Positions 1 to 64,000 of a stretch of 64,000 nucleotides of DNA are shown in pieces. A program made the translations under genes and the position numbers. This DNA is from an uncultured Nitrososphaerota archaeon (GTDB lineage Archaea > Thermoproteota > Nitrososphaeria > Nitrososphaerales > CADDZS01). Positions within the stretch are counted from its first letter, which is position 1. Each line of letters starts with the position of its first letter. The notes below the pieces were generated by a model. It was not told where the DNA came from, searched no databases, and saw only the letters and a list, made by a program, of their open reading frames with translations. The DNA is taken from the NCBI GenBank assembly GCA_963799845.1, contig CAWCYI010000004.1, forward strand, positions 1,504,001 through 1,568,000, written 5' to 3'.

Positions 1-2
1 CT

Positions 3-308
3 GTGCCGGATGAGAAAATAAGCTACATCAACAATTTAGGCGATTCGGACAAAATTCCGATACTGTGGTCGTTGTCAGACAACGATTGGATGAAGGTCGA
101 TGACTTTCTTTCGAACGTCGAAGTCGGGATATCAATTGCAAAATCTTGGTCTCCAAAGAAGGGTGGCAATTTCAACAACAGACTATTCAAAGAAAAGAAG
201 CTGTTTGTCAAGAAGGGAGAAGGTAAAGAAGCCCTGTACAAACTTTCCGCCGACGGAAACCAAAAGGTGAAAGATCTCTTAGAGAATTTCCAAAACGATC
301 TAAAATAG
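3..308 (+). CDS. hypothetical protein, possible winged-helix C-terminus (may be 5'-partial)
   Basis: ORF at the window edge; C-terminal 'LFVKKGEGKEALYKLSADG' resembles a wHTH wing. Confidence 0.5.
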   Translation: MPDEKISYINNLGDSDKIPILWSLSDNDWMKVDDFLSNVEVGISIAKSWSPKKGGNFNNRLFKEKKLFVKKGEGKEALYKLSADGNQKVKDLLENFQNDLK

Positions 309-324
309 GAAGATTCTTACAGCT

Positions 325-579
325 TTACGCAAGGCCTGCAGTAACTTCTTTGTCGTACTCCATCCTGGAGATTATCTGGCACTTGTGACGGATCGTGTGA
401 AATGTGCAGAGAAACATGCCGCATGCACAGTAAAATGCTGCCACTTCATTTGGAGAAGGGTCTTCGGCATAACATGCGAAGCAATACATCGTCCGCCCGA
501 TCACTTTTACAGACTGCCTGACTTTCTTTGAAGGCTCCAGATCGTCGAGAATTTCCTTGGTGCTTTCCGTGGCAGTCAT
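325..579 (-). CDS. small Cys/His zinc-finger protein (B-box/AN1-like)
   Basis: CxxC-x14-CxC-x4-CxxH-x3-HxC pattern. Confidence 0.6.
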   Translation of the reverse strand: MTATESTKEILDDLEPSKKVRQSVKVIGRTMYCFACYAEDPSPNEVAAFYCACGMFLCTFHTIRHKCQIISRMEYDKEVTAGLA

Positions 580-711
580 TCTTCCTCGTTTTCGGTCAAT
601 CTCTCATCCACCAGGTAAAAGGAAATTATGAGCCCGGACAACGGAGTCGGAATTCATTTTTCGAATTCGTCGATTTTGTTGTAGGAACTCACGCTATTGC
701 AAGATAGTTCT

Positions 712-933
712 TCAATGAATTGTTTGATGGCGATTCCTCACCGAGTTCCAGAGTCGCGAAAAACCGAATATCTCGAAAAGAGACAACCCGTAAACGAGGA
801 CGAGCAGCGGTTCGCTTATCCTTAGGTCTAGGACTTGGAATGGCAAGCCGTACGAGTTAAGAATGGCAAGCTCTGATGAGGATGAGAGAAACGAGAGGGT
901 GGACAGGACCACTAAAACGAGGAACAGTCGCAC
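712..933 (-). CDS. small two-helix membrane protein
   Basis: two hydrophobic stretches; TATA-like TTATATA about 30 nt upstream on the minus strand. Confidence 0.45.
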   Translation of the reverse strand: MRLFLVLVVLSTLSFLSSSSELAILNSYGLPFQVLDLRISEPLLVLVYGLSLFEIFGFSRLWNSVRNRHQTIH

Positions 934-1021
934 GAGATAATATAGAGAATATTGACTGGTATATATAACCCGTGTTTTTGTCTTCTTCGGCTACCGAATT
1001 AGTCCACAATCTCCCCCTAAC

Positions 1022-1309
1022 TCATAGTGGTGAGAATTTTTGGATCTCTCCCTTGGAGCCAAATCTTATGATGAACTTGAAGGCAGAACTGTCGTCGCGA
1101 AGGGCAGTCACTTCCCTTCCCCTGTAGTCTCCTTTGATCTTTATCTCTCCGATGGACTCCCAGCCGGTCCTTCTCTTAACTTCGTTGATCATATTCTTGA
1201 ATTGTACCGCGCAAATCTCGCAGCAGAAGAACATCCTCTGCCCCTCGACTTCCTCCCAGTAGTCGCCCCAAGTCGATTCGCAAATCGCGCAGCCTTCAGG
1301 CACTTTCAA
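1022..1309 (-). CDS. TA0938-family zinc-binding protein
   Basis: GCAICESTWGDYWEEVEGQRMFFCCEICA motif typical of the Thermoplasma TA0938 family; overlaps the upstream gene stop. Confidence 0.8.
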   Translation of the reverse strand: MKVPEGCAICESTWGDYWEEVEGQRMFFCCEICAVQFKNMINEVKRRTGWESIGEIKIKGDYRGREVTALRDDSSAFKFIIRFGSKGEIQKFSPL

Positions 1310-2210
1310 ATTCTTCAGCCCTCACCAGCCTCGCCATCAAGTACCTGTGGAATATATCGATCGATTTCAAAAATGTTGCCTGAACGTTTTCAATCAGTTT
1401 GAATTCCCCGGCGTACTTCTCAACTAGATCGAGAGCTTCCTTCGAATGCCCGACATCCGCCTCGTAGCCCTCCCTCAGGAAATCCTTCGTCTCCTCGGTA
1501 ACGTCGTGACTCGCTGGCTCGAGTATCACTGGGTCAAAATAGCTGATCGTTGCCCCATCTTCACGGAGGGTACGGTCCGCAATCAATTCGAGTCCGTGCA
1601 TGGCGGCCATCGTCTCGACCCAGTGTTCAGTTCTAGCCATATCATCCCAAGATTTGATCGCGGAGGCCGTGTCAGTCAGGGGTGGGGTTGATAATATTTT
1701 TTGTCTGTTGACGCCAAGGCTTTCGCCCATTCTCAAAAGTAGCTCATAATGAGCTGGCCTTTCGGTGCCAATACCACCGAATTCGGTGTTTATGTTGTCT
1801 AATTCGCATAGGGTAGCATCAGTTTTATCTGTCTTGGCCATGATATATGCGCACGACCGCACCCACTGTTTCAAAAAGTGCTGATGCTCAATGACATAAC
1901 CCAGAAGCGTGGATTTCGATGGACGTTGCAGTGCAACTACAAATGGATGTGGTCGCGAGCCGTAGAATCGATCAATGAACCTGAGACGAATCCACTTTTG
2001 CAGGCTTCCACCGGTCTGCCCCAAGTCAAAGTACCGAGCGAGGAGTTGCGAGAGTTCCTTTGCATCTTTCGTCTTTTTTCTAGTCACATAACGGTTGAGC
2101 CACATGACGTGAGCCATATCACTTTTCTCCGCGAAATCGTAGTAGTGCTTGCCGAGCGAGTCGTAGTCGCCGACTGGAAATGTCTTCCCGCACATCGAAC
2201 ACTTTGTCAT
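1296..2210 (-). CDS. N-terminal C2H2-like zinc finger fused to a heme-oxygenase-like diiron domain (PqqC/TenA/CADD family)
   Basis: CxxC...H...H N-terminus; HDO ligands in NTEFGG..HYELL..HGLE..ADVGH. Confidence 0.78.
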   Translation of the reverse strand: MTKCSMCGKTFPVGDYDSLGKHYYDFAEKSDMAHVMWLNRYVTRKKTKDAKELSQLLARYFDLGQTGGSLQKWIRLRFIDRFYGSRPHPFVVALQRPSKSTLLGYVIEHQHFLKQWVRSCAYIMAKTDKTDATLCELDNINTEFGGIGTERPAHYELLLRMGESLGVNRQKILSTPPLTDTASAIKSWDDMARTEHWVETMAAMHGLELIADRTLREDGATISYFDPVILEPASHDVTEETKDFLREGYEADVGHSKEALDLVEKYAGEFKLIENVQATFLKSIDIFHRYLMARLVRAEEFESA

Positions 2211-2238
2211 GTCATTGGGCCTTCCAACTACGGAAAAG

Positions 2239-2453
2239 TCAAAACGGAAATTCCCTTGGGAGCTGCGACCTCACTCCCTGTACTCTTTTTCATTCGAATA
2301 GTTTTCCTTGATGTGAAAAAGCATCTGCTTTACTTCATCCGGCCGCAGTCCACGAGATCCTCCTACCATCTCGATTGTTTCCTCAAAGTCAGCATGGCAT
2401 ACCGAGTAGCAGTTTCGCATTCCTTGAAGGAGTTCGAGTTCCCTGGGCGTCAA
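2239..2453 (-). CDS. small hypothetical protein, first gene of the operon; probable 1-nt frameshift near 2272
   Basis: ORF 2271-2453 continues in a shifted frame as (L)RSQLPREFPF* to 2239. Confidence 0.5.
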
Positions 2454-2724
2454 TTACCTCGTCATCATTGATCAAAATCCTCAGGAACGTAATAAAAACT
2501 TCCCATGAGTCTTCACACACTTGGCTCACCACTCGTAGTAGTAGTACAGGACAAATCAACGGATCCAAAATCGAAAGAAGTCTATTTGTTGGGAGAGAAA
2601 ATTGAATCGCCCAAAGGAGATTTCAAAGAAAAGTAAACAAGAGATTGGATTCACATTAGAAAGCCCTTCCAGCTCACAAACCGAATTCCGAATCATCTAC
2701 CAGGTGTTCCTCGAAGAGGGCTAA

Positions 2725-3030
2725 CTAAATACCCCACACATAACCACAGTCCGGGCATTTACGAGTGCCTTCTTCATTTGTAGACATTTCGACCCAGCAT
2801 TCAGGACACAGTGGTCTAAAGTTATCGTCACCATAGAGCGTGGTGAAAATTACGTTGAAGTCGTGAACGAGATCGTAATGCCCTTTTAGAAGCTTTTCGA
2901 GTGTGTCAGCGAGGACGTTGTGTACTTCCCCCAGTTTTCCCAAGTTTTCTTCCAACGATAGTAAACGAACACCTGTCTCTTCGAGAGAGTTCGGGCCTTG
3001 CTCTGTCTGTGCCACATCAATTTGCATCAA
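2725..3030 (-). CDS. coiled-coil protein with C-terminal zinc ribbon
   Basis: heptad-like N-half, then CPEC...CPDCG; overlaps the upstream gene. Confidence 0.6.
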   Translation of the reverse strand: MMQIDVAQTEQGPNSLEETGVRLLSLEENLGKLGEVHNVLADTLEKLLKGHYDLVHDFNVIFTTLYGDDNFRPLCPECWVEMSTNEEGTRKCPDCGYVWGI

Positions 3031-3676
3031 TTGTCGAGGTGCAGGTAGGTGTTGCAGCTACATTGTTTGCAACTGGCGAGGTTGCGTTGTGCTCTGGAAA
3101 TGTCTTTTCGTCTTCACCTTCGAACGACCTGTCTTCCAGATTTGGTATTTTTGGTTCTTTCGGTGTCCGCTTCAAAACCGCTTTGTTATTCCTCGCTTTT
3201 CCAGGAGTGGATTCAACAAATTCTGAAACAACGGAGGTTTCTTGTGCCAAGTGCAGGAGTGCGGCCTGCGTTGCTGCTTTGGTCTGTGAGAGGTATTGCT
3301 CGAATTTCTGATCCGGAATCGAGGCGATTTTCTGCCAACGCTTCGATTCTTGAGGCTCGATATGGAGTTCCTGCAACGTGGGTACATCATGTCCATGCGT
3401 TCGCTTCTCGGACGCGCCTTTGTTCTTGGGCATTCCTTTTAGGAACTGTCCAGCCTTCCGTTCTGCTCGCAGCTTCAGTTCCAGTGCCTGGGCGTGTGCC
3501 TTATCTGCGCCTTTTGCATTTGCATATGATATTACAGCCGTTGCCATGTCGCGAATCTCTAAAACTTCTGTAAGGGTCTTCGCTTTTTCCAATAAAAGCG
3601 CCGCAGAATTAATATTTTGCAACGCCGTTTCTGAACTACTGGACACACCTTTTGCTTCATCTTCCGACATCTTCAA
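3017..3676 (-). CDS. phage-type protein resembling the N-terminal domain of phage DNA adenine methylases (no catalytic domain)
   Basis: AKTLTEVLEIRDMATAV..YA..LKLRAERKAGQFL..MPKNKG..SKRWQKIASIP motif; no DPPW/NPPY motif follows. Confidence 0.6.
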   Translation of the reverse strand: MKMSEDEAKGVSSSSETALQNINSAALLLEKAKTLTEVLEIRDMATAVISYANAKGADKAHAQALELKLRAERKAGQFLKGMPKNKGASEKRTHGHDVPTLQELHIEPQESKRWQKIASIPDQKFEQYLSQTKAATQAALLHLAQETSVVSEFVESTPGKARNNKAVLKRTPKEPKIPNLEDRSFEGEDEKTFPEHNATSPVANNVAATPTCTSTIDAN

Positions 3677-3737
3677 TACCGATTAGTAGCTGGAACCTCC
3701 TCTAAATCAAGAAAAAAAATCAAAAAGTGGAGTTAGT

Positions 3738-4001
3738 TTGAATCGATCTCTCATAAGCAGTAAACATGTTCGCATTCTAAGCGTTCTCTGGTCTAGCAGC
3801 GAGCAAGGATTGTCCTTTGGCGAAATCAAATCAGAAACCGGACTCTCGACTATCACCACTCAAAAAAAACTCAATGACCTAATAGATGACGGATTTATTG
3901 AAAAAGAAAGAGGAAAGAATGGGAAGTACAGGTTCGTCGATTCTTCAGCCCTTGACTTGTTCTTGCGAGATGCAATAAATTCATCGCAACCGCCGAAATA
4001 A
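3738..4001 (+). CDS. winged helix-turn-helix transcriptional regulator
   Basis: ILSVL..LSFGEIKSETGLSTITTQKKLNDLIDDGFIEK..GKY. Confidence 0.75.
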   Translation: MNRSLISSKHVRILSVLWSSSEQGLSFGEIKSETGLSTITTQKKLNDLIDDGFIEKERGKNGKYRFVDSSALDLFLRDAINSSQPPK

Positions 4002-4030
4002 AAGAGTCAGAGGCAGGATACTCTCTTCTC

Positions 4031-4672
4031 GTGGCAAATGGTAAAGCAATTGATTCGAAACTTTTAGAGGATGACCAATTCATTTCCGCTTTGAATACTC
4101 TGAAAGGAGTAGCCTTCGAAAGAAGATATCGCATATGCCTGAAACTTTGCCGTGTTACTGACAGTGAGATTCAGGCGTACCGCAAAAAGCTCTTTGAGTA
4201 TTTGAAATCCTATATAGATACAGCCCACCAAAAGGAACACAATCTAGTCAAGGACTTCTACGATACTAACCCATCGGACGATCTTCGGGAGGGGTTCACG
4301 CCCATTGAACCAATTGATTCCTTTAGTGAGAAGTTGTTATCATTCGCCCTTTTTGATAATGCGATCTCACAGGGGGACCCTTTGGGAATGGATGGTATTT
4401 ACGAACTAATCGATTTAGCGACTGTTGACAAAATGTTGGTCTTACAACAATATCCAAAGAGCATAAGACAAAAGCTCAAGAAAAATGGAAAACTGAAAAA
4501 ACTTAGAGCTGACCTTGAGGACATAGTCACAAGAACTAATTATGATAAATTTGTCGAGATGCTCAGAAAAAAATCCTTGCTATTAACACCATTGAGCGGA
4601 TTTTCAAATTATGACGACACACAGCACATGATTGACTATGTTAAAAAAATGAATACCATAATAACAGCATAA
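4031..4672 (+). CDS. hypothetical protein (AT-rich)
   Basis: 213-aa ORF directly downstream of the wHTH gene. Confidence 0.55.
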   Translation: MANGKAIDSKLLEDDQFISALNTLKGVAFERRYRICLKLCRVTDSEIQAYRKKLFEYLKSYIDTAHQKEHNLVKDFYDTNPSDDLREGFTPIEPIDSFSEKLLSFALFDNAISQGDPLGMDGIYELIDLATVDKMLVLQQYPKSIRQKLKKNGKLKKLRADLEDIVTRTNYDKFVEMLRKKSLLLTPLSGFSNYDDTQHMIDYVKKMNTIITA

Positions 4673-4975
4673 TCTAACTGAATGTTCGCCAAGGTCCTCG
4701 CGAGACAACGAACATCTCCCTCCCATCGTTGAACGGCTTCCTTCTTTCTGCAAGTTTGGCTTGAAGAACCGGATTGTCGGAACCGTCGTCGCCTACGAAT
4801 AGCTGAGTGTAGTATTTCGTATCTAGCTTGTTGAGGACTGATTTGAAAAGCTTGATGGGGATTCGGACCCTGAATCACATCGAGGTTCGAGCGCTTCTCA
4901 TCTCCTCCTTGATCTGAAACGATTTGCAATCCTTACAATTGATTAACCCAATCTATTCATCGATTCACGACTATT

Positions 4976-5248
4976 CTACCACTGGAAGTAGTATCCTCTT
5001 TTCCTAAGTTCGGATTCAATTTCCTGCTTCCTTGCTCTAATTAATCTCGCGATATCCAAAACATCAGTATCAATCCATTCCCTAAGTTCTTCCGGAGTGA
5101 GCATATTTCTATAATGAGGGTAGGATTCATTTACAAATTTATCGAGCTTTTGATATTCGTCTCCATGGAGCTTCGCAGTCGTGTACATCTTTAGGGCGTC
5201 GCGAATCACGTTCGTGAGGTTGCTACCCTCCTTCTTAGCGACGAGCAC
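4976..5248 (-). CDS. ribbon-helix-helix (CopG-like) protein; frame stays open upstream to about 5330
   Basis: (LNFRAEDKAVFDAT)VLVAKKEGSNLTNVIRDALKMY RHH pattern. Confidence 0.6.
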   Translation of the reverse strand: MLVAKKEGSNLTNVIRDALKMYTTAKLHGDEYQKLDKFVNESYPHYRNMLTPEELREWIDTDVLDIARLIRARKQEIESELRKRGYYFQW

Positions 5249-5382
5249 CGTTGCGTCGAAGACAGCCTTGTCTTCTGCCCTAAAATTGAGTGGGTGGACC
5301 CATCGTAGCTTTAGTGTCAGCTTGGTAACTACTCCCTCTCATCTGCAGTGTTGTACTGCACGCATGTACTACAAGATTTCGC

Positions 5383-5874
5383 TCAAAGGCTCTCCTCTTC
5401 AGCTTCAATCATGGAAAATATTCTCGCATATTTTGGCATCCATTTCCCTCCCAGTTTCAACGCTCTGTCTATTCCAACTTGAGTGGCTTTCCAGATTCCA
5501 TAGTTCCCTTCACTTGCCGGATGGATCTGTCCTTTTCCAATTAGATTTTTTCTTGAGAACTTGATAATTGTGTCAACGATTTTTCTTCTAGATTGTGGAT
5601 AAACCGCGCTTAAATCAATTGTTGCGAGCTCTTTGAACCATTTGCTTTCAACCTGTTCCAATACTATTTTTGTTCGCAGTCCAACGTTCGGGGATTTCGC
5701 AAGAACACTGAGGATCGGAATCTCGCAACTGTTATGGGTAGGTGCCTTTGTCCAAGTCGAAACATATCTCTTCCTTCTAGTCTTTCTTGGAGAAGGTTCA
5801 AGTTGGGGTAATACAGTTCTTAGCCCAGTTTTTCCTTCAGCCTCGCCTTCCAGAAGTACCGATGGAGTTTTCAA
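5383..5874 (-). CDS. stand-alone Mrr N-terminal-like winged-helix protein
   Basis: IPILSVL...SRRKIVDTIIKFSRKNLIGKGQI..GIWKATQVG resembles Mrr_N; no nuclease domain. Confidence 0.6.
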   Translation of the reverse strand: MKTPSVLLEGEAEGKTGLRTVLPQLEPSPRKTRRKRYVSTWTKAPTHNSCEIPILSVLAKSPNVGLRTKIVLEQVESKWFKELATIDLSAVYPQSRRKIVDTIIKFSRKNLIGKGQIHPASEGNYGIWKATQVGIDRALKLGGKWMPKYARIFSMIEAEEESL

Positions 5875-6083
5875 ATCCGTTTCGCGTGAGACAGAAAAGA
5901 GCCCGATAATAGCAGTTGTTGTCTGCTAGATCAGACGACCAGCCTGCTGTGTTAGCTACCCTTGTGTTGCGCGAGTTACGAGTTGAAATAAAAACCATGA
6001 AGGTTCGAGGTCGTTGCGATATACATAACCAGGTTGAAATTCCATACATCACCCTCCCATTTGCCATCTATAAGCTCATGCGA

Positions 6084-6377
6084 TTAATCTAACTTACGAA
6101 TGCCCTTTGGCACATAGTCAAAGAACTTTTCCACGGTCTCACCGGAACTCCATTCTGCTCGAAGCCTTGTACGCTTTTCCACTTTCCGCATTTCAGAAAG
6201 CAGCATGCGGTTGAGATCCCTCGCGTTTTCACCTTCGAGCTCCGCCTGGATTTCAAATCCATCGTCGGTAGATTTAATCGTACCCCTGTTTCCGATCAGC
6301 GATTCAAGAACCGGCTTGATCGCAGAAGGATTGTTGCTGCTGACTTTCGCCGAGAGGACGAATTTTTTCTTGGGCAT
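6084..6377 (-). CDS. conserved-type hypothetical protein
   Basis: 97-aa ORF co-oriented 14 nt after the SBP gene. Confidence 0.6.
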   Translation of the reverse strand: MPKKKFVLSAKVSSNNPSAIKPVLESLIGNRGTIKSTDDGFEIQAELEGENARDLNRMLLSEMRKVEKRTRLRAEWSSGETVEKFFDYVPKGIRKLD

Positions 6378-6391
6378 TGCGCTTCAATCCG

Positions 6392-8620
6392 TTAGTATAG
6401 GGAAGCAAAGTAAAACCCTGTCGGCACCTGCGCGAGCGACGGGTTGAAGTAAAACCCGTTGACGTTCGAAGTCATGACGATGAATGCCTGAGGGTTGAAC
6501 GTCCAGAGATACATCACCTGCTCGTTTGCGAGCTCGTTCATCTCGTTTGTCGCGCTGACCACTTGCTTGAAATCGACGTGGGCCGTGGCATTCACTGCTT
6601 CCTGATAGAGCGGCGCCATGCCGGTCAGGTTCCAGCCATCGGAGAACGAGTAGATCTGGCCTGGCGCATACATCGGACCCAGGAAATCCAAGACCCACGG
6701 ATAATCGTCCCCCCAGCCGCCGATCTGGTACATGTACAGCTCGTCGGAGAAACCCTGCGTGGACATTATGCCAAAAGGTTCAGGGACCACCGAGACGGTC
6801 AGCCCCATGTTGTAGGTCGAGCTCACGTTGTTGATCGCGCTCGCGATCTGGTCGAATATCGCCTCATCCACCGTGTCTCCGGTATAGAACGTTAGAGTGA
6901 TAGATTGCTGCACCGGTTTAGAGCACTGTCCATTGCTGCCCGGGGTCGTGCACCCAAAGGTGTTGTTGAACAACCCGGCCGGCGCAGCGGTGCCGTTCAC
7001 AAATGAAAAGTTAGTTATCGGGTGCATCATCGCGGCGAGGAGGAGGTCCTGCACGGCGGTGAGGTTGAAGCTGTACCTCGGCGTGATCGAGGAGTTGTAA
7101 GCTCCGGCCGGAGGAAGCCCCGGCGGAACGACGTTCGTGGCGACTTGGCCCAGTTCGTTGTTGACCGTCTGGTCAATCACGGTCATATTGACAGAATCGG
7201 CAAATGCCAGCCGCATCCGGATGTCGGCGAACGGCTGGAAGGAATAGAACGTGCCTGTCTGGGAGTCCGTGACGTTCATCGAAAATGGAGCGAACAGAGT
7301 GTAAAATGAGCTGTAGGGCCCGTAGATCGAGACGCCGGGAATGATCGAAGCGAGCGTGTTGTTTGTTAGCCATTCGCTTCTCGCCGCAACATCATAGAGG
7401 TGGTCGGGTTCCACGTCAACGGTCATCGCCTGTCCCGAGTTTGCCGCGTTTTGAAGATCCAGGGTCCTCGTACCCTGCTCGGGGACAAAGTTCACCTTTA
7501 TCGTCCCTATCTTTGGTACCGTCTTTTCGCCGCCCGAATACTGGTAAGGGCCGCCCCAGTAGTTCGGGTTTGCGCGGAGCACGATGTCGTTTGTACTCTG
7601 ATCGAAACTCTGGATCGTGTAGGGCCCGGTTCCGGCGAGAGAACCGGTAGATGATAGGTCAAGATAGGTCGTACCGCACCCCTTTGGAGTTTCACCCGTA
7701 TTGCACGTCGCAGCCTCGTCAACGAAGTACTGGTAAATCTTCGCGGTCTCGCTGCCGTTCAGCGAGGAGAATGGAAGAGTATAGCCCGACTGGTTCCACA
7801 GAGAGATGTCGTTTTGCATAACGTTGCTGGGCGCAATAATGTCCGATCCGATGTCTCCCAGCATGTATTGGAAGGCGAAGTTGGGATTCTCGACGTGGAT
7901 CGTAAAAGTCAGTGGGCCGGTGATTTGTACAAAATTTTCATCCAAGACCTCGTTAACGTAGGTGGAGTTGTATGTCTGCGAGCAGCACAGACTAGAGCTC
8001 AGGCTAGTGTTCATGAGCTGCTGGAGGATGAACGACGCCTGAGTACCGTGCGAGACAGGTGTGCTCCCGTCTTCAATCAAAAGTCGGTTCAGCGAAAAGT
8101 AAACCGAGGTTGAGTTCAGGGGCTCGCCGTCCGCGAAGGTGATGCCGCTTCTGAGGGTAAAATTGTAAGTTGAGAGATCCGGAGAAACAGTGTAGCTCTG
8201 GGCAAGCCACGGGATGATGCAGGAAGAGCAACTGCCGTTGTACCACAGAAGAGGCTCGTAGACGTTCTGGAGAATTGAGTATCCAAACGCGGTATAGGAG
8301 ACGTGAGGATCTAGATAGTCTACGGTGTTGGGCGTTTCCCAGGTCAGCACCTGGGGAATTGCAGCGGTCGAAGAAGTCTCGGTAAATGGCTGGGAGGAAC
8401 TTGTCGTGGATGTTGACGTTTGGGAAGGACTGGTTGTGCCGGTCAGGGAAGTTGTCGTGATGGAAGAAGTTGAAGATGTAGACGAGGATGATGTCGTTGA
8501 TACAGTACCGCGGGCGTAAATTCCAGCAACCGCTGATAGAAACAAAACAATTACGACTATTACAATCAATAGTCCGCGAGAAATAGCCGCTCGTCCGTGC
8601 AATCCGAAAATCTTTCTCAA
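6392..8620 (-). CDS. ABC transporter substrate-binding protein, family 5 (oligopeptide/dipeptide)
   Basis: N-terminal TM anchor, Ser/Thr linker, LDPH..NVYEPLL..PWLAQSY..YNFTLRSGITFADG, GTGPY motifs. Confidence 0.92.
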   Translation of the reverse strand: MRKIFGLHGRAAISRGLLIVIVVIVLFLSAVAGIYARGTVSTTSSSSTSSTSSITTTSLTGTTSPSQTSTSTTSSSQPFTETSSTAAIPQVLTWETPNTVDYLDPHVSYTAFGYSILQNVYEPLLWYNGSCSSCIIPWLAQSYTVSPDLSTYNFTLRSGITFADGEPLNSTSVYFSLNRLLIEDGSTPVSHGTQASFILQQLMNTSLSSSLCCSQTYNSTYVNEVLDENFVQITGPLTFTIHVENPNFAFQYMLGDIGSDIIAPSNVMQNDISLWNQSGYTLPFSSLNGSETAKIYQYFVDEAATCNTGETPKGCGTTYLDLSSTGSLAGTGPYTIQSFDQSTNDIVLRANPNYWGGPYQYSGGEKTVPKIGTIKVNFVPEQGTRTLDLQNAANSGQAMTVDVEPDHLYDVAARSEWLTNNTLASIIPGVSIYGPYSSFYTLFAPFSMNVTDSQTGTFYSFQPFADIRMRLAFADSVNMTVIDQTVNNELGQVATNVVPPGLPPAGAYNSSITPRYSFNLTAVQDLLLAAMMHPITNFSFVNGTAAPAGLFNNTFGCTTPGSNGQCSKPVQQSITLTFYTGDTVDEAIFDQIASAINNVSSTYNMGLTVSVVPEPFGIMSTQGFSDELYMYQIGGWGDDYPWVLDFLGPMYAPGQIYSFSDGWNLTGMAPLYQEAVNATAHVDFKQVVSATNEMNELANEQVMYLWTFNPQAFIVMTSNVNGFYFNPSLAQVPTGFYFASLY

Positions 8621-8883
8621 ACTGATAATTTACCTCAATCCAATTTATTTATCGTTATACCTGTGTGTTGAAAACGATTTTATATGCTTCGAGGATTATC
8701 GTCTAATCTCTTTTAGGGCGACCATCCAATCTTGAACTTTCGTTGACGAGTGCTTCTCAATATTTTTAGATGATTAGTTTTCTGGCGGCATCAGGCTTCA
8801 ACCGTCGTACAAGGCATGATTTAGCTCGATACCGGCGGTAATCCGGACTACACTTAAATTTTGGATTAACGCAAGACAACACC

Positions 8884-9349
8884 ATGCCTCTCTTTGGCGG
8901 AAGCAAGAAAGTAAAGTTTGATGCAAGAAACCCTCCCCCGCGATTTCTGGAAAATCCGCAGGGGTACTCCTTTGTACATAATTTCAAGGTTCACTACAAG
9001 AGGGGAGTACTGCAACCGCTCGCTAACAAGATGGATGTGTCGATCAACAGCCAGTCACCGGAATTGCCGACTCCGCAACTGGTAACGAACGAATTCAATC
9101 AAAGAATGATCATGTCGGTAGCTCACAGCGATACTAAACAGCGGTTCGATTCGGCCTCGTACCACATCACAAACATTGAGTACAAGGAGTCGTTTGCGCT
9201 GGTTTTCAGCTGATGGTGGGACGGTTGCAATCCCGGTTCGGCAGCCCTCAAGTCCACCTGAAAATAATTTTGTATTTTGCCGGAGTTGCGGAAACAAGCT
9301 CAGCGCTGATTCTAAATTCTGCAACAAATGCGGGACGCCCCTAGCGTAA
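8884..9349 (+). CDS. zinc-ribbon domain protein, frameshifted near 9205
   Basis: ORF 8884-9213 continues in a shifted frame at a T-run into FCRSCGNKLSADSKFCNKCGTPLA*. Confidence 0.65.
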
Positions 9350-9446
9350 AATACGCTATTCGATGTGGACAGCTCAGAAGTTATTCTTAGCTCAAACTAA
9401 GTATCGGCGAAACATCACCAAAGCTTTTCTCTGAACCAAGTCTGGC

Positions 9447-10970
9447 TTGGCTCAAAATATGAAACCGCCAACTCTCGCCGAAATGCGTGAAATCTCAGAC
9501 GAACTGGGTTTTGGATTGAATGATAAAGATCTGGCCAGCTTCATTCTCTATTTGGAACGCGATGTCGTGCCAGTCTTCACCGAGCTCGAGGCGATGGAGG
9601 AGCCGAAGATGATTTCCGAAAATGCTGTGCGGGATTCCGGACATTTCCCAACTCTGGATGAGAACAAGTTTGGGGCATGGGCCTGGAAGTGCAGCATCAA
9701 AGGGAAAACACGAGGAGTGTTGTCGCGGAAGAAGATCGCTCTAAAGGACAACGTCTCTCTTGCGGGAGTACCGATGACAAATGGTACCGGCTCGATGAAA
9801 GATTACATTCCACAGATAGACGCCGAGGTGGTGAGGCGCATTATCGCGGCCGGTGGCGAAATCGTCGGGAAGGCAACGTGTGAGAATTTCTGCTGGACCG
9901 GAGGATCAAGCACATCGTTCCCGCAGCCGGTATTGAACCCGAATAATACAAAGTTCATGGCAGGCGGCTCTTCAAGCGGCAGCGGGGCGCTCGTCGCAGC
10001 GGGGGAAGTGGATATGGCGATCGGTTGTGATCAGGGAGGATCAATCCGCATCCCGAGTTCGTGGTGCGGCGTTTTCGGGTTGAAGCCGACGTACGGGCTT
10101 GTTCCTTACACCGGGATCGTCACGGGAGAGATGACCTTCGACCACGCGGGTCCGATGGCGTCGACGGTTGAAGACCTCGCGCTGCTACTGGAAGTTATTG
10201 CCGGCCGGGACGGATTTGATCCGAGGCAGGCGATGGCGGGAACTCCGGCGGAGACTCCGAAGTATTTCCAGAACCTAAAGCCCGACATGAATGGTCTGAA
10301 GGTAGGACTCGTCAGCGAGGGGTTTGGGTGGAAAGAGTCGGAGCCTGACGTTGATCTCGCTGTTAGGCGATCCGCGTCCAAGCTGGAAGAACTGGGAGCG
10401 AGGATGAGCGAGGTCTCGATTCCCATTCACAAAAAAGCCTCCACGATGATGCTCGGAATCGATATTGAAGGATCGTGGAGGGCGCTCCGCGACGGCTCGG
10501 TCAACTTTGGCACATTCGGCTACTACGACACGGAACTTGCTCACTTCATCGGCTCGCACCTAACGGGCGGCGGGGATTTCTCGCCGAATGCAAAACTCGT
10601 CGCAATCTTTGGGCAGTACCTGATAGAGAAATATCATTCAATATACTATGCAAAAGCGCAGAACCTGCGGCCGTCGGTCAGGAAGAAGTACAACGAGGCG
10701 CTGCAATCTTACGACCTGCTGGTGATGCCCACGACTCCGCAGAAAGCGCAGCCGTTCCCGGACGGGGAAAAAGATCTCGTGAATTTCATCACAAGCGGTT
10801 GGAACATGACTGCGAACGTTGCGCCGTTCGATTTCACGGGGCATCCGGCGTTAAACGTCCCGTGTGCAAGGTCAGGAGGCCTCCCGATCGGGATGATGAT
10901 TGTTGGAAGACACTTCGATGAGCAGACGATCCTCAATGCGGCGCTTGCTTTCGAAAAACTATCAAAGTAA
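9447..10970 (+). CDS. amidase (amidase-signature family)
   Basis: IALKDN, AGGSSSGSGA, GCDQGGSIRIPSSWCGVFGLKPT. Confidence 0.95.
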   Translation: MAQNMKPPTLAEMREISDELGFGLNDKDLASFILYLERDVVPVFTELEAMEEPKMISENAVRDSGHFPTLDENKFGAWAWKCSIKGKTRGVLSRKKIALKDNVSLAGVPMTNGTGSMKDYIPQIDAEVVRRIIAAGGEIVGKATCENFCWTGGSSTSFPQPVLNPNNTKFMAGGSSSGSGALVAAGEVDMAIGCDQGGSIRIPSSWCGVFGLKPTYGLVPYTGIVTGEMTFDHAGPMASTVEDLALLLEVIAGRDGFDPRQAMAGTPAETPKYFQNLKPDMNGLKVGLVSEGFGWKESEPDVDLAVRRSASKLEELGARMSEVSIPIHKKASTMMLGIDIEGSWRALRDGSVNFGTFGYYDTELAHFIGSHLTGGGDFSPNAKLVAIFGQYLIEKYHSIYYAKAQNLRPSVRKKYNEALQSYDLLVMPTTPQKAQPFPDGEKDLVNFITSGWNMTANVAPFDFTGHPALNVPCARSGGLPIGMMIVGRHFDEQTILNAALAFEKLSK

Positions 10971-10996
10971 GGAACGCCTGAACGGTTATCGGTGGC

Positions 10997-12432
10997 TGTT
11001 CTGTCCAGCCTTCGTCGGGTTTTGCGACGAATTACTAATTGAAACTTTAGAAATTCCAACAGGAATATGGCTTATTCTTTACCCATGGTTAAGCTCCTTC
11101 AAACGTTCAATTTTTATTACGTCCTTGGCTGTTCATCAATCTCTCAAACGGAAGTGTCAAGAATATAGTCTTCGCCCTGAAGTCTGTAAGACAGCCACTA
11201 TCCAGTCCAGCGCCGCAGTTACTGGAATTGATGAATGAATTCAGATCGATGGTTAACAACTGCATTAAGATCGGTCTCGAAACTAACGCTTCCTCGTTGA
11301 AGAGACTATCTTTGCTTGCTTACTCCACAATGAAACGAGAGTATCCCACCGTCCCTTCCTATTACAGGTTGACCGCAATTTCAAAAGCTGCTGGCATTCT
11401 TTCGTCCGGAAGGAAGTCGGAACGGAGGGGAGTAACGACGAAGGACCCTCGTCTCAAGAAGCCGCTTCTGGTATCCTGCTATCACTTCAGGATCAAAGAT
11501 CACACCCTCTCTTTTCGAATATCCAGGAAAGATAAGGTTGTGAAAATTCCGCTCACGAGCCACACAGTCGAGAAAATCGAAAAAGGAGGGATCGAAGTGA
11601 GGTCGTTCACCCTGACTCCGACCAGCCTTTCATTGTCGATCAGAAAGGAAATTGCATCTTTCAAACCTGAATGTTTCCTCGGCATCGACAGAAATGCATC
11701 GAATGTTACTTGCGGGAACATGGAAAAGGCGGTTCAATTCGACATGAAGAAAGTCGAGGAAATTGCAAAAACGACAAGGGATGTGATGAGGTCCTTCAAG
11801 CGAAACGATGTCAGGATAAGAAAACTCCTAGCATCAAAGTACGGAAGACGGAGGTCAGAAAGGGTAAATCAGATTCTCCACAAAGTTTCAAAGAACATTG
11901 TAAATCTAGCGAAAAATAGCCGCGGAGGAATCGTGCTTGAACAAATTGACGGACTGCGAAACTTGTACAGAAAAGGGAATTATCAGGGCAAGAACTTTCG
12001 TGCCAGGATGAATTCCGTACCTTGGTACGAAATCAAGAGGCGTATAGAATACAAGGCGGCATGGGAAGGAATTCCAGTTATTCAGTTAACTAAAGGAGAG
12101 ACCAGAGGTACTTCAAAGCTCTGTCCAATATGCGGGGGAGAGACTCCTAGAGGACAGATTCAGTAGAGTACACCGACGAGAGCTCTGGTGTGTAAAGTGT
12201 GAGAGATGGCTCGACAGGGACGTCGTTGCTGTCATGAACATCTCTCACAGAGGCTGGCTGAGGTTCGTCCAGTCTAACAAGAAAGGGGAAGTAGGTGAAG
12301 CGATGGTACAGGAACGAGAACATCCTGATGAGCCTCTAATCCTGAAAGTCGATGCTTCCAAGTTGAGTCGTCATTGGGGAGATAAGTTATTAACGGAGCT
12401 TCTTATTCATCCGACGAAGACAAAACAGAACC
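10997..12432 (+). mobile_element. non-autonomous tnpB element with IS6-like terminal inverted repeats
   Basis: left end (t)gttctgtccagccttcgtcgg vs reverse complement of right end ggttctgttttgtcttcgtcgg; flanks tcggtggc (10989-10996) and tcggtacc (12433-12440) match 6/8. Confidence 0.75.
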
Positions 12433-12452
12433 TCGGTACCACAAATCCATAA
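11228..12452 (+). CDS. tnpB: RNA-guided endonuclease TnpB (frameshift in G-run near 12138)
   Basis: RuvC I GIDRN, RuvC II VLEQI, CPICG zinc finger; the shifted frame gives WCVKC..DRDVVAVMNI (RuvC III). Confidence 0.88.
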
Positions 12453-12803
12453 CAGTCATTATCAAACGACGCATAAATCGCAAAACTAGAGAGCGTGAAT
12501 CAACATACCAGTCTTTCCAATCGACAGCACTCTGGTTCTCGCACTCGTTCTGATTGCAGCCGTGATCATATTTTCAATTCTGATACGATCCTATCACAAA
12601 CAAAAAGCCCCGAAGGATCCGATGATTGTCCCCCGCGAGGAAACTGAATCTACTCCTACAGCCAGTTAATCGCCTCTTTGGACACTAATTCACTTTCCGG
12701 GCACGATCCGATGAAGTAAAATTCCGTTATTTCAAGCTTAAATGATAGGGATTATTCTGGAATTTGGAAAACCTTAATCATTAACAAAACTACTGAGGTT
12801 CGG

Positions 12804-15419
12804 ATGGACGATAAGAAAACGCGGCTTTCGACCGACCTTGATCATGATCTGAAACTGGGCCGCGAGATCGTCGAGCTTGACGGATCTTCGCTGAATGTTT
12901 CGCGGGACGGGACTCCGATAACCGAAATAAAACTGGCGGACATCAAGCAGGCAAGAATCGAAGAGGGCATCGGAATCGCGAGGCTGGTTGTGGAGACCAA
13001 CGACGGAACGGTGAGAGATGTAGCTTTTTTCACCAAGAAGAAAATTCGACAGTTCCGCGTTCTTACAAATATAATCAACAACCACATGGCGGGGAAAGAC
13101 GTTCCGCCAATCCTGGACGAGGACGAAACGCCGGCCCGGTACAACAGGGCGAGTACTCTCCGGTGGCTGCTTGAATTCATGCGGCCGTACAAGACAAAGT
13201 TGCTTCTGGGAATTGCGTTTTCCGTGTTGCTCGCGGGGTTCAATCTGGTCCCGCCCTACCTGCTCCAGATTCTCATCGACAGCGTCCTGCTTTCAAAGAC
13301 CCCAACGCATGGGCTGTTCATCGAACTCACCCTGGTGCTTCTCAGTTCGTTTGGCATCATCACGGTGCTCACGGTTCTGCAGGGGTACTTTCTGAACACG
13401 CTGGGGCAGCGCGTTGTCAACAACCTCAGGGGCAGTGTGTACGAGCACGCGATCAGCCTGCCGACCTCGTTCATAGAGAGGATGACCACCGGGAGGATCC
13501 TCTCGAGGCTGACTAACGACGTGGGGAACACTCAGTGGTTGATGGTCTGGGGGCTGCCCACGCTGACCGTGAACATACTGACGCTGATCGGGATTGGGGT
13601 CATACTCTTCATACTCGACGCGGGCCTCGCGGTATTTGTCCTCGTGCCGGTTCCGTTCATCATCTACGCGCTGATAAGGTACAGAAAGGGCTCGTTCATG
13701 GTCTACCACAGAAACTGGCGGAGGAGCGCGGACGTGACGGCGATGATAACAGATACTGTGCCTGCGTACCAGGTGATAAAGTCCTTTGTTAGAGAGGGGC
13801 GGGAGGCGGGCAGGCTCGACGAGAATTTAGACAAGTTGTACACGGCGCAGGTTGATGCCGTAAAAATGAACCTCTACTACTGGCCGGCCCTCGGTTTTCT
13901 CACCTCGCTCGCGACCGTTGCGATCTGGTGGGTGGGCGGAAATCAGGTAATCCTCGGTGGGATCCAGCTTGGGATCGTTACTGCTTTCGTCGCCTACCTT
14001 GCGCTGTTTTACACTCCGATCAACAACCTCAGCAACATCGTTCCCTTCATACAGCAGGGGATCACTTCCGGCGACCGGCTGCGGGAGATAATCGACGCGA
14101 AACCGGAGGTGCAGACAAAGCCGGACGCGGTGAGCCCGAAGGACCTCGGAGGGGACATTGTTTTCGAGAACGTGGTGTTCGGCTACGAACCGTACAACCC
14201 GGTGATCAAGGATTTCAATCTGAAGATTCCCAGGGGGCAGCGGATTGCGATAGTCGGGAGGAGCGGATCGGGAAAGACCTCGATCTCGAGGCTTTTGATG
14301 AGATTTTACGACGTCAACAGCGGCTCCATAAAGATCGGCGGCGTTGACATCAGGGACATTGACCTGGATTACCTGAGGAGCAAGATCGCCTACGTTCTTC
14401 AGGACGTGGTACTGTTTGACAACACCGTCTCATACAACGTGGGCTACGGGGTGCCGGCGCCGAACGAAAGAGAAATCGGCCCGCTGGACGTTCTGCACTC
14501 GTGCAAGGCGGCCGGGATTCACAAGGAAATTATGGCGCTCCAGCTCGCTTACGACACGAACCTCGGCGAGAAGGGATCGACGCTATCGGGCGGGCAGCGG
14601 CAGCGGCTGTCGCTCGCCAGGGCGATAATCAAAAAGCCGGACATTTTCATCCTCGACGAAGCGACGTCGGATCTTGACGTTCAGAGCGAGCGGGAGATCT
14701 ACCGAAGGATGCTGAAGCTCGCCGACGGGAAGACGACGATACTCGTCACGCACAACATGTACGAAGCGCTCAGCGTCGACAACGCGGTAATAATGAGCAA
14801 CGGGCAAATCATCGAGCAGGGGAACCCGAAGCAGCTCCTCGCTGCGGGCGGGCAGTTTTCAGCGATGTTCAAGGAGTTCAACGGCGAGATCCCGTTCGAG
14901 ATCGAGGACGACCTCTCCAAGACTGATCTCGGGGACGTCTCGGTCAAGTTACCATCCGCGGAACTCTCGAAACTTCGGATAACGAAGAGTGAGAGGATCA
15001 GCGAGGTGAATTACAGCGACGGCGAGAAGACGTGGCCAAACCTCACGTCGAGGCTGCCGTTTCCGCTGAGCCAGCCGCAGATAATCATCCTGGAAAATCA
15101 GTCTGGCGAGGAGGTGGTCACGATCTTTGACACAGAGCAGCTGGAAGGCGAATCGAGGGAGACGCTCAAGAAAGCGTCGCGGGCTAACAGCTTCATCCTG
15201 AAGGTGGATGGTATCAACAAGGTTGTCGTGAGGGGAGACGAGCTCGAGTGGCACGTCACCACGGATGACGGCCAGACCGTGGTGAATACGCGTGGGAGGC
15301 GAAACGTTGTGGTGATGAACGACAAGGTGATACTGATCGATCCGCTCGACAACATCTCCGAGATCGATCTGAAGAAGATCGACAGGAAGAGTTTGCGAGT
15401 GCTCAACAAGACGGTATGA
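12804..15419 (+). CDS. ABC exporter (permease + ATPase) with N-terminal PH-like extension and C-terminal DUF1854-like domain
   Basis: 6-TM domain, GRSGSGKT, LSGGQRQR, ILDEATS; C-terminal PFPLSQP..WHVTTDDG..VILID resembles DUF1854. Confidence 0.88.
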   Translation: MDDKKTRLSTDLDHDLKLGREIVELDGSSLNVSRDGTPITEIKLADIKQARIEEGIGIARLVVETNDGTVRDVAFFTKKKIRQFRVLTNIINNHMAGKDVPPILDEDETPARYNRASTLRWLLEFMRPYKTKLLLGIAFSVLLAGFNLVPPYLLQILIDSVLLSKTPTHGLFIELTLVLLSSFGIITVLTVLQGYFLNTLGQRVVNNLRGSVYEHAISLPTSFIERMTTGRILSRLTNDVGNTQWLMVWGLPTLTVNILTLIGIGVILFILDAGLAVFVLVPVPFIIYALIRYRKGSFMVYHRNWRRSADVTAMITDTVPAYQVIKSFVREGREAGRLDENLDKLYTAQVDAVKMNLYYWPALGFLTSLATVAIWWVGGNQVILGGIQLGIVTAFVAYLALFYTPINNLSNIVPFIQQGITSGDRLREIIDAKPEVQTKPDAVSPKDLGGDIVFENVVFGYEPYNPVIKDFNLKIPRGQRIAIVGRSGSGKTSISRLLMRFYDVNSGSIKIGGVDIRDIDLDYLRSKIAYVLQDVVLFDNTVSYNVGYGVPAPNEREIGPLDVLHSCKAAGIHKEIMALQLAYDTNLGEKGSTLSGGQRQRLSLARAIIKKPDIFILDEATSDLDVQSEREIYRRMLKLADGKTTILVTHNMYEALSVDNAVIMSNGQIIEQGNPKQLLAAGGQFSAMFKEFNGEIPFEIEDDLSKTDLGDVSVKLPSAELSKLRITKSERISEVNYSDGEKTWPNLTSRLPFPLSQPQIIILENQSGEEVVTIFDTEQLEGESRETLKKASRANSFILKVDGINKVVVRGDELEWHVTTDDGQTVVNTRGRRNVVVMNDKVILIDPLDNISEIDLKKIDRKSLRVLNKTV

Positions 15420-15746
15420 TGAACTCAACGTTTCGAGCTCTGCATTGCTGGATTGCTGGAAGATCTTGAAACGAGCTGGTAGAAAGCAATCTGCTGAGTA
15501 CACGTGCACGGATGCAGAACTCCGCTAGGGGGCCCCTCTTTACATGTTAGTCTGAAACGAGCTCTCCCGTCAAAACGTACGCGCGCGTGTGAAAAGAAGA
15601 GAGAAAATTCAGATCTGCAGTGTAAAACTCCCGAGCAACGAAATGAAATATCGGAACGAAATTTCCCGAATATCCTCGAAAACTCGAAAATCCAGTACGA
15701 AACGATCAACATTAGAACGCTTTGTGCGTCCGTTCAATGCGTTCTG

Positions 15747-15810
15747 AGCTCTCTAAGCTCCGTTCAGCTTGAAACGAGCTCTTCTGAGCTTACAGAGCTT
15801 GAACGTAGCT
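15747..15810. repeat. seven AGCT sites phased at about 10-bp intervals (includes a 30-bp-spaced repeat agcttgaaNNNagctcttc)
   Basis: AGCT starts at 15747, 15756, 15766, 15777, 15787, 15796, 15807. Confidence 0.7.
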
Positions 15811-15899
15811 CTTCACTCAGAAAACACGCGCGGTTGCGAAACTACAGAATTTTTTTCTTTATGAATCATTGGGAACTAGTATATGAAGACTGTATGGTT

Positions 15900-16466
15900 T
15901 TATCCAGTTTTCCATTCATCCTTCAGCAATCCAAAGTAGAGCTGGTCCTCGAAGCGATCGCAGAAGTCGACGCGCTGGCGGAGATTTCCCTCGTACGAAA
16001 AGCCGAGTTTGAGCAGCAGACTCTTTGACGGAATATTCTTCGCGAGTGGACACGCTTCGATCCGTTGCAACTTCAGTTCGTTGAATCCCCAGGTCAGGAT
16101 CGCGGAGACTGCCTCGATCATGATGCCCTGCCTCCAGTACTTTCGACCCAGTTCGTAACCAAGTTCGGCGTAGCGGAGGTCTTCTTGGAAATTCCAGAAA
16201 CAGCATGAGCCGATGACCGTGTCTTCTCACTTTAGCGTGATGCACCACAGTATTGCATCGCGGCGATCGTATGAAGTTTGCAATCGCTGAATAAATGCTC
16301 GGGTGTCTTCGCGCAACTTGTGCGGTTCCTGTCCGTATGGTTCTGTAACCTCGTGATCGGACTTTATTGCAAAGAATGCGTCTTCGTCAATTGGCTGAAT
16401 CTGGCGGAGCCGTATTCGATTTGTGGTGAGGACGGGAAAGTGGGTAAACGCTTCATCGAAATTCAT
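15900..16466 (-). pseudogene. RimJ/RimL-family GNAT acetyltransferase with one in-frame TGA at 16227-16229
   Basis: FPVLTTNRIRLR...WCITLK*EDTVIGSCCF..AELGYELGRKYWRQG..LKLGFSYEG, all in one frame. Confidence 0.85.
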
Positions 16467-16765
16467 GGTACCGACTTTCGCGTTAGAATCGTAAAAATAA
16501 TTCGCATTCTGGTCTATGATTGTCGGATATTCCAGATTATCTCAATGAGGGTTTCGGGGCTTGCATATGTGCGAATCCGAGTGCGAAGAATTGGAGCGGC
16601 TGACGTACCTGATTGTCGGAAAGGTGGGGCCTAGGGTCTTAATTCGATATAATGCGCTCAGGGACAGGCTCAGAGCCAAGTATGAAAAACGAGAATCATA
16701 ACCAAAGGATGATTGACGGAAGATTCTAGCGAATGTTCTATTAGCAACCTCTGAATTTCTCATTT

Positions 16766-16888
16766 ATGATGTCCACAACAAGGACTGGAAAATGTCCAAA
16801 GTGCGGCGGAAAAATGTTCGAGGGCGTTTGTACCATTTGCCGCTACTCTGTGAAGACGGCATTGACGAAGCATGAAGCTGAAAGATAA
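16766..16888 (+). CDS. 40-aa CPxCG zinc-finger microprotein
   Basis: MMSTTRTGKCPKCGGKMFEGVCTICRYSVKTALTKHEAER; below the ORF-track cutoff. Confidence 0.55.
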   Translation: MMSTTRTGKCPKCGGKMFEGVCTICRYSVKTALTKHEAER

Positions 16889-16908
16889 CACTACCTCGGG
16901 CTAGGGAA

Positions 16909-17223
16909 TCAACTTTCAAATGTATCGACTTCAACGACGTGAAGAGTTACCTCATCGTCGAATGAACTGAATAGTGCTTGAGCCTCCGGTTCAACAACCG
17001 CCTTGGTCAGACTGGGTCCAGCAAAAAACACAATCGCTTCCATAGAATCCCAGAATGTTAGGACCGTTATCTCCACATCGGCACCATCCATCCGGCTGAG
17101 TACCAGTGCACCGCGATGACACGAAATCGTCCGCAATTTTGGCGTCAGGGTATCTTTGAAAAAGGAAAAGTAAGCCTGCGCATCACTGGAGGACGCTCTT
17201 GCCGTAAAGCGACGTACTATCAC
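16909..17223 (-). CDS. antibiotic biosynthesis monooxygenase-like (dimeric alpha/beta barrel) protein
   Basis: VLTFWDSMEAI..FAG..AVVEPEA motif. Confidence 0.75.
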   Translation of the reverse strand: MIVRRFTARASSSDAQAYFSFFKDTLTPKLRTISCHRGALVLSRMDGADVEITVLTFWDSMEAIVFFAGPSLTKAVVEPEAQALFSSFDDEVTLHVVEVDTFES

Positions 17224-17392
17224 ATCGGTTCACGCTTTCAGATGTTCAGGGCTCTCCCTTCTGTATCTTTTTCTTGAGTTCAACCGAATTAGATTTATTT
17301 CCACCGTGCCCCAAGCCTGCGATATTTGATAATCTCGGTTTCTGGTTCAATTGTACAGAGGTTCTTTTTCAATCGCTTCGTCGATCCAACTT

Positions 17393-18589
17393 TTACGAAA
17401 AGCGTGATGGACCGAGCGAAGGTCTCAACTCGTCGAGATAATTTTGGCCGTTTATCATCGACTTGATCATGAACGCTGTCGCCGGAGCGAGTGTCACTCC
17501 CAGTCTGCAGTTACCGGATGCTACATACGCGTTCTCGTACCCGGGGATCGCGCCCACCAGCGGGAATTGATCAGGCGTGCATGGTCGGAAGCCTATACCC
17601 TCGTCAACGACATTTAGCGGACTCAGGTCGATTACGTGTTTTCTCGTGACATCGAAGAGCCACTTCCTCCTTGACGCTCCATACTCTTTCTTGAACCCAA
17701 CCATATCGAAGAAACTCGTCACGCGAAGCATCGATTCATTATGCTGCGCGATAGCAATGCCGTAATCTTCGAGCAAGAGTGGTCTTCTGACCAGAGTCTT
17801 GCCACCGGTATCAAATATCATAGCGAGACCACTCGCGGGGAGTATCTTTGCATCATAGTGGAGCTTTGAGCAAAGCGGTCGTGTCCATGAGCCAGCGGTG
17901 ACTATTATCTTATCACAATCAACGCGCTTACCATCGATCAGGGCAACAGCTCGTCCGGGAGAATTTACATCCCTTTCAAGACTTGCCTCTTTACCCGAAA
18001 TCATCTGGACTCCCATCTTGGAGACTCGCTCGGAAAGCTGGGCGACAAGTTTCCTCGGGTTGATTGAGATCTCGCCGCCGAGCTCCACGCCGCCGTCGAG
18101 ACCGCGGAGACCAAGTTGATCGATCTCACTTTTTCCCACGAACCTGCCTCCAAACTTTTCAGCGAAGCTCTTTGCGTGCTCTGCTTTTGCGTACAGACCG
18201 AGAACGCCAGGGATTATGTCCGGGTTTAGATTTTCGGTCTTGAAAAATTCGTGATATAGCTCGAGGCTCGCGTTGCCGAATTTTATCGTCCTTTCCTCAA
18301 AGCCGGTCAAGCCCTTTCGAAGCGATGTCCAGTACCACGACGGATTGCGCAGGACCTGACCGAGAGAAAAGTAAAGGGCGCCTCTCCTCGTGATAGCGCT
18401 TGAGAGCAGCATTCCCAGACCGAGCTGGGGAGTGGGGGCAAACGAGGGAGTGAGCAGGCCGGCGTTGTAAACGGAAGCTTCCTTTACCACGTTGTCCCGT
18501 TCAATCACCGTGACTTCATGCGAATCTTTCCTGAGGTAATAGGCCATGAATAGCCCCGTCACTCCTCCGCCAAGAATGGCGACCCGCAA
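17393..18589 (-). CDS. FAD-dependent D-amino acid dehydrogenase family protein (DadA-like)
   Basis: GGGVTG Rossmann motif, ASVYNAG, GFRPCTPD.PLVG, SGNCRLGVTLAPATA. Confidence 0.88.
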   Translation of the reverse strand: MRVAILGGGVTGLFMAYYLRKDSHEVTVIERDNVVKEASVYNAGLLTPSFAPTPQLGLGMLLSSAITRRGALYFSLGQVLRNPSWYWTSLRKGLTGFEERTIKFGNASLELYHEFFKTENLNPDIIPGVLGLYAKAEHAKSFAEKFGGRFVGKSEIDQLGLRGLDGGVELGGEISINPRKLVAQLSERVSKMGVQMISGKEASLERDVNSPGRAVALIDGKRVDCDKIIVTAGSWTRPLCSKLHYDAKILPASGLAMIFDTGGKTLVRRPLLLEDYGIAIAQHNESMLRVTSFFDMVGFKKEYGASRRKWLFDVTRKHVIDLSPLNVVDEGIGFRPCTPDQFPLVGAIPGYENAYVASGNCRLGVTLAPATAFMIKSMINGQNYLDELRPSLGPSRFS

Positions 18590-18608
18590 GTAAGTCTTCT
18601 CTGCGGAT

Positions 18609-19490
18609 TTACATCTTCAGCTGCGCTAGTAGTTCTTTGAGTCGTTTTTCTTCCCTCGAGTTCAGAGGCATTAGCGGACTGCGCGTCATGCCGACTTTTT
18701 TGCCCGCCATGTTTAGAGCGACCTTTGAAATCTGCGGGAATTTGCCGGTGTCTTCGAGGAAGTTCAGCACGGGCAAAATTTTCTCGTAGAGAGCTTTCGC
18801 TTCCTTCAGCTTGCCGGCTTTGTAAAGCCGATAAATTTCCGAAGTCTCGAAAGGCAGAAAGTTGGAGGCGACGCAGATGAATCCGGTCGCGCCCATGAGG
18901 TAGGACTCCAGCGCCATGTTGTCTCCCCCGCAAAAAACGGTCATCCGATCGTTCGTCAGTTTCCTGATCTTCCACACCCTGGTAATGTCTCCGCTGCTCT
19001 CCTTGACGTACTTGATGTTCTCGAACTCGGACAGACGCGCGATCAAATCCGGGAGCATGTCAACTTTGGAAGTTGCGGGGTTGTTGTAGACCATGACGGG
19101 TATGTGGACTGCATCCGAGATAGACCTGTAGTGGTTGATGATGCCTTCTTCAGTTGGCTTGTGGTAATACGGCGGTACTACAACCACGCCATCCGCACCG
19201 ACTTTTTCCGCGTACCTTGTAAGGGCGACTGCCTGTTTCGTAGCGCATGCGGCCGTGCCTGCGAGCACCGGGACTCGCTTGTTTACGTGTGAGACGACCG
19301 TTTCAATGATTTTCATGTGTTCTTCGGGAGTGAGGTACGCAAATTCTCCGGTGCTCCCTCCGACGAAGATTCCGTCGATTTTGCTTGCGATGAAGTAATC
19401 AACGAGCTCTCTCAAGGCGGTGACGTTAACTTGATCTGATTCGTCGAACGGCGTGACATTTACTACAAAAGTCCCTTCGAGTTTTGCCAT
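18609..19490 (-). CDS. dihydrodipicolinate synthase-family (DapA-like) aldolase/deaminase
   Basis: VTPF, GGSTGEF, PPYY, YNNP, catalytic K in YVKESS; start taken at MAKLEG. Confidence 0.9.
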   Translation of the reverse strand: MAKLEGTFVVNVTPFDESDQVNVTALRELVDYFIASKIDGIFVGGSTGEFAYLTPEEHMKIIETVVSHVNKRVPVLAGTAACATKQAVALTRYAEKVGADGVVVVPPYYHKPTEEGIINHYRSISDAVHIPVMVYNNPATSKVDMLPDLIARLSEFENIKYVKESSGDITRVWKIRKLTNDRMTVFCGGDNMALESYLMGATGFICVASNFLPFETSEIYRLYKAGKLKEAKALYEKILPVLNFLEDTGKFPQISKVALNMAGKKVGMTRSPLMPLNSREEKRLKELLAQLKM

Positions 19491-19573
19491 TTTGTCCACA
19501 GAATGGATAATGCTGCCAGAGAAAGGTAATTTGATATTTGCGGAGACTCGTAGGGGCCAAGTTGATTGCAAGA

Positions 19574-20020
19574 ATGATCGATGTAGAAATTGCAAATGAA
19601 TCAGATCTCGACGTCTTGGTTGGAATGAACGGCGCGGCAAAGGATAATGAATCGAGATCGAGCTTCATTCGTGACTCGGTTCTAAAGGGACAGTGTCTAG
19701 TTTGCAGGGTTGATGGAATCGCCGCAGGTTATGCCATCGTTAACAAGGAATTTTTCGGTGAGGCCTTCATCTGGCTGCTTTTTACCAGCCCCGAGTTTCG
19801 CCGGACCGGAGTCGCGACTTCGCTTATTCGCTACGTCGAACTCAATTGTCACACCGGCAAACTATTCCCCTCAACAAATCAATCAAACAAGAAAATGCAG
19901 AGTTTGATGGATAAACTCGGTTTTAATAAGAGCGGCCGTGTGGATAATCTCGATGAGGGCGATCCGGAGATATTCTACTTCAAGAAATTAGAGAAGCCCG
20001 AGAATCTTAGAATGTTATAA
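19574..20020 (+). CDS. GNAT family acetyltransferase
   Basis: PEFRRTGVATSL acetyl-CoA motif; STNQSN..LGF..NLDEGDPE. Confidence 0.85.
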   Translation: MIDVEIANESDLDVLVGMNGAAKDNESRSSFIRDSVLKGQCLVCRVDGIAAGYAIVNKEFFGEAFIWLLFTSPEFRRTGVATSLIRYVELNCHTGKLFPSTNQSNKKMQSLMDKLGFNKSGRVDNLDEGDPEIFYFKKLEKPENLRML

Positions 20021-20071
20021 TCCCTGAGGAGCGCAAGATGATTAAGAATGATCTAAGAAATATGTGAGATG

Positions 20072-20587
20072 CTACTTGCTCACGAGTTCAATCTTGCACA
20101 CGTGCTTATCATCTTCTACTCTGCAGGTTGTCGAAGAGAGGTACTCGCGTCTGTACATCTTCGTTGCGAGCCCCAGAATAGTTCCCCTAACAAAATTGCA
20201 CGGGTACGAATTTTTCTCTTTGCAAAATACGCAGTTCTTGATCGTGATCGACGATTGGTCACCAAGAACGATGTCGCCCGTGTACGAGACGATGCCCCAG
20301 CCAGCCTTCATCATGAGTTGTGCGAGGAAAGTGGGATCCAATGTTACCTTTTCTGACTCCTCATCCGGCGGAGCGAGTCGCGCCGCTAATTTTGATCCGT
20401 ACGAAAACCCCATCTGTAGAATGATGAGTGGAGCGTTGCTCGAGAACTTGCTGTAAATGCCATCCTCCAGAGACCCCCAAGCGTCAGAGGTCAAGAGAAG
20501 CATTCTCCAACCAGTTAGCTTACTCCTGATTTCCGCTGACTCGGGATCAAACAAGAAGTTGGTTTGAATATCTTGGCTCGACTGCAA
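20072..20587 (-). CDS. V4R (4-vinyl reductase/HNOB-like) domain protein
   Basis: AGWG..NCVFC..PCNFVRG..TCRVEDDKHVC. Confidence 0.8.
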   Translation of the reverse strand: MQSSQDIQTNFLFDPESAEIRSKLTGWRMLLLTSDAWGSLEDGIYSKFSSNAPLIILQMGFSYGSKLAARLAPPDEESEKVTLDPTFLAQLMMKAGWGIVSYTGDIVLGDQSSITIKNCVFCKEKNSYPCNFVRGTILGLATKMYRREYLSSTTCRVEDDKHVCKIELVSK

Positions 20588-20618
20588 GAGCGGATAGATA
20601 GATTGCAGTTCCGAACTA

Positions 20619-21742
20619 ACCTGGCCGACATAAGTTCATAGACACCTGTTGGTCAGAAGGAATTTCTTCATGTCAAGATGCGAGCAAAACCTTCGCGTTC
20701 GATAGTATTCTGCCAGGATTGATTTCAGTTCTTTCAATGACGTCGGAAAGGTTGGAAGCCTTGAGAGATCCTTCTCACCCTCGCGCCAACACTCCTCCAT
20801 CATGTTGAACTCTGGCGAAGCTGTCGGGATCCATCTGACTCTGAGAGTCTTCCTGTTCTTACCCAAATAATCAGTTACGATCCTGGTTTTGTGGTGTTGC
20901 CTTGCTTTGTCAAGGAAGAGATAGAGTGATCCAAACTTCCTGTGCACCTTCTTCAGGTAGTCGAGGAATGTCTCGCCATTGAATTTCTCGTACTGCCTGA
21001 AGATTTGTGTCCCGTCCAGGCTGATCGCTCCAAACACCACGGTGTTGCCGTGCGAGCCTGACACAATCCGAATCGGTCGAATCCCTTTGACCGCCCACAC
21101 CCTTTTGGTTTCTATGTTCTGGACGAAGATTGATTCGTCTTCGGATGCTACGGTGAAGCCTTCCGGGATATTCCTGAGGAGTCTTGCGGTCCTTTTTTAA
21201 ATTCGAGCCTCTCTTCGAGGGAAGCCTTGTGAAGTAACCTCTTGTCAGGGACAATTGCTCTCACTCCCCACTTCTGCATCAACCTGTAGATGTGTCTCTC
21301 AGTGTATGCCACGTCTGCTTCCTTGCGGATCATCTCCCTGACCTCCTTCACGGTCCAGCCGCATTCGTTCTTCACGACCTTCCTCTTCACCGCAATGAAC
21401 TTGTTGTGATCGAGCTTCGGAGGTCTCCCGCTCCTTTCCATCGTCTTGAGTCCTTCTAGCCCATCTTTCTCGAAACGTCTAAGCCACGGTGTCGTCCATG
21501 ATTTGTGCCGGTGAACTTCCCTTGCTACGTGCGACGCCGGGACACCCTCGTACTTGACCTTCAGAACGAGGAATATCCTCTTGCTTACGTTTGCGTCCCT
21601 CTCCTCTCTATAAGCCTCTTCAACAATCTCCTTCGGTGCCTGTAATCGAGACATACAACCTGAGATAGGAAGGGAAGTTGGCCAAAAATGAGAATGTCTA
21701 GGTCTGTGGCCCTTTCAGTCTAATAATTTATGTCGGCCAGGT
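20619..21742 (-). mobile_element. IS630-family insertion sequence
   Basis: perfect 15-bp TIR acctggccgacataa at both ends, flanked by duplicated TA (20617-18, 21743-44). Confidence 0.92.
20636..21654 (-). CDS. IS630 transposase, two ORFs joined by a -1 frameshift at TTTAAAAAAG (about 21192-21201)
   Basis: HTH ORF (RSGRPPKL), then EDES / LDKARQH / SPEFNMME DDE triad in the -1 frame. Confidence 0.88.
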
Positions 21743-21868
21743 TAATTTAGCAGAGAGGTAGAGAGAGTACTGATCGAGAATACTTTCCCCGATAATTGAG
21801 AATCTTACCATTTGAAAAGTTCCCATACCGTAGGGCATAAATCGACCAAATCTTGAGACCTTCGCCAG

Positions 21869-23398
21869 TTGACAACCACGACAAAGAGCTCGTCGAGAAG
21901 TAAGCTCACCAGCCCGACCGCGATCCTGCTGTACATCGCCTTTGCTGATTTCGCATTTCACATGGTGATCGCAGGTAATTACGGTTACTTTCGGGACGAA
22001 CTTTACTATATCGTAGCGGGACAGCGCCTTGCTTTCGGCTACGTGGATTTTCCGCCGATGATAGCTTTACTCGCTGCGATCATGAACGTTCTCGCGGGCG
22101 ACTCGCTCGTGTCGATTCACGTCATACCCGCAATTGCGGGAGCTGCAATTGTTTTCCTTGCCGGCAAGATAGCGAGCGAATTCGGTGGTGGGATAAAGGC
22201 GCAGGTGCTCGCTGCTGTCGCGGCGATGTTTTCCGCCTCGTTTGCAGTAGCTTCGATTTTCTCCATGGACGTTCTGGACATGCTTTGGTGGACTGTTCTC
22301 GCCTACCTGCTCGTCCGGATAATAAAACGGGAAAACAGGGAGCCGAAGCTCTGGCTGATCTTTGGAGTCGTTGTCGGCATCGGTCTCATGACGAAACTCA
22401 CGATGGCGTTTTTCCTTATTTCGGTACTTATGGCACTGCTCGTCGCAAGACGATCATACCTCAAATCGCCGTGGGTCTGGATCTCCGCTGCAATTGCACT
22501 CGCGATCCTATCTCCGTACGTTGTCTGGAACGCTCTAAACGGCTGGCCGACTGTCGACTTTTTCTTCCACCACGGCGGCTTGAATGGCGGCGGCCCGATT
22601 TCATTCCTTACAAGTCAGATCTTGATCGCGGGGCTTCTCGGACTGCCCCTTGCGATTCTGGGGCTGTACTATTTCTTCAGGTCAAAATCGGGACGGCCCT
22701 ATGCCGTGCTCGGAGTTTCGTTCGTGGTTTTGCTTATCGTGTTCACGCTCACAAATGGCAAGCCGTACTTCTTCATGGGGGCGTATCCGTTCGCATTTGC
22801 TGGCGGGGCTGTCCTGCTCGAGAAGCAGCGCTGGATCTGGCCCAGTTATCTGACAGGAGTAATTTTGATCGGAGTTTTACTTGCCCCGGCATATGCTCCG
22901 GTTCTTCTCCCCCAGACATTTGTAAAATACTACAGTGGACTTACAGGCGTCGCGAACGGAGCGAGCGCGCAGCAGAACGCAGGTGCCTTTCCGCAATACC
23001 TTGGCGATCGTTTTGGGTGGGACACCATGACGGCCACGGTCGCACAAGTTTACGATAACTTGCCGGCTCAGGAGCGAGCTCAAGCCTGCATTCTGACTGA
23101 GAATTACGGGGAAGCGAGCGCTCTAACTTTCCTCGGTAAACCTGACCACCTACCGCCAGTGATCAGCGGCCACAACAACTACTACCTGTGGGGACCTGGA
23201 AACTGCACCGGAGCGGTTCTGATAATAATCGGATACAGTCCGAGCCAGTTCCAAAACTCGTTCAGGAATATCACGATTGCCGGCAATATCACCTGTACTT
23301 ACTGCATGTCCGATGAGGATAATCTGCCGGTAATCGTGGCAACGGGACTGAACGTCTCAGTCAGCGGTGCTTGGGCGTCGCTGAAGCACTTTGACTGA
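21869..23398 (+). CDS. glycosyltransferase family 39 (ArnT/PMT-like) membrane protein
   Basis: YGYFRDELYY..LAFGYVDFPP, multiple TMs, NYGEASA..SGHNNYYLWGP. Confidence 0.88.
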   Translation: MTTTTKSSSRSKLTSPTAILLYIAFADFAFHMVIAGNYGYFRDELYYIVAGQRLAFGYVDFPPMIALLAAIMNVLAGDSLVSIHVIPAIAGAAIVFLAGKIASEFGGGIKAQVLAAVAAMFSASFAVASIFSMDVLDMLWWTVLAYLLVRIIKRENREPKLWLIFGVVVGIGLMTKLTMAFFLISVLMALLVARRSYLKSPWVWISAAIALAILSPYVVWNALNGWPTVDFFFHHGGLNGGGPISFLTSQILIAGLLGLPLAILGLYYFFRSKSGRPYAVLGVSFVVLLIVFTLTNGKPYFFMGAYPFAFAGGAVLLEKQRWIWPSYLTGVILIGVLLAPAYAPVLLPQTFVKYYSGLTGVANGASAQQNAGAFPQYLGDRFGWDTMTATVAQVYDNLPAQERAQACILTENYGEASALTFLGKPDHLPPVISGHNNYYLWGPGNCTGAVLIIIGYSPSQFQNSFRNITIAGNITCTYCMSDEDNLPVIVATGLNVSVSGAWASLKHFD

Positions 23399-23422
23399 TC
23401 ATTGAAAAGGGACTATGCGAGG

Positions 23423-26075
23423 GGCAATCGAACTTTACTTTTGATCCTACCGTGATTGGAACTGGAACCACGGCCTGGGCCACTTCAAATGATTATGGCG
23501 ATCACGTTTGCCAAGCAAACGGACTGTACTGGTTTTACTATGGAAACGCGAGCAGGCATCCCCGTTTATAGAACAAGTACGAACGGATCTACCTGGAGTT
23601 CAACTAAGAATTTCACAAGTCAAATCGCAACAAATTTTGAAGGTCCTTTCTCGATGTATTGATCCGGAACGAGTGTTTACTATGAGGGCTCAATTGATTC
23701 CAGTTCTCAGGCTAAATTCTGGTGGGGCGACGGAACGATGCAGAGCAATGGCACTGTCACTTGGACTTACCAGAAATCCGTGACAACCGGAAATAAAGGA
23801 GTCCAGGACGGATCGATAGCTGTCGACTCTAGCGGCAACCTCTGGGTATCAGAATTCGAGAGTTCCCCGAGCAATCAGATTGAAGTTTTCAAATCAACAA
23901 ATCTTGCGACGAATTCATGGAGCAACAAGCTCACAATCACCAGCGGGCTGACAGGATCGCTTTACGCTACTCAAATTGTTCCTCTGACAAGCGGCAAGGT
24001 TGCTCTTCTTTGGGGAGGTGCGGCAACTACCAAGACTGCAATTTCCATCCGTGAGTATTCAGGTACCTCGTGGAGTTCGGCCGTCGCTACTGGAATAACA
24101 ACACTGGTAATGGGACGTTCTATGGCAGTGGCGTTGGGAGATACAGTCGAACTTGCGACAACAGGGGATGTTGACATTTACTACTATTCGTTAACTTACG
24201 GATCATCATCTTGGTCTTCATCGACAACCATAGCAACTTCGACGTTCAGCAGCTCATACGCGGGGATAAGCACCGATGGAAACAAACTGCTGGTCATCTC
24301 ATATTTGATGAACGCTAACTTACTGCAGTACGTGTCCTCGTCCAATTCGGGAGGAAGCTGGAGTGAACCAGTAACGGTCAGTACTTCCCTGGGCACATCT
24401 GATTACTTGTCCCCATCTCTCTTGATTCAGTCGAATGAATTTCTGATGGGATTCCAGTCTGGTACTAGCTCTCTGTTTAATATACTGTTCATGGCTGAGC
24501 CTGCGATTGTCCCGACCGCGGCGAGCGAACCTCTTCCGTGGAGCCAGCCAGGCCTTTCTCCCTACGAGTCTTACTTCAGCCAGCTAAATGAATCAGTATC
24601 TCCGGGAAATGGATTGGTCGGATTGATTCAAACTGATTTATCCCTGCCTGGACGAAATGGACTAAGCCTCCAGATTTCAAGAGTATATTCGACTCCATAC
24701 TCATTCTTATCGAGTGCAAACACCCCCTTTTGATTATGACAACTATACTCTTGCAAATGTTGGATTGGGATGGTCGCTTAACTTCCCCTGGTTGGGGAAT
24801 TATTATCTTCATCTCATGAATGGAGAAGTTTTTGCGTATAATTGGACTGGCAATGTCTTCATCAATCACAAAACTGTAAATTTTGCTCTTTACGCCAACT
24901 CCAATGGTACGTACACTCTCTATGACCCATCCGGCACGACTTACAAATTCAACGTTCAAAAGCAGCTCACGTCAATAACAGACAGCACTGGAAACAACAC
25001 CATTGCGTTTGCTTATTCTACAAACGGCATATCCAATATTACGGACGATGTCGGGAGAGTCGTGAAATTCGCGTATAACGCCAACCATGAGGTTGCTAAC
25101 ATCACCAATGGTGGCAGGACCTGGTCTTACGTGTATTCGTCAAACGGAAAGTTGAACAGCGTCACTGATCCGGTGGGACGGTTAACTCAATACAACTATT
25201 GGTCCGGCAATCCTTGGTTACTTCAGAACATCATATATCCGTCCGGGGGCAAAACCGGATATTCCTACAGCAGTGCATCAGGAGGGATAGACGTCCTAAC
25301 ATATTATGCGACCCAGCAAAATGCGTACACAAACACTTCTAGTTCTTCCCTCACGAATAGTACAAGCTTTTCCTATCACATACTGAATGGTCAAATTCAA
25401 TGGGTTAACACGACGACTGCTACTGGCACAGGAGCCGAGCAGAATAATCTCAATTTCAGCTTTACCGGCTCTACTGTACAGTTAGTCAACATCAAAAACG
25501 CGACTTCCCAAGTAATCGACAATCAGAAGTCCATATTCAATCCGTCCTCCTTCCAGCAAAATGAAAGTCAACTGTTGTCATCTGCTAACAGCGCGATCTC
25601 TTCTTCAAATGTAAAGTATGACAATTGGGGTAATGTTATCTTTAGGGAGGATCCGTTGGGTCGCGAAATCTATTATTCATATTCCAACACTAACACCAGT
25701 AATTCTTTCTCCGGATCTTCCGGTTTTACTAACAGCTTTTAAAGTAACTCGATAAATTCAAGCATACATAATTTACTTCTGGGGGTCGCAGATTATCAGA
25801 ACGGGTATGGTAGTGCACCTCAGGAAATCTATTTCCAATATAATTCAGCGGGAGAATTGACCCAGTCAAAACAGTTGCACAAAGTCGGTAGCTCGAATAC
25901 GTGGATAGTTACGTCGTCCACTTATGACAAGTATGGAAACGAATTAACAATGAAAGATGCTCTTAATCGTACCACATATAACCAATACTCACCGTCGTAC
26001 GAGAGTGCATACTTGACACAGTCCAGTATCCACACCACAAAGATTCGGATCTGCCTATCACGACGAACAAGCTAA
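23423..26075 (+). pseudogene. RHS/YD-repeat extracellular protein, truncated and disrupted
   Basis: BNR-like repeats, VSPGNG..DLSLPGRNGLSLQISRVY..GLGWSLNFP, YD repeats; in-frame TGA 23660, TAA 25740, frameshifts near 23548 and 24725. Confidence 0.82.
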
Positions 26076-26406
26076 TACTACTTTGCAGATTTCTCACAGT
26101 GGGATCAACTATGTAAGAGCCTGGGCCGAAGCAGGAAGCGAAGCGGGTGCGCAGTCGGTTATAGGATAATGACAAATCTACGGCTTTGAGCCATCCCGTC
26201 CTCAATTTTGAGAGCTTGTCCGTAACCTAGACAATGTGGGATTTGAAAGGAACAGATAATAGTCCCACCGGCGGCCTTCTCTTTGTTTCAGTGAGCGCCC
26301 CCGTGTGAATCTGTTCCAGTTTTTTCGAGACGAGCCGTAAGTTGTTCCAACTGATTCTCTCAAGGCCCTTGATTGGCGGCTAACTAGAAACCAAACAACT
26401 CTAAAT

Positions 26407-27219
26407 TCAGTCGAGAAATTTTTCCGCGTAGACATTGATTCCCTTTTCTGTAATACTGTAGGGGTGAAGCTGCCTGTCATGCTTGCACTCTCTCATCTTC
26501 TCGATTTCAAGCAGCGAGACTATTCCTCTGCCGGGAACATGTGTATTGTGAAGCACTATCGATCCATGAGAGAGGTACTCTTCTGGAGGAATTTCCCTTT
26601 GCGTCAATGAGTATCCGAAGTGAGTTCCGATTTCGCTCGTGACGAGGCTCGTTGTTCCCAGGCTAGCGAGAGAATCAAAAAGATCAATAATCGCACTTCT
26701 TCTCTGTGAAGTTTCTTCAAATTGCAAAGAAAGTGAGGTTATGGGATCAATTGCGATTCGAGTCGCCCGCGTAGTTCTAGCATAAGTCCTAACAACTGTG
26801 CTGAGTGCTTGAATGGAGAAGCGAGGTCCCATAATGTGAACTTCTTTTTCGGATTCGCTCAAATCATCAGTTGCACTCTCTGCGCCATTGGACTCTTTTA
26901 TTGCCTGTCTGAGAGGACTCGCGTCAACGATCGCGATCTGATTTTTCTTTTCGTACTTTGCGAGATCCCATCCATAATTCGCCATCTCGTTCGTAAGGTG
27001 ATATTTGCTCTCCTCAAGCGAAACGAATATTCCCCTTTCGTCAAAGCGTTCAACGCCATCGACGAGGAACTGCATGCTCATGAGCGTTTTGCCTGAACCG
27101 GGTCCGCCGCTTATCAAAATCACGCGACTGCGCGGATATCCCCCTCCCAGCAGACTGTCAAGACCGATAATTCCGCTCGGAACATGCTCAGATTTCGAGC
27201 TGGTAACCTGCGCGCCCAT
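26407..27219 (-). CDS. KaiC/RAD55-family RecA-superfamily ATPase (single domain)
   Basis: SGIIGLDSLLGGG, GGPGSGKT, FVSLEES, IAIDP, IEKMR. Confidence 0.9.
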   Translation of the reverse strand: MGAQVTSSKSEHVPSGIIGLDSLLGGGYPRSRVILISGGPGSGKTLMSMQFLVDGVERFDERGIFVSLEESKYHLTNEMANYGWDLAKYEKKNQIAIVDASPLRQAIKESNGAESATDDLSESEKEVHIMGPRFSIQALSTVVRTYARTTRATRIAIDPITSLSLQFEETSQRRSAIIDLFDSLASLGTTSLVTSEIGTHFGYSLTQREIPPEEYLSHGSIVLHNTHVPGRGIVSLLEIEKMRECKHDRQLHPYSITEKGINVYAEKFLD

Positions 27220-27467
27220 TATGAAAAAACGAACCTGGAATCTGTACTTGGAATCCTTGACTATTAAACTCCAAATGTCGAGCACCGATAGTAGCGCAAT
27301 TTGATATCATATTCCCTCCCAATCCTAAGAGAGCCGCGAATGATAGAAGAAAGAACTGGAGGTCATCGCAAGTGGATTTTTTGCCATTCAAGGAGTTTTT
27401 ACTTTTTCAGGGACCAACTCGCAAGGGTAAGCTCTTCGATCTTCAAAGTAATTTTTGTTTCCTAACC

Positions 27468-28949
27468 TCACGAAGCAGAAGATTTGGAAAAGGGTTTTGT
27501 TGTCTGACTGATAGGCACTTCCAACGGTCCCAATTCCCCAACAAAGGGTGATTCGAATAGTCTCTTGACCTGTACACCCAAGGAATCAAGGGTTAAGTGA
27601 TTTTGAAACAGATTCTGGATTAGGTTTGAGATTCTCTCCTCATGGGCTCCCTGTGTGGCGAGGAACGCAGCGATGATCTTATCGTCAGACAGAATCTCAT
27701 TAGCCCGTCTAATGAATTTGTGACTATTCTCGAAACCTTCGGAGAGTATCATGTCTGATATGTTATCGAATATTATCGCAACCCCGGATGTCGACACCGA
27801 GTCGATCGTATTTCGAAGAGTATCAAGCAGGATTGTCGGGTCGTCCTCAGGTACAAGCATTTCGTTCGCCTGGTCGGTGGAGCAGGGATAAGACGTCGTC
27901 GATGTCATGACGTAAAATCGAGCATCTCTCATTTTGGAAAGCGTACAGTAGATTCTACTTGCCTTCGGAGTGAACACGAACAGCAAGTATCCGTTCGATA
28001 CGAGCTCGACTGCAAGATCCTTCACATACTTTTCGTAGTGGGTCGATGAGTCGACTTCCAACAAGTAGTTTCCGGGGGGCATCGGGCCCTGCATTCCTGC
28101 CCGCTTGGTAAAAGGAAAACTGGGGCCGAGTCCGTCAAAGATTATTGTGGGCTCAAAGAAGCTAGAGAGCAGCGACGTCCGGCGGAACAATCTCGCACTA
28201 AGCCCGAACATTATTGCCGCGAGCAAGTACCCTATCGCGACTGCGTCAAGACCCTGTGATAAAATGTAGCCGTTAACAATAACCAAGTCTAAGCCTATGA
28301 CACACCAAAGAATTGGCAACAATAGGAGGGCGCCTCGCGCCTGATTGTTTCTTGTTTTGCTTCGCGCTGCGATGAAAAGCAACGAAGGGAACGCAGCGAA
28401 CATCCCGAGGACTGAGACTAATAGCAGGAGAAGTGTGCGGCTCATAATAGCGGACTGGACGGGAACGCCGAACAAATTGTGGTCTGTGATGACTGAATAC
28501 GGTTTCAAAATCACAAGGTAAAGGTCGGTCGCCCCGATCAAAGCAGTGGCTAAGACAAACGTCGGCCCGACCAATTTATGACGTAGTATAAATGAGATTG
28601 AGCTCTTTACTCCGCTTGTCAGAGGGCGGATGTAGATTAGACAAGCAACTATAGTCAAAAGTTCTACATCCCATAAAACAAAACTGGTGCCACCAACGGT
28701 ATAATAAAACATGAAATTTGATCCAGATATGAAATTCCTCAAGATTTCCAGGACTATGACTCCACCGAAAAATAGGTGGACCAAAATCAAAAGGGTCTTC
28801 AGTTCTGGATGATATTTTCCAGATTGACGGTAGACGTAAAACCCGGAAATCGACGTCAGCGCTATGGTCAGAAAATCTACTAAGATAGTGGGAATCTCTC
28901 CCAGCACAAACGCGCTCATTTTTAGGTGAATGAACGGGTTTTGCCCCAA
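27468..28949 (-). CDS. 7-TM membrane sensor-like protein with C-terminal inactive KaiC-like (DUF835-like) domain
   Basis: seven hydrophobic helices, then IIFDNISDMI..GFENSHKFI..GAHEERI; adjacent to the KaiC gene. Confidence 0.65.
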   Translation of the reverse strand: MGQNPFIHLKMSAFVLGEIPTILVDFLTIALTSISGFYVYRQSGKYHPELKTLLILVHLFFGGVIVLEILRNFISGSNFMFYYTVGGTSFVLWDVELLTIVACLIYIRPLTSGVKSSISFILRHKLVGPTFVLATALIGATDLYLVILKPYSVITDHNLFGVPVQSAIMSRTLLLLLVSVLGMFAAFPSLLFIAARSKTRNNQARGALLLLPILWCVIGLDLVIVNGYILSQGLDAVAIGYLLAAIMFGLSARLFRRTSLLSSFFEPTIIFDGLGPSFPFTKRAGMQGPMPPGNYLLEVDSSTHYEKYVKDLAVELVSNGYLLFVFTPKASRIYCTLSKMRDARFYVMTSTTSYPCSTDQANEMLVPEDDPTILLDTLRNTIDSVSTSGVAIIFDNISDMILSEGFENSHKFIRRANEILSDDKIIAAFLATQGAHEERISNLIQNLFQNHLTLDSLGVQVKRLFESPFVGELGPLEVPISQTTKPFSKSSAS

Positions 28950-29220
28950 AAAAGGGTTAGGGCGGGAGACGTTTTTTGTAACCCCTATCTCCGGGAAAAG
29001 GTCACACCTTTTGGTACCCGAAAGAAGGAATTTCTCCCACTTTGGAAACTCTATCGGTTCTTCATCATCGTCTGCCCAGCGTCAATGTTCCAATCCCGGT
29101 GAAAATGTCCAGAGTCTCTCGAAAATACTTTGTCACTACAGTGACTAATTCGAAAGCCGATCTAGCACAAAACGATAGTATAGCACCCATCTTTCCTTCG
29201 TGACTTAAAGCGATTTAACA

Positions 29221-30738
29221 ATGAATGAGGAAAGCAATAATTTGCCCGGCTGGAATAGCAGACAAACGAGTCACGTTGGAGAGAGAAATGATATTGCCCT
29301 AAACCTCATGGTCAACCAGTTCGAAGCTCCACGGTGCCCGATATGCAGTAAAAAAATAGTCCAAGGCGTCTGCGAGACACACGGAACTATCTGCGAAACT
29401 TGCGGAACGATCTACCAGGATCCTTTCTGCTCCAACTGTTATCCTTCCGTATCGGGGCAGTTAGGCGAAGGAAATTACTATGCAGCAAGTCGAGGGGCTC
29501 GACCAAATCCTAGGACGCTTCGCTTGGGCGAACAGGGAATTCCCGCAAAGGAATTTGGTGCGATAACAGGTCGCCACTCTGTAACTAGAAAGGAAAGCAA
29601 CATACTCAGGGCTGCGACAGATGAAGAACCAGCTAGAAGGAAGATACGACAGAAAGCCGAGGCTGCCATAAAGTGGCTTAACCTTCCTCGAAACAAAGAG
29701 ATGGAACTGGCTGAAACTGTCGAGAGAACTGCTGTCTCTCTAATCACCAGATACAAGACGGGGGCATCGTTATCCGGTCGCAAGATTCACGTTTCAATCG
29801 AAAAAGTTGTAGAGTATTGTCTACTCACTGAAGCAAAAAAAATCGGCAGAAGTATTCGAGAAGTTCAGGAAGCTCTCGCCAAGGCAGGATTCAATATCAA
29901 ACTGCAAATGTTTCCATTGAGAATAGCGGTGCCATACGACCATGAGATTTCATCTGTGAAGATGTACGTCAATGGTTGGAGCCGGAACCAGGGGTTTTTC
30001 AAACCAAAGCAGGTTGGCGATGGTCCGATCGGCAGAGAATACAGCGTTAATGTCCAGACACTACTTTCAGACACCATTGATCAAAAGGGGAGAATAGGAG
30101 AGCAAAGTTGGATCAAAGTCCATTTTGAAAACGCTGTCATCCTTCCGGACGAATCGGTCGCTGACAAAGTAATCAGTAGGCAGAACAAAGGCAGATGGTA
30201 TTCGTTATCACATCAACGCACAATTGAAAAAAGGGGTAGAATTGGCTTCCTTCAAAAAGATCCCAACACCATTTGGCTGAAGCCGAACGCGGAAAAATGC
30301 TTTGCCTTGTTCAAGGACATGAACCGCATGCTGGAACGAAGCTCGAGCGGTGCAGTGACCGGACAATTGTCTAACTTGAATATTGCAACGTCCACTTCTG
30401 CCGAAATTGAAGGCTCGATCAGACAGCATCTTTCTTTGCCCTCAAAGAAATTCCCGGCGTCTGCTGCTCTGATGCAAAGGGCGTGTTGCCTTGCGAAGGT
30501 CGAACGAAGAAGCGTAGAGTTGTTTCGCGAATCGCTGAAGGACTCGGAAGGAAAATCACAGAAAACATTAGCTCACGACGCCCTTGTTAGAGCCGACCAG
30601 GAAGTCTACTCTTCGCTGTCGCCTTCTGTTAAATTGGCTTTGAGAGCCTACGTCTCTACGCTTCCTCTGAGGAGAAGAGATAGATGCTACACAGGAGTGA
30701 AAGGATTGCTCATACTTAGTGAAGTGTTCCCTGGTTGA
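29221..30738 (+). CDS. divergent TFIIB/TFB-like protein (Zn ribbon plus two cyclin-like repeats with a large insertion)
   Basis: CPIC..CETCG; WLNLP..AETVERTAVSLI..GR..SIEKVVEYCL..GRSIREV; KVERRSVELFRESLKDSEGKSQKTLAHDAL. Confidence 0.55.
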   Translation: MNEESNNLPGWNSRQTSHVGERNDIALNLMVNQFEAPRCPICSKKIVQGVCETHGTICETCGTIYQDPFCSNCYPSVSGQLGEGNYYAASRGARPNPRTLRLGEQGIPAKEFGAITGRHSVTRKESNILRAATDEEPARRKIRQKAEAAIKWLNLPRNKEMELAETVERTAVSLITRYKTGASLSGRKIHVSIEKVVEYCLLTEAKKIGRSIREVQEALAKAGFNIKLQMFPLRIAVPYDHEISSVKMYVNGWSRNQGFFKPKQVGDGPIGREYSVNVQTLLSDTIDQKGRIGEQSWIKVHFENAVILPDESVADKVISRQNKGRWYSLSHQRTIEKRGRIGFLQKDPNTIWLKPNAEKCFALFKDMNRMLERSSSGAVTGQLSNLNIATSTSAEIEGSIRQHLSLPSKKFPASAALMQRACCLAKVERRSVELFRESLKDSEGKSQKTLAHDALVRADQEVYSSLSPSVKLALRAYVSTLPLRRRDRCYTGVKGLLILSEVFPG

Positions 30739-30751
30739 GCGATCGAAGAAA

Positions 30752-32143
30752 ATGACACGTTTGAAGGTAGAAGAAGAATTGAGAGATAAGCGAAAGTCGA
30801 AACCTGCAGCTTTCAATGAGAAAAGGGAGGAAGGAAAATTCGAGTCAGAGAACTGGAATGAGACTTACGATAAAGTAGACGCCGATATTTGTGGTCCCCA
30901 TCCAACAGTCCGCGAGATGCGTTTCGAATACGAGTCCGAGGCCTTGGAGCAGAGCATCAAAGAGAATGGGCAGCTCGAACCATGCAGAGCAGTAAGGAGT
31001 GAAGAGGATGGAGTGCATTTGCTAGTATACATCGGTCAGAGAAGACTGCAAGCTGTAAAGACACTCAAGACCAAATACGGAAAGTCATCTATGTTGAAGG
31101 TAATAATCGATGAAGACGATATCTCGGAAGAGGAGCTGATCAAAAGAGCCCTTGCGGAAAATATCGACGAAAATGGTCAAAGGTTGCCCCTCTCCGACCT
31201 AGAGAAAGTGGCCTACTGCAAGAATATGCTTGGAAAGTACGATGGGCAAAAGGTGGAAAAGATTCTCATAAACGCAGGCCTCGAGCGCAACACGGCTAGG
31301 AGAATCGTCTCTCTAGTGGATAAATTTGATAATCAAAAGATAGATCGCCTTCACAAGATAGAAGCCAAATCGAATTTCAGATTCAGGATCGCACATCTTG
31401 ACATTCTCCTTGATTCTGAGGACGAAGAGAACCTTTACGAGACAGCTTCTCTGGCGGCTTTCAGTCAAAAGCCCCCTGAGGAAATAAAAACGCTGAGACA
31501 GGCGGCCAATCATTTTTCAAAGGATATTCCATGGTTCAACGAGATTTTTCCAGAGTTCGGTCATGAGGATCGTCATGATGAGGAACTAGAAAGTAGTGGA
31601 GATCGGAAAGGAGAAGATCCTCGCGATAATTTTGATCTACAGGAAACCCCAGAAGCCAATAGAACAGGAAGCCCTGAAGGTACTCTAACCAACCATAGTA
31701 AGGAATCAGAATCGGGTTTCGGTGCTTTGCCGGAGCCTATCATTCTTATTTCATGTTGCTACTGCAAGTCGATTAATCCATTAAAGCTCAGAACGAGTTC
31801 GCCTGAATTCATTTTCTGCAACCTGAAAGAGGGAGGGATGATAGAACAGTGCTCGATCGGAGCAAACACAGTATTTGACTGCGAAAGGGAGTGCGCCGTC
31901 TGCGGAGAGGCATTCTGGGTAACTGCCAGCGTTTTGGAAGGGGGCAAGATCGTAGTCGAAACCTCGAGATCAAGAATCATCGAAGTACCGAAAAAGGAAG
32001 CTTCAGTTCGGAAGGTGTTCTGGGAACAAAAGGATGGAGGAGCAAGCTGGATGTTATACGACGAAACATCGAAGAAGAAGTACAAGTTCGATTCACGGAA
32101 ATCAGACAGTGGAGAATCTAGTGTGCGCACCCGAGAGAAGTGA
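30752..32143 (+). CDS. ParB/Srx N-terminal domain protein with C-terminal Cys-rich domain
   Basis: LEQSIKENGQLEP..VYIGQRRLQA..ALAENI..LSDLE. Confidence 0.8.
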   Translation: MTRLKVEEELRDKRKSKPAAFNEKREEGKFESENWNETYDKVDADICGPHPTVREMRFEYESEALEQSIKENGQLEPCRAVRSEEDGVHLLVYIGQRRLQAVKTLKTKYGKSSMLKVIIDEDDISEEELIKRALAENIDENGQRLPLSDLEKVAYCKNMLGKYDGQKVEKILINAGLERNTARRIVSLVDKFDNQKIDRLHKIEAKSNFRFRIAHLDILLDSEDEENLYETASLAAFSQKPPEEIKTLRQAANHFSKDIPWFNEIFPEFGHEDRHDEELESSGDRKGEDPRDNFDLQETPEANRTGSPEGTLTNHSKESESGFGALPEPIILISCCYCKSINPLKLRTSSPEFIFCNLKEGGMIEQCSIGANTVFDCERECAVCGEAFWVTASVLEGGKIVVETSRSRIIEVPKKEASVRKVFWEQKDGGASWMLYDETSKKKYKFDSRKSDSGESSVRTREK

Positions 32144-32146
32144 AGA

Positions 32147-32719
32147 TTGAGTCTCAAGGTTTCATCGAAGGAAGGCGAAGGTGTTGGCGTTCGAGAGACA
32201 CCTTGTCCAAGACCAGCAGAAGATCGACAGACCAGATTCGAGTTTACGAGGTTGATAATCGTGATTTTTATGTTCGTATCCGTGCGTGGACCACTCTTCC
32301 GAGTGGAGGATCTAACTGCGATGGGGTGGAACAGACTATATGTCTGGAGAGCCTTGAACAGCCTTGTAAAAGCTGGTATCCTAGAAAAGTTTGATCGCAA
32401 ATCCTATGGCATAACTGACGATGCACGCAAGTTGTTCAGAACGGCTTTTGGAGGAGGAGTAAATGATGCCTCTTTTGCCTATTCCACAATGGCGGTCGAG
32501 ACGTGGAGCGAAATTAGGCTAGATCGCTTCAAGTCAAAGCTTAGTGAGATATGGGAGGAAAGACCGGAAAGAGTCAAGCAAGATCCAGCAAGATTTGGAT
32601 TAACTTTGAACCAGGCCGACTATTCCAGCCTGACAAATCTACTCCACGAAAAGATCGAAGAGGCTTCTTATGTTGCGTCAATGCTCAAAAAAAGAACCGA
32701 TACAGACGGGGCAAAGTAG
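32147..32719 (+). CDS. winged-helix DNA-binding protein
   Basis: VWRALNSLVKAGILEKFDRKSYGIT. Confidence 0.6.
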   Translation: MSLKVSSKEGEGVGVRETPCPRPAEDRQTRFEFTRLIIVIFMFVSVRGPLFRVEDLTAMGWNRLYVWRALNSLVKAGILEKFDRKSYGITDDARKLFRTAFGGGVNDASFAYSTMAVETWSEIRLDRFKSKLSEIWEERPERVKQDPARFGLTLNQADYSSLTNLLHEKIEEASYVASMLKKRTDTDGAK

Positions 32720-32726
32720 CTTAATT

Positions 32727-32808
32727 TGTAACATGAAAATATCATAATTCGTAACTTGAAAAGTAAGTTACTAATTAAGTAACTTTGATGTTACACTTTA
32801 CGTTACAT
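32727..32808. repeat. AT-rich array of GTAAC/GTTAC motifs (parS/iteron/operator-like)
   Basis: motifs at 32728, 32751, 32767, 32779, 32790, 32802; palindrome aagttact-aatta-agtaactt. Confidence 0.7.
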
Positions 32809-33004
32809 GGGCTTTTTCGATCCTCGTTATCCAACGTACAGCGCCCGGATATTTGCTTTCACTTGAAGTCTCTCTCAGATTAGTTTAGGACCCTTCATAG
32901 TGTCGGAAAGAGGGACTCTCTGTCCGATTCTTCGGCGTTTTAAACGAATTCACATTCCAAGCAGTTTAGGACATAATTGCTTGAGGAGAGAAAAGTGTAC
33001 TAAG

Positions 33005-33226
33005 ATGAAGAATTGCCATCACAGTGGTGGTCAACGCTTCTTCTCGATTTGTACAACAAGCGAATCGACGGCACCTGGCGATGGTAGAGGACGGGATAAA
33101 GATGAGGATGATCCCAGATGCGACTTTTGTGGAACTTATGAAGATCTAAGAGGACACGTTGACTCTGAGAAGAGTTCTGAGATATTCTACCTCTGCGAGA
33201 CTTGCTGCAGGGAGCTTCACGGATGA
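33005..33226 (+). CDS. small zinc-finger protein
   Basis: CDFCG...LCETC. Confidence 0.45.
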   Translation: MKNCHHSGGQRFFSICTTSESTAPGDGRGRDKDEDDPRCDFCGTYEDLRGHVDSEKSSEIFYLCETCCRELHG

Positions 33227-33247
33227 AAGAAAGGTGAGATCGAAGGA

Positions 33248-35837
33248 TTGACAACCAGTATCGCGCAAGGCGAACAGGAGTTAGGAGTGTTCCCCGCAGC
33301 ACTTTTCAAACTGGTAATTATAGCAGTGATTCTTGGAGCTTCTTTTCTGATTGTCTTCTTTGCTCCGACTTCTTTCTCCACTTCGACTTCGAGCTCCTAT
33401 ACATTGACAGTAAGCTCGCCTTACGGCACTTCATATGGGTCCGGAAGCTATCCGAACGGCACTACCGCCACCTTCGGCATATCTGCGACAACCGTCTACA
33501 GCCCTGAAGGTACTACAAGGTACATATTCGCGGGATGGTCTTGTTCCGGCAGCGGCTGCTATTCAGGATCCAGCCCCTCGGACTCGGTAGTCATGAACGA
33601 TAATATCGTTGAAAATGCGGATTGGATAACTCAGTACCTACTTTCGATCTCGGTGACAGGAAATGGATCAGTGAATCCAACAGGGCAGAACTGGTATGAT
33701 GCTGGTTCAATAGTCGAGGTTTCCGAAACTCCCCAAGGAGGGACATGGATTTTTGACTATTGGGAACTTGGCGGGGAGAACGTCGGTTCATCGCAGACAT
33801 ACACAGTTGCAATGGACTCGCCCCAGGATCTCATTGCCAATTTCATTGACGCTCAGATACAATCGAAGCTAGTGAATGTGACTGACTCTTACGGGAACAA
33901 CCTGAGAAATCCAGACGGGACCTTTTACAGACTGGACAAGTTCGAGATACAGTATGAAGTGGTCATCGTTGGAGGGAATAGTATTCTCCCTCCGAGCATT
34001 ACATTCGTTGTAAACGTCACTTATCCTCAGAACGTTCTAAGTGAGACCGAGAACGGAAGTGATTTTTCGATCTTCACGGTATTGCCAAATGCCGTATTTG
34101 CGCCCTACAACATTACGCTCACCGCTTCCATACTGAATTCAGTCGACGATTCAAGGAGATCTATTCCGAATTACAACTACGAGCCCTTCGCGGTCGTTAA
34201 TTATTCCCCCTATTTTGCCTACTTTACATACATGGATTACAACGCTCTAAATTCCTCAACTTATGAAAGACCTTTTGTCGTTCTTCTAAGATACGACGGA
34301 AATTCTCCAGGATACAGACTATTCAGGAGACATCAACACCGATCCATTCAGCTCTTCAAACTCAACGGGTGAGAGAGTCATTGTAAACAGCTTCACTTTC
34401 TCGACAAAGGGCTGGAGCATTTTCTCGAACCTCAGCATCGTCAACGATTCATTTGGCGTGACAAATTTCCTCTATCATCCAGACCTCAGCTTGTCTTCTA
34501 CGCTCCTGAACAACAAGACAGGATTTCCTACCGTGATAACTTGGTCAAATAGAGTTCAGAAGTACTACTTCCTCTCTAACATCCAACAGATCGAGAATTA
34601 CGTGAGTGCTGATTCAATAATATACTTCAATGTGACCGCGTGTGCATGGTATGACAATAGTTACGGCTCTTCTAATTATCGAACTAACGATTTCAACACT
34701 TCCTATCTGTACCAGCCTATATTTTTCAACGGCTACCTGGTGTTCAAGCCTTACGGCGGCTCAGATGCGAACTTCTCGGTTACGATTGTCTCGCACAATC
34801 CCGCCCCGCTCGATTCTTATGTCGTCTCCGAGGCTTCTTCGGTTTTTGGGAACGACACAAAGGCAACCAGTTCGTTAGACCAGGATCTCTATCCAGCATA
34901 TTCTACAACGATCTTGAAACCGTTAATTTCGGATTCTCAAGAGTGGGTGTTTTTGATAAACCAGACCAATCTCGCGACCTCGAATTCAGACACGATGCCG
35001 TACTTTACTATTTCAGTTTCTGGAAAGGTTGGATATACCCAATACATTTACGAGGCAAACAATCCGCCTTATTACTTGAGCGCCCCAGTCACTTACTATC
35101 AAGCTGTCGAGAGCACTACTTACAATGTCTCTGACTATTTTGGACTCTTCGCGATGAGTGATTTTCCTACTTCCTTCCCCTTCCAAGATCTCACCGGATA
35201 TTATTTCATGCAGCCGTCCGTGGGAGAGGATCTCGTCATGCAGCCTCTAAATTTCTCGTTTTCCTCTTCCGCATCCATTCCCTACTTGGTAAGAACATAT
35301 TCAGATCCTACCGGACCTTTCTTCGTATCGTACGAACCAGGGAATCTGACCCAATCCTATGCTATGGTCTATGGAGAAAATTCAATGACCGTCGTATCAT
35401 CGAACTTTGTTGGCGGAGGAATAGGCCTCGACGGCAATCCGGTATCTGAGAACGGAGGGACTTCCTATGAAGTGTCACTGCTCATAGGAAACCAGAGTGG
35501 CGGAGCCTCTTATGTTTGGGTAGTGAGCGACAAAGGTCAAGTTCTGTATAACGAGAGCCTACTCGCTTCCTCATCCTCGTCCATTTCAGGATTATTCGGG
35601 CCTGCCGGATACGTTGGAGAATACACACTACAGTTCCCCGTTGGAAACGCTAGCAGCTCTGTTTCGATTTATATCGAAAACGCTTGGGGCGGCATGAGCA
35701 TAATTGAAGGACTGGAGATAACTCCGAGTTCTCCCCCGCCTCTGTATTATTCTTCGGAGTTTCTCGCTGCTATACTCGTAATTGCATTCATGATATGGTT
35801 CTGTTCGGCCTTTGGTCGGCGAATGAAGTTCTCATGA
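33248..35837 (+). CDS. large membrane-anchored surface glycoprotein with InlB-B/Flg_new-like repeats; frameshift near 34315; 3' end overlapped by the tnpB element TIR
   Basis: N-terminal TM, YTLTVSSPYG..GSGSY..FAGWS and QYLLSISVTGNGSV..FDYW repeats, many NxS/T sequons, C-terminal TM. Confidence 0.7.
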
Positions 35838-37170
35838 ATTCTCTACTTCACTCTTTCCTCTGACCTCAGCTTACTCGAATCGACTCGAAGAATCACCGTC
35901 GGCGTCTGCGGGTTCCCCCTCACTGCTTCACTTTCGAGTCCTTTTACGTTGTGAGACTGTGCGAACCTCACCCAGCCTCTGCGAAAGATGTTCATGACAG
36001 CTACTAGATCTCTGTCAAACCATCTTTTGCATGCGATACACCAGAGCTCTCTTTTATGTTCGGCATCGCTTTTGAGTGGTTGTTGGAGTCTCTCCCCGCA
36101 TATGTAGCACTCAAGCGAAGTTCCTCTGGTTTCTTTTTTAGTTAAGCGAATAACTGGAATCCCCTGCCAATTTGCTATATACTCTATCAACCTCTTTATT
36201 TCAGTGAAAGGCCAGTTGTTATTCATCATTCGTCGATATTTCCTGCCTTGATAGTTACCTTTTCCGTACATTGAGCGAATGTTTGTGATATCTTCAAAGA
36301 CTATGGCTAACCTATTGAGCGAGCAGAATGTAATGATGTCATTTGATACTAAATTCAAAATGCTTTGAGTTCGATTCTTCTTTCTTCTCCCATACTTCGA
36401 AATCATCCTCTTCCTGATTCGGAAATCGTTTCTAACGAAAGATTTTATGATCCCTTTTGTGGTCTCGCCTATCTCGACAATCTTGTTCATGTCGTAGTAT
36501 GCGACTCTTGATGGATTTCCAGTTGCCAGATTTCTCAGGTTCCGATCTATTCCAGCTGCTGAGGTTATGCCAGTTATCTCAGGTATTTCCTTTGCAATGC
36601 ACAGTGATAGGGATCTCTCAGTTAAAGTGAATGATCTTACTTTGATATCTAGGTCTGAAGCGAGAATCTTAACCGTATGTGCGTTCAACGAAATGAACTC
36701 ACACTTTCCTCTCCCGATCAGAATCCTTAGCTCTCCGTTTACAATCTTGAAACTGTAACACGAGACTACGATGGACTTCTTCAGATAAGGGTCTTTGGTT
36801 GGATGGCCTCTCTTGATCGATTTCTTTCTCGAAGCTAGTATTCCAGCAGCTTTGGATATTGCGCATAGCTTGTAGCAGGAAGGGACATTTCTGTACCTCT
36901 TGAGCTCTTTATAGGAGAGCATTGAAAGCTTCTTTAGGGCGGATACATTGTTATTTGCCAGTCCAATCCTGATAGCGTCGTTTGTCATTTGTCGATAATC
37001 ATTCATCAAGCAAAGTATTTCTTTCGATGGACAGTAAGATTGCTTGATAGATTTCCTTGCAAGCACTTGGAATACCCTCATGACAGCAAATCTCTCAATA
37101 TTTGAACATTGTTAGCTTTTTTCAAATATTTGATTGATTTTTCTCCCCGAACCAAAGTCTGAACACAACC
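35797..37170 (-). mobile_element. second tnpB element with IS6-like TIRs
   Basis: ggttctgttcggcctttggt (35797-35816) vs reverse complement of 37151-37170 ggttgtgttcagactttggt, 17/20 identical; no TSD retained. Confidence 0.78.
35843..37081 (-). CDS. tnpB: RNA-guided endonuclease TnpB (intact ORF)
   Basis: GIDRN / VFEDI / DRDLVAVMNI RuvC triad, CYICG..WCIAC zinc finger; clear homolog of 11228-12452. Confidence 0.92.
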   Translation of the reverse strand: MRVFQVLARKSIKQSYCPSKEILCLMNDYRQMTNDAIRIGLANNNVSALKKLSMLSYKELKRYRNVPSCYKLCAISKAAGILASRKKSIKRGHPTKDPYLKKSIVVSCYSFKIVNGELRILIGRGKCEFISLNAHTVKILASDLDIKVRSFTLTERSLSLCIAKEIPEITGITSAAGIDRNLRNLATGNPSRVAYYDMNKIVEIGETTKGIIKSFVRNDFRIRKRMISKYGRRKKNRTQSILNLVSNDIITFCSLNRLAIVFEDITNIRSMYGKGNYQGRKYRRMMNNNWPFTEIKRLIEYIANWQGIPVIRLTKKETRGTSLECYICGERLQQPLKSDAEHKRELWCIACKRWFDRDLVAVMNIFRRGWVRFAQSHNVKGLESEAVRGNPQTPTVILRVDSSKLRSEERVK

Positions 37171-37363
37171 AGCTCCTATCGTCAGCACTTCTTGATATTT
37201 CTTGTTGCGAATTCTTAGAAACACCGGAAATCCTAATGACGGGTTGACAATAATAATTATGGCATGAAATCGCTTATTTTCAGGTACTGTAATAATTGTG
37301 CGATTTCAGAGCACCGTCTCTTAAAACCTCATCCAGTTTACCTGTTTCTGGACAGGATAAGGA

Positions 37364-37738
37364 ATGTGTGCAGAAGTTCTATCTTGGCGCGAGGAGAATT
37401 GGTGGGAGCGAAAATCGATACCGCTGGGGAGCCATGCGCTTTCTCCTAGGCAGGTGTTTCTTCTTGCCACCCTTGGAGGACTCGGGGATCTCATATCGAG
37501 GCCGATTCCTCTTGCAATCTTCGGAATAATCTACATTGGAAAATTAATCCCTGTCTTCGCGATGCTCGCAGTAGGATTCGTTTTGAGTTCTCAGCGGGTA
37601 AGGATGATTCCCTTGGAGTTTGAGCTATTCTTCAAGGCTACTAAGAATAAAGATTTGATGACAGCGGCAAATTTAGGACATTTTCTAAACGCAGACAAAG
37701 CAGACAACGATGAGAAGGCAGGGAGTCAGATACAATGA
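37364..37738 (+). CDS. PrgI/VirB3-like membrane protein
   Basis: 2-TM small protein overlapping the virB4 start (ATGA). Confidence 0.55.
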   Translation: MCAEVLSWREENWWERKSIPLGSHALSPRQVFLLATLGGLGDLISRPIPLAIFGIIYIGKLIPVFAMLAVGFVLSSQRVRMIPLEFELFFKATKNKDLMTAANLGHFLNADKADNDEKAGSQIQ

Positions 37739-39768
37739 TGAACGACATTGTAGATGGAATCAGAAGAAAACTGAGACAAGTGGAGGTAAGCCACTCTCAT
37801 TCTGAAACTGCCAAAGAAGATTCTCCGCTCGCTCCTATGTGCTATGAGCTGCGTTCCATCAATCTGTGGGGAATGAAGGAAAGAGAGCAGGAGGAGGTCA
37901 TTGGAAGGTTCGTCCAATTTCTCAATGCGCTTGTGGAGCCCACGACGTTTAGAATAATAGAAGATTCCCGAGACGTGAGGGCAGGCGCCTCGATTTATGA
38001 AAATGCGAGATACAAACGGTATTTCATCGAAACAAGATCTGAGATGGACGCAGCGGTTTCGATGATCGGCGCGAGATACGAAAAGATTCCATATATCCCG
38101 GAGTTGAAAATGGTTCAGGCTTATCCTAAATATTTCATCGATGATTCTTCAAATTTCGTTCAGGTATCAAACATGACAAGACTGGGCGGTAGACTTCCTA
38201 CGGGCTTCTTATCGCAGGTGTACGGAATAGCTCACGAAGTCAGGGTGGAGATAGATCCTGTAAGTGAGATATTCAGGGCAAAGAGGATGGTCAACGAGCG
38301 GCTCTATTCTGTGAGCGAATCCATCGCGTACAGGCAATCCAGGAGCTGGCTGGTTGGAGCGGATTTGGTGACACAGAGAGAAAGACTCGAGCGGATAGCA
38401 AATGAGCTTTCGTCCTCCTCTCAGAGGCTCTTTCGAGTGAGGTTGAAGTTCGTACTTAGAGCCCCCACGATTGATCTTCTCAGGGAGAGGAAAAAGCTTC
38501 TGAAACAGGCGCTGGGCTCATTCGTCGAAGAGATTGATTCTCCTGCTTACCTTCAGATGCCGATGTACACGGGGAAGGGACCGGCCTGGACGACCGGGAG
38601 GTGGTTTTTCGTACCCACTGAAACTCTTGGCGTCTTTTTTCCATTTGCTGGATTGGATCTCATTGATCCTAAAGGTACCCTCGTGGGAGAAAATCTACTT
38701 ACACATAACGTCATCCTCTATGATATTTACGAGAAGGAGAATTACAACATTGCCCTAATAGGCTCGACGGGAGCTGGAAAATCGACTCTCATCAAGTCGT
38801 GGGTGTCGAGAATGGCTTTGGAGAATCCCGAGATGGTTTTGTTTACATTCGACGCTTTGGACAAGAGAGAGTACAGCGCCGGTCCGGACGGAGAATATGA
38901 GTCTTCGTTTGCCTTCAAAACTGGAAGCTCGGTGTACGTTCTGAAACAGAACGAGAAAACGGGACTGGACCCTTTCAAAATGTTCTTGGAAGAGGGAACA
39001 AACGAGCCAGACAGGAAAACTGTATCGGAATTCCTTTCTATGCTTTTGAATGAAGCGCGGGAACCAGAGCTTAGGACCGACCTGAGACTTGCCTGCGAAA
39101 AATCATCTTCTTTCGAAGATCTTCTTGCAAATTCGCCTCGTGATTTGAAAAAGCAGCTCGACGCGGATTTGAAGCCCTACAGGTTCCTTTTCGAGGGTGA
39201 ACCCATGCAGTGAGACTCGAGAACATGCTTTGTTATGAGCTCTCTTCCTGAATGGGCCAAAGATGTGGCACAATTCCTCGCTTTTTCTTACTCCTGGCAG
39301 ATCATTTCCCGACTTCCTATCAGCACGAAGAAGATGATTGTGGTAGACGAGGGATGGAGACTCATTGCCCCGGCGAGCTCCGGAAAATCGATGTCCCCCT
39401 CCAGGATGTCATCGCAGTTCAATGTCGCATCAACATACGTGCCTCGAATCGCAAGGACCGGAAGACATTACAACTGCTCTTTCATTCTTGCAACGCAACT
39501 CGCAAGAGACTTTTTCTCAGATAACTCGATTGGCCGCCCCATGATCGAATCTTGTTCTACCAAGATTGTGTTGAAGCAGGACGAGGCTGCCTCGGACCTC
39601 CTCACGGAACAGCTTTCTATGAGCCACGATGAAGGAAGATTCATCCAGAAGTGTACTCAAGGCCAAGGGCTCCTCCTGACCCCCGAGGGAAGAGTTCAGT
39701 TTTACAATTTGCTAAGTGAAGATGAGAAAAAGTCGTTCACGACAAAGCCGAAAGAGATGAAAATTTGA
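37735..39768 (+). CDS. virB4: VirB4-family conjugative ATPase, interrupted by one in-frame TGA (39211-39213)
   Basis: NYNIALIGSTGAGKS Walker A; after the TGA, in frame, IVVDEGW, ARTGRHYN..LATQ, IVLKQ, GQGLL. Confidence 0.85.
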
Positions 39769-40029
39769 AGCGCTCTAACTAAATTCGGACTGGTTAGCTA
39801 ATCAACCCTGCCCAAGGATTGAAAGGAAATTTCAGCAGCATATTTGTTTGATTTTGATTTTAATCAGTATTTCGAAATAGGTCCGTTACCATCCTTACTC
39901 TGTTTCTGCGATTCGTTCAGATTATTCCGTCGTCGCTCTTTCCAAAGACAGAGAAGCAGAAATGAGACACAGTTCCGCGTCTTAAGAACTGTCTAGCTCT
40001 CTCTGTCTATTCGAGGTCAAACACGAAAG

Positions 40030-40383
40030 ATGTCATCATCAGTTAACGTGACTAGACACGCCTTCGAAATGATCCTGATACTCCTCCTGCCACTGATAGT
40101 ATCATTCGTCTTCTATCTTGTCGCAGTGGCAGCTGCTGCAGCACAGCTACCAACGGTTGGTTACGGAGTGATCGCAACCCATATCGCAAACGGAGTCTCG
40201 TACATCTGGTGCATCACTGCTGCGTGCGCATCAACCGATCCAGCGCTTCCTACAATACTCTTGAATGCGATAAATGCAATCCTAATCCTTACGGCGATAC
40301 TCGGGACGCTCTTCATTGGATTCCGGCTGGGGCAGGCAATCATAGAGCAGCAGGGAGCGAGGCGTGGCGGGGAACAGCTCTAG
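40030..40383 (+). CDS. putative conjugative pilin (VirB2-like)
   Basis: small protein with a signal-like segment ending AAAAAQ and a hydrophobic mature part; lies between virB4 and the virB6-like gene. Confidence 0.5.
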   Translation: MSSSVNVTRHAFEMILILLLPLIVSFVFYLVAVAAAAAQLPTVGYGVIATHIANGVSYIWCITAACASTDPALPTILLNAINAILILTAILGTLFIGFRLGQAIIEQQGARRGGEQL

Positions 40384-40544
40384 AAGAAGTGTGGAAACTT
40401 CTTTCTGGAGATATGACAAGGGGGCGGGCAATTTGAAAGACGCTCTCTTTTCATTCCCTATAAGTTCCTGGGAATTTTGTTTGCAATTTAGAGCTTTGGA
40501 ATGTTTTGAATCTTGAGATCATCGTAGGTTAGGGTTGGAGAAAC

Positions 40545-42389
40545 ATGTTCGGGCGTTACAGGAAATTCAAAGCAAAGTGTGGCTACTACCAAAGGAAAGC
40601 TTCGTATATGTTTGCAATCTCCTTAGTGATCCTTAGCGTTTTCGTTTCTCCGCTGCTCCATAGTTCATCTTCTACTGCGCAGCAAGACCAGCTAAATCCC
40701 TCAACATCAAGACAGATTCTCGGTTCTAGTCAATCTTACGGCTCAATCGTGACTAGCGCACAACAGCAAGCTTCGAACTCTACAACCAGTGACATCTGGT
40801 ACAAAGTTGTTGCCCTCCCTCTTTTCAACGATTCGATGCTCGGAGCTTCAAACATCACCTCGTATGACCCGGTGATCCCTGGTCTGGGCAACGTGTACAA
40901 CTTTGTTCTCATAATTGCCATTATCATCATAATGGTGGGTGGAGCGCTTGCCCTAATCTTGAGGAGGATGGGCAAGCAAGGCACGGACTCGATGATAATG
41001 GACGTCATCATCGGCCTTATAGTTGTGATAGCATTTCCCTCGATTTACGACGGCGTGGCGAGGATGATAAACTACCTGACTCAGACATTGATCGCCTATC
41101 CGAATCCATACTACGACTACGGGACAGTCCTACAAACTCTTTGGAACAACATGGAATTTGCCCACGGCTGGAGTTTGTGGACCCTCCTCACAAATAGCTT
41201 CTTTCAGATAGTATTCTTCATCATATCCGGTGTCATCTACATCATGCTCTTCTTCCTCGGAGTTGCGAGGATATTCATCATAGCAGCAATGATTGTCGCT
41301 TTTCCACTCTCGATGGGCCTTCGCCTGATTCCCTTCACGAGGAAGTTAAGCTCCATGATTGACGACACCCTGTTTGGTCTGATGCTCGCTTCCGTAATGA
41401 GCGCTGTTGTTCTTGGAGTGGGTTCGTACATTCTTTCTCCGAATGTCTGGAACTCCTCCTCAGGAAACATCTTCTTTCAAGCTGTAGGTCAGAACGGCGG
41501 CCAGAACTGGGTCGCAGCTGCTGCTCTTCTGACTGCAATCTTGATGCCCACAGTTCTCGCCCCCCTCACTGCTACCGTCTTCCAGGCTGCGTCACAGGTC
41601 GCGATGACGGGTGTGGGAGTTGCCACAATGATTGCATCTGGAGTTGCAACCGGCGGAGCTGGTGGGTTGAGCGCAGCAGGTTCCGCAGTGGGAACCCTTG
41701 GAAAGACCGCACAGATTGCAGGGCAGCCACCTCCTTCCATCCCACAAAAACTGGTGACCGGTATGAAGGCCTTTGGCTCCACCGGTCTTCCCGCGATTGG
41801 ATACAACGTCGCAACCCTTGGGGCTGCAGGATTTGTGAGTGCCGCGGGCGCGGGAGCTGCTGGCTCAGTAATGAGGAAGGCGGCACCGTTACAAACGCCT
41901 CGAGTAATGATTCCGAAAGTTCAAGCACAGCAGGCCTCCCAGATAGGTCAGGCTCACGTTGCTGCTGCCACGGGCTCAATTCAGAAGATAAATTCGATAA
42001 GTTTGGCAGCTACCCCGACCTCAAATGTTCACGTCGTTAATCCAACAACGGGTTCAGCGATGCCTAATTGGTCGAAGTTAAAACTTCCAGAAGGTCAGCG
42101 GCTGGATTTGATTGATCCGAACAACGAAGAACAGCTGAAGAGGTTTGCAGCGAATTTTCCGTCACATCAGAATCTTTCCGATTCCCTTGTTGATAACAAG
42201 ATAATTACCCCGGAAGCCTCCAAAATCCCTGCGGTGCAGGCAGAGATAAGAAAATTACATTCGATAGTGAGGGGACTGGATCCAAAGGATAAGGTACAGA
42301 GCCAGAAGCTAGCGAACCTTCACAACCATCTGAATGCAAGTGGAAAGCTCGGAAGATCTGTTAAAGAAGAAGACTTCAAGACTCCATAG
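40545..42389 (+). CDS. VirB6/TrbL-like polytopic membrane channel protein
   Basis: multiple TMs, RIFIIAAMIVAFPLSMGLRLIP, Gly/Ala-rich C-terminal tail. Confidence 0.7.
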   Translation: MFGRYRKFKAKCGYYQRKASYMFAISLVILSVFVSPLLHSSSSTAQQDQLNPSTSRQILGSSQSYGSIVTSAQQQASNSTTSDIWYKVVALPLFNDSMLGASNITSYDPVIPGLGNVYNFVLIIAIIIIMVGGALALILRRMGKQGTDSMIMDVIIGLIVVIAFPSIYDGVARMINYLTQTLIAYPNPYYDYGTVLQTLWNNMEFAHGWSLWTLLTNSFFQIVFFIISGVIYIMLFFLGVARIFIIAAMIVAFPLSMGLRLIPFTRKLSSMIDDTLFGLMLASVMSAVVLGVGSYILSPNVWNSSSGNIFFQAVGQNGGQNWVAAAALLTAILMPTVLAPLTATVFQAASQVAMTGVGVATMIASGVATGGAGGLSAAGSAVGTLGKTAQIAGQPPPSIPQKLVTGMKAFGSTGLPAIGYNVATLGAAGFVSAAGAGAAGSVMRKAAPLQTPRVMIPKVQAQQASQIGQAHVAAATGSIQKINSISLAATPTSNVHVVNPTTGSAMPNWSKLKLPEGQRLDLIDPNNEEQLKRFAANFPSHQNLSDSLVDNKIITPEASKIPAVQAEIRKLHSIVRGLDPKDKVQSQKLANLHNHLNASGKLGRSVKEEDFKTP

Positions 42390-42455
42390 TCTAAAGAGTC
42401 ATTCGTCGATTCCAGATCGCTTGCTATCTGGGAAAGAGTAAGGATGTATCAACGT

Positions 42456-43022
42456 TCACCGGGATGGGAACTTCTCTTCTGAAATAGACGCTTGGACTAT
42501 TCCCAAAAGAGTTCGCAATGTAGCATCAAAATAGTATCCGTTTTCAACTTTCTCGAGTTTACCCAGAAAGTTCTTCGTGATTCTCAACAGGTCATTGGCG
42601 ATATTGAGAGCTTCACCAAGAGTAAATTTACTAGAAGGATCGCTGGTCCGCTCCTTGCCCAAATGCAAAATTTGGTTGCTCACTTTAATCCAGAATCCGA
42701 GTTCGTTCGTTTCTTTATTTTCATCTTTGATGTTCTCAGTATATGCTGGCCTAGTGAAATCTGTGATGTACATGTTTGCTCTTGGGTAAGAGGTGTCATC
42801 GTATTTTAGTTTTAATCTGTAATAAAATTCGTACAAGACCCGCGAATGAAGCAAAGTATGTTCCAAATTCATGTTGATGAACTGGCGGAATTGCGGAACA
42901 AAATACCTGAAGAGCGTTTTGCAATTCGCAAGCTCAATAACTTCATAGTTGTAGTGATCCGTGATTATCTCTCTTAGTCTTTCTCGTGCATACATATTCT
43001 TTCCCTTTGCATAGAGGGACAT
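42456..43022 (-). CDS. hypothetical protein, HEPN (AbiU2-like) candidate
   Basis: EHTLLHSRVLYEFY and KVSNQILHLGKER (degenerate Rx4-6H); AT-rich. Confidence 0.45.
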   Translation of the reverse strand: MSLYAKGKNMYARERLREIITDHYNYEVIELANCKTLFRYFVPQFRQFINMNLEHTLLHSRVLYEFYYRLKLKYDDTSYPRANMYITDFTRPAYTENIKDENKETNELGFWIKVSNQILHLGKERTSDPSSKFTLGEALNIANDLLRITKNFLGKLEKVENGYYFDATLRTLLGIVQASISEEKFPSR

Positions 43023-43082
43023 TTAGGCATTCAGCCCCCAAATGAGGATAGAGGATTCGTGCTGACAATTGCTCTAATATGC

Positions 43083-44372
43083 TCACACAGCGGACCAACT
43101 AACGGTCTCTCGTTTCTTCATGGGTGATAGTCTGTCTGCAAATTGTCTATTGACAATCGTCGGCCTACATAGAATCACAAGTTTACTATTTTTGGAAGCT
43201 CCTCCACCACAAACTCCGGTCTTTTGTCCGATAAAAGTTCGTAGTCGAGACTTTCCATAAACCGACTCAAGCTGAGGTATGTAGACGCTTTCCAAGTCGT
43301 CGCCGGCGGTTTCGGATGATGAAGAAAGCAAAACTTTGGTTACTCCTTCAGAGTCATAGAGTACTTCAAATGTCCTGACGTTGCGGGAGATTATCTGAGA
43401 AAGCCGCTGTGCTTCGTCTTCCTCCAACGGTTCTTCGAGCGTTGGTATCTTCTTCAGAGCTGCGAGCGGTGGCCAACCCGGTGTACTATCATTCTGCTCG
43501 GCATTGCTTCCATTCTCCTTATTCTCGGGTAGTCGCCCTAATCCTTGTATCTTTGGGCCTACTCGAGTTTCAGGTTCAAGTATTGGCAATTGGACACAAT
43601 CTTCTCCGCTGGATCTCTCGAGTGCGCCAATGTCCCCTCTTGGCATAACCTCTTGAGCCTTCAAAGTTCCGCCGACTGGAAAGTGAGCCGCAGGTTTGAT
43701 CGACGATAGTCCCTTAGCGCTTGCCCCGGTAGGCATGTGAATGTAAAACGGGATTTCGTCAGGACTTAGAATTAGGGAAGGCGGTTCCTCCCTCGAATGT
43801 CCATACCTGTAAATTGAGGGAGAGATATCGGTCACCATCCTTCTGTCAACGAGCATCCTCAGGATCCTAGGATCCCTGTACAAATATGCCTTCAATCGGT
43901 CGGTATCGTCCGAGCATAATGAAAATGGTAATTCCTGAAGTTGGTGCGCGATACTCGTCGGACTGTTTTCGTTCCCAACCCACATCCCATTTATCGCGAA
44001 AATGATCGTCGGCTTGGATAGTATCTGTTCTATCTTCTTTATTCGTTGGGCTGCAAACTTATACCACTGGGTGCTAATCTCCCTCCTGGGTATTTTCTGC
44101 CTTGTGCGCTCGTCATATTCCGATGTATTTGCTAACCGAACGTAATTCTCCATTTCAGTCTTTGTGTACATCAGAAGATGGTTGTAGTCTCTTTGCGAGA
44201 ACAAAAATTGTATCCATGCAAACCTTGGAGTGAATCTCTCAAGTGCCTGAATAGTCTCCCCAATCAGGGATTGCTGGGAATTAAAAACTGGCCTTGCCAT
44301 GAAGTGGCCGTCCCTCAAGGCGAAGTTGAAGAAGAGTACGCGTTTGCTGCCTGCTTTTACGTGAGTCTTCAT
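43083..44372 (-). CDS. hypothetical protein within the transfer region (probable frameshift near 43250, true end about 43178)
   Basis: 429-aa ORF; the alternative frame gives LDYELLSDKRPEFVVEELPKIVNL*. Confidence 0.55.
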   Translation of the reverse strand: MKTHVKAGSKRVLFFNFALRDGHFMARPVFNSQQSLIGETIQALERFTPRFAWIQFLFSQRDYNHLLMYTKTEMENYVRLANTSEYDERTRQKIPRREISTQWYKFAAQRIKKIEQILSKPTIIFAINGMWVGNENSPTSIAHQLQELPFSLCSDDTDRLKAYLYRDPRILRMLVDRRMVTDISPSIYRYGHSREEPPSLILSPDEIPFYIHMPTGASAKGLSSIKPAAHFPVGGTLKAQEVMPRGDIGALERSSGEDCVQLPILEPETRVGPKIQGLGRLPENKENGSNAEQNDSTPGWPPLAALKKIPTLEEPLEEDEAQRLSQIISRNVRTFEVLYDSEGVTKVLLSSSSETAGDDLESVYIPQLESVYGKSRLRTFIGQKTGVCGGGASKNSKLVILCRPTIVNRQFADRLSPMKKRETVSWSAV

Positions 44373-44525
44373 TTCTAAAGCAGAAAAGGAATTGTTGTTC
44401 TTAAGCCTCAGAGAACCGAAGTTGGATCACAGTTTCAAAGTCGATCCATTTTTTCTCCTTAGTTGAATTTAGGCGGCGGCCGTTAAAAGGAAAAGGTCGG
44501 TACAAGCCTTCGAGAGTTTCGACAA

Positions 44526-45113
44526 ATGTCTCTATCAGCAATCGCGTTCTTCATCTATACTCCAATCCCCTATGCAACAATTCTCTGCATAATTCAGTAC
44601 AGACATGACATGTCACAGCTCATACATCCATTAAAAGATAGATGCTCACTCAGAGACTGGAAGTCTGTGTTTGACGATCTTGAGATTGATCACAAGGCAT
44701 CCTCAAGCTCGACTAAAACAGAGGGAATTGTAGGTTTCTCAATTGGACGTCTTCGATTAGATATCTTGGAAAGACATCCAGACATAGGATTTTACGCTTC
44801 TGTGCTTGCAATTGTAACCATCGTTAGTCTGCTTTCTTCCTTGATAGCTGTGCCTGTTTTGACAGGGGGAGACTCTCTTCCTTACTCACGGTTTATTTTG
44901 ATAATCTCAGCTGGGCTTCAGTTTCTCTCTGCGATTCCATCTACCTTCGCCATGCAGCGTTATTTCGGTCCTTTTCCTTCACCCCCTGGGAAATTTCACC
45001 TGAAAAAACGCCGGCCAGGATCACTATTGAGATATGAAAAAACTCTCAATCAACAACAAGTGAAATGTTTTCCAGGAACGATCCTGCGATCAGAAAGGTT
45101 CTGGAGATGCTAA
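44526..45113 (+). CDS. membrane protein
   Basis: three hydrophobic segments; directly upstream of virD4. Confidence 0.5.
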   Translation: MSLSAIAFFIYTPIPYATILCIIQYRHDMSQLIHPLKDRCSLRDWKSVFDDLEIDHKASSSSTKTEGIVGFSIGRLRLDILERHPDIGFYASVLAIVTIVSLLSSLIAVPVLTGGDSLPYSRFILIISAGLQFLSAIPSTFAMQRYFGPFPSPPGKFHLKKRRPGSLLRYEKTLNQQQVKCFPGTILRSERFWRC

Positions 45114-45168
45114 CATAGCGGATTTCTGTTCCTCTTAAGAGATTAAATCCTAGTCAATTAGCAGTCAC

Positions 45169-47532
45169 ATGACTTCAAATGAGCTGACACTAGAAGACCT
45201 CAAGAGCCACGCCTATGTCATAGGTGGAACTCGAACAGGCAAGACGAATCTTCAACTGTTTCTCCTAAACTGTCTGTACTGGAATCGAAATCAGAAGAAG
45301 TATCCATGCGCGATGATCTACATTGACCCTCATGGAGACGCGTCCCTGCAATTAGCGATGATGCAAGACAATTGGAAAGAGCTCGTGATACTCGATCCTC
45401 TTTACACCACTTACGCCCTAAATCCTCTTGAACTCCCTCCTCTACCTCAAACTGGTTCTTCAACCTACAGAAGAGAGAGAACAATGGCTGTTCAAAATCA
45501 AGTCGAGCAGATGTCGATCGTAATGAGAGAGATGTTTTCGACAAGCTCGGAACAGGCTCCTAGATTGATGTGGATGCTGAAGGGGGCTCTGTACTACCTT
45601 TACTCCGAAACAGATCCGACAAACATCGTCCAAGAGCCGGACAAAAGTGAAGACGATGGCGCAGCAGAAACAGAGAATAGCAGAGAACTCGCGACGACTC
45701 AAGAAGAAGAAAGGAAAAACAACGAGATCGGAAAAGATGCAGAAAAGTACGCGAAGCGAAGAGAGACACTCTACCATCCGCATTCTGGATCCACGATAAC
45801 CTTCCTCGATCTCTACTATTTACTGAATGATATGATCCGGATGGATAAGGAAGAGCTTGAAGAGTTGCTGAAGAGTCAACCCATACCCGATGAAGTTGTG
45901 AGCAGGACCATGGAAGCAATATCCAAGCTCGAAGATAACGCGTTCGCAGCTGCCATGAACAGGATCTCCAATTTTGTGCTTCCACTTGCTTCGATCACAG
46001 CGAGGACATTCTGCAAGAGAGATTCCAAGCTTGATTTTTCTGAAATGTTGAAGCCGGGCAGGCTGACAATTTTCAGGATTCCAAAATCAAATCTTCCGGA
46101 AGACTTCTGCACGATGCTGACGAGCGCTATCGTACTGAGAATCTACTTCATGGTTCAAGCCAGGGCTAGGGAACTTGAAAGAGGTGGAGGTGTAGAAGAT
46201 GGCTCATCAACGCAGAGAACATCAGTTCACGTTTTCATCGATGAGTTCCAGAGTATTTCTAAGCTAGGAATCCTTTCCACGATTTTAAGCGAATCAGCAA
46301 AATTCGGATTATATCTCAACATAGCTCATCAGAACATTTCACAGATTCCCGACAACCTCTTTGACGCGATCATAGGAAACGCCGGGATGGTATTTGCCTT
46401 CAGGTTGGGACCCGATGACGGCAGAACGGTCTCGAAACTCATGGCCCCAGATGAAGAGAAGTGGGCGAAGGCGATCGTGCGTCTCCCCAACTGGCTTTCG
46501 GTCGTACGGATGAACCCCAAAGGAGATTCTGCCTTGGCAAGGACTCTCACTTTTGCGGTCCCGAAAGTCCGAGAGTCAGTTCACTCCCAGGGCCAGGTCA
46601 TCAACTACATGAAGTCAGAAATGGAGAAGAGATACGGTAGCGGGGACGAACTCTCGACGAAGGACCGGGAGCCCATTTACAGGGCAGCGATGGAGGGAGC
46701 AAGGAAAGCAAAGGGGCTACCACAGCTCAGACCAATAGAAGAGAACGTTCTCTACATCATCGATTCTAGGCGTATCGACAGCAAGGAGAAGGAGATGAAA
46801 TTCAGGACACTTGCAAGGATAATGCAGGAGCAGTTTGGTTGGAATCTTTCGGTGACCCTCGGCGCTGTCAACACCTTGATCGACAAGGGCTACCTCCACG
46901 ATGTGGGAATATTCTACGATCCATCTCTTGTTGGCAAGTCGGAAGGATCTCTTCTCAACGGAGATGAAAAGGATCGGTCCAGGGAAACCTCCTACGCTTT
47001 GACAGACTACACGAAGAACCGGTTTCTGAACAGAGACCTAAAGGGAAGTAGGGTGGGTAAGAACATTCACTGGAATATGATGAAACACTTGATCCACTAC
47101 TACAGGGAAAGTAAGGGCTTTTCCTGCACAGTGGATTATGGGGATTCTAACGATCGGTGGCCAGACATCATAGTGTATCCATTGAAAACGACCTTTGTCA
47201 GGGACAAGACCGACGGGAGCATCAGGGAGTTGCACGACCCGAACCACTGGGACATCAAGAATAGGTTTGCTATAGAGGTCGAAACGACGCCGAGGAAGAA
47301 CCAGAAGCAGCTAGTGAAAAATTACGACAAGTGCTTCTCGCCTCCCGGTCAATACTCACGCGTCGTATTCTATGTCGGAAGCCAAAAGCATAGGAAGGAC
47401 GTACTCGACCTGTTAAAGAGCAAGTCGCCCGGCACATTTGAAGTGAAACAGCTCGACGGTCAAGCTCTTGGCTTGAAGGATGAAGAGCTTGAGAAAGGAC
47501 TAGCTCTCGAAGAACAGGGCCCGGATTCTTGA
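45169..47532 (+). CDS. virD4: VirD4/TraG-like type IV coupling ATPase with C-terminal wHTH and PD-(D/E)xK nuclease-like domain
   Basis: HAYVIGGTRTGKT, YIDPHGD, VFIDEFQ, SESAKFGL..AHQNISQ, GNAG..FRLG..DG; C-terminal WPDIIV..FAIEVET. Confidence 0.82.
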   Translation: MTSNELTLEDLKSHAYVIGGTRTGKTNLQLFLLNCLYWNRNQKKYPCAMIYIDPHGDASLQLAMMQDNWKELVILDPLYTTYALNPLELPPLPQTGSSTYRRERTMAVQNQVEQMSIVMREMFSTSSEQAPRLMWMLKGALYYLYSETDPTNIVQEPDKSEDDGAAETENSRELATTQEEERKNNEIGKDAEKYAKRRETLYHPHSGSTITFLDLYYLLNDMIRMDKEELEELLKSQPIPDEVVSRTMEAISKLEDNAFAAAMNRISNFVLPLASITARTFCKRDSKLDFSEMLKPGRLTIFRIPKSNLPEDFCTMLTSAIVLRIYFMVQARARELERGGGVEDGSSTQRTSVHVFIDEFQSISKLGILSTILSESAKFGLYLNIAHQNISQIPDNLFDAIIGNAGMVFAFRLGPDDGRTVSKLMAPDEEKWAKAIVRLPNWLSVVRMNPKGDSALARTLTFAVPKVRESVHSQGQVINYMKSEMEKRYGSGDELSTKDREPIYRAAMEGARKAKGLPQLRPIEENVLYIIDSRRIDSKEKEMKFRTLARIMQEQFGWNLSVTLGAVNTLIDKGYLHDVGIFYDPSLVGKSEGSLLNGDEKDRSRETSYALTDYTKNRFLNRDLKGSRVGKNIHWNMMKHLIHYYRESKGFSCTVDYGDSNDRWPDIIVYPLKTTFVRDKTDGSIRELHDPNHWDIKNRFAIEVETTPRKNQKQLVKNYDKCFSPPGQYSRVVFYVGSQKHRKDVLDLLKSKSPGTFEVKQLDGQALGLKDEELEKGLALEEQGPDS

Positions 47533-47582
47533 TGGGCCGGTCAGGAAAGTTCTTGGCGTCGTGACATCCTTCCATGACTAAA

Positions 47583-48754
47583 CAGTAGATGCGAATCAAG
47601 TATGCTTTTCTCGTATGTTAAATGACCCACTCATAATCAGACCGATGAGAGAGAGTTTCATTTGTATTACTTCCACCGATTCGTTCGGATGGAGCAGCTC
47701 TTGGTTGGCATTGTACATGACCCACGAATTGTAGACAAGACATGCAAAGAGATAGTAAAATAACCTTACCACGTAGTTCCTTGATGTTGTTTTATCAGGA
47801 ATTGATTTGACATCCGGTAGCTCGTCTCTATGCCCCAACGATTCTTGAACAATCTCAATACTGTCTCAGCTTTGTAGGGAAGATTGGTTGCAAACAGGTA
47901 CTTGTAATCCTTTGATTTGTCGTAGACCACGACCACATCAAATGACGTTTGTTCGGACTTTCTTCTCCTGTGTCCACTAGTCGTGTATGTGAATCTCCTG
48001 CCATTCCAGAGCCTCATTTTCTTTGTGCTGTAGGTCGGAGCCATTCGGACGATGTACTTGAGTCCAGATTCCTCAAGAAATCTCAGGAAGCCTGTGCTAA
48101 GGAATCCACCGTCAAACACCAAGTATCGAATTCTGATTTCCAGCTCTTCTCGCAGTTTTCGCACAATTTGTTCGGCAGATGAAGCAAGTTCCGCAGCTGA
48201 TTCTAACCCTGTAACAGCTACGATCAGTCTTTCCCCATCTACCAGAACAGAAGCTGTAAGATACTTGAACGCATAATTGCTTCCATCTCGGTGCATGGTT
48301 CCGATGACCATCGGTGTTTCTTCATGATCGCCGTAATACATGACATCGTGCAGATCCACCGCTACGGGGACTGGAAGTCGTAATTTCCGTCGTTTTCGGA
48401 GCTTCTTTACATTCATGTCTACCAAATCATCGAAGATTCGTTTGAGCCTCTCTTCTCTTTGTGATTTGATGTACGAAAGAAGAGTTTCTGCTGTCGGTGA
48501 TTCGTCTAGAGACTTTGAAACACCTTCTGCAAACCCATTCACCAAGCTTGCAGAAATAAGCAGTTTTAGGTGATCGGCTTTTGAGTAAATGGCTCTCTCC
48601 TTGAGGTCGTATGTTAGCAATCCTGAGATACTTTTCTTCACGAATTCATGCAGCTTTCTTGAATTGACCTTCAATGAATGTCGGAAAGAAGCCCTAAGGC
48701 ACGCTGGCCATAATAATTACGGCCGAAAACGCTTGAATTCATTCGCATCTACTG
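47583..48754 (-). mobile_element. ISH3-like (IS4 superfamily) insertion sequence
   Basis: 14-bp TIR cagtagatgcgaat at 47583 and its complement at 48741-48754; no matching TSD. Confidence 0.85.
47596..48674 (-). CDS. ISH3-like DDE transposase (frameshift in A-run near 47790)
   Basis: VAVDLHDVMYYG, VFDGGF, RWGIETSYR, then IKTTSRNYVVRLFY..CLVYN in the shifted frame. Confidence 0.85.
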
Positions 48755-48869
48755 TGAAGCACGTGGGATTTCCCGCTCCTTGGCGTCTTAAATAGGTTTG
48801 ACAATTAGTATCTTTACATCACAAAAAACAAACAAGAAAACACCGAACTGTCCGAGAGTGGATAGAGTA

Positions 48870-49023
48870 TCTGGGCGGAGGTTGCCTCCCGAAAGGAGCT
48901 CCTACCCGAGCATGTCGCGGCTCTTTCCGCATTTTGGAGGCTGGGGATCTTCGTGGCTAGTCCAATCGGCTCGGTTTTCTTTTCTGGTCTGGGATGGCGT
49001 TGCCGCCCGAAAGGCGCTCCTAC
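48870..49023. repeat. two 36-bp hairpin-forming direct repeats (48870-48905, 48988-49023)
   Basis: tctgggNNgNNgttgccNcccgaaaggNgctcctac with a compensatory change in the stem (ctcc/ggag vs cgcc/ggcg). Confidence 0.7.
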
Positions 49024-49035
49024 TCCATCAAGGGC

Positions 49036-49201
49036 AGAAGGGGAACTTGGCTAAAAATACGAGGAGAAAAAGGCATTGGATGTGAAGCGATAGGAACGGA
49101 ACCAGAAAAGACGACTGTAATCCTACGAGTCGATACGATGAAGTTAAGTCAAAGAAAAGCAAGATCAAGTTGATCTCATCAACCGAAGACTACAGGGAAC
49201 C
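49036..49201 (+). pseudogene. orphan 3' remnant of a TIR-type tnpB element (omegaRNA region plus right TIR)
   Basis: translates KGIGCEAIGTEPEKTTVILRVDTMKL, matching the C-termini of both TIR-type TnpBs; ends catcaaccgaagactacagggaacc like element 1 catccgacgaagacaaaacagaacc. Confidence 0.68.
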
Positions 49202-49400
49202 AAGCCATAACGTACTCCTTTTGTGTAACTCGTGCTGTGAACTACCAACGAATAAATCCATTGACTTCCCGCTTCCTTGACTGAAACTTACTGATCTGTC
49301 CGACAGGTAGAGGCAATCTCCCTTTTTGAAGGGGGAGGAGTGAATCGGAAATGCTTGAAACTTTCATCCAGAGTACAACGGAATGATTAATATCAGCTAT

Positions 49401-49430
49401 AGGGTGTATAGTATTAGAGGGTGTATAGTA
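49401..49430 (+). promoter_or_regulatory. tandem 13-bp direct repeat agggtgtatagta, probable operator
   Basis: exact copies at 49401-49413 and 49418-49430, ending 5 nt before the ATG. Confidence 0.6.
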
Positions 49431-49435
49431 AGAAA

Positions 49436-50514
49436 ATGCTCTTCGACTTGAAACCAAAAGATGCGCCGAGAGAGTTGTTTGGACGCGAAGAAGAACTCGA
49501 CAGGCTGGTTGAGATGCTCAGGGCCGGGAACTGGGTAGTGGTCATCGGGCCGAGGATGGTTGGCAAGACAAGCCTCATCAAAGCCGCCAACTCGAAGCTA
49601 GGCTTTCAAACAGTGTATGTCAACCTATGGGGAGCAAAAGAGGAATACAGGGTCTTCTCGGCTCTCTGGTAAATGCGATCAACTCTTCAAGCAGCTTGAC
49701 TGGGAAATTCAAGGACTTTGCGGGAAGGATCGAAGGTCTGTCGATCGGCCCTGGTGGCATTTCAGTAACTTCGCAGAAGAGGCCTCTCATGGCTGTATGG
49801 GACTTGCTTGACCTGCTCGGGAGGCAGGGTGGTAAGCTCGTAATTGAACTAGACGAGGTTCAGGAATTGAGCAATGTGAGCGGGCAATTCTTGAAAATAC
49901 TCGCCAACATCTGGAACACTCATAGAAACATAGAGTTCGTCTTCTCAGGCTCTATGTTCGGATTGATCAGGACGCTCCTCAGTCCCAAAAGCAGCAAGAG
50001 CCCAATGTACGGTCGGCCGCCGGCAGAAGTGGTGCTCACAAGATTCGACAAGAAACGAGCCGAAGAGTTCCTGAAGAGGGGTTTCAAGGAGTGCAGAGTG
50101 AAGGTGCCGAACGAAGTATTGAGCCAGAGTGTCGAGGATCATCTTGACGGAATGCCTGGTTGGCTCACGCTTTACGGCAACTGCGTAGCTGTGAGACGAC
50201 AGTCCCTGCAAAAGGCTCTCAAGACGACAGTAGATGAAGGTAGAAACGTGGTCAGAAACGAGCTCCAGCATTTCTTGGAGGGCAGAGACAAGACCCTCTA
50301 TGTTGCGGCACTGAAGGCGACTGCTGGCGGAGCAAGCTGGAGTACTGTAAAACAGTTCATAGAGGCTGCTCGAAAGACCCCTGTCTCAGGCCCTACAGTG
50401 CAGAACGTTCTAAGCAACCTCGTGGACGGATTTCTGGTCGAGCATGCTGACGGAACCTATCGCGTCATAGATCCCATGCTCAAAAACTTGATACTGACTG
50501 GCGAGTCACTCTGA
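49436..50514 (+). CDS. archaeal AAA-family ATPase (ATPase_2-like) with C-terminal wHTH; frameshift near 49635
   Basis: LFD..PK..LFGREEEL, GPRMVGKTSL, IELDEVQ, FSGS, DGMPGWL. Confidence 0.82.
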
Positions 50515-50539
50515 GATCGTTGAACTAGCAAGCCAGCTG

Positions 50540-51363
50540 GAAAGTTCGTCTGCATGCATACCAAGTGCAGCTGAAAAGGAAAGAAGTGTGTTGCAGATGA
50601 CGCAATCTTCGATGAAGCAAAACTCCTCAAAATCAACGGAGACTTCTACGTGTATCTCACAGTCGAAAAGGACATCCAAATCGACAGGAAACCAATCGGG
50701 ATGCTTGCAGTCGATGCTGGCCTACACAACATCGCCACTACAGTGAATTCTCTCGAAAGAAAATCTAGCTTCTATGGAAAAGAGCTTCGAAAGCTGCGAG
50801 CACACTTCTACCTTCTTCGGAAAGCATTGCAGATGAATGGTGCATACGGAGCCCTCAAGAGAGTGGGGGATAAAGAATCTCGAATAACGAACGACATCCT
50901 GCACAAAGTTTCTACAGCCGTAGTAGAGGAAGCGGACAGACTCAACGTGGCGATCACGATTGGCGACTTGAAAGGGATCCGACTGCAACGATGACACTCA
51001 CGCGGTTTCATGCGCAAGCTAAATAGTTTTCCATTCTACAAGCTGTTCCAGATGATTCGATACAAAGCATAATGGCGCGGCATCAAAGTCATAAAAGTTT
51101 CAGAAGCGTGGACTTCCCAGATATGCCATCATTGCCTCTCGAAAGGTTTTCGAGTGGGTGGCAAATTCAAGTGCTTCGCATGCGGACACGAATACAACGC
51201 GGACTATAACGGTGCATACAACATAATGAATCGGGGGATAGGGCAAGCTCTATCTCAGGGGCTGCTTTTGGCACAGCCCATATCGAGAACTCGCTAGGAT
51301 GAAACACCATGACGAGCGTTAACGAAGCGAGAATCTCCCTGCCTTCAGGCGGGAGAATGTCAA
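50540..51363 (+). pseudogene. tnpB: 5'-truncated IS605-type tnpB pseudogene with intact right end
   Basis: AVDAGL, IGDLKGIR, in-frame TGA 50992 and TAA about 51070, NADYNGAYNI; right-end hairpin tctccctgcc-ttca-ggcgggaga followed by TCAA (51360-63). Confidence 0.82.
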
Positions 51364-51401
51364 CTCTGTATTCAATCAAAGGGATAGAATGCAGAAGTGA
51401 A

Positions 51402-52718
51402 CTACCCACGACTGATGATCGTGGGCTTCTCCACGATCAAAGCAGGGCTTCCTGTTTCAACCACCATGCTTGCTCTGACGTCTGGAATCTTTTGAAAGTA
51501 TTCCAAGAGAGTAGAGGCAAGAGTGTCCGCAGGCGTTAATTCCCTATGCACCATAGGTACTCCTCCTTCCTTTTCGATGTTTATCGCGGAGTTGAGGTCT
51601 CTGCCCATTATGAGACCACAGTACGCGCATTCATAGATTCTATCCACAAGAGTGACCTGATTCCTTGCGTTGCAACGCGAGCATTTCTGGGTCGTGGGAA
51701 TGAAGCTATCCACTTTCCTCGGCGTTTGTGCCTTCTTTTCAAGCGCACTGATTATTTCGCCCAGTGAGGTGTTCAAGATTCTTCTTCCCCAAATCCGCTG
51801 CCACGCTTTGATTGCATCATCCTCATAGCAAATCGTTCTGAACTGTTTTGTGAGTCCGTGCACAAGCTTGTTCTGGATATCGTTCTTGATGCTCGTCGTC
51901 CCATGATAGGCTTTATCCAGTCTCGTTTTTGCCTTCCACCAGTTGTGGCTGTGGTATTTCTTTCTGCTTAGCTTCTTGCACAATCTTCTCATTTGCTTCG
52001 AGATAGGGACTTCGTAGCTGATTCTGATCCCGTTTGACAGCGTGAGCTGGTTCTTGATTCCAAGATCAATCCCTACGCTTCGTTCGTCCTCCAATGCCTC
52101 TTTTCTCTTTTCTGCAAACGACTTCGTTTGGTATGTCGTCACGTGCAGATAGTAGTCTCCATGCTTTCGGATCAGAAGCGCGGATGCAAGATCGGCGTTC
52201 GCAGGAATCTGAAAAATCCCTCTTGTTTTGAGTCTCTGCTTGATTCCCTGAATGTGGACGTAGTGCTTATCGATGATCTTGTACGTCATCCCTTGCTGCT
52301 TGAGTGGGATGGAACTCATTTCACTTTTGAATTTGAGCGCACCAACTTTGTGTCCGCTCTTCTTCAACCTGGAAAGTGATCTGATGTTGTCTCTCATCCT
52401 GTCGATGAGTTCCTGTTTCATCTGGGATGAAAGACATCGGATTTCTCTTGTTTCGAAACCATTCTTTGCCTTGACACGGACCGCGCCCAACCTGTAGTCG
52501 GCCTCGAATACGTTTCCGTTTGCAAGCACATGATTGTAGAACCACTTGGCTTCGAGAAATAATCTATCGAGATGTTCGTGTGTCTTGTCGCTGAGATGGG
52601 AAGTATCTATTTTCAGCTCATATTGCTTACAGGTTTGAGTCCTCCGTCTCTCCTTGGTTCTCTTGAGAGTATCGCGTATGGCGTCATTCTTGAGAGACAT
52701 CAGATTCTCCAAGCGCAA
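51402..52718 (-). CDS. tnpB: RNA-guided endonuclease TnpB, IS605/IS607-type, intact; right end ...gtcgtgggtagTTCAC at 51397
   Basis: GIDLG / YEDD / RDLNSAINI RuvC triad, CSRC..CAYCG; canonical cccacga..tcgtggg end hairpin; no tnpA nearby. Confidence 0.9.
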   Translation of the reverse strand: MRLENLMSLKNDAIRDTLKRTKERRRTQTCKQYELKIDTSHLSDKTHEHLDRLFLEAKWFYNHVLANGNVFEADYRLGAVRVKAKNGFETREIRCLSSQMKQELIDRMRDNIRSLSRLKKSGHKVGALKFKSEMSSIPLKQQGMTYKIIDKHYVHIQGIKQRLKTRGIFQIPANADLASALLIRKHGDYYLHVTTYQTKSFAEKRKEALEDERSVGIDLGIKNQLTLSNGIRISYEVPISKQMRRLCKKLSRKKYHSHNWWKAKTRLDKAYHGTTSIKNDIQNKLVHGLTKQFRTICYEDDAIKAWQRIWGRRILNTSLGEIISALEKKAQTPRKVDSFIPTTQKCSRCNARNQVTLVDRIYECAYCGLIMGRDLNSAINIEKEGGVPMVHRELTPADTLASTLLEYFQKIPDVRASMVVETGSPALIVEKPTIISRG

Positions 52719-53329
52719 TTCATCCCATGTTTTAAAACATGGGCTTTCTTGTACAATGCAGAAGTAATTTTCCTTCTGAGTGCATTAAACGTGCCTTCTT
52801 TCTTCGTCAGCATTATCATTGGGTAGTCCCTGCTGGTGGCAGCTGTGCTAGTCGAGCGACAATACTCGGCATAAACAGTCGTCGTGCAAAGCACGTATCC
52901 CGTTATCCACTTTGCGCGAAGTGAAAACAACTTTTCTTTTTTCGGAAGGGAATGGAGACGAGGAAAGAAGGAAGATTTGACTCTCCGACCCATCCTGCGT
53001 CATGTAAACCGTAGGGTGCATATGCGCAGACTCTCTATCATTTTTTCGTTGAGTAGAGGCTGTCATATTGGTATGGAGAATTAAAAGTCAAATTCTCTCT
53101 TCGAATATTCGCCGTTCATCCCAAGCCTGACTAGTTCCGCAGGAGCTTCTTCCCTTCTTTTAGCGGTTATTCCGCCAACGAGAGAGTGGAGACTCTAGCA
53201 AAGTGAGCCTGATTAGCTTTGGATGATTTGCCTCTCTTGGTGAAATTGGAAAAGGTAGCCCGCTTGTACAGTACGAACGATCTGCCAAAGCTAGCGGGCG
53301 AAGGGTGCGGAAAAAGGTGAACACAAATT

Positions 53330-53575
53330 TTGGCAACCACTAACTACATCGGAAACAACTTCCTGAATGAGGCATCTTCAAGCCTGTCCCGTGAAGAGCA
53401 AAACGAACTCGATGCTCTGGACATGGTAATCGGCCTCAGCAGGGAGGAAAAATCGTACCTCCTCTCCGTATGGAGGTCCCCTCCCACTACGCCATCACTG
53501 GTCAGAACGGAGTTTCGTCGTGCAATCAATGTTATGCACGGCAGGATAGCGGATGAAGGAAGGGAGAGCACTTAG
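53330..53575 (+). CDS. small hypothetical protein
   Basis: AGGTGA RBS upstream; first gene of the co-oriented distal cluster. Confidence 0.55.
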   Translation: MATTNYIGNNFLNEASSSLSREEQNELDALDMVIGLSREEKSYLLSVWRSPPTTPSLVRTEFRRAINVMHGRIADEGREST

Positions 53576-53599
53576 CTGGCGAGGAGTTGATGGCACAGT

Positions 53600-54404
53600 A
53601 TGATGACGAAGAGTTATCTTTTCGCTGCAGTTACGTCAACGCTCTTACTACTCCTCGTGATCCCAATTCTAAACGATCTATCGTTGGTTCCCACCGAAAT
53701 TGCATCAATTGTAGCACTGTCCGTAATTTCGATCGCGTTTGGCGGTCTGGCAGCTGAAACGTACGTAATCGTAAAACGCAGAAAACCATCGGTAGTGCCA
53801 GGCAGCAACGCAAAGAAATATTTCATGTCTCTCTCATGTTCCCTGTTCTTCCTCGCAATAGTAGCTCCCTCGATCCGATTTGCGGCTGACTCCGCGGGAG
53901 TGGCGGATGCTGCCACCGTCGTAGTCCTTCTCGTTCTTTCTCTAGCACTTGGCGGATTAACAGCCGAGGGTTTCTTCGCCTTTTTCTCGCTAAAGACTCC
54001 AACAAAGCAAAATGTGGTGCGCGACAATGGACCTAACCTTGTAGTAGCTGAGAAGAGAAAGCAATCAAGAGGAACAGAGTGGATCTTCCCAAAACACTTT
54101 GGATTCCCCCTCGGATGGTAAGGAGAAATTCGATGTTGCCCGCTACATTGACTCTCGGTTCGAAACCTTGGATGTAACACTGGAGACAAGGATGCAGGAA
54201 TTGAAGCTGTTGCTGGGTGCGATTCCTGAAAGTGAGAGAGAGCGTTCGCCTAACGGAGAGACCAAATCGAAGGTGGAGAGCTCAAGCACATCTGCCTCCA
54301 CTAAGGCAGTGCAAGTGAAGCCTCACCAGACTCAGCAGGCAGCTCCGGAGAAAGATCAGGTCGTGGATGTCCTGCTTGGCCAAGCGAAGGCTGGTGGAAA
54401 ATAA
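53600..54404 (+). CDS. 4-TM membrane protein with internal duplication and soluble tail (frameshift near 54060)
   Basis: repeated S.A.GGL.AE units; tail continues in ORF 54099-54404. Confidence 0.55.
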
Positions 54405-54405
54405 A

Positions 54406-55806
54406 ATGCAAGCCACAACGTCTACGTTCATCCGGAGAAATTCTTCCTCCAACGTCTCGCCCGCCAATCATGTCGGACCAATAAGCGTCCCGCGGCCTCT
54501 TTTTGGAAAACTAGTAGATTTCCTTGAAGACAGGTGGGGGACCAAAGTGATAAGGAGGAAGAATGCGTTCTACTGTGCGGCTCAGCAAGAACAGCCTATT
54601 GCATGGCTCAACTCCCAAGAAACGGTAACTATCTTTCTTATAGATCGTGCAAGCGGCAGGCGTAACGCTACTCGAATCAGGATAGAGGACATCCAGCTTC
54701 CGACGCCAATAAGAGTCGAGTACTCAACCTACCAAAGCCTGATTTGTCATCTCATCAGAATATCGGGTGGCGGTGTGGTTAGGTGGTTCAACAAGTTCTA
54801 CTCGACTGGAACCGGGAGCGTTCTTGCCGAGCTCGTTTCTTCAGAGAGAGTCAAGATCTTCGAGACACAAGGGCTGTTCGGGGTTTCAAAGGATCTCGAA
54901 CTCAATAGGCATGCCGCGATAGAAGTACCTAAAGATCAGTACATCCGTCTCCTCAATTTTCTGGAGCAGGAAAAAGGAGAAGAAGTAGCTAGGATCGGAA
55001 ATATCTTCTATCCAAAAGAGTCAGGCGACTTCTTGAGAACCGTCCTGAAATCTCCTGCGACAGTTGATCGGGACAATGCGCGTCTCTTCGAATCCGAAGT
55101 TCTCGCAGAACTAGTTTCCCAAGAGACTGTCAGACTGCGCGACGGCACGACGAAGAGAATCTCCGACCTAGCCCTAAAGAACAGGGTTTACCGGAAGCAC
55201 GTCTACTTCTGCGCATCCTGCCAGTCTTTCATACGCCAACCCTACAGGGCCACGACTCATGAGACGGAATCTGGAAAGCATGCGCTGGCATACGTCAGCT
55301 CCTATCTCTTCGTTGTAGCCGAGAGAAGGAGACAGACATCGCAGAAAGAAACGCGAAAGTTCCCCGAGATAGTGTACAGATTCTGGGGAATCGAAAGAGG
55401 AAAAGTTGCGGACAAACGAAGAAGGTCAAGGAGGCAGTCGCCGATAATCAGCATTCCGACAGCAGCGACATCCTCAACAGCATTCAAATCAAGACCCGTT
55501 CCTCTTACCATTCTGCTCTTGGCGGCCGACATTTCAGTCGATGGCCATGCCGTCACTACGGAAGAGAAAATTGAGGCGCTCCAAAGACTAGCAGAAGAGA
55601 ATGGAACTCCCGGCGTTGAACAAGAGGAAAACCCAGAGCAACAATTACTCATTGAAACGTCTCAGGAGATACCATCATTCGAAAAGACTGGACAGGCGAT
55701 TCCACTCGAAGTCCGCCACAAGCTAAGGAAAAGCAGAGAGATCCAGGTAGCGTTGCAAAGAGAGGCTGGCGAAGTCTTCGGACTTCCGGAGTTAGAAATG
55801 GTCTGA
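54406..55806 (+). CDS. hypothetical protein with repeated SQETV-type domains and a C2H2-like finger
   Basis: NAFY..LNSQETV / NIFY..LVSQETV; CASC-x12-H-x6-H. Confidence 0.6.
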   Translation: MQATTSTFIRRNSSSNVSPANHVGPISVPRPLFGKLVDFLEDRWGTKVIRRKNAFYCAAQQEQPIAWLNSQETVTIFLIDRASGRRNATRIRIEDIQLPTPIRVEYSTYQSLICHLIRISGGGVVRWFNKFYSTGTGSVLAELVSSERVKIFETQGLFGVSKDLELNRHAAIEVPKDQYIRLLNFLEQEKGEEVARIGNIFYPKESGDFLRTVLKSPATVDRDNARLFESEVLAELVSQETVRLRDGTTKRISDLALKNRVYRKHVYFCASCQSFIRQPYRATTHETESGKHALAYVSSYLFVVAERRRQTSQKETRKFPEIVYRFWGIERGKVADKRRRSRRQSPIISIPTAATSSTAFKSRPVPLTILLLAADISVDGHAVTTEEKIEALQRLAEENGTPGVEQEENPEQQLLIETSQEIPSFEKTGQAIPLEVRHKLRKSREIQVALQREAGEVFGLPELEMV

Positions 55807-56087
55807 GGAATAGCTCCGCGTTCTCTCTTCTTTTTTTGAAAAGGCAACACGAGTCCTTACCGGGAGCAACTGCGGATCACCTTCAGGGATCATTAAGGCA
55901 CGAATTTCGCAACACGGGGGCGAAACCGCATATGAGTCAAGAAATACTGAACGCTCTAAAAGAAAAGAAGAAGCAAACAAAGTTCCAGAATAAGAAAATC
56001 GTGAGCGACTAGCGTACAAGCATGGCGCAGCTCACAGAACTATCCGTCGTATTTTGAATTTCCTAACTCGGAGGGAAATCATACTCT

Positions 56088-56699
56088 ATGCTCCAAAGCA
56101 AGTTTTCTCGTGCTGTCGTATCAAAAGACAGACAACGGCTGGAGGGATCTGATGGGGATGAAGGCACTACTTCTGCTTCACTTTTGAAGATCTGGAAATC
56201 GCTGGACAGGAAGCGAAAGATGAAGGCAGGGCAAATCATGACACGCCCAACAATCCTGCCAAGAGGCGATGATGGCGATCTCATCCCAACTTGGGCCTTT
56301 GTAGAACTCCAAAGGCAGAAAGAAAGAGACGCCCAGTGCGCAGTTCTGAACAAGGAGGAGCGTGACGGCAAAGATCAGGCCTCGGATCTGGAAGTCGCTC
56401 TCTACCTAATGTGTGGTTCCTTGGAGGGACCAATTACGGAACAGGCGTGCAGGATCTACTTCCACGCAGTCTCGAAGATAGGCAGCTCATTGAAAGAGGC
56501 GATGAAGTCGTCAGGAATAGGGGTTGGATCGCTCGACGAATACGATTTGTCAGAACTAGGTGCATTCAAGAGGAGGATTAGAAAACAGCAGATAGGAGCG
56601 AAGAACAAGACCAAGATCCTCGCATTCATCAGAATGTTGGATGGAACAATCGTTGAGCTGGAGAACTTCGATCTCCTTTGTGCTGAGAGACAGATCTAG
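56088..56699 (+). CDS. hypothetical mobile-element protein (start may be near 56220)
   Basis: IPTW..ASDLEVALYLMCGSLEGP..IY. Confidence 0.55.
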   Translation: MLQSKFSRAVVSKDRQRLEGSDGDEGTTSASLLKIWKSLDRKRKMKAGQIMTRPTILPRGDDGDLIPTWAFVELQRQKERDAQCAVLNKEERDGKDQASDLEVALYLMCGSLEGPITEQACRIYFHAVSKIGSSLKEAMKSSGIGVGSLDEYDLSELGAFKRRIRKQQIGAKNKTKILAFIRMLDGTIVELENFDLLCAERQI

Positions 56700-56705
56700 G
56701 GAAGG

Positions 56706-57059
56706 TTGTTTGCTTTGATCGACCTGGAGAAAATGATCAGCGAAAAAGGGGAGGACTGGATTATAGGAGCTCTCGTTTATGGTTCGATAGGCTACTACAG
56801 CCCGCACTCTGCAAAGATTCACCTGGACAGGTTGAGGAAGCATAAGCTCGCCTCTAACGAGAGGCTAGATGCCTGTTTCGCAGGAGATTCATCGAGGGAG
56901 CTGGAACATGACACGAGAAACTTCTCTTCCTGGGAAGCGATGCACCCTGATAAAGCGTCAGCGCTAATTGATTTCGTGAAGAAAACAAAGCAAGTAACTG
57001 ACTTCGTCTTTAACGCAGGGTTCAGCTCAGCCGCTCCCACAAGCAGTCTTTTGCTCTAA
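56706..57059 (+). CDS. hypothetical protein
   Basis: co-oriented, 6 nt after the previous stop. Confidence 0.5.
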   Translation: MFALIDLEKMISEKGEDWIIGALVYGSIGYYSPHSAKIHLDRLRKHKLASNERLDACFAGDSSRELEHDTRNFSSWEAMHPDKASALIDFVKKTKQVTDFVFNAGFSSAAPTSSLLL

Positions 57060-57115
57060 AGGGACTTTGCCTTGCTTTCATTCTTTCTTTACTTCTCAGG
57101 AGGTTTTCTCAAACC

Positions 57116-59631
57116 TTGACACCTCAGGAATCAACAAGCGTCGAGCATGAAGACGGAGGCAATGAGGACATCATCAAGGTTCGTCTGAAGGACGAAGCCG
57201 TCATAAAGTATCTTAGCGAAGGGATTTACACGAGCTGGAAGTCTGCCCTAAGGGAGACTCTTTGCAAACGAACTGACAGCCGCATTGACGGCAGTGGAAA
57301 TGGTCAGATCTCAGGAAGAAGAGAATCCGCGGATAGAAATAACCCTCAACCCAGATAGGAGAGAACTGATAATTCAGGGAATACACAGTCTTGGAATCTC
57401 GAAGGATACGTTTGCCGAGAAGGTAATCTACTACGGACGATCAGGAAATGTATCATCCAAGAGGCCTGGGCGATTCGGTTTCGGTCTGAAGTCTTATCCG
57501 GCCTTAGGCAAAAGCATAACGCTGGAAACATATGCGCTCGAAACCGAGGATAGATACGGCGTTACCGGAAGTGAGGGGACGCACTTCAAGAGGATTCCTG
57601 AAGAACAACTCACAGTCTCTGAGCATGGAACGAAAGTATCCATCATCCTGAAGAATGATGTATGTGAAGAAGAAAGTGAGCAAACGTATTGTGGATCCCG
57701 CTCAGGCTACGCCGATAGTACGGTTAGACGCAAAATCATCGAGCTTGATGAGCTGAATCGAAACGATTGAAAATGTCTGTCGGTTTTCGGACATCGACAC
57801 ATACCTCACAATCACTTCAGACTGCAAGATCACGAAGCATTCATCATATTCGAGTTACTCATACGAATCCACAATCAAAAGCCAGACGAGGAAGAAGATC
57901 AACTTCACACCGAGGGAGTACGCGGCGACTAGGATAGCAAAAGGGAACCAGCGTTCTTCGGAACACTTCGAATTCGAGCTCGACGACCCAGATTTCTACT
58001 TCTTCGGTGTGCTCGCAACATCAGGCAGAGATGAAAACGGGGTTGATGTAAACTCGGAGAATGGCGAGGTGCGGCTGCTGAAGATGCCGATTGAAGCAAC
58101 CATTCCAAAGGAGGACTCTAACCGCGTCATAAAGGAAGTGAAGCCGGAATATCCGATGACATTCTGGTTTGTAAATCTCAAGGACGAGGTCAAATTCGCC
58201 CCGACCCCAGATAGAGAGAGGCTGAGGGAAGGAGTCTACTATGAGGTTCACAAGAAGATAGTCGAGTTTCTCAAAGGCAAGTTTGCCGAGATGGAGATCA
58301 AATCATTCTCAGACTACCGGGACTCAAAGTACAAGCCTATTCTAAACTCGCATTCCGACCGCCATCTGCAGGAATTTTTCACGGAGCCGACAAGACAAAT
58401 CTGTTCAGTACTTGATACTGAGGTAATCGTAGCAAGCGAAGAAGGTAGCGATCAATCCTCCCGGCACTGGCGCCGCCACTCTTACAATCCCAGATTGCGC
58501 GAGCTTGTTGCGAAAACTGAGAATATCTTCATGCTGCAAAGAGAGCTCACCAGCACAGGAAAGGGGTTTGTCCTGCCGAAGAAGACCGCCCTTAATCTTC
58601 AGAAAGTGATCCAGGTGAAATATCCCGACGCTGTCGTTTTCCTGTATCCTGGGAGCTACCCGTCTTGGCGACTAAATGAAACGCTGCCCCAAATCCTTGA
58701 ACTTGGAAGAAAACTCAGTGTCCAGTTTTCAGTACGGGAAGCCAAAACAGAAGCTGCCATCCTGAAGCAGGAGCTCGGAGATGACTGGCGCAAAATCGCT
58801 GGCGTGAAAATCAAGGAAAAGACACCGAAAAAAGAAAGAGAGGTCGTCGTATGGAAGTGCGCCCGCGAGTACGGTTCTTCGATCGTAGATCCTATTCGGG
58901 TCAAGCCATCAAAGATTGAGAGCAACACCGTGAGAATCACGGGAAACATGAAGGAATGGATTGACTTGCTCAAGAGGTACTCGGTCAGAGACTACGGAAT
59001 CACTAAGGAGACCAGAGGATTGTCCCACGGAATGAGCGAGGAAGAGTTCAGAGGTCGTCTGTCAAAGAAAAGTGTAGCGACAGAGAATGGGCTAAAGATG
59101 GCTCTTCGAGAAGTCGAAAATTCGATCGACGATGGAGAGATCAAACAAGTCAATGTGCTACGTTTCAATGATCCTGACATATTGAAGTTCTACAAGCACA
59201 AAGACTCGAGGATGATTTGCGCGACAACAGACAAAGAAACATTCGAAGTAGTTGCATATCTGAAACTATCAAACATTGATTTCAAAGCGACAGATGTTGT
59301 GAGAACGAAAGATCTGAAACTTGAGCTAATGAAGTGCTGCGGGGAAATTAAGGAAACAGGGAACAACGAGAAGTCAATTTTCTCTCTCGTGAGCTCTGCT
59401 GAAAATAATGAAGAAGAAGAGGAGAGTTGGAATTCGTGCACGGATGCTGCCAACTACTTGTTCATGGCGGTCTCAATGATAAACAAGAAGAGCGAGGATG
59501 GTCCGATCGGCTCTCTCGACAGTATCGAAATGAAGAAGAAGCTCGTATCGTTGCTCTGGGATTCTCTTTCGAATCTCTACGATATCGAAAAAATGAGACT
59601 AATGGTTCGAACTGCAGTGAAGTATGCGTAG
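57116..59631 (+). CDS. GHKL (HSP90/rIIA-like) ATPase protein, frameshifts near 57260 and 57765
   Basis: LSEGIYTSWKSALRE(L.ANE), GRFGFGLKS, HGTKVSI, PTPDRERL. Confidence 0.72.
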
Positions 59632-59698
59632 TTGGGCAGAAGCTTGTTCTGAAATCGATGTAGGCTCTTATTGAATTTTTTCAGGAGATGATCGATGC

Positions 59699-60043
59699 TT
59701 GAAGCTAGTGGTGACCAGGCAACTCCAGTGGCCCGATGGAAAAAGAGTTGTCGAAGTTTCGATCGGAGGAATCGACTATACGAACCCAGATGCGCTGGTA
59801 CCGAAGTACGAGGGCGAGTTTGTGGAGTACGATGATCCAATAGAAGCTGTGGAAACTGCGATTAGAATCTGCAGGAAGTGGAGGGAGGATGGTCACAAGG
59901 ATGCAAAAGTCGGCTTTGGTTCTACCGGCGGTTTCACTGCTCCATTTGAGGATTGTACTTTCAAAGAGGCTCGTGGTTGGGCACGGAAGTTGCGATCTTC
60001 CAATGAAAGAAGAGTAATCGACGAGGAGCCTGATCAAATTTGA
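59699..60043 (+). CDS. hypothetical protein
   Basis: AGGAG RBS; overlaps the next start. Confidence 0.6.
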   Translation: MKLVVTRQLQWPDGKRVVEVSIGGIDYTNPDALVPKYEGEFVEYDDPIEAVETAIRICRKWREDGHKDAKVGFGSTGGFTAPFEDCTFKEARGWARKLRSSNERRVIDEEPDQI

Positions 60044-62188
60044 CTACGATCGCAGTCAGTTCAGACAAAATCTCAGGGCTCGAAGATGATCAAGGAATCA
60101 TCAAGGCAAGGCTCGAAGAAGGCGTCGTGAGAGAACGGTTAAGCAGGGGCATTTACAGCAATCCAAACTCGGGATTCAGAGAGCTGTACGCAAACGAGGT
60201 ACGTGCGTGCAGAAGGGCCATTGCTCTTTATCCTCAGATCAACAAACGCAAGCCAAGGATAAGCGTCTTTCTCGACTACTCCAATCGTAACCTAGTCATT
60301 CATGGCGTAAACAGCCTCGGGATACCTCTTCATAGGTTCAAAGAAGTTCTCGCCGTCCTAGGAGAGACGGACAATGATTCGGGAAACGAGGTGGGGCAGT
60401 TTGGAATGGGCCACCTTTCTTTTCGCGCTCTCTCAGACAACATCCTTTTCGAGTCGTATAGCTTGGAGACCGGAGAGAGGTACTCCTATCTCGGCAATGG
60501 AGAGGTGTACGAAAAGCTTCCGGACCCCAAGGGGCTCGCATCAACGGGAACCAGAGTGACTGTCACACTCCGCGATCAAGGGCAGATGGACAAACTCGAA
60601 CAGTACGCGCGGTCAGTGTGTGCCTATTCAGATGTAGATACGTTTCTAACTGTTCTTGACGAGGACGGCAATGCGATCAAGGAAGCAGAACAGGTCAACA
60701 CACTTTCTGATCTCGGCAAGTTATCATCGAATTTCTTTGGAATTCCGATCGAGATTGAAGATGAAAATTTCTACATTTCCGGAACGGTTGCAAGCAAAGA
60801 AACTACTCGTTCGTCTCCAATAATCTTACTTATACGGATCCCAATACAGGCAGTGATCCTCGAAAGGTCTCTAGGACTCTTCAGCAAGTGTGTCCTCAAC
60901 ATCAAAGACGAGAGAAGGTACAAGCCAGCCGCAGACAGAGAGAGGCTGACAGACGAAGCTCAAACTCTGCTATTGCAGAAAATCAAATCGAGACTGAAGG
61001 AAGAACTGGCCCGAAAGCTCGACATAAGGACTCTGGACGATTTCAGGAATTCTCCATGCTCCACATTCTACTACAGGGACATTCACGACGCTCAACTGAG
61101 AGAGTTCTACCAGCCGTCGAACGAGACAAAGGAAATCTCAGAAATAATCAATTTACAGGTCAAGAGAAACGGCGACTCTGAATCTGTCAAGCTCGGAAAT
61201 CTCATCCAGCAGTCAAAGAGCCTCTTCTTTTGCAACAGCGTTGCGAAAGAGTACGAACATGTTTTTCAAAAAGAATACGCGGATGCAATCGTGATCAAGT
61301 TTGCTTCAAGATGGCAGCGACAAAACATCAAAGGCGATCTTCTTCGAAAGTATGGAATAAGGACCGATACAGAAGAAGAATTCCAAAGGATCAAATCAAA
61401 GCTTGGAAAAGAGTGGAGAGTGGGACTTGAACCCGAACCCCACAACGAACCAGACGCTCCGTATTACATAACGACTCATGAATCGTGGACAGTTTCGGTC
61501 GAGCGCCACGGAAGCACTTACCACTACCTTTCTGAAAGAGCAAACTCTGAGTACAGGACTTCTTGGCTTGGCAAAGAGAAAGTAATCTTCATTGAAGATG
61601 AGCTTTCCAAGTATCTTGATGTCCTAGCTGAGGTTGACTGCTCGTACAAGCTCACCAAGGCCAGTCCAAGGGGAATACCAAACGCTCTGACTCTAGAGAA
61701 GTTCATTGCGAAGATAAGTGCAACGCAGGTACAGACAAGCGAGGGTAGGATGACCTTCTCACAGGTCAGTGACAGTGGAAAGTCAGTAGAGATTCTCGTG
61801 TACGACGATCCAAGATTTGCACAAGTGTGCAAGCCAGATGCAGGAATATTCGTACCATTGGAAGCGGATGAAGCCTTTGAACTGGCGGTATTATGTACTT
61901 ACTTCGGAATATGCTGCAGGATACTCTTGGTCGCGCGAGAGGACGAGTTCTATAAAATAGCTGGAAGAAGCAGGTCGAGCTACTTCAACAAATCATGGGA
62001 AGGAAGGGAGAGCTGACGAGCCAGACAAGATGTGCGTCGCAAACTGTGCCTTCCACGTCGCCTCCGCGGTCGGGGACAAAGACCTCGTGGAGATGTATCT
62101 ATCCGCAATGGAAGGAGAATCGAATGCGGCAAAAGCCAGAGATTACAGAGATTTCCTGATCTCAATGTGGGAGAAGAATCCAAGCTAA
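60040..62188 (+). CDS. second GHKL (HSP90/rIIA-like) ATPase paralog (frameshift near 62008)
   Basis: LSRGIYSNPNSGFRELYANE, GQFGMG, TGTRVTV, PAADRERL; the shifted frame continues ADEPDKMC..WEKNPS*. Confidence 0.78.
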
Positions 62189-62228
62189 ACAACAAGGATT
62201 GGGCGAAAATAAATGAGGGTCGATTGTA

Positions 62229-62567
62229 TTGAAACTTCTTAGAGAATTGAAAGACAAATACGTGATTGTCGCTGAAAATGGATCGCCCACAACCGTAGCA
62301 AAAACGCCCTACAATGTTCTAAAGTACGGATACATGGAAGGGAAGCCGATCCACGCTAAATCAGCAGACAAGTACTCGGTGGATGAAAGCAGCGAAGCGG
62401 AAAGCGACGAAGCGCTCATCATTACGTCGCCCGACGGCGTCGGAGTTCCTTTACTTTTAGGGAAATTCGAACTAGCTCTTAATCTGCTTAATGGCGAACC
62501 AATTGGAGAGATCTGGAAGAAGAACTACGATCTTGTACTCAAGAAACTCGATGTGAAGAACGATTGA
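62229..62567 (+). CDS. hypothetical protein
   Basis: co-oriented ORF in the cluster. Confidence 0.55.
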   Translation: MKLLRELKDKYVIVAENGSPTTVAKTPYNVLKYGYMEGKPIHAKSADKYSVDESSEAESDEALIITSPDGVGVPLLLGKFELALNLLNGEPIGEIWKKNYDLVLKKLDVKND

Positions 62568-62597
62568 TTTTGCCCGAAAAGTCATGGTGTTAGAATT

Positions 62598-63020
62598 ATG
62601 AAAACAAAAACAAAGCTGGACGACTTCCTGAGCGAATTAGCATTGCATGTTACGACGTGTGGCATCCTAACACTGGCTTCTAATGATGGCGTACAAAGTT
62701 GGGATGTGCAACGCGTCAAAGGAGGACTTGTTTTCGGAATAGATTCCGCACAGAACGTACTATTTCGCGCGAAGCTCTACGGGCTTCTGGCTTCAGAAGG
62801 GGTCGGAGCGATCTTACGGACGTTCACTGACCATAGAGATGAGATAACAGGACTACCGATAAAGGAGGTCAGAAGCTATTTTGTCAGAAGAAATGGCATT
62901 GAAGTCGAGTGGAAGCAGTTTTCGGCTCAAGAAACGGAGGAAGCAAGCGGCACCGATGCTGAAAGCGGGAAAATCATTCCGAGGGAAAGGGCAGTAGTCT
63001 TCTGCGGTCCTGGAGAATGA
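62598..63020 (+). CDS. hypothetical protein
   Basis: co-oriented ORF with ATG start. Confidence 0.55.
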   Translation: MKTKTKLDDFLSELALHVTTCGILTLASNDGVQSWDVQRVKGGLVFGIDSAQNVLFRAKLYGLLASEGVGAILRTFTDHRDEITGLPIKEVRSYFVRRNGIEVEWKQFSAQETEEASGTDAESGKIIPRERAVVFCGPGE

Positions 63021-63144
63021 GGTCCGAAGGGAAGGAAAGGATGCGACAGCCAGCGAATTGTCGCCCTTGATCAGATGAATGAAGTACTCCGCATCTGGAA
63101 GCTTGCAGTCTAATTTCGGTCGGTAGCAATGGAGTGATTTGATT

Positions 63145-64000
63145 TTGTCAGCAAAGGCAGTACAGTTAGAGCAGCAGGCAGAAACAGGCGAGCGCATTTC
63201 AGTAAGCAAAATCAAGCAAGTCCTGAATTACGCTTACGAGATAGGACGGCCTGTGTTTCTGCAAGGGAGACCCGGAACTGGAAAGTCCAGTCTGGTCAAG
63301 TCCCTTGCTCAAGAGCTTGGAATAGATTTCATCGACCTGAGGCTTTCGCAAATTCTCCCGGAGGACCTGAGGGGATTTCCGAAAATCAACGGAATACAAG
63401 AAAAGCAAAAACTAATCCCGGAACAGGAGTTCGAAAATTACCTCGGCGAGGGGTGGCGCTACCTTGGAACTCTTCCTTCGGGCAGAGTGGTAGTTGAGAG
63501 CAGTGATAAGAGCAATGAACAGACTACGTGGATTCGGTCGGAGTTCCTCCCGTCCTCCGGCAGGGGGATACTGTTCCTGGATGAGCTCCCGAACGCAGAA
63601 CCTTCGAAACAGAACGCTGCGCTCCAGCTCGTCCTCGACAGGAGGCTAGGAAACTACGTACTTCCCGACGGATGGTTCGTTGTCGCTGCCGGGAACGGTG
63701 CCGAAGATAGGGCACATGTCTTCGAGCTGAGCTCCGCTCTGAATAACAGGTTCATCAACATCGAGTTCCCGGTCCCGACGTTTGAGGAGTGGTTCGAGTG
63801 GGGCGCGGGAAAAATCCACCCTGGTATATTCGGGTTCTTGAAACTGAAGCCGTCGCTGATGTTCAAGTTCGACCCTAGAGCCAAGGACAAGGCGTGGCCC
63901 TCCCTTCGTACGTGGGAAATCGCCTCTGACCTCTTCAAGGTGTCGAACGATCCTTCCGTGGTGAGGTTCGCGGTAGGCGAGGGCGCAGGGATCGAGTTCG
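63145..64000 (+). CDS. MoxR-like AAA+ ATPase (3'-partial; absent from the ORF track because no stop is reached)
   Basis: PVFLQGRPGTGKS, DLRLSQ..DLRGFP, GILFLDEL, LVLDRRLG..VAAGN, ALNNRF; GGAGTGA RBS. Confidence 0.85.
   Translation, partial: MSAKAVQLEQQAETGERISVSKIKQVLNYAYEIGRPVFLQGRPGTGKSSLVKSLAQELGIDFIDLRLSQILPEDLRGFPKINGIQEKQKLIPEQEFENYLGEGWRYLGTLPSGRVVVESSDKSNEQTTWIRSEFLPSSGRGILFLDELPNAEPSKQNAALQLVLDRRLGNYVLPDGWFVVAAGNGAEDRAHVFELSSALNNRFINIEFPVPTFEEWFEWGAGKIHPGIFGFLKLKPSLMFKFDPRAKDKAWPSLRTWEIASDLFKVSNDPSVVRFAVGEGAGIEF

What the first reader, a model, noticed from the sequence alone, without database searches (positions are those of the whole stretch)
10989..12440. TnpB RNA-guided nuclease carried in a transposon with IS6-like terminal inverted repeats and an 8-bp target duplication
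Seen: the tnpB gene is enclosed by imperfect TIRs of about 24 bp, (t)gttctgtccagccttcgtcgg and ggttctgttttgtcttcgtcgg. The flanking 8-mers are tcggtggc and tcggtacc (6/8). There is no subterminal hairpin plus TCAA/TCAC end of the kind seen on the conventional tnpB elements at 51.3-51.4 kb. Established: IS200/IS605 (Y1 HUH) elements have neither TIRs nor TSDs, whereas GGTTCTGT ends and 8-bp TSDs typify IS6-family DDE elements (IS257/IS431). Inference: this is a TnpB clade mobilised in trans by an IS6-type DDE transposase. IS6 moves by replicative cointegration, so the usual homing-after-excision role of TnpB would need rethinking. The guide would begin with the TSD (tcggtaccacaaatcc...).
Basis: partly seen in the sequence, partly recalled or inferred. 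Interest (0 to 1): 0.85.

Follow-up and report, generated by a model that had tools for sequence, protein, structure and literature searches.

The report
TnpB gene inside IS6-type transposon
This is a small hitch-hiking transposon of a soil archaeon that has the inverted ends and 8-bp target duplication of the IS6 family but carries an RNA-guided nuclease gene (tnpB) and its guide RNA instead of a transposase, an unusual pairing seen across several archaeal phyla.

Summary
Window 10997-12432 is a 1,436-bp element with 22-bp inverted ends (17 of 22 alike). A same-genus genome has the empty site with one copy of TCGGTACC, which fixes both boundaries and the 8-bp duplication.

The cargo is a tnpB of a clade found in Nitrososphaerota, Bathyarchaeia and Asgard MAGs. 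The window copy lacks a start codon and has a possible frameshift.

Across relatives, GG(T/C)TCTGT ends with 8-bp duplications recur: 19 distinct perfect cases in the first two collections. The same ends, up to 20 of 20 identical, enclose DDE_Tnp_IS240 (IS6-family) transposases. No transposase lies beside any tnpB copy. Mobilisation in trans by IS6-type enzymes is the best reading but is not proven. The host genome holds only IS6 fragments, and five multi-copy genomes show no IS6 domain.

Two further points:
- The right end doubles as the last stem of a covarying guide-RNA-like structure.
- A T-purine motif sits just before the left duplication in 30 of 33 insertions, always on the tnpB 5' side. 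This is where a TAM would lie.

TnpB in DDE transposons is published (PMC10691335); I found no IS6 link in print. Three earlier notes of this scan report the same family on other DNA.

The parts
10986..10988 (+). TTA directly 5' of the left duplication: the TAM-like T-purine motif
   Evidence: The empty site in G308 also reads TTA before the target. T-purine at -2/-1 in 30 of 33 related insertions.
10989..10996 (+). Left copy of the 8-bp target duplication, decayed to TCGGTGGC
   Evidence: the empty site has TCGGTACC.
10997..11018 (+). Left terminal inverted repeat (22 nt)
11165..12452 (+). tnpB, probably defective. ATA stands where the paralog has ATG, and the frame changes at the G run. The reading frame runs through the right end into the flank.
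12134..12138 (+). GGGGG run where the paralog has GGGG: a +1 frameshift, or an assembly or strain difference
   Evidence: One short-read contig of run X1 continues as if there were four G (table 7). This is one contig at depth 5, so weak.
12273..12432 (+). Guide-RNA (omega-RNA)-like structured region, ending at the last base of the element
   Evidence: Covariance model R1 scores 66.6 bits, E 2.4e-14. Covariation in relatives.
12411..12432 (+). Right terminal inverted repeat. In relatives it also forms the 3' arm of the terminal RNA stem; the window copy has mismatches there.
12433..12440 (+). Right copy of the 8-bp target duplication, TCGGTACC
12433..12452 (+). Predicted guide segment: the duplication plus the flank. 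The length is inferred.
   Evidence: Inferred from TnpB anatomy.
35797..37170 (-). Second member of the family in the window: open 422-codon frame (411-codon ORF from the chosen ATG), ends GGTTGTGTTCAG... and GGTTCTGTTCGG..., no matching duplication (0 of 8)
49060..49201 (+). Orphan right-end remnant of a third member, matching the guide-RNA-like region only
   Evidence: Model R1 scores 50.6 bits; sequence.

Best explanation
Window 10997-12432 is a non-autonomous transposon of the IS6 kind. Its 22-bp inverted ends begin GGTTCTGT and it has an 8-bp target duplication. Its only cargo is a tnpB gene (an RNA-guided RuvC nuclease) and the guide RNA encoded over the 3' end of that gene.

It has no transposase. 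Members are most likely moved in trans by the long archaeal IS6-family transposases (SWIM finger + zinc ribbon + DDE_Tnp_IS240), whose own elements have the same ends.

The right inverted repeat has two jobs: it is the transposase site in DNA and the last stem of the guide RNA in the transcript. The transcript reads on into the flank, so the guide is the duplicated 8 bp plus the DNA beyond it.

In an unoccupied copy of the site that sequence is preceded by T-purine (mostly TTG or TTA), the position of a TnpB TAM. In the occupied site it is preceded by ...GAACC. I infer that TnpB cuts empty alleles and repair copies the element back in, as in IS605 elements but on a DDE chassis.

**Shown:** boundaries, duplication, family-wide ends, shared ends with IS6 transposase elements, RNA covariation, flank motif.
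**Inferred:** trans mobilisation, guide identity, TAM, homing.

The window copy itself is probably dead.
For: **Boundaries.** The paralog alignment stops at the ends, and the empty site in G308 has one TCGGTACC.

**Family-wide ends and duplications**
- Genome collection: 51 loci were given and 43 rows came back. Of 33 rows with an end score of 12 or more, 11 have 8 of 8 duplications (10 distinct), 3 have 7 of 8, and the window has 6 of 8. Mismatched pairs of loci gave no true 8 of 8.
- Metagenomes: 64 loci were given and 51 rows came back. 12 rows have 7 of 8 or better, giving 9 new distinct sites.
- Hold-out set: 4 more sites at 8 of 8.

**IS6 link**
- All 5 genomes first tested that hold young copies have PF13610 transposases.
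- Elements with these ends and a perfect 8-bp duplication enclose such transposases: L095 and L096, 11 of 27, 3 of 22, and G346:C47.
- L088 has matching ends (20 of 22) but no duplication.
- Pfam on L088 and L095 gives DDE_Tnp_IS240 at 58.5 and 52.6 bits, plus SWIM.
- End identities are L218 = L193 at 20 of 20, L088 against L076 at 18 of 20, and L089 against L039 at 20 of 22.
- The IS6 marks are an 8-bp repeat, a GG tip and cTGTt (PMC7986276).

**RNA**
- The terminal hairpin that uses the inverted repeat is paired in 87.3% of cells and has 36 double-change cells. 0 of 500 shuffles reach this, and slid registers give 25-43% pairing.
- RNAalifold finds the same hairpin and a long stem with 9-15 double changes per pair in five of its seven pairs.
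- Many G-U pairs favour the sense strand.
- The model hits the window copy, both other intact paralogs outside the training set, and a remnant.

**Flank motif**
- T-purine at -2/-1 occurs in 22 of 23 sites in the discovery set and 8 of 10 in the hold-out set. It is present in 15 of 16 sites that lack an A/T run.
- In relatives without tnpB it occurs on 6 of 34 sides (Fisher 7e-10).

**Nuclease.** The catalytic D, E and D and the zinc-finger cysteines are invariant in the three intact paralogs.
Against: - No IS6 transposase lies within 1.5-3 kb of tnpB. There were 0 in 116 loci, and one unrelated fragment outside the element in 49 loci. The link therefore rests on shared ends, duplication length and co-residence.
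- The host genome (86.7% complete) has only broken IS6 pieces.
- 5 of 5 Bathyarchaeia genomes with 5-7 or more copies have no PF13610 match, although the four of them scanned for ends (G492 was not; G525, which does have an IS6 transposase, was scanned instead) show 18-52 ends of this kind. Their copies are old, at 64-87% identity.
- Co-occurrence is only modest: 5 of 15 tnpB-positive against 26 of 236 tnpB-negative genomes (p 0.03, kin not independent).
- Exact TTG also flanks one side of 6 of 17 relatives without tnpB, so part of the motif belongs to the insertion machinery.
- The mirror motif on the right side is enriched too (9 of 23), which a TAM alone does not explain.
- About half of the copies with good ends have no matching duplication.
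- In the window copy and L002 the terminal stem of the model is mismatched.
- No expression data exist, and nothing here tests cleavage or homing.
Confidence: 0.72

Rival explanations
1. The T-purine/TTG motif is the target preference of the IS6-type insertion machinery (often next to archaeal TATA boxes), not a TnpB TAM. On this reading TnpB is passive cargo with respect to site choice, and the fixed polarity reflects capture of a host promoter that drives tnpB.
For: - Exact TTG lies on one side of 6 of 17 relatives without tnpB, typically a few bases after an A/T-rich box. Examples, read on the strand on which TTG comes before the duplication, are atataaatcTTG, tcataaagcTTG and atataaataTTG.
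- 7 of 23 tnpB sites have an A/T run just upstream.
- The mirror motif is enriched on the right side (9 of 23).
Against: - 15 of 16 tnpB sites without an A/T run still have T-purine.
- Beyond exact TTG, 13 of 14 remaining tnpB sites are T-purine, against 0 of 28 remaining control sides.
- Polarity is 22 left to 1 right-only in tnpB elements. In transposase elements TTG lies 3' of the gene in 4 and 5' in 1.
- The two readings need not exclude each other. In IS605 elements the TAM equals the transposase's target (recalled knowledge).
Confidence: 0.3
2. The elements are moved by another DDE family that also has GG ends and 8-bp duplications (for example ISL3, ISH6 or IS1595 types), or by an enzyme not encoded in these genomes. 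On this reading the likeness to IS6 ends is convergent.
For: Five multi-copy genomes lack any PF13610 match, and the host genome has only IS6 fragments. That other families share the 8-bp duplication and GG tips is recalled from ISfinder tables and was not tested here.
Against: Every transposase found between ends of this class is DDE_Tnp_IS240-positive or a close homolog of one that is. End identity reaches 20 of 20. Copies in the genomes without the transposase are old.
Confidence: 0.08
3. The inverted ends and flanking 8-mers are chance, or part of an ordinary IS200/IS605 (IS1341-type) end.
For: Only that solo tnpB genes are usually of that type, and that the window's 8-mers match in just 6 of 8 positions.
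Against: - The empty site has a single 8-mer.
- There are 19 distinct perfect 8-bp duplications in relatives in the first two collections.
- Paralog homology stops at the ends.
- Ends of the other kind lie elsewhere in the window.
Confidence: 0.01

Closest known systems
IS6/IS26 family insertion sequences (Varani et al. 2021, PMC7986276; passages read)
   Same: 8-bp direct target repeat. Short inverted ends with a GG tip and CTGT core. Autonomous relatives with the same ends encode a DDE_Tnp_IS240 transposase.
   Different: - This element has no transposase and carries tnpB plus a guide RNA.
- The 'caaa' motif of the family consensus is not present.
- The autonomous archaeal relatives are 2-4 kb and mostly carry passenger genes, with a transposase of about 380 aa that has SWIM and zinc-ribbon parts. 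The review knows one passenger-carrying member and two MITEs, and does not mention TnpB.
IS1341-type (solo tnpB) members of IS200/IS605
   Same: A tnpB gene alone, with a structured RNA over its 3' end that runs to the element's right boundary, so that the flank supplies the guide. General anatomy is recalled from the TnpB literature and from review PMC13565253 (passages read).
   Different: IS200/IS605 elements have no inverted ends and make no duplication; they have subterminal hairpins and a Y1 transposase. This element has both inverted ends and a duplication. Elements of the conventional kind lie at about 51.3 kb in the same window.
DDE-transposase-associated TnpB branches (Altae-Tran et al. 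[quoted passage not shown]
   Same: TnpB inside transposons with inverted terminal repeats. Solo tnpB copies flanked by the ends of transposase-bearing relatives, hence movement in trans. The tnpB 3' end lies within 250 bp of the transposon end.
   Different: The main text names only IS630 for its six DDE branches. A 2026 review lists ISL2, IS630 and IS1031 (PMC13565253).
Fanzor1 in eukaryotic DDE transposons (PMC3627910 and PMC10530073, search listings only; details recalled)
   Same: A TnpB homolog as cargo of transposons with inverted ends and target duplications.
   Different: Those are eukaryotic or viral, use other transposase superfamilies, and encode longer proteins. No direct comparison was made here.

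Membership tests
TnpB (RNA-guided RuvC nuclease) | RuvC-like domain with catalytic D, E, D, and a zinc finger between RuvC-II and RuvC-III | tested here: met
   Pfam PF07282 at 54.2 bits on the intact paralog and 32.7 bits on the window piece. ISDra2 TnpB structures hit at E 1.4e-7. The D (GIDRN), E (FEQ/DI) and D (DRD) residues and four cysteines are invariant in the 3 paralogs. The window copy itself is interrupted.
TnpB (RNA-guided RuvC nuclease) | Structured guide RNA over the 3' end of the gene, ending at the element boundary | tested here: met
   Covariation in 27 right ends and model hits at window 12273-12432. No Rfam family matches. No RNA data exist.
IS200/IS605 | No terminal inverted repeats, no target duplication, subterminal hairpins, Y1 transposase target at the left end | tested here: not met
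   22-bp inverted ends and an 8-bp duplication proven by the empty site. The genome's two Y1 genes lie elsewhere.
IS6 family | 8-bp direct target repeat | tested here: met
   Empty site. 19 distinct perfect cases in relatives in the first two collections. A few 9-bp cases.
IS6 family | Short inverted ends with GG tips and the cTGTt and caaa motifs | tested here: inconclusive
   The GG tip and CTGT(T/C) are present in nearly all copies. The caaa motif is absent; AAC or AAG follows instead. The consensus is taken from PMC7986276.
IS6 family | Encodes a DDE_Tnp_IS240 transposase | tested here: not met
   None in the element or beside any of the 165 tnpB loci examined. The feature is met by autonomous relatives with the same ends. 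The element is therefore a non-autonomous derivative, not an IS.
IS6 family | Transposition by replicative cointegrate formation | not testable with these tools
   The only indirect hint is that many copies with good ends lack matching duplications. Intramolecular replicative events or recombination would produce this.

The most novel reading that the evidence does not exclude
TnpB and the IS6-type transposon are mechanistically coupled rather than merely co-resident. One 22-bp sequence serves both as the transposase-binding end and as the last stem of the guide RNA. TAM recognition (TTR) by TnpB decides where and in which orientation these elements persist, or even integrate, so that each copy is born with a working TAM-guide pair against its own empty site. 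On this reading, TnpB homing rather than transposition sustains the dozens of copies in genomes that have no IS6 transposase.
Probability: 0.25. Interest if true: 0.85.

Novelty: new variant of a known kind. Interest (0 to 1): 0.62.

Why it matters
TnpB is thought to keep IS200/IS605 and IS607 elements alive by re-cutting the scarless empty site. How it serves DDE transposons, which leave duplications and may never excise, is open (discussed in PMC13565253).

This family offers a compact prokaryotic case spread over three archaeal phyla. Its anatomy can be read off the sequence: the transposase end equals the guide-RNA stem, the guide starts with the duplication, and a short T-purine motif sits where the TAM must be.

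That makes a direct test possible: a TAM screen plus a transposition assay with matched IS6 transposases. It also gives a natural source of small (about 400 aa) archaeal TnpBs with a probably short TAM. Finally, it shows that archaeal IS6 relatives are mostly cargo carriers, unlike the bacterial family.

Tried and rejected
- **Rfam.** No family matches window 10900-12520 at E up to 1.
- **Sequencing runs.** No RNA holder is listed. Three soil DNA runs of one study hold the stretch. Laying their contigs gave no joint across the element, so no empty allele was seen there.
- **Single end-like hits in the host genome.** Those at C4:152379, C4:1249860 and C6:1050981 are not paired ends of elements.
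- **PF13610 hits of 25 bits in the host genome.** They are IS3-type rve transposases, not IS6.
- **L089.** A search for its second end found none within 7 mismatches.
- **Cis-linked IS6 transposase.** None was found.
- **Literature searches for a TnpB-IS6 link**. The 6 papers that hold both 'TnpB' and 'IS6 family' are unrelated resistance or Deinococcus studies, judged from titles and abstracts.
- **Not used.** Structure prediction, complex prediction and the big protein searches were not needed for the question.
Full report
**What is there.** Window 10997-12432 is bounded by tgttctgtccagccttcgtcgg on the left and by the reverse complement of ggttctgttttgtcttcgtcgg on the right (17 of 22 alike). 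The flanking 8-mers are TCGGTGGC and TCGGTACC. Between the ends lies one gene-sized reading frame with the TnpB zinc-ribbon/RuvC signature: PF07282 at 32.7 bits for the first piece and 17.8 bits for the second. The gene is not intact. Where the closest paralog has ATG the window has ATA, and no in-frame ATG, GTG or TTG lies upstream. A run of five G (12134-12138) replaces four G and shifts the frame. One short-read contig of a soil run continues as if there were four G. The shift may therefore be an assembly or strain difference, but that is one contig at depth 5.

**Boundaries.** The window lies in a 4.6-Mb, 9-contig archaeal genome of 86.7% completeness. A second copy (C6:1547975-1549399, 83% identical) aligns with window 11000-12432, and the flanks are unrelated. 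A same-genus genome, G308, has the upstream amidase gene and the downstream ABC-exporter region on one contig with about 38 bases where the window has the element. It reads ...GATTA TCGGTACC ATAAATCC.... This is an empty site with one copy of the 8-mer. The element is therefore exactly 10997-12432, the duplication is 8 bp, and the left copy has since changed at two bases.

**The family**
- The host genome has four paralogs (50-53% protein identity to the L002 paralog), all between GGTTCTGT-type ends.
- It also has an orphan right-end remnant at window 49060-49201, a 643-bp mini-element, and a 2,371-bp element with the same end class and a perfect duplication AAAAAATC. That last element carries an unknown 205-aa ORF and an IS110-family transposase.
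- Relatives of the protein occur in MAGs labelled Nitrososphaerales, Nitrosotalea, Nitrosopumilaceae, Bathyarchaeota and Atabeyarchaeia (49 loci) and in 253 metagenome stretches, of which 80 were kept.
- An automatic search for the best inverted pair around each gene gave the following:
  - Genome collection plus the follow-up and own-genome copies: 51 loci given, 43 rows returned, 33 rows with an end score of 12 of 20 or more. Of these, 11 have an 8 of 8 duplication (10 distinct sites), 3 have 7 of 8, the window has 6 of 8, and 18 have 5 or fewer. Pairing left and right flanks of different loci gave no true 8 of 8.
  - Metagenome loci: 64 given, 51 rows returned, 12 rows at 7 of 8 or better, which is 9 new distinct sites.
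  - Later hold-out of 26 Bathyarchaeia loci: 4 at 8 of 8, 2 at 7 of 8 and 3 at 6 of 8.
- A few copies fit a 9-bp duplication (L278, L330, L341).
- In two copies (L002, L051) the perfect 8-mer abuts a left end that is 3 or 2 bases short.

**Which enzyme**
- All five genomes first tested that hold young copies have PF13610 (DDE_Tnp_IS240) genes of 350-440 codons.
- Two of these proteins score 58.5 and 52.6 bits on PF13610 and also carry a SWIM finger.
- Their elements have the same end class and the same duplication length:
  - L095 and L096 have perfect duplications. L088 has matching ends (20 of 22) but no duplication.
  - 11 of 27 loci in a phylum-wide sample and 3 of 22 in a class-wide sample have perfect duplications.
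  - G346:C47 adds one more.
- They are 2-4 kb long and mostly carry extra ORFs.
- Ends match closely across cargo types:
  - L218 (transposase) and L193 (tnpB) share GGTTCTGTCAAGTCTTCGGT, 20 of 20.
  - In genome G003 the transposase element L088 and the tnpB element L076 share 18 of 20.
  - In G001 one end beside a transposase (L089) matches the tnpB element L039 at 20 of 22.
- The IS6 review names an 8-bp repeat, GG tips and a cTGTt core as family marks (PMC7986276, passages).
- No other transposase type was found between such ends.

**Evidence against the IS6 link**
- No transposase lies next to tnpB in 165 loci.
- The host genome has only broken IS6 pieces.
- Five Bathyarchaeia genomes with 5-7 or more tnpB copies have no PF13610 match. 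The four of them scanned for ends show 18-52 ends of this class, against 0-3 for the reversed-pattern control.
- Copies in those genomes are 64-87% identical, so they look like old residents that outlived their transposase. That is an inference.
- Co-occurrence is modest: 5 of 15 tnpB-positive against 26 of 236 tnpB-negative genomes in the class sample, and 2 of 5 against 26 of 295 in the phylum sample.

**Guide RNA.** I aligned the last 120 nt of 27 right ends; one search lists the rows left out, and L112 and L134 were also dropped. The part of the inverted repeat six bases in from the tip pairs with a segment 20-60 nt upstream. 87.3% of cells are paired and 36 cells have changes on both sides, for example GTTAAC/GTTAAC, CAGGTC/GACCTG, GGGAAG/CTTCCC and GGTAACTC/GAGTTACC. 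0 of 500 shuffles reach this value, and slid registers give 25-43% pairing. RNAalifold, run on its own, finds the same hairpin plus a 7-bp long-range stem with 9-15 double changes per pair in five of its pairs. Frequent G-U pairs point to the tnpB sense strand. A covariance model of this alignment hits window 12273-12432 (66.6 bits), the paralog L002 (62.1), the second window copy (60.6) and the remnant at 49060-49201 (50.6); none of these were in the training set. In the window copy and L002 the terminal stem itself is mismatched. No Rfam family matches. The structure ends at the last base of the element, so a read-through transcript would carry the duplication and the flank as its guide. That is inferred, because no RNA data exist.

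**The flank motif**
- In the 23 distinct insertion sites with a duplication of 7 of 8 or better (plus the window), the base two before the left duplication is T in 22. The base before the duplication is G (15) or A (8). The triplets are TTG 9, TTA 5, ATG 3, GTG 2, CTG 1, ATA 2 and GGA 1. The background frequency of T-purine is 0.10.
- The empty site of the window has TTA there.
- In hold-out sets the motif is present in 8 of 10 in-register sites. It is also present in 3 of 3 sites read with a 9-bp duplication.
- It does not depend on an A/T-rich context: 15 of 16 sites without an A/T run have it.
- The one discovery-set exception (L134) has the motif on the other side.
- Among 17 relatives without tnpB (16 with a transposase and one 430-bp mini-element, all with duplications of 7 of 8 or better), the motif is on 6 of 34 sides. 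In every one of those six it is exactly TTG, often just after a TATA-like box. It lies 3' of the transposase gene in 4 and 5' in 1.
- Near-invariance, tolerance of TTA/NTG and fixed polarity are peculiar to the tnpB elements: 30 of 33 against 6 of 34 sides, Fisher 7e-10; and 13 of 14 against 0 of 28 once exact TTG is set aside.
- This is what a TAM requirement would add, and in IS605 elements the TAM equals the transposase's target (recalled). The weaker mirror signal on the right side (9 of 23) is unexplained.

**How it most likely works**
1. An IS6-type transposase supplied in trans inserts the element and makes the 8-bp duplication.
2. The tnpB transcript, or a processed 3' part of it, folds into the guide RNA whose last stem is the right inverted repeat.
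3. TnpB loaded with it recognises TTR followed by the duplication and flank. That combination exists only in an unoccupied allele.
4. Repair from an occupied copy restores or spreads the element.

Steps 1 to 4 are inferred from anatomy. Replicative against cut-and-paste movement cannot be told here. The many copies with good ends but unrelated flanks (18 of 33) would fit replicative or recombinational rearrangements.

**What is known**
- TnpB in DDE transposons with inverted repeats, and solo copies moved in trans, are described by Altae-Tran et al. 2023. They report six DDE branches, and only IS630 is named in the main text (sections read).
- A 2026 review lists ISL2, IS630 and IS1031 and calls such associations rare (PMC13565253, passages).
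- The IS6 review does not mention TnpB and knows one passenger-carrying member.
- Searches for TnpB together with IS6 found nothing relevant.
- Three earlier notes of this scan report IS6-type ends on TnpB elements or their remnants in other genomes.

I therefore class this as a new variant of a known kind. The dual-use end and the polar TAM-like motif are the parts I did not find in print.

Noticed in passing
window 35797-37170 (- strand): Second member of the same tnpB family with an open 422-codon frame (411-codon ORF from the chosen ATG) and IS6-type ends. Its flanks do not match (TAGGAGCT against ATATCATG, 0 of 8). A metagenome contig (L126) has the same flanks.
   Followed up: partly
window 49060-49201 (+): Orphan right-end remnant of the family. 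It matches the guide-RNA-like model (50.6 bits) and ends ...gaagactacagggaacc, with no tnpB upstream.
   Followed up: partly
window 51180-51620: Two convergent conventional tnpB ends, each with a G+C-rich hairpin followed by ...TCAAC (IS200/IS605 type). The genome has two Y1 transposase genes elsewhere (C4:750843, C6:729242).
   Followed up: partly
G000:C6:336646-339016 (L007:1047-3417): 2,371-bp element with 59-nt inverted ends of the same class and a perfect duplication AAAAAATC. It carries a 205-aa ORF with no Pfam match and an IS110-family transposase flanked by its own perfect 16-nt inverted repeat. This may be one mobile element nested in another.
   Followed up: partly
L234-L238 with L205, L210, L213, L215, L218; also L311, L314: 7 of 16 transposase-bearing IS6-type elements sit exactly 8 bp after the right end of another such element. 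All five neighbours examined (L234-L238) hold a C-terminal transposase fragment. In L238 the same 8-mer occurs three times (AAAGTTAG, GAAGTTAG, GAAGTTAG), as if the new copy had re-used the neighbour's duplicated target.
   Followed up: partly
L205-L222, L302, L311, L314 flanks: Transposase-bearing IS6-type elements often have a TATA-like box 3-6 bases beyond the duplication on one side (for example caagatttatat, caatatttatat, aaggatttaaat). This suggests promoter-proximal insertion.
   Followed up: partly
G543, G513, G404, G398: Bathyarchaeia genomes with 18-52 ends of this class, including repeated pairs of about 250-480 bp (mini-elements), but no DDE_Tnp_IS240 match in the assemblies.
   Followed up: partly
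G000:C6:1582717-1583359 (L011:1018-1660): 643-bp element with 22-nt inverted ends of the same class (AGTTCTGTCC...) and no matching duplication. Its content was not examined.
   Followed up: no
L010:3299-4428 (G000:C6): An IS630-type element with 28-nt inverted ends and a two-part transposase frame, unrelated to the finding.
   Followed up: no
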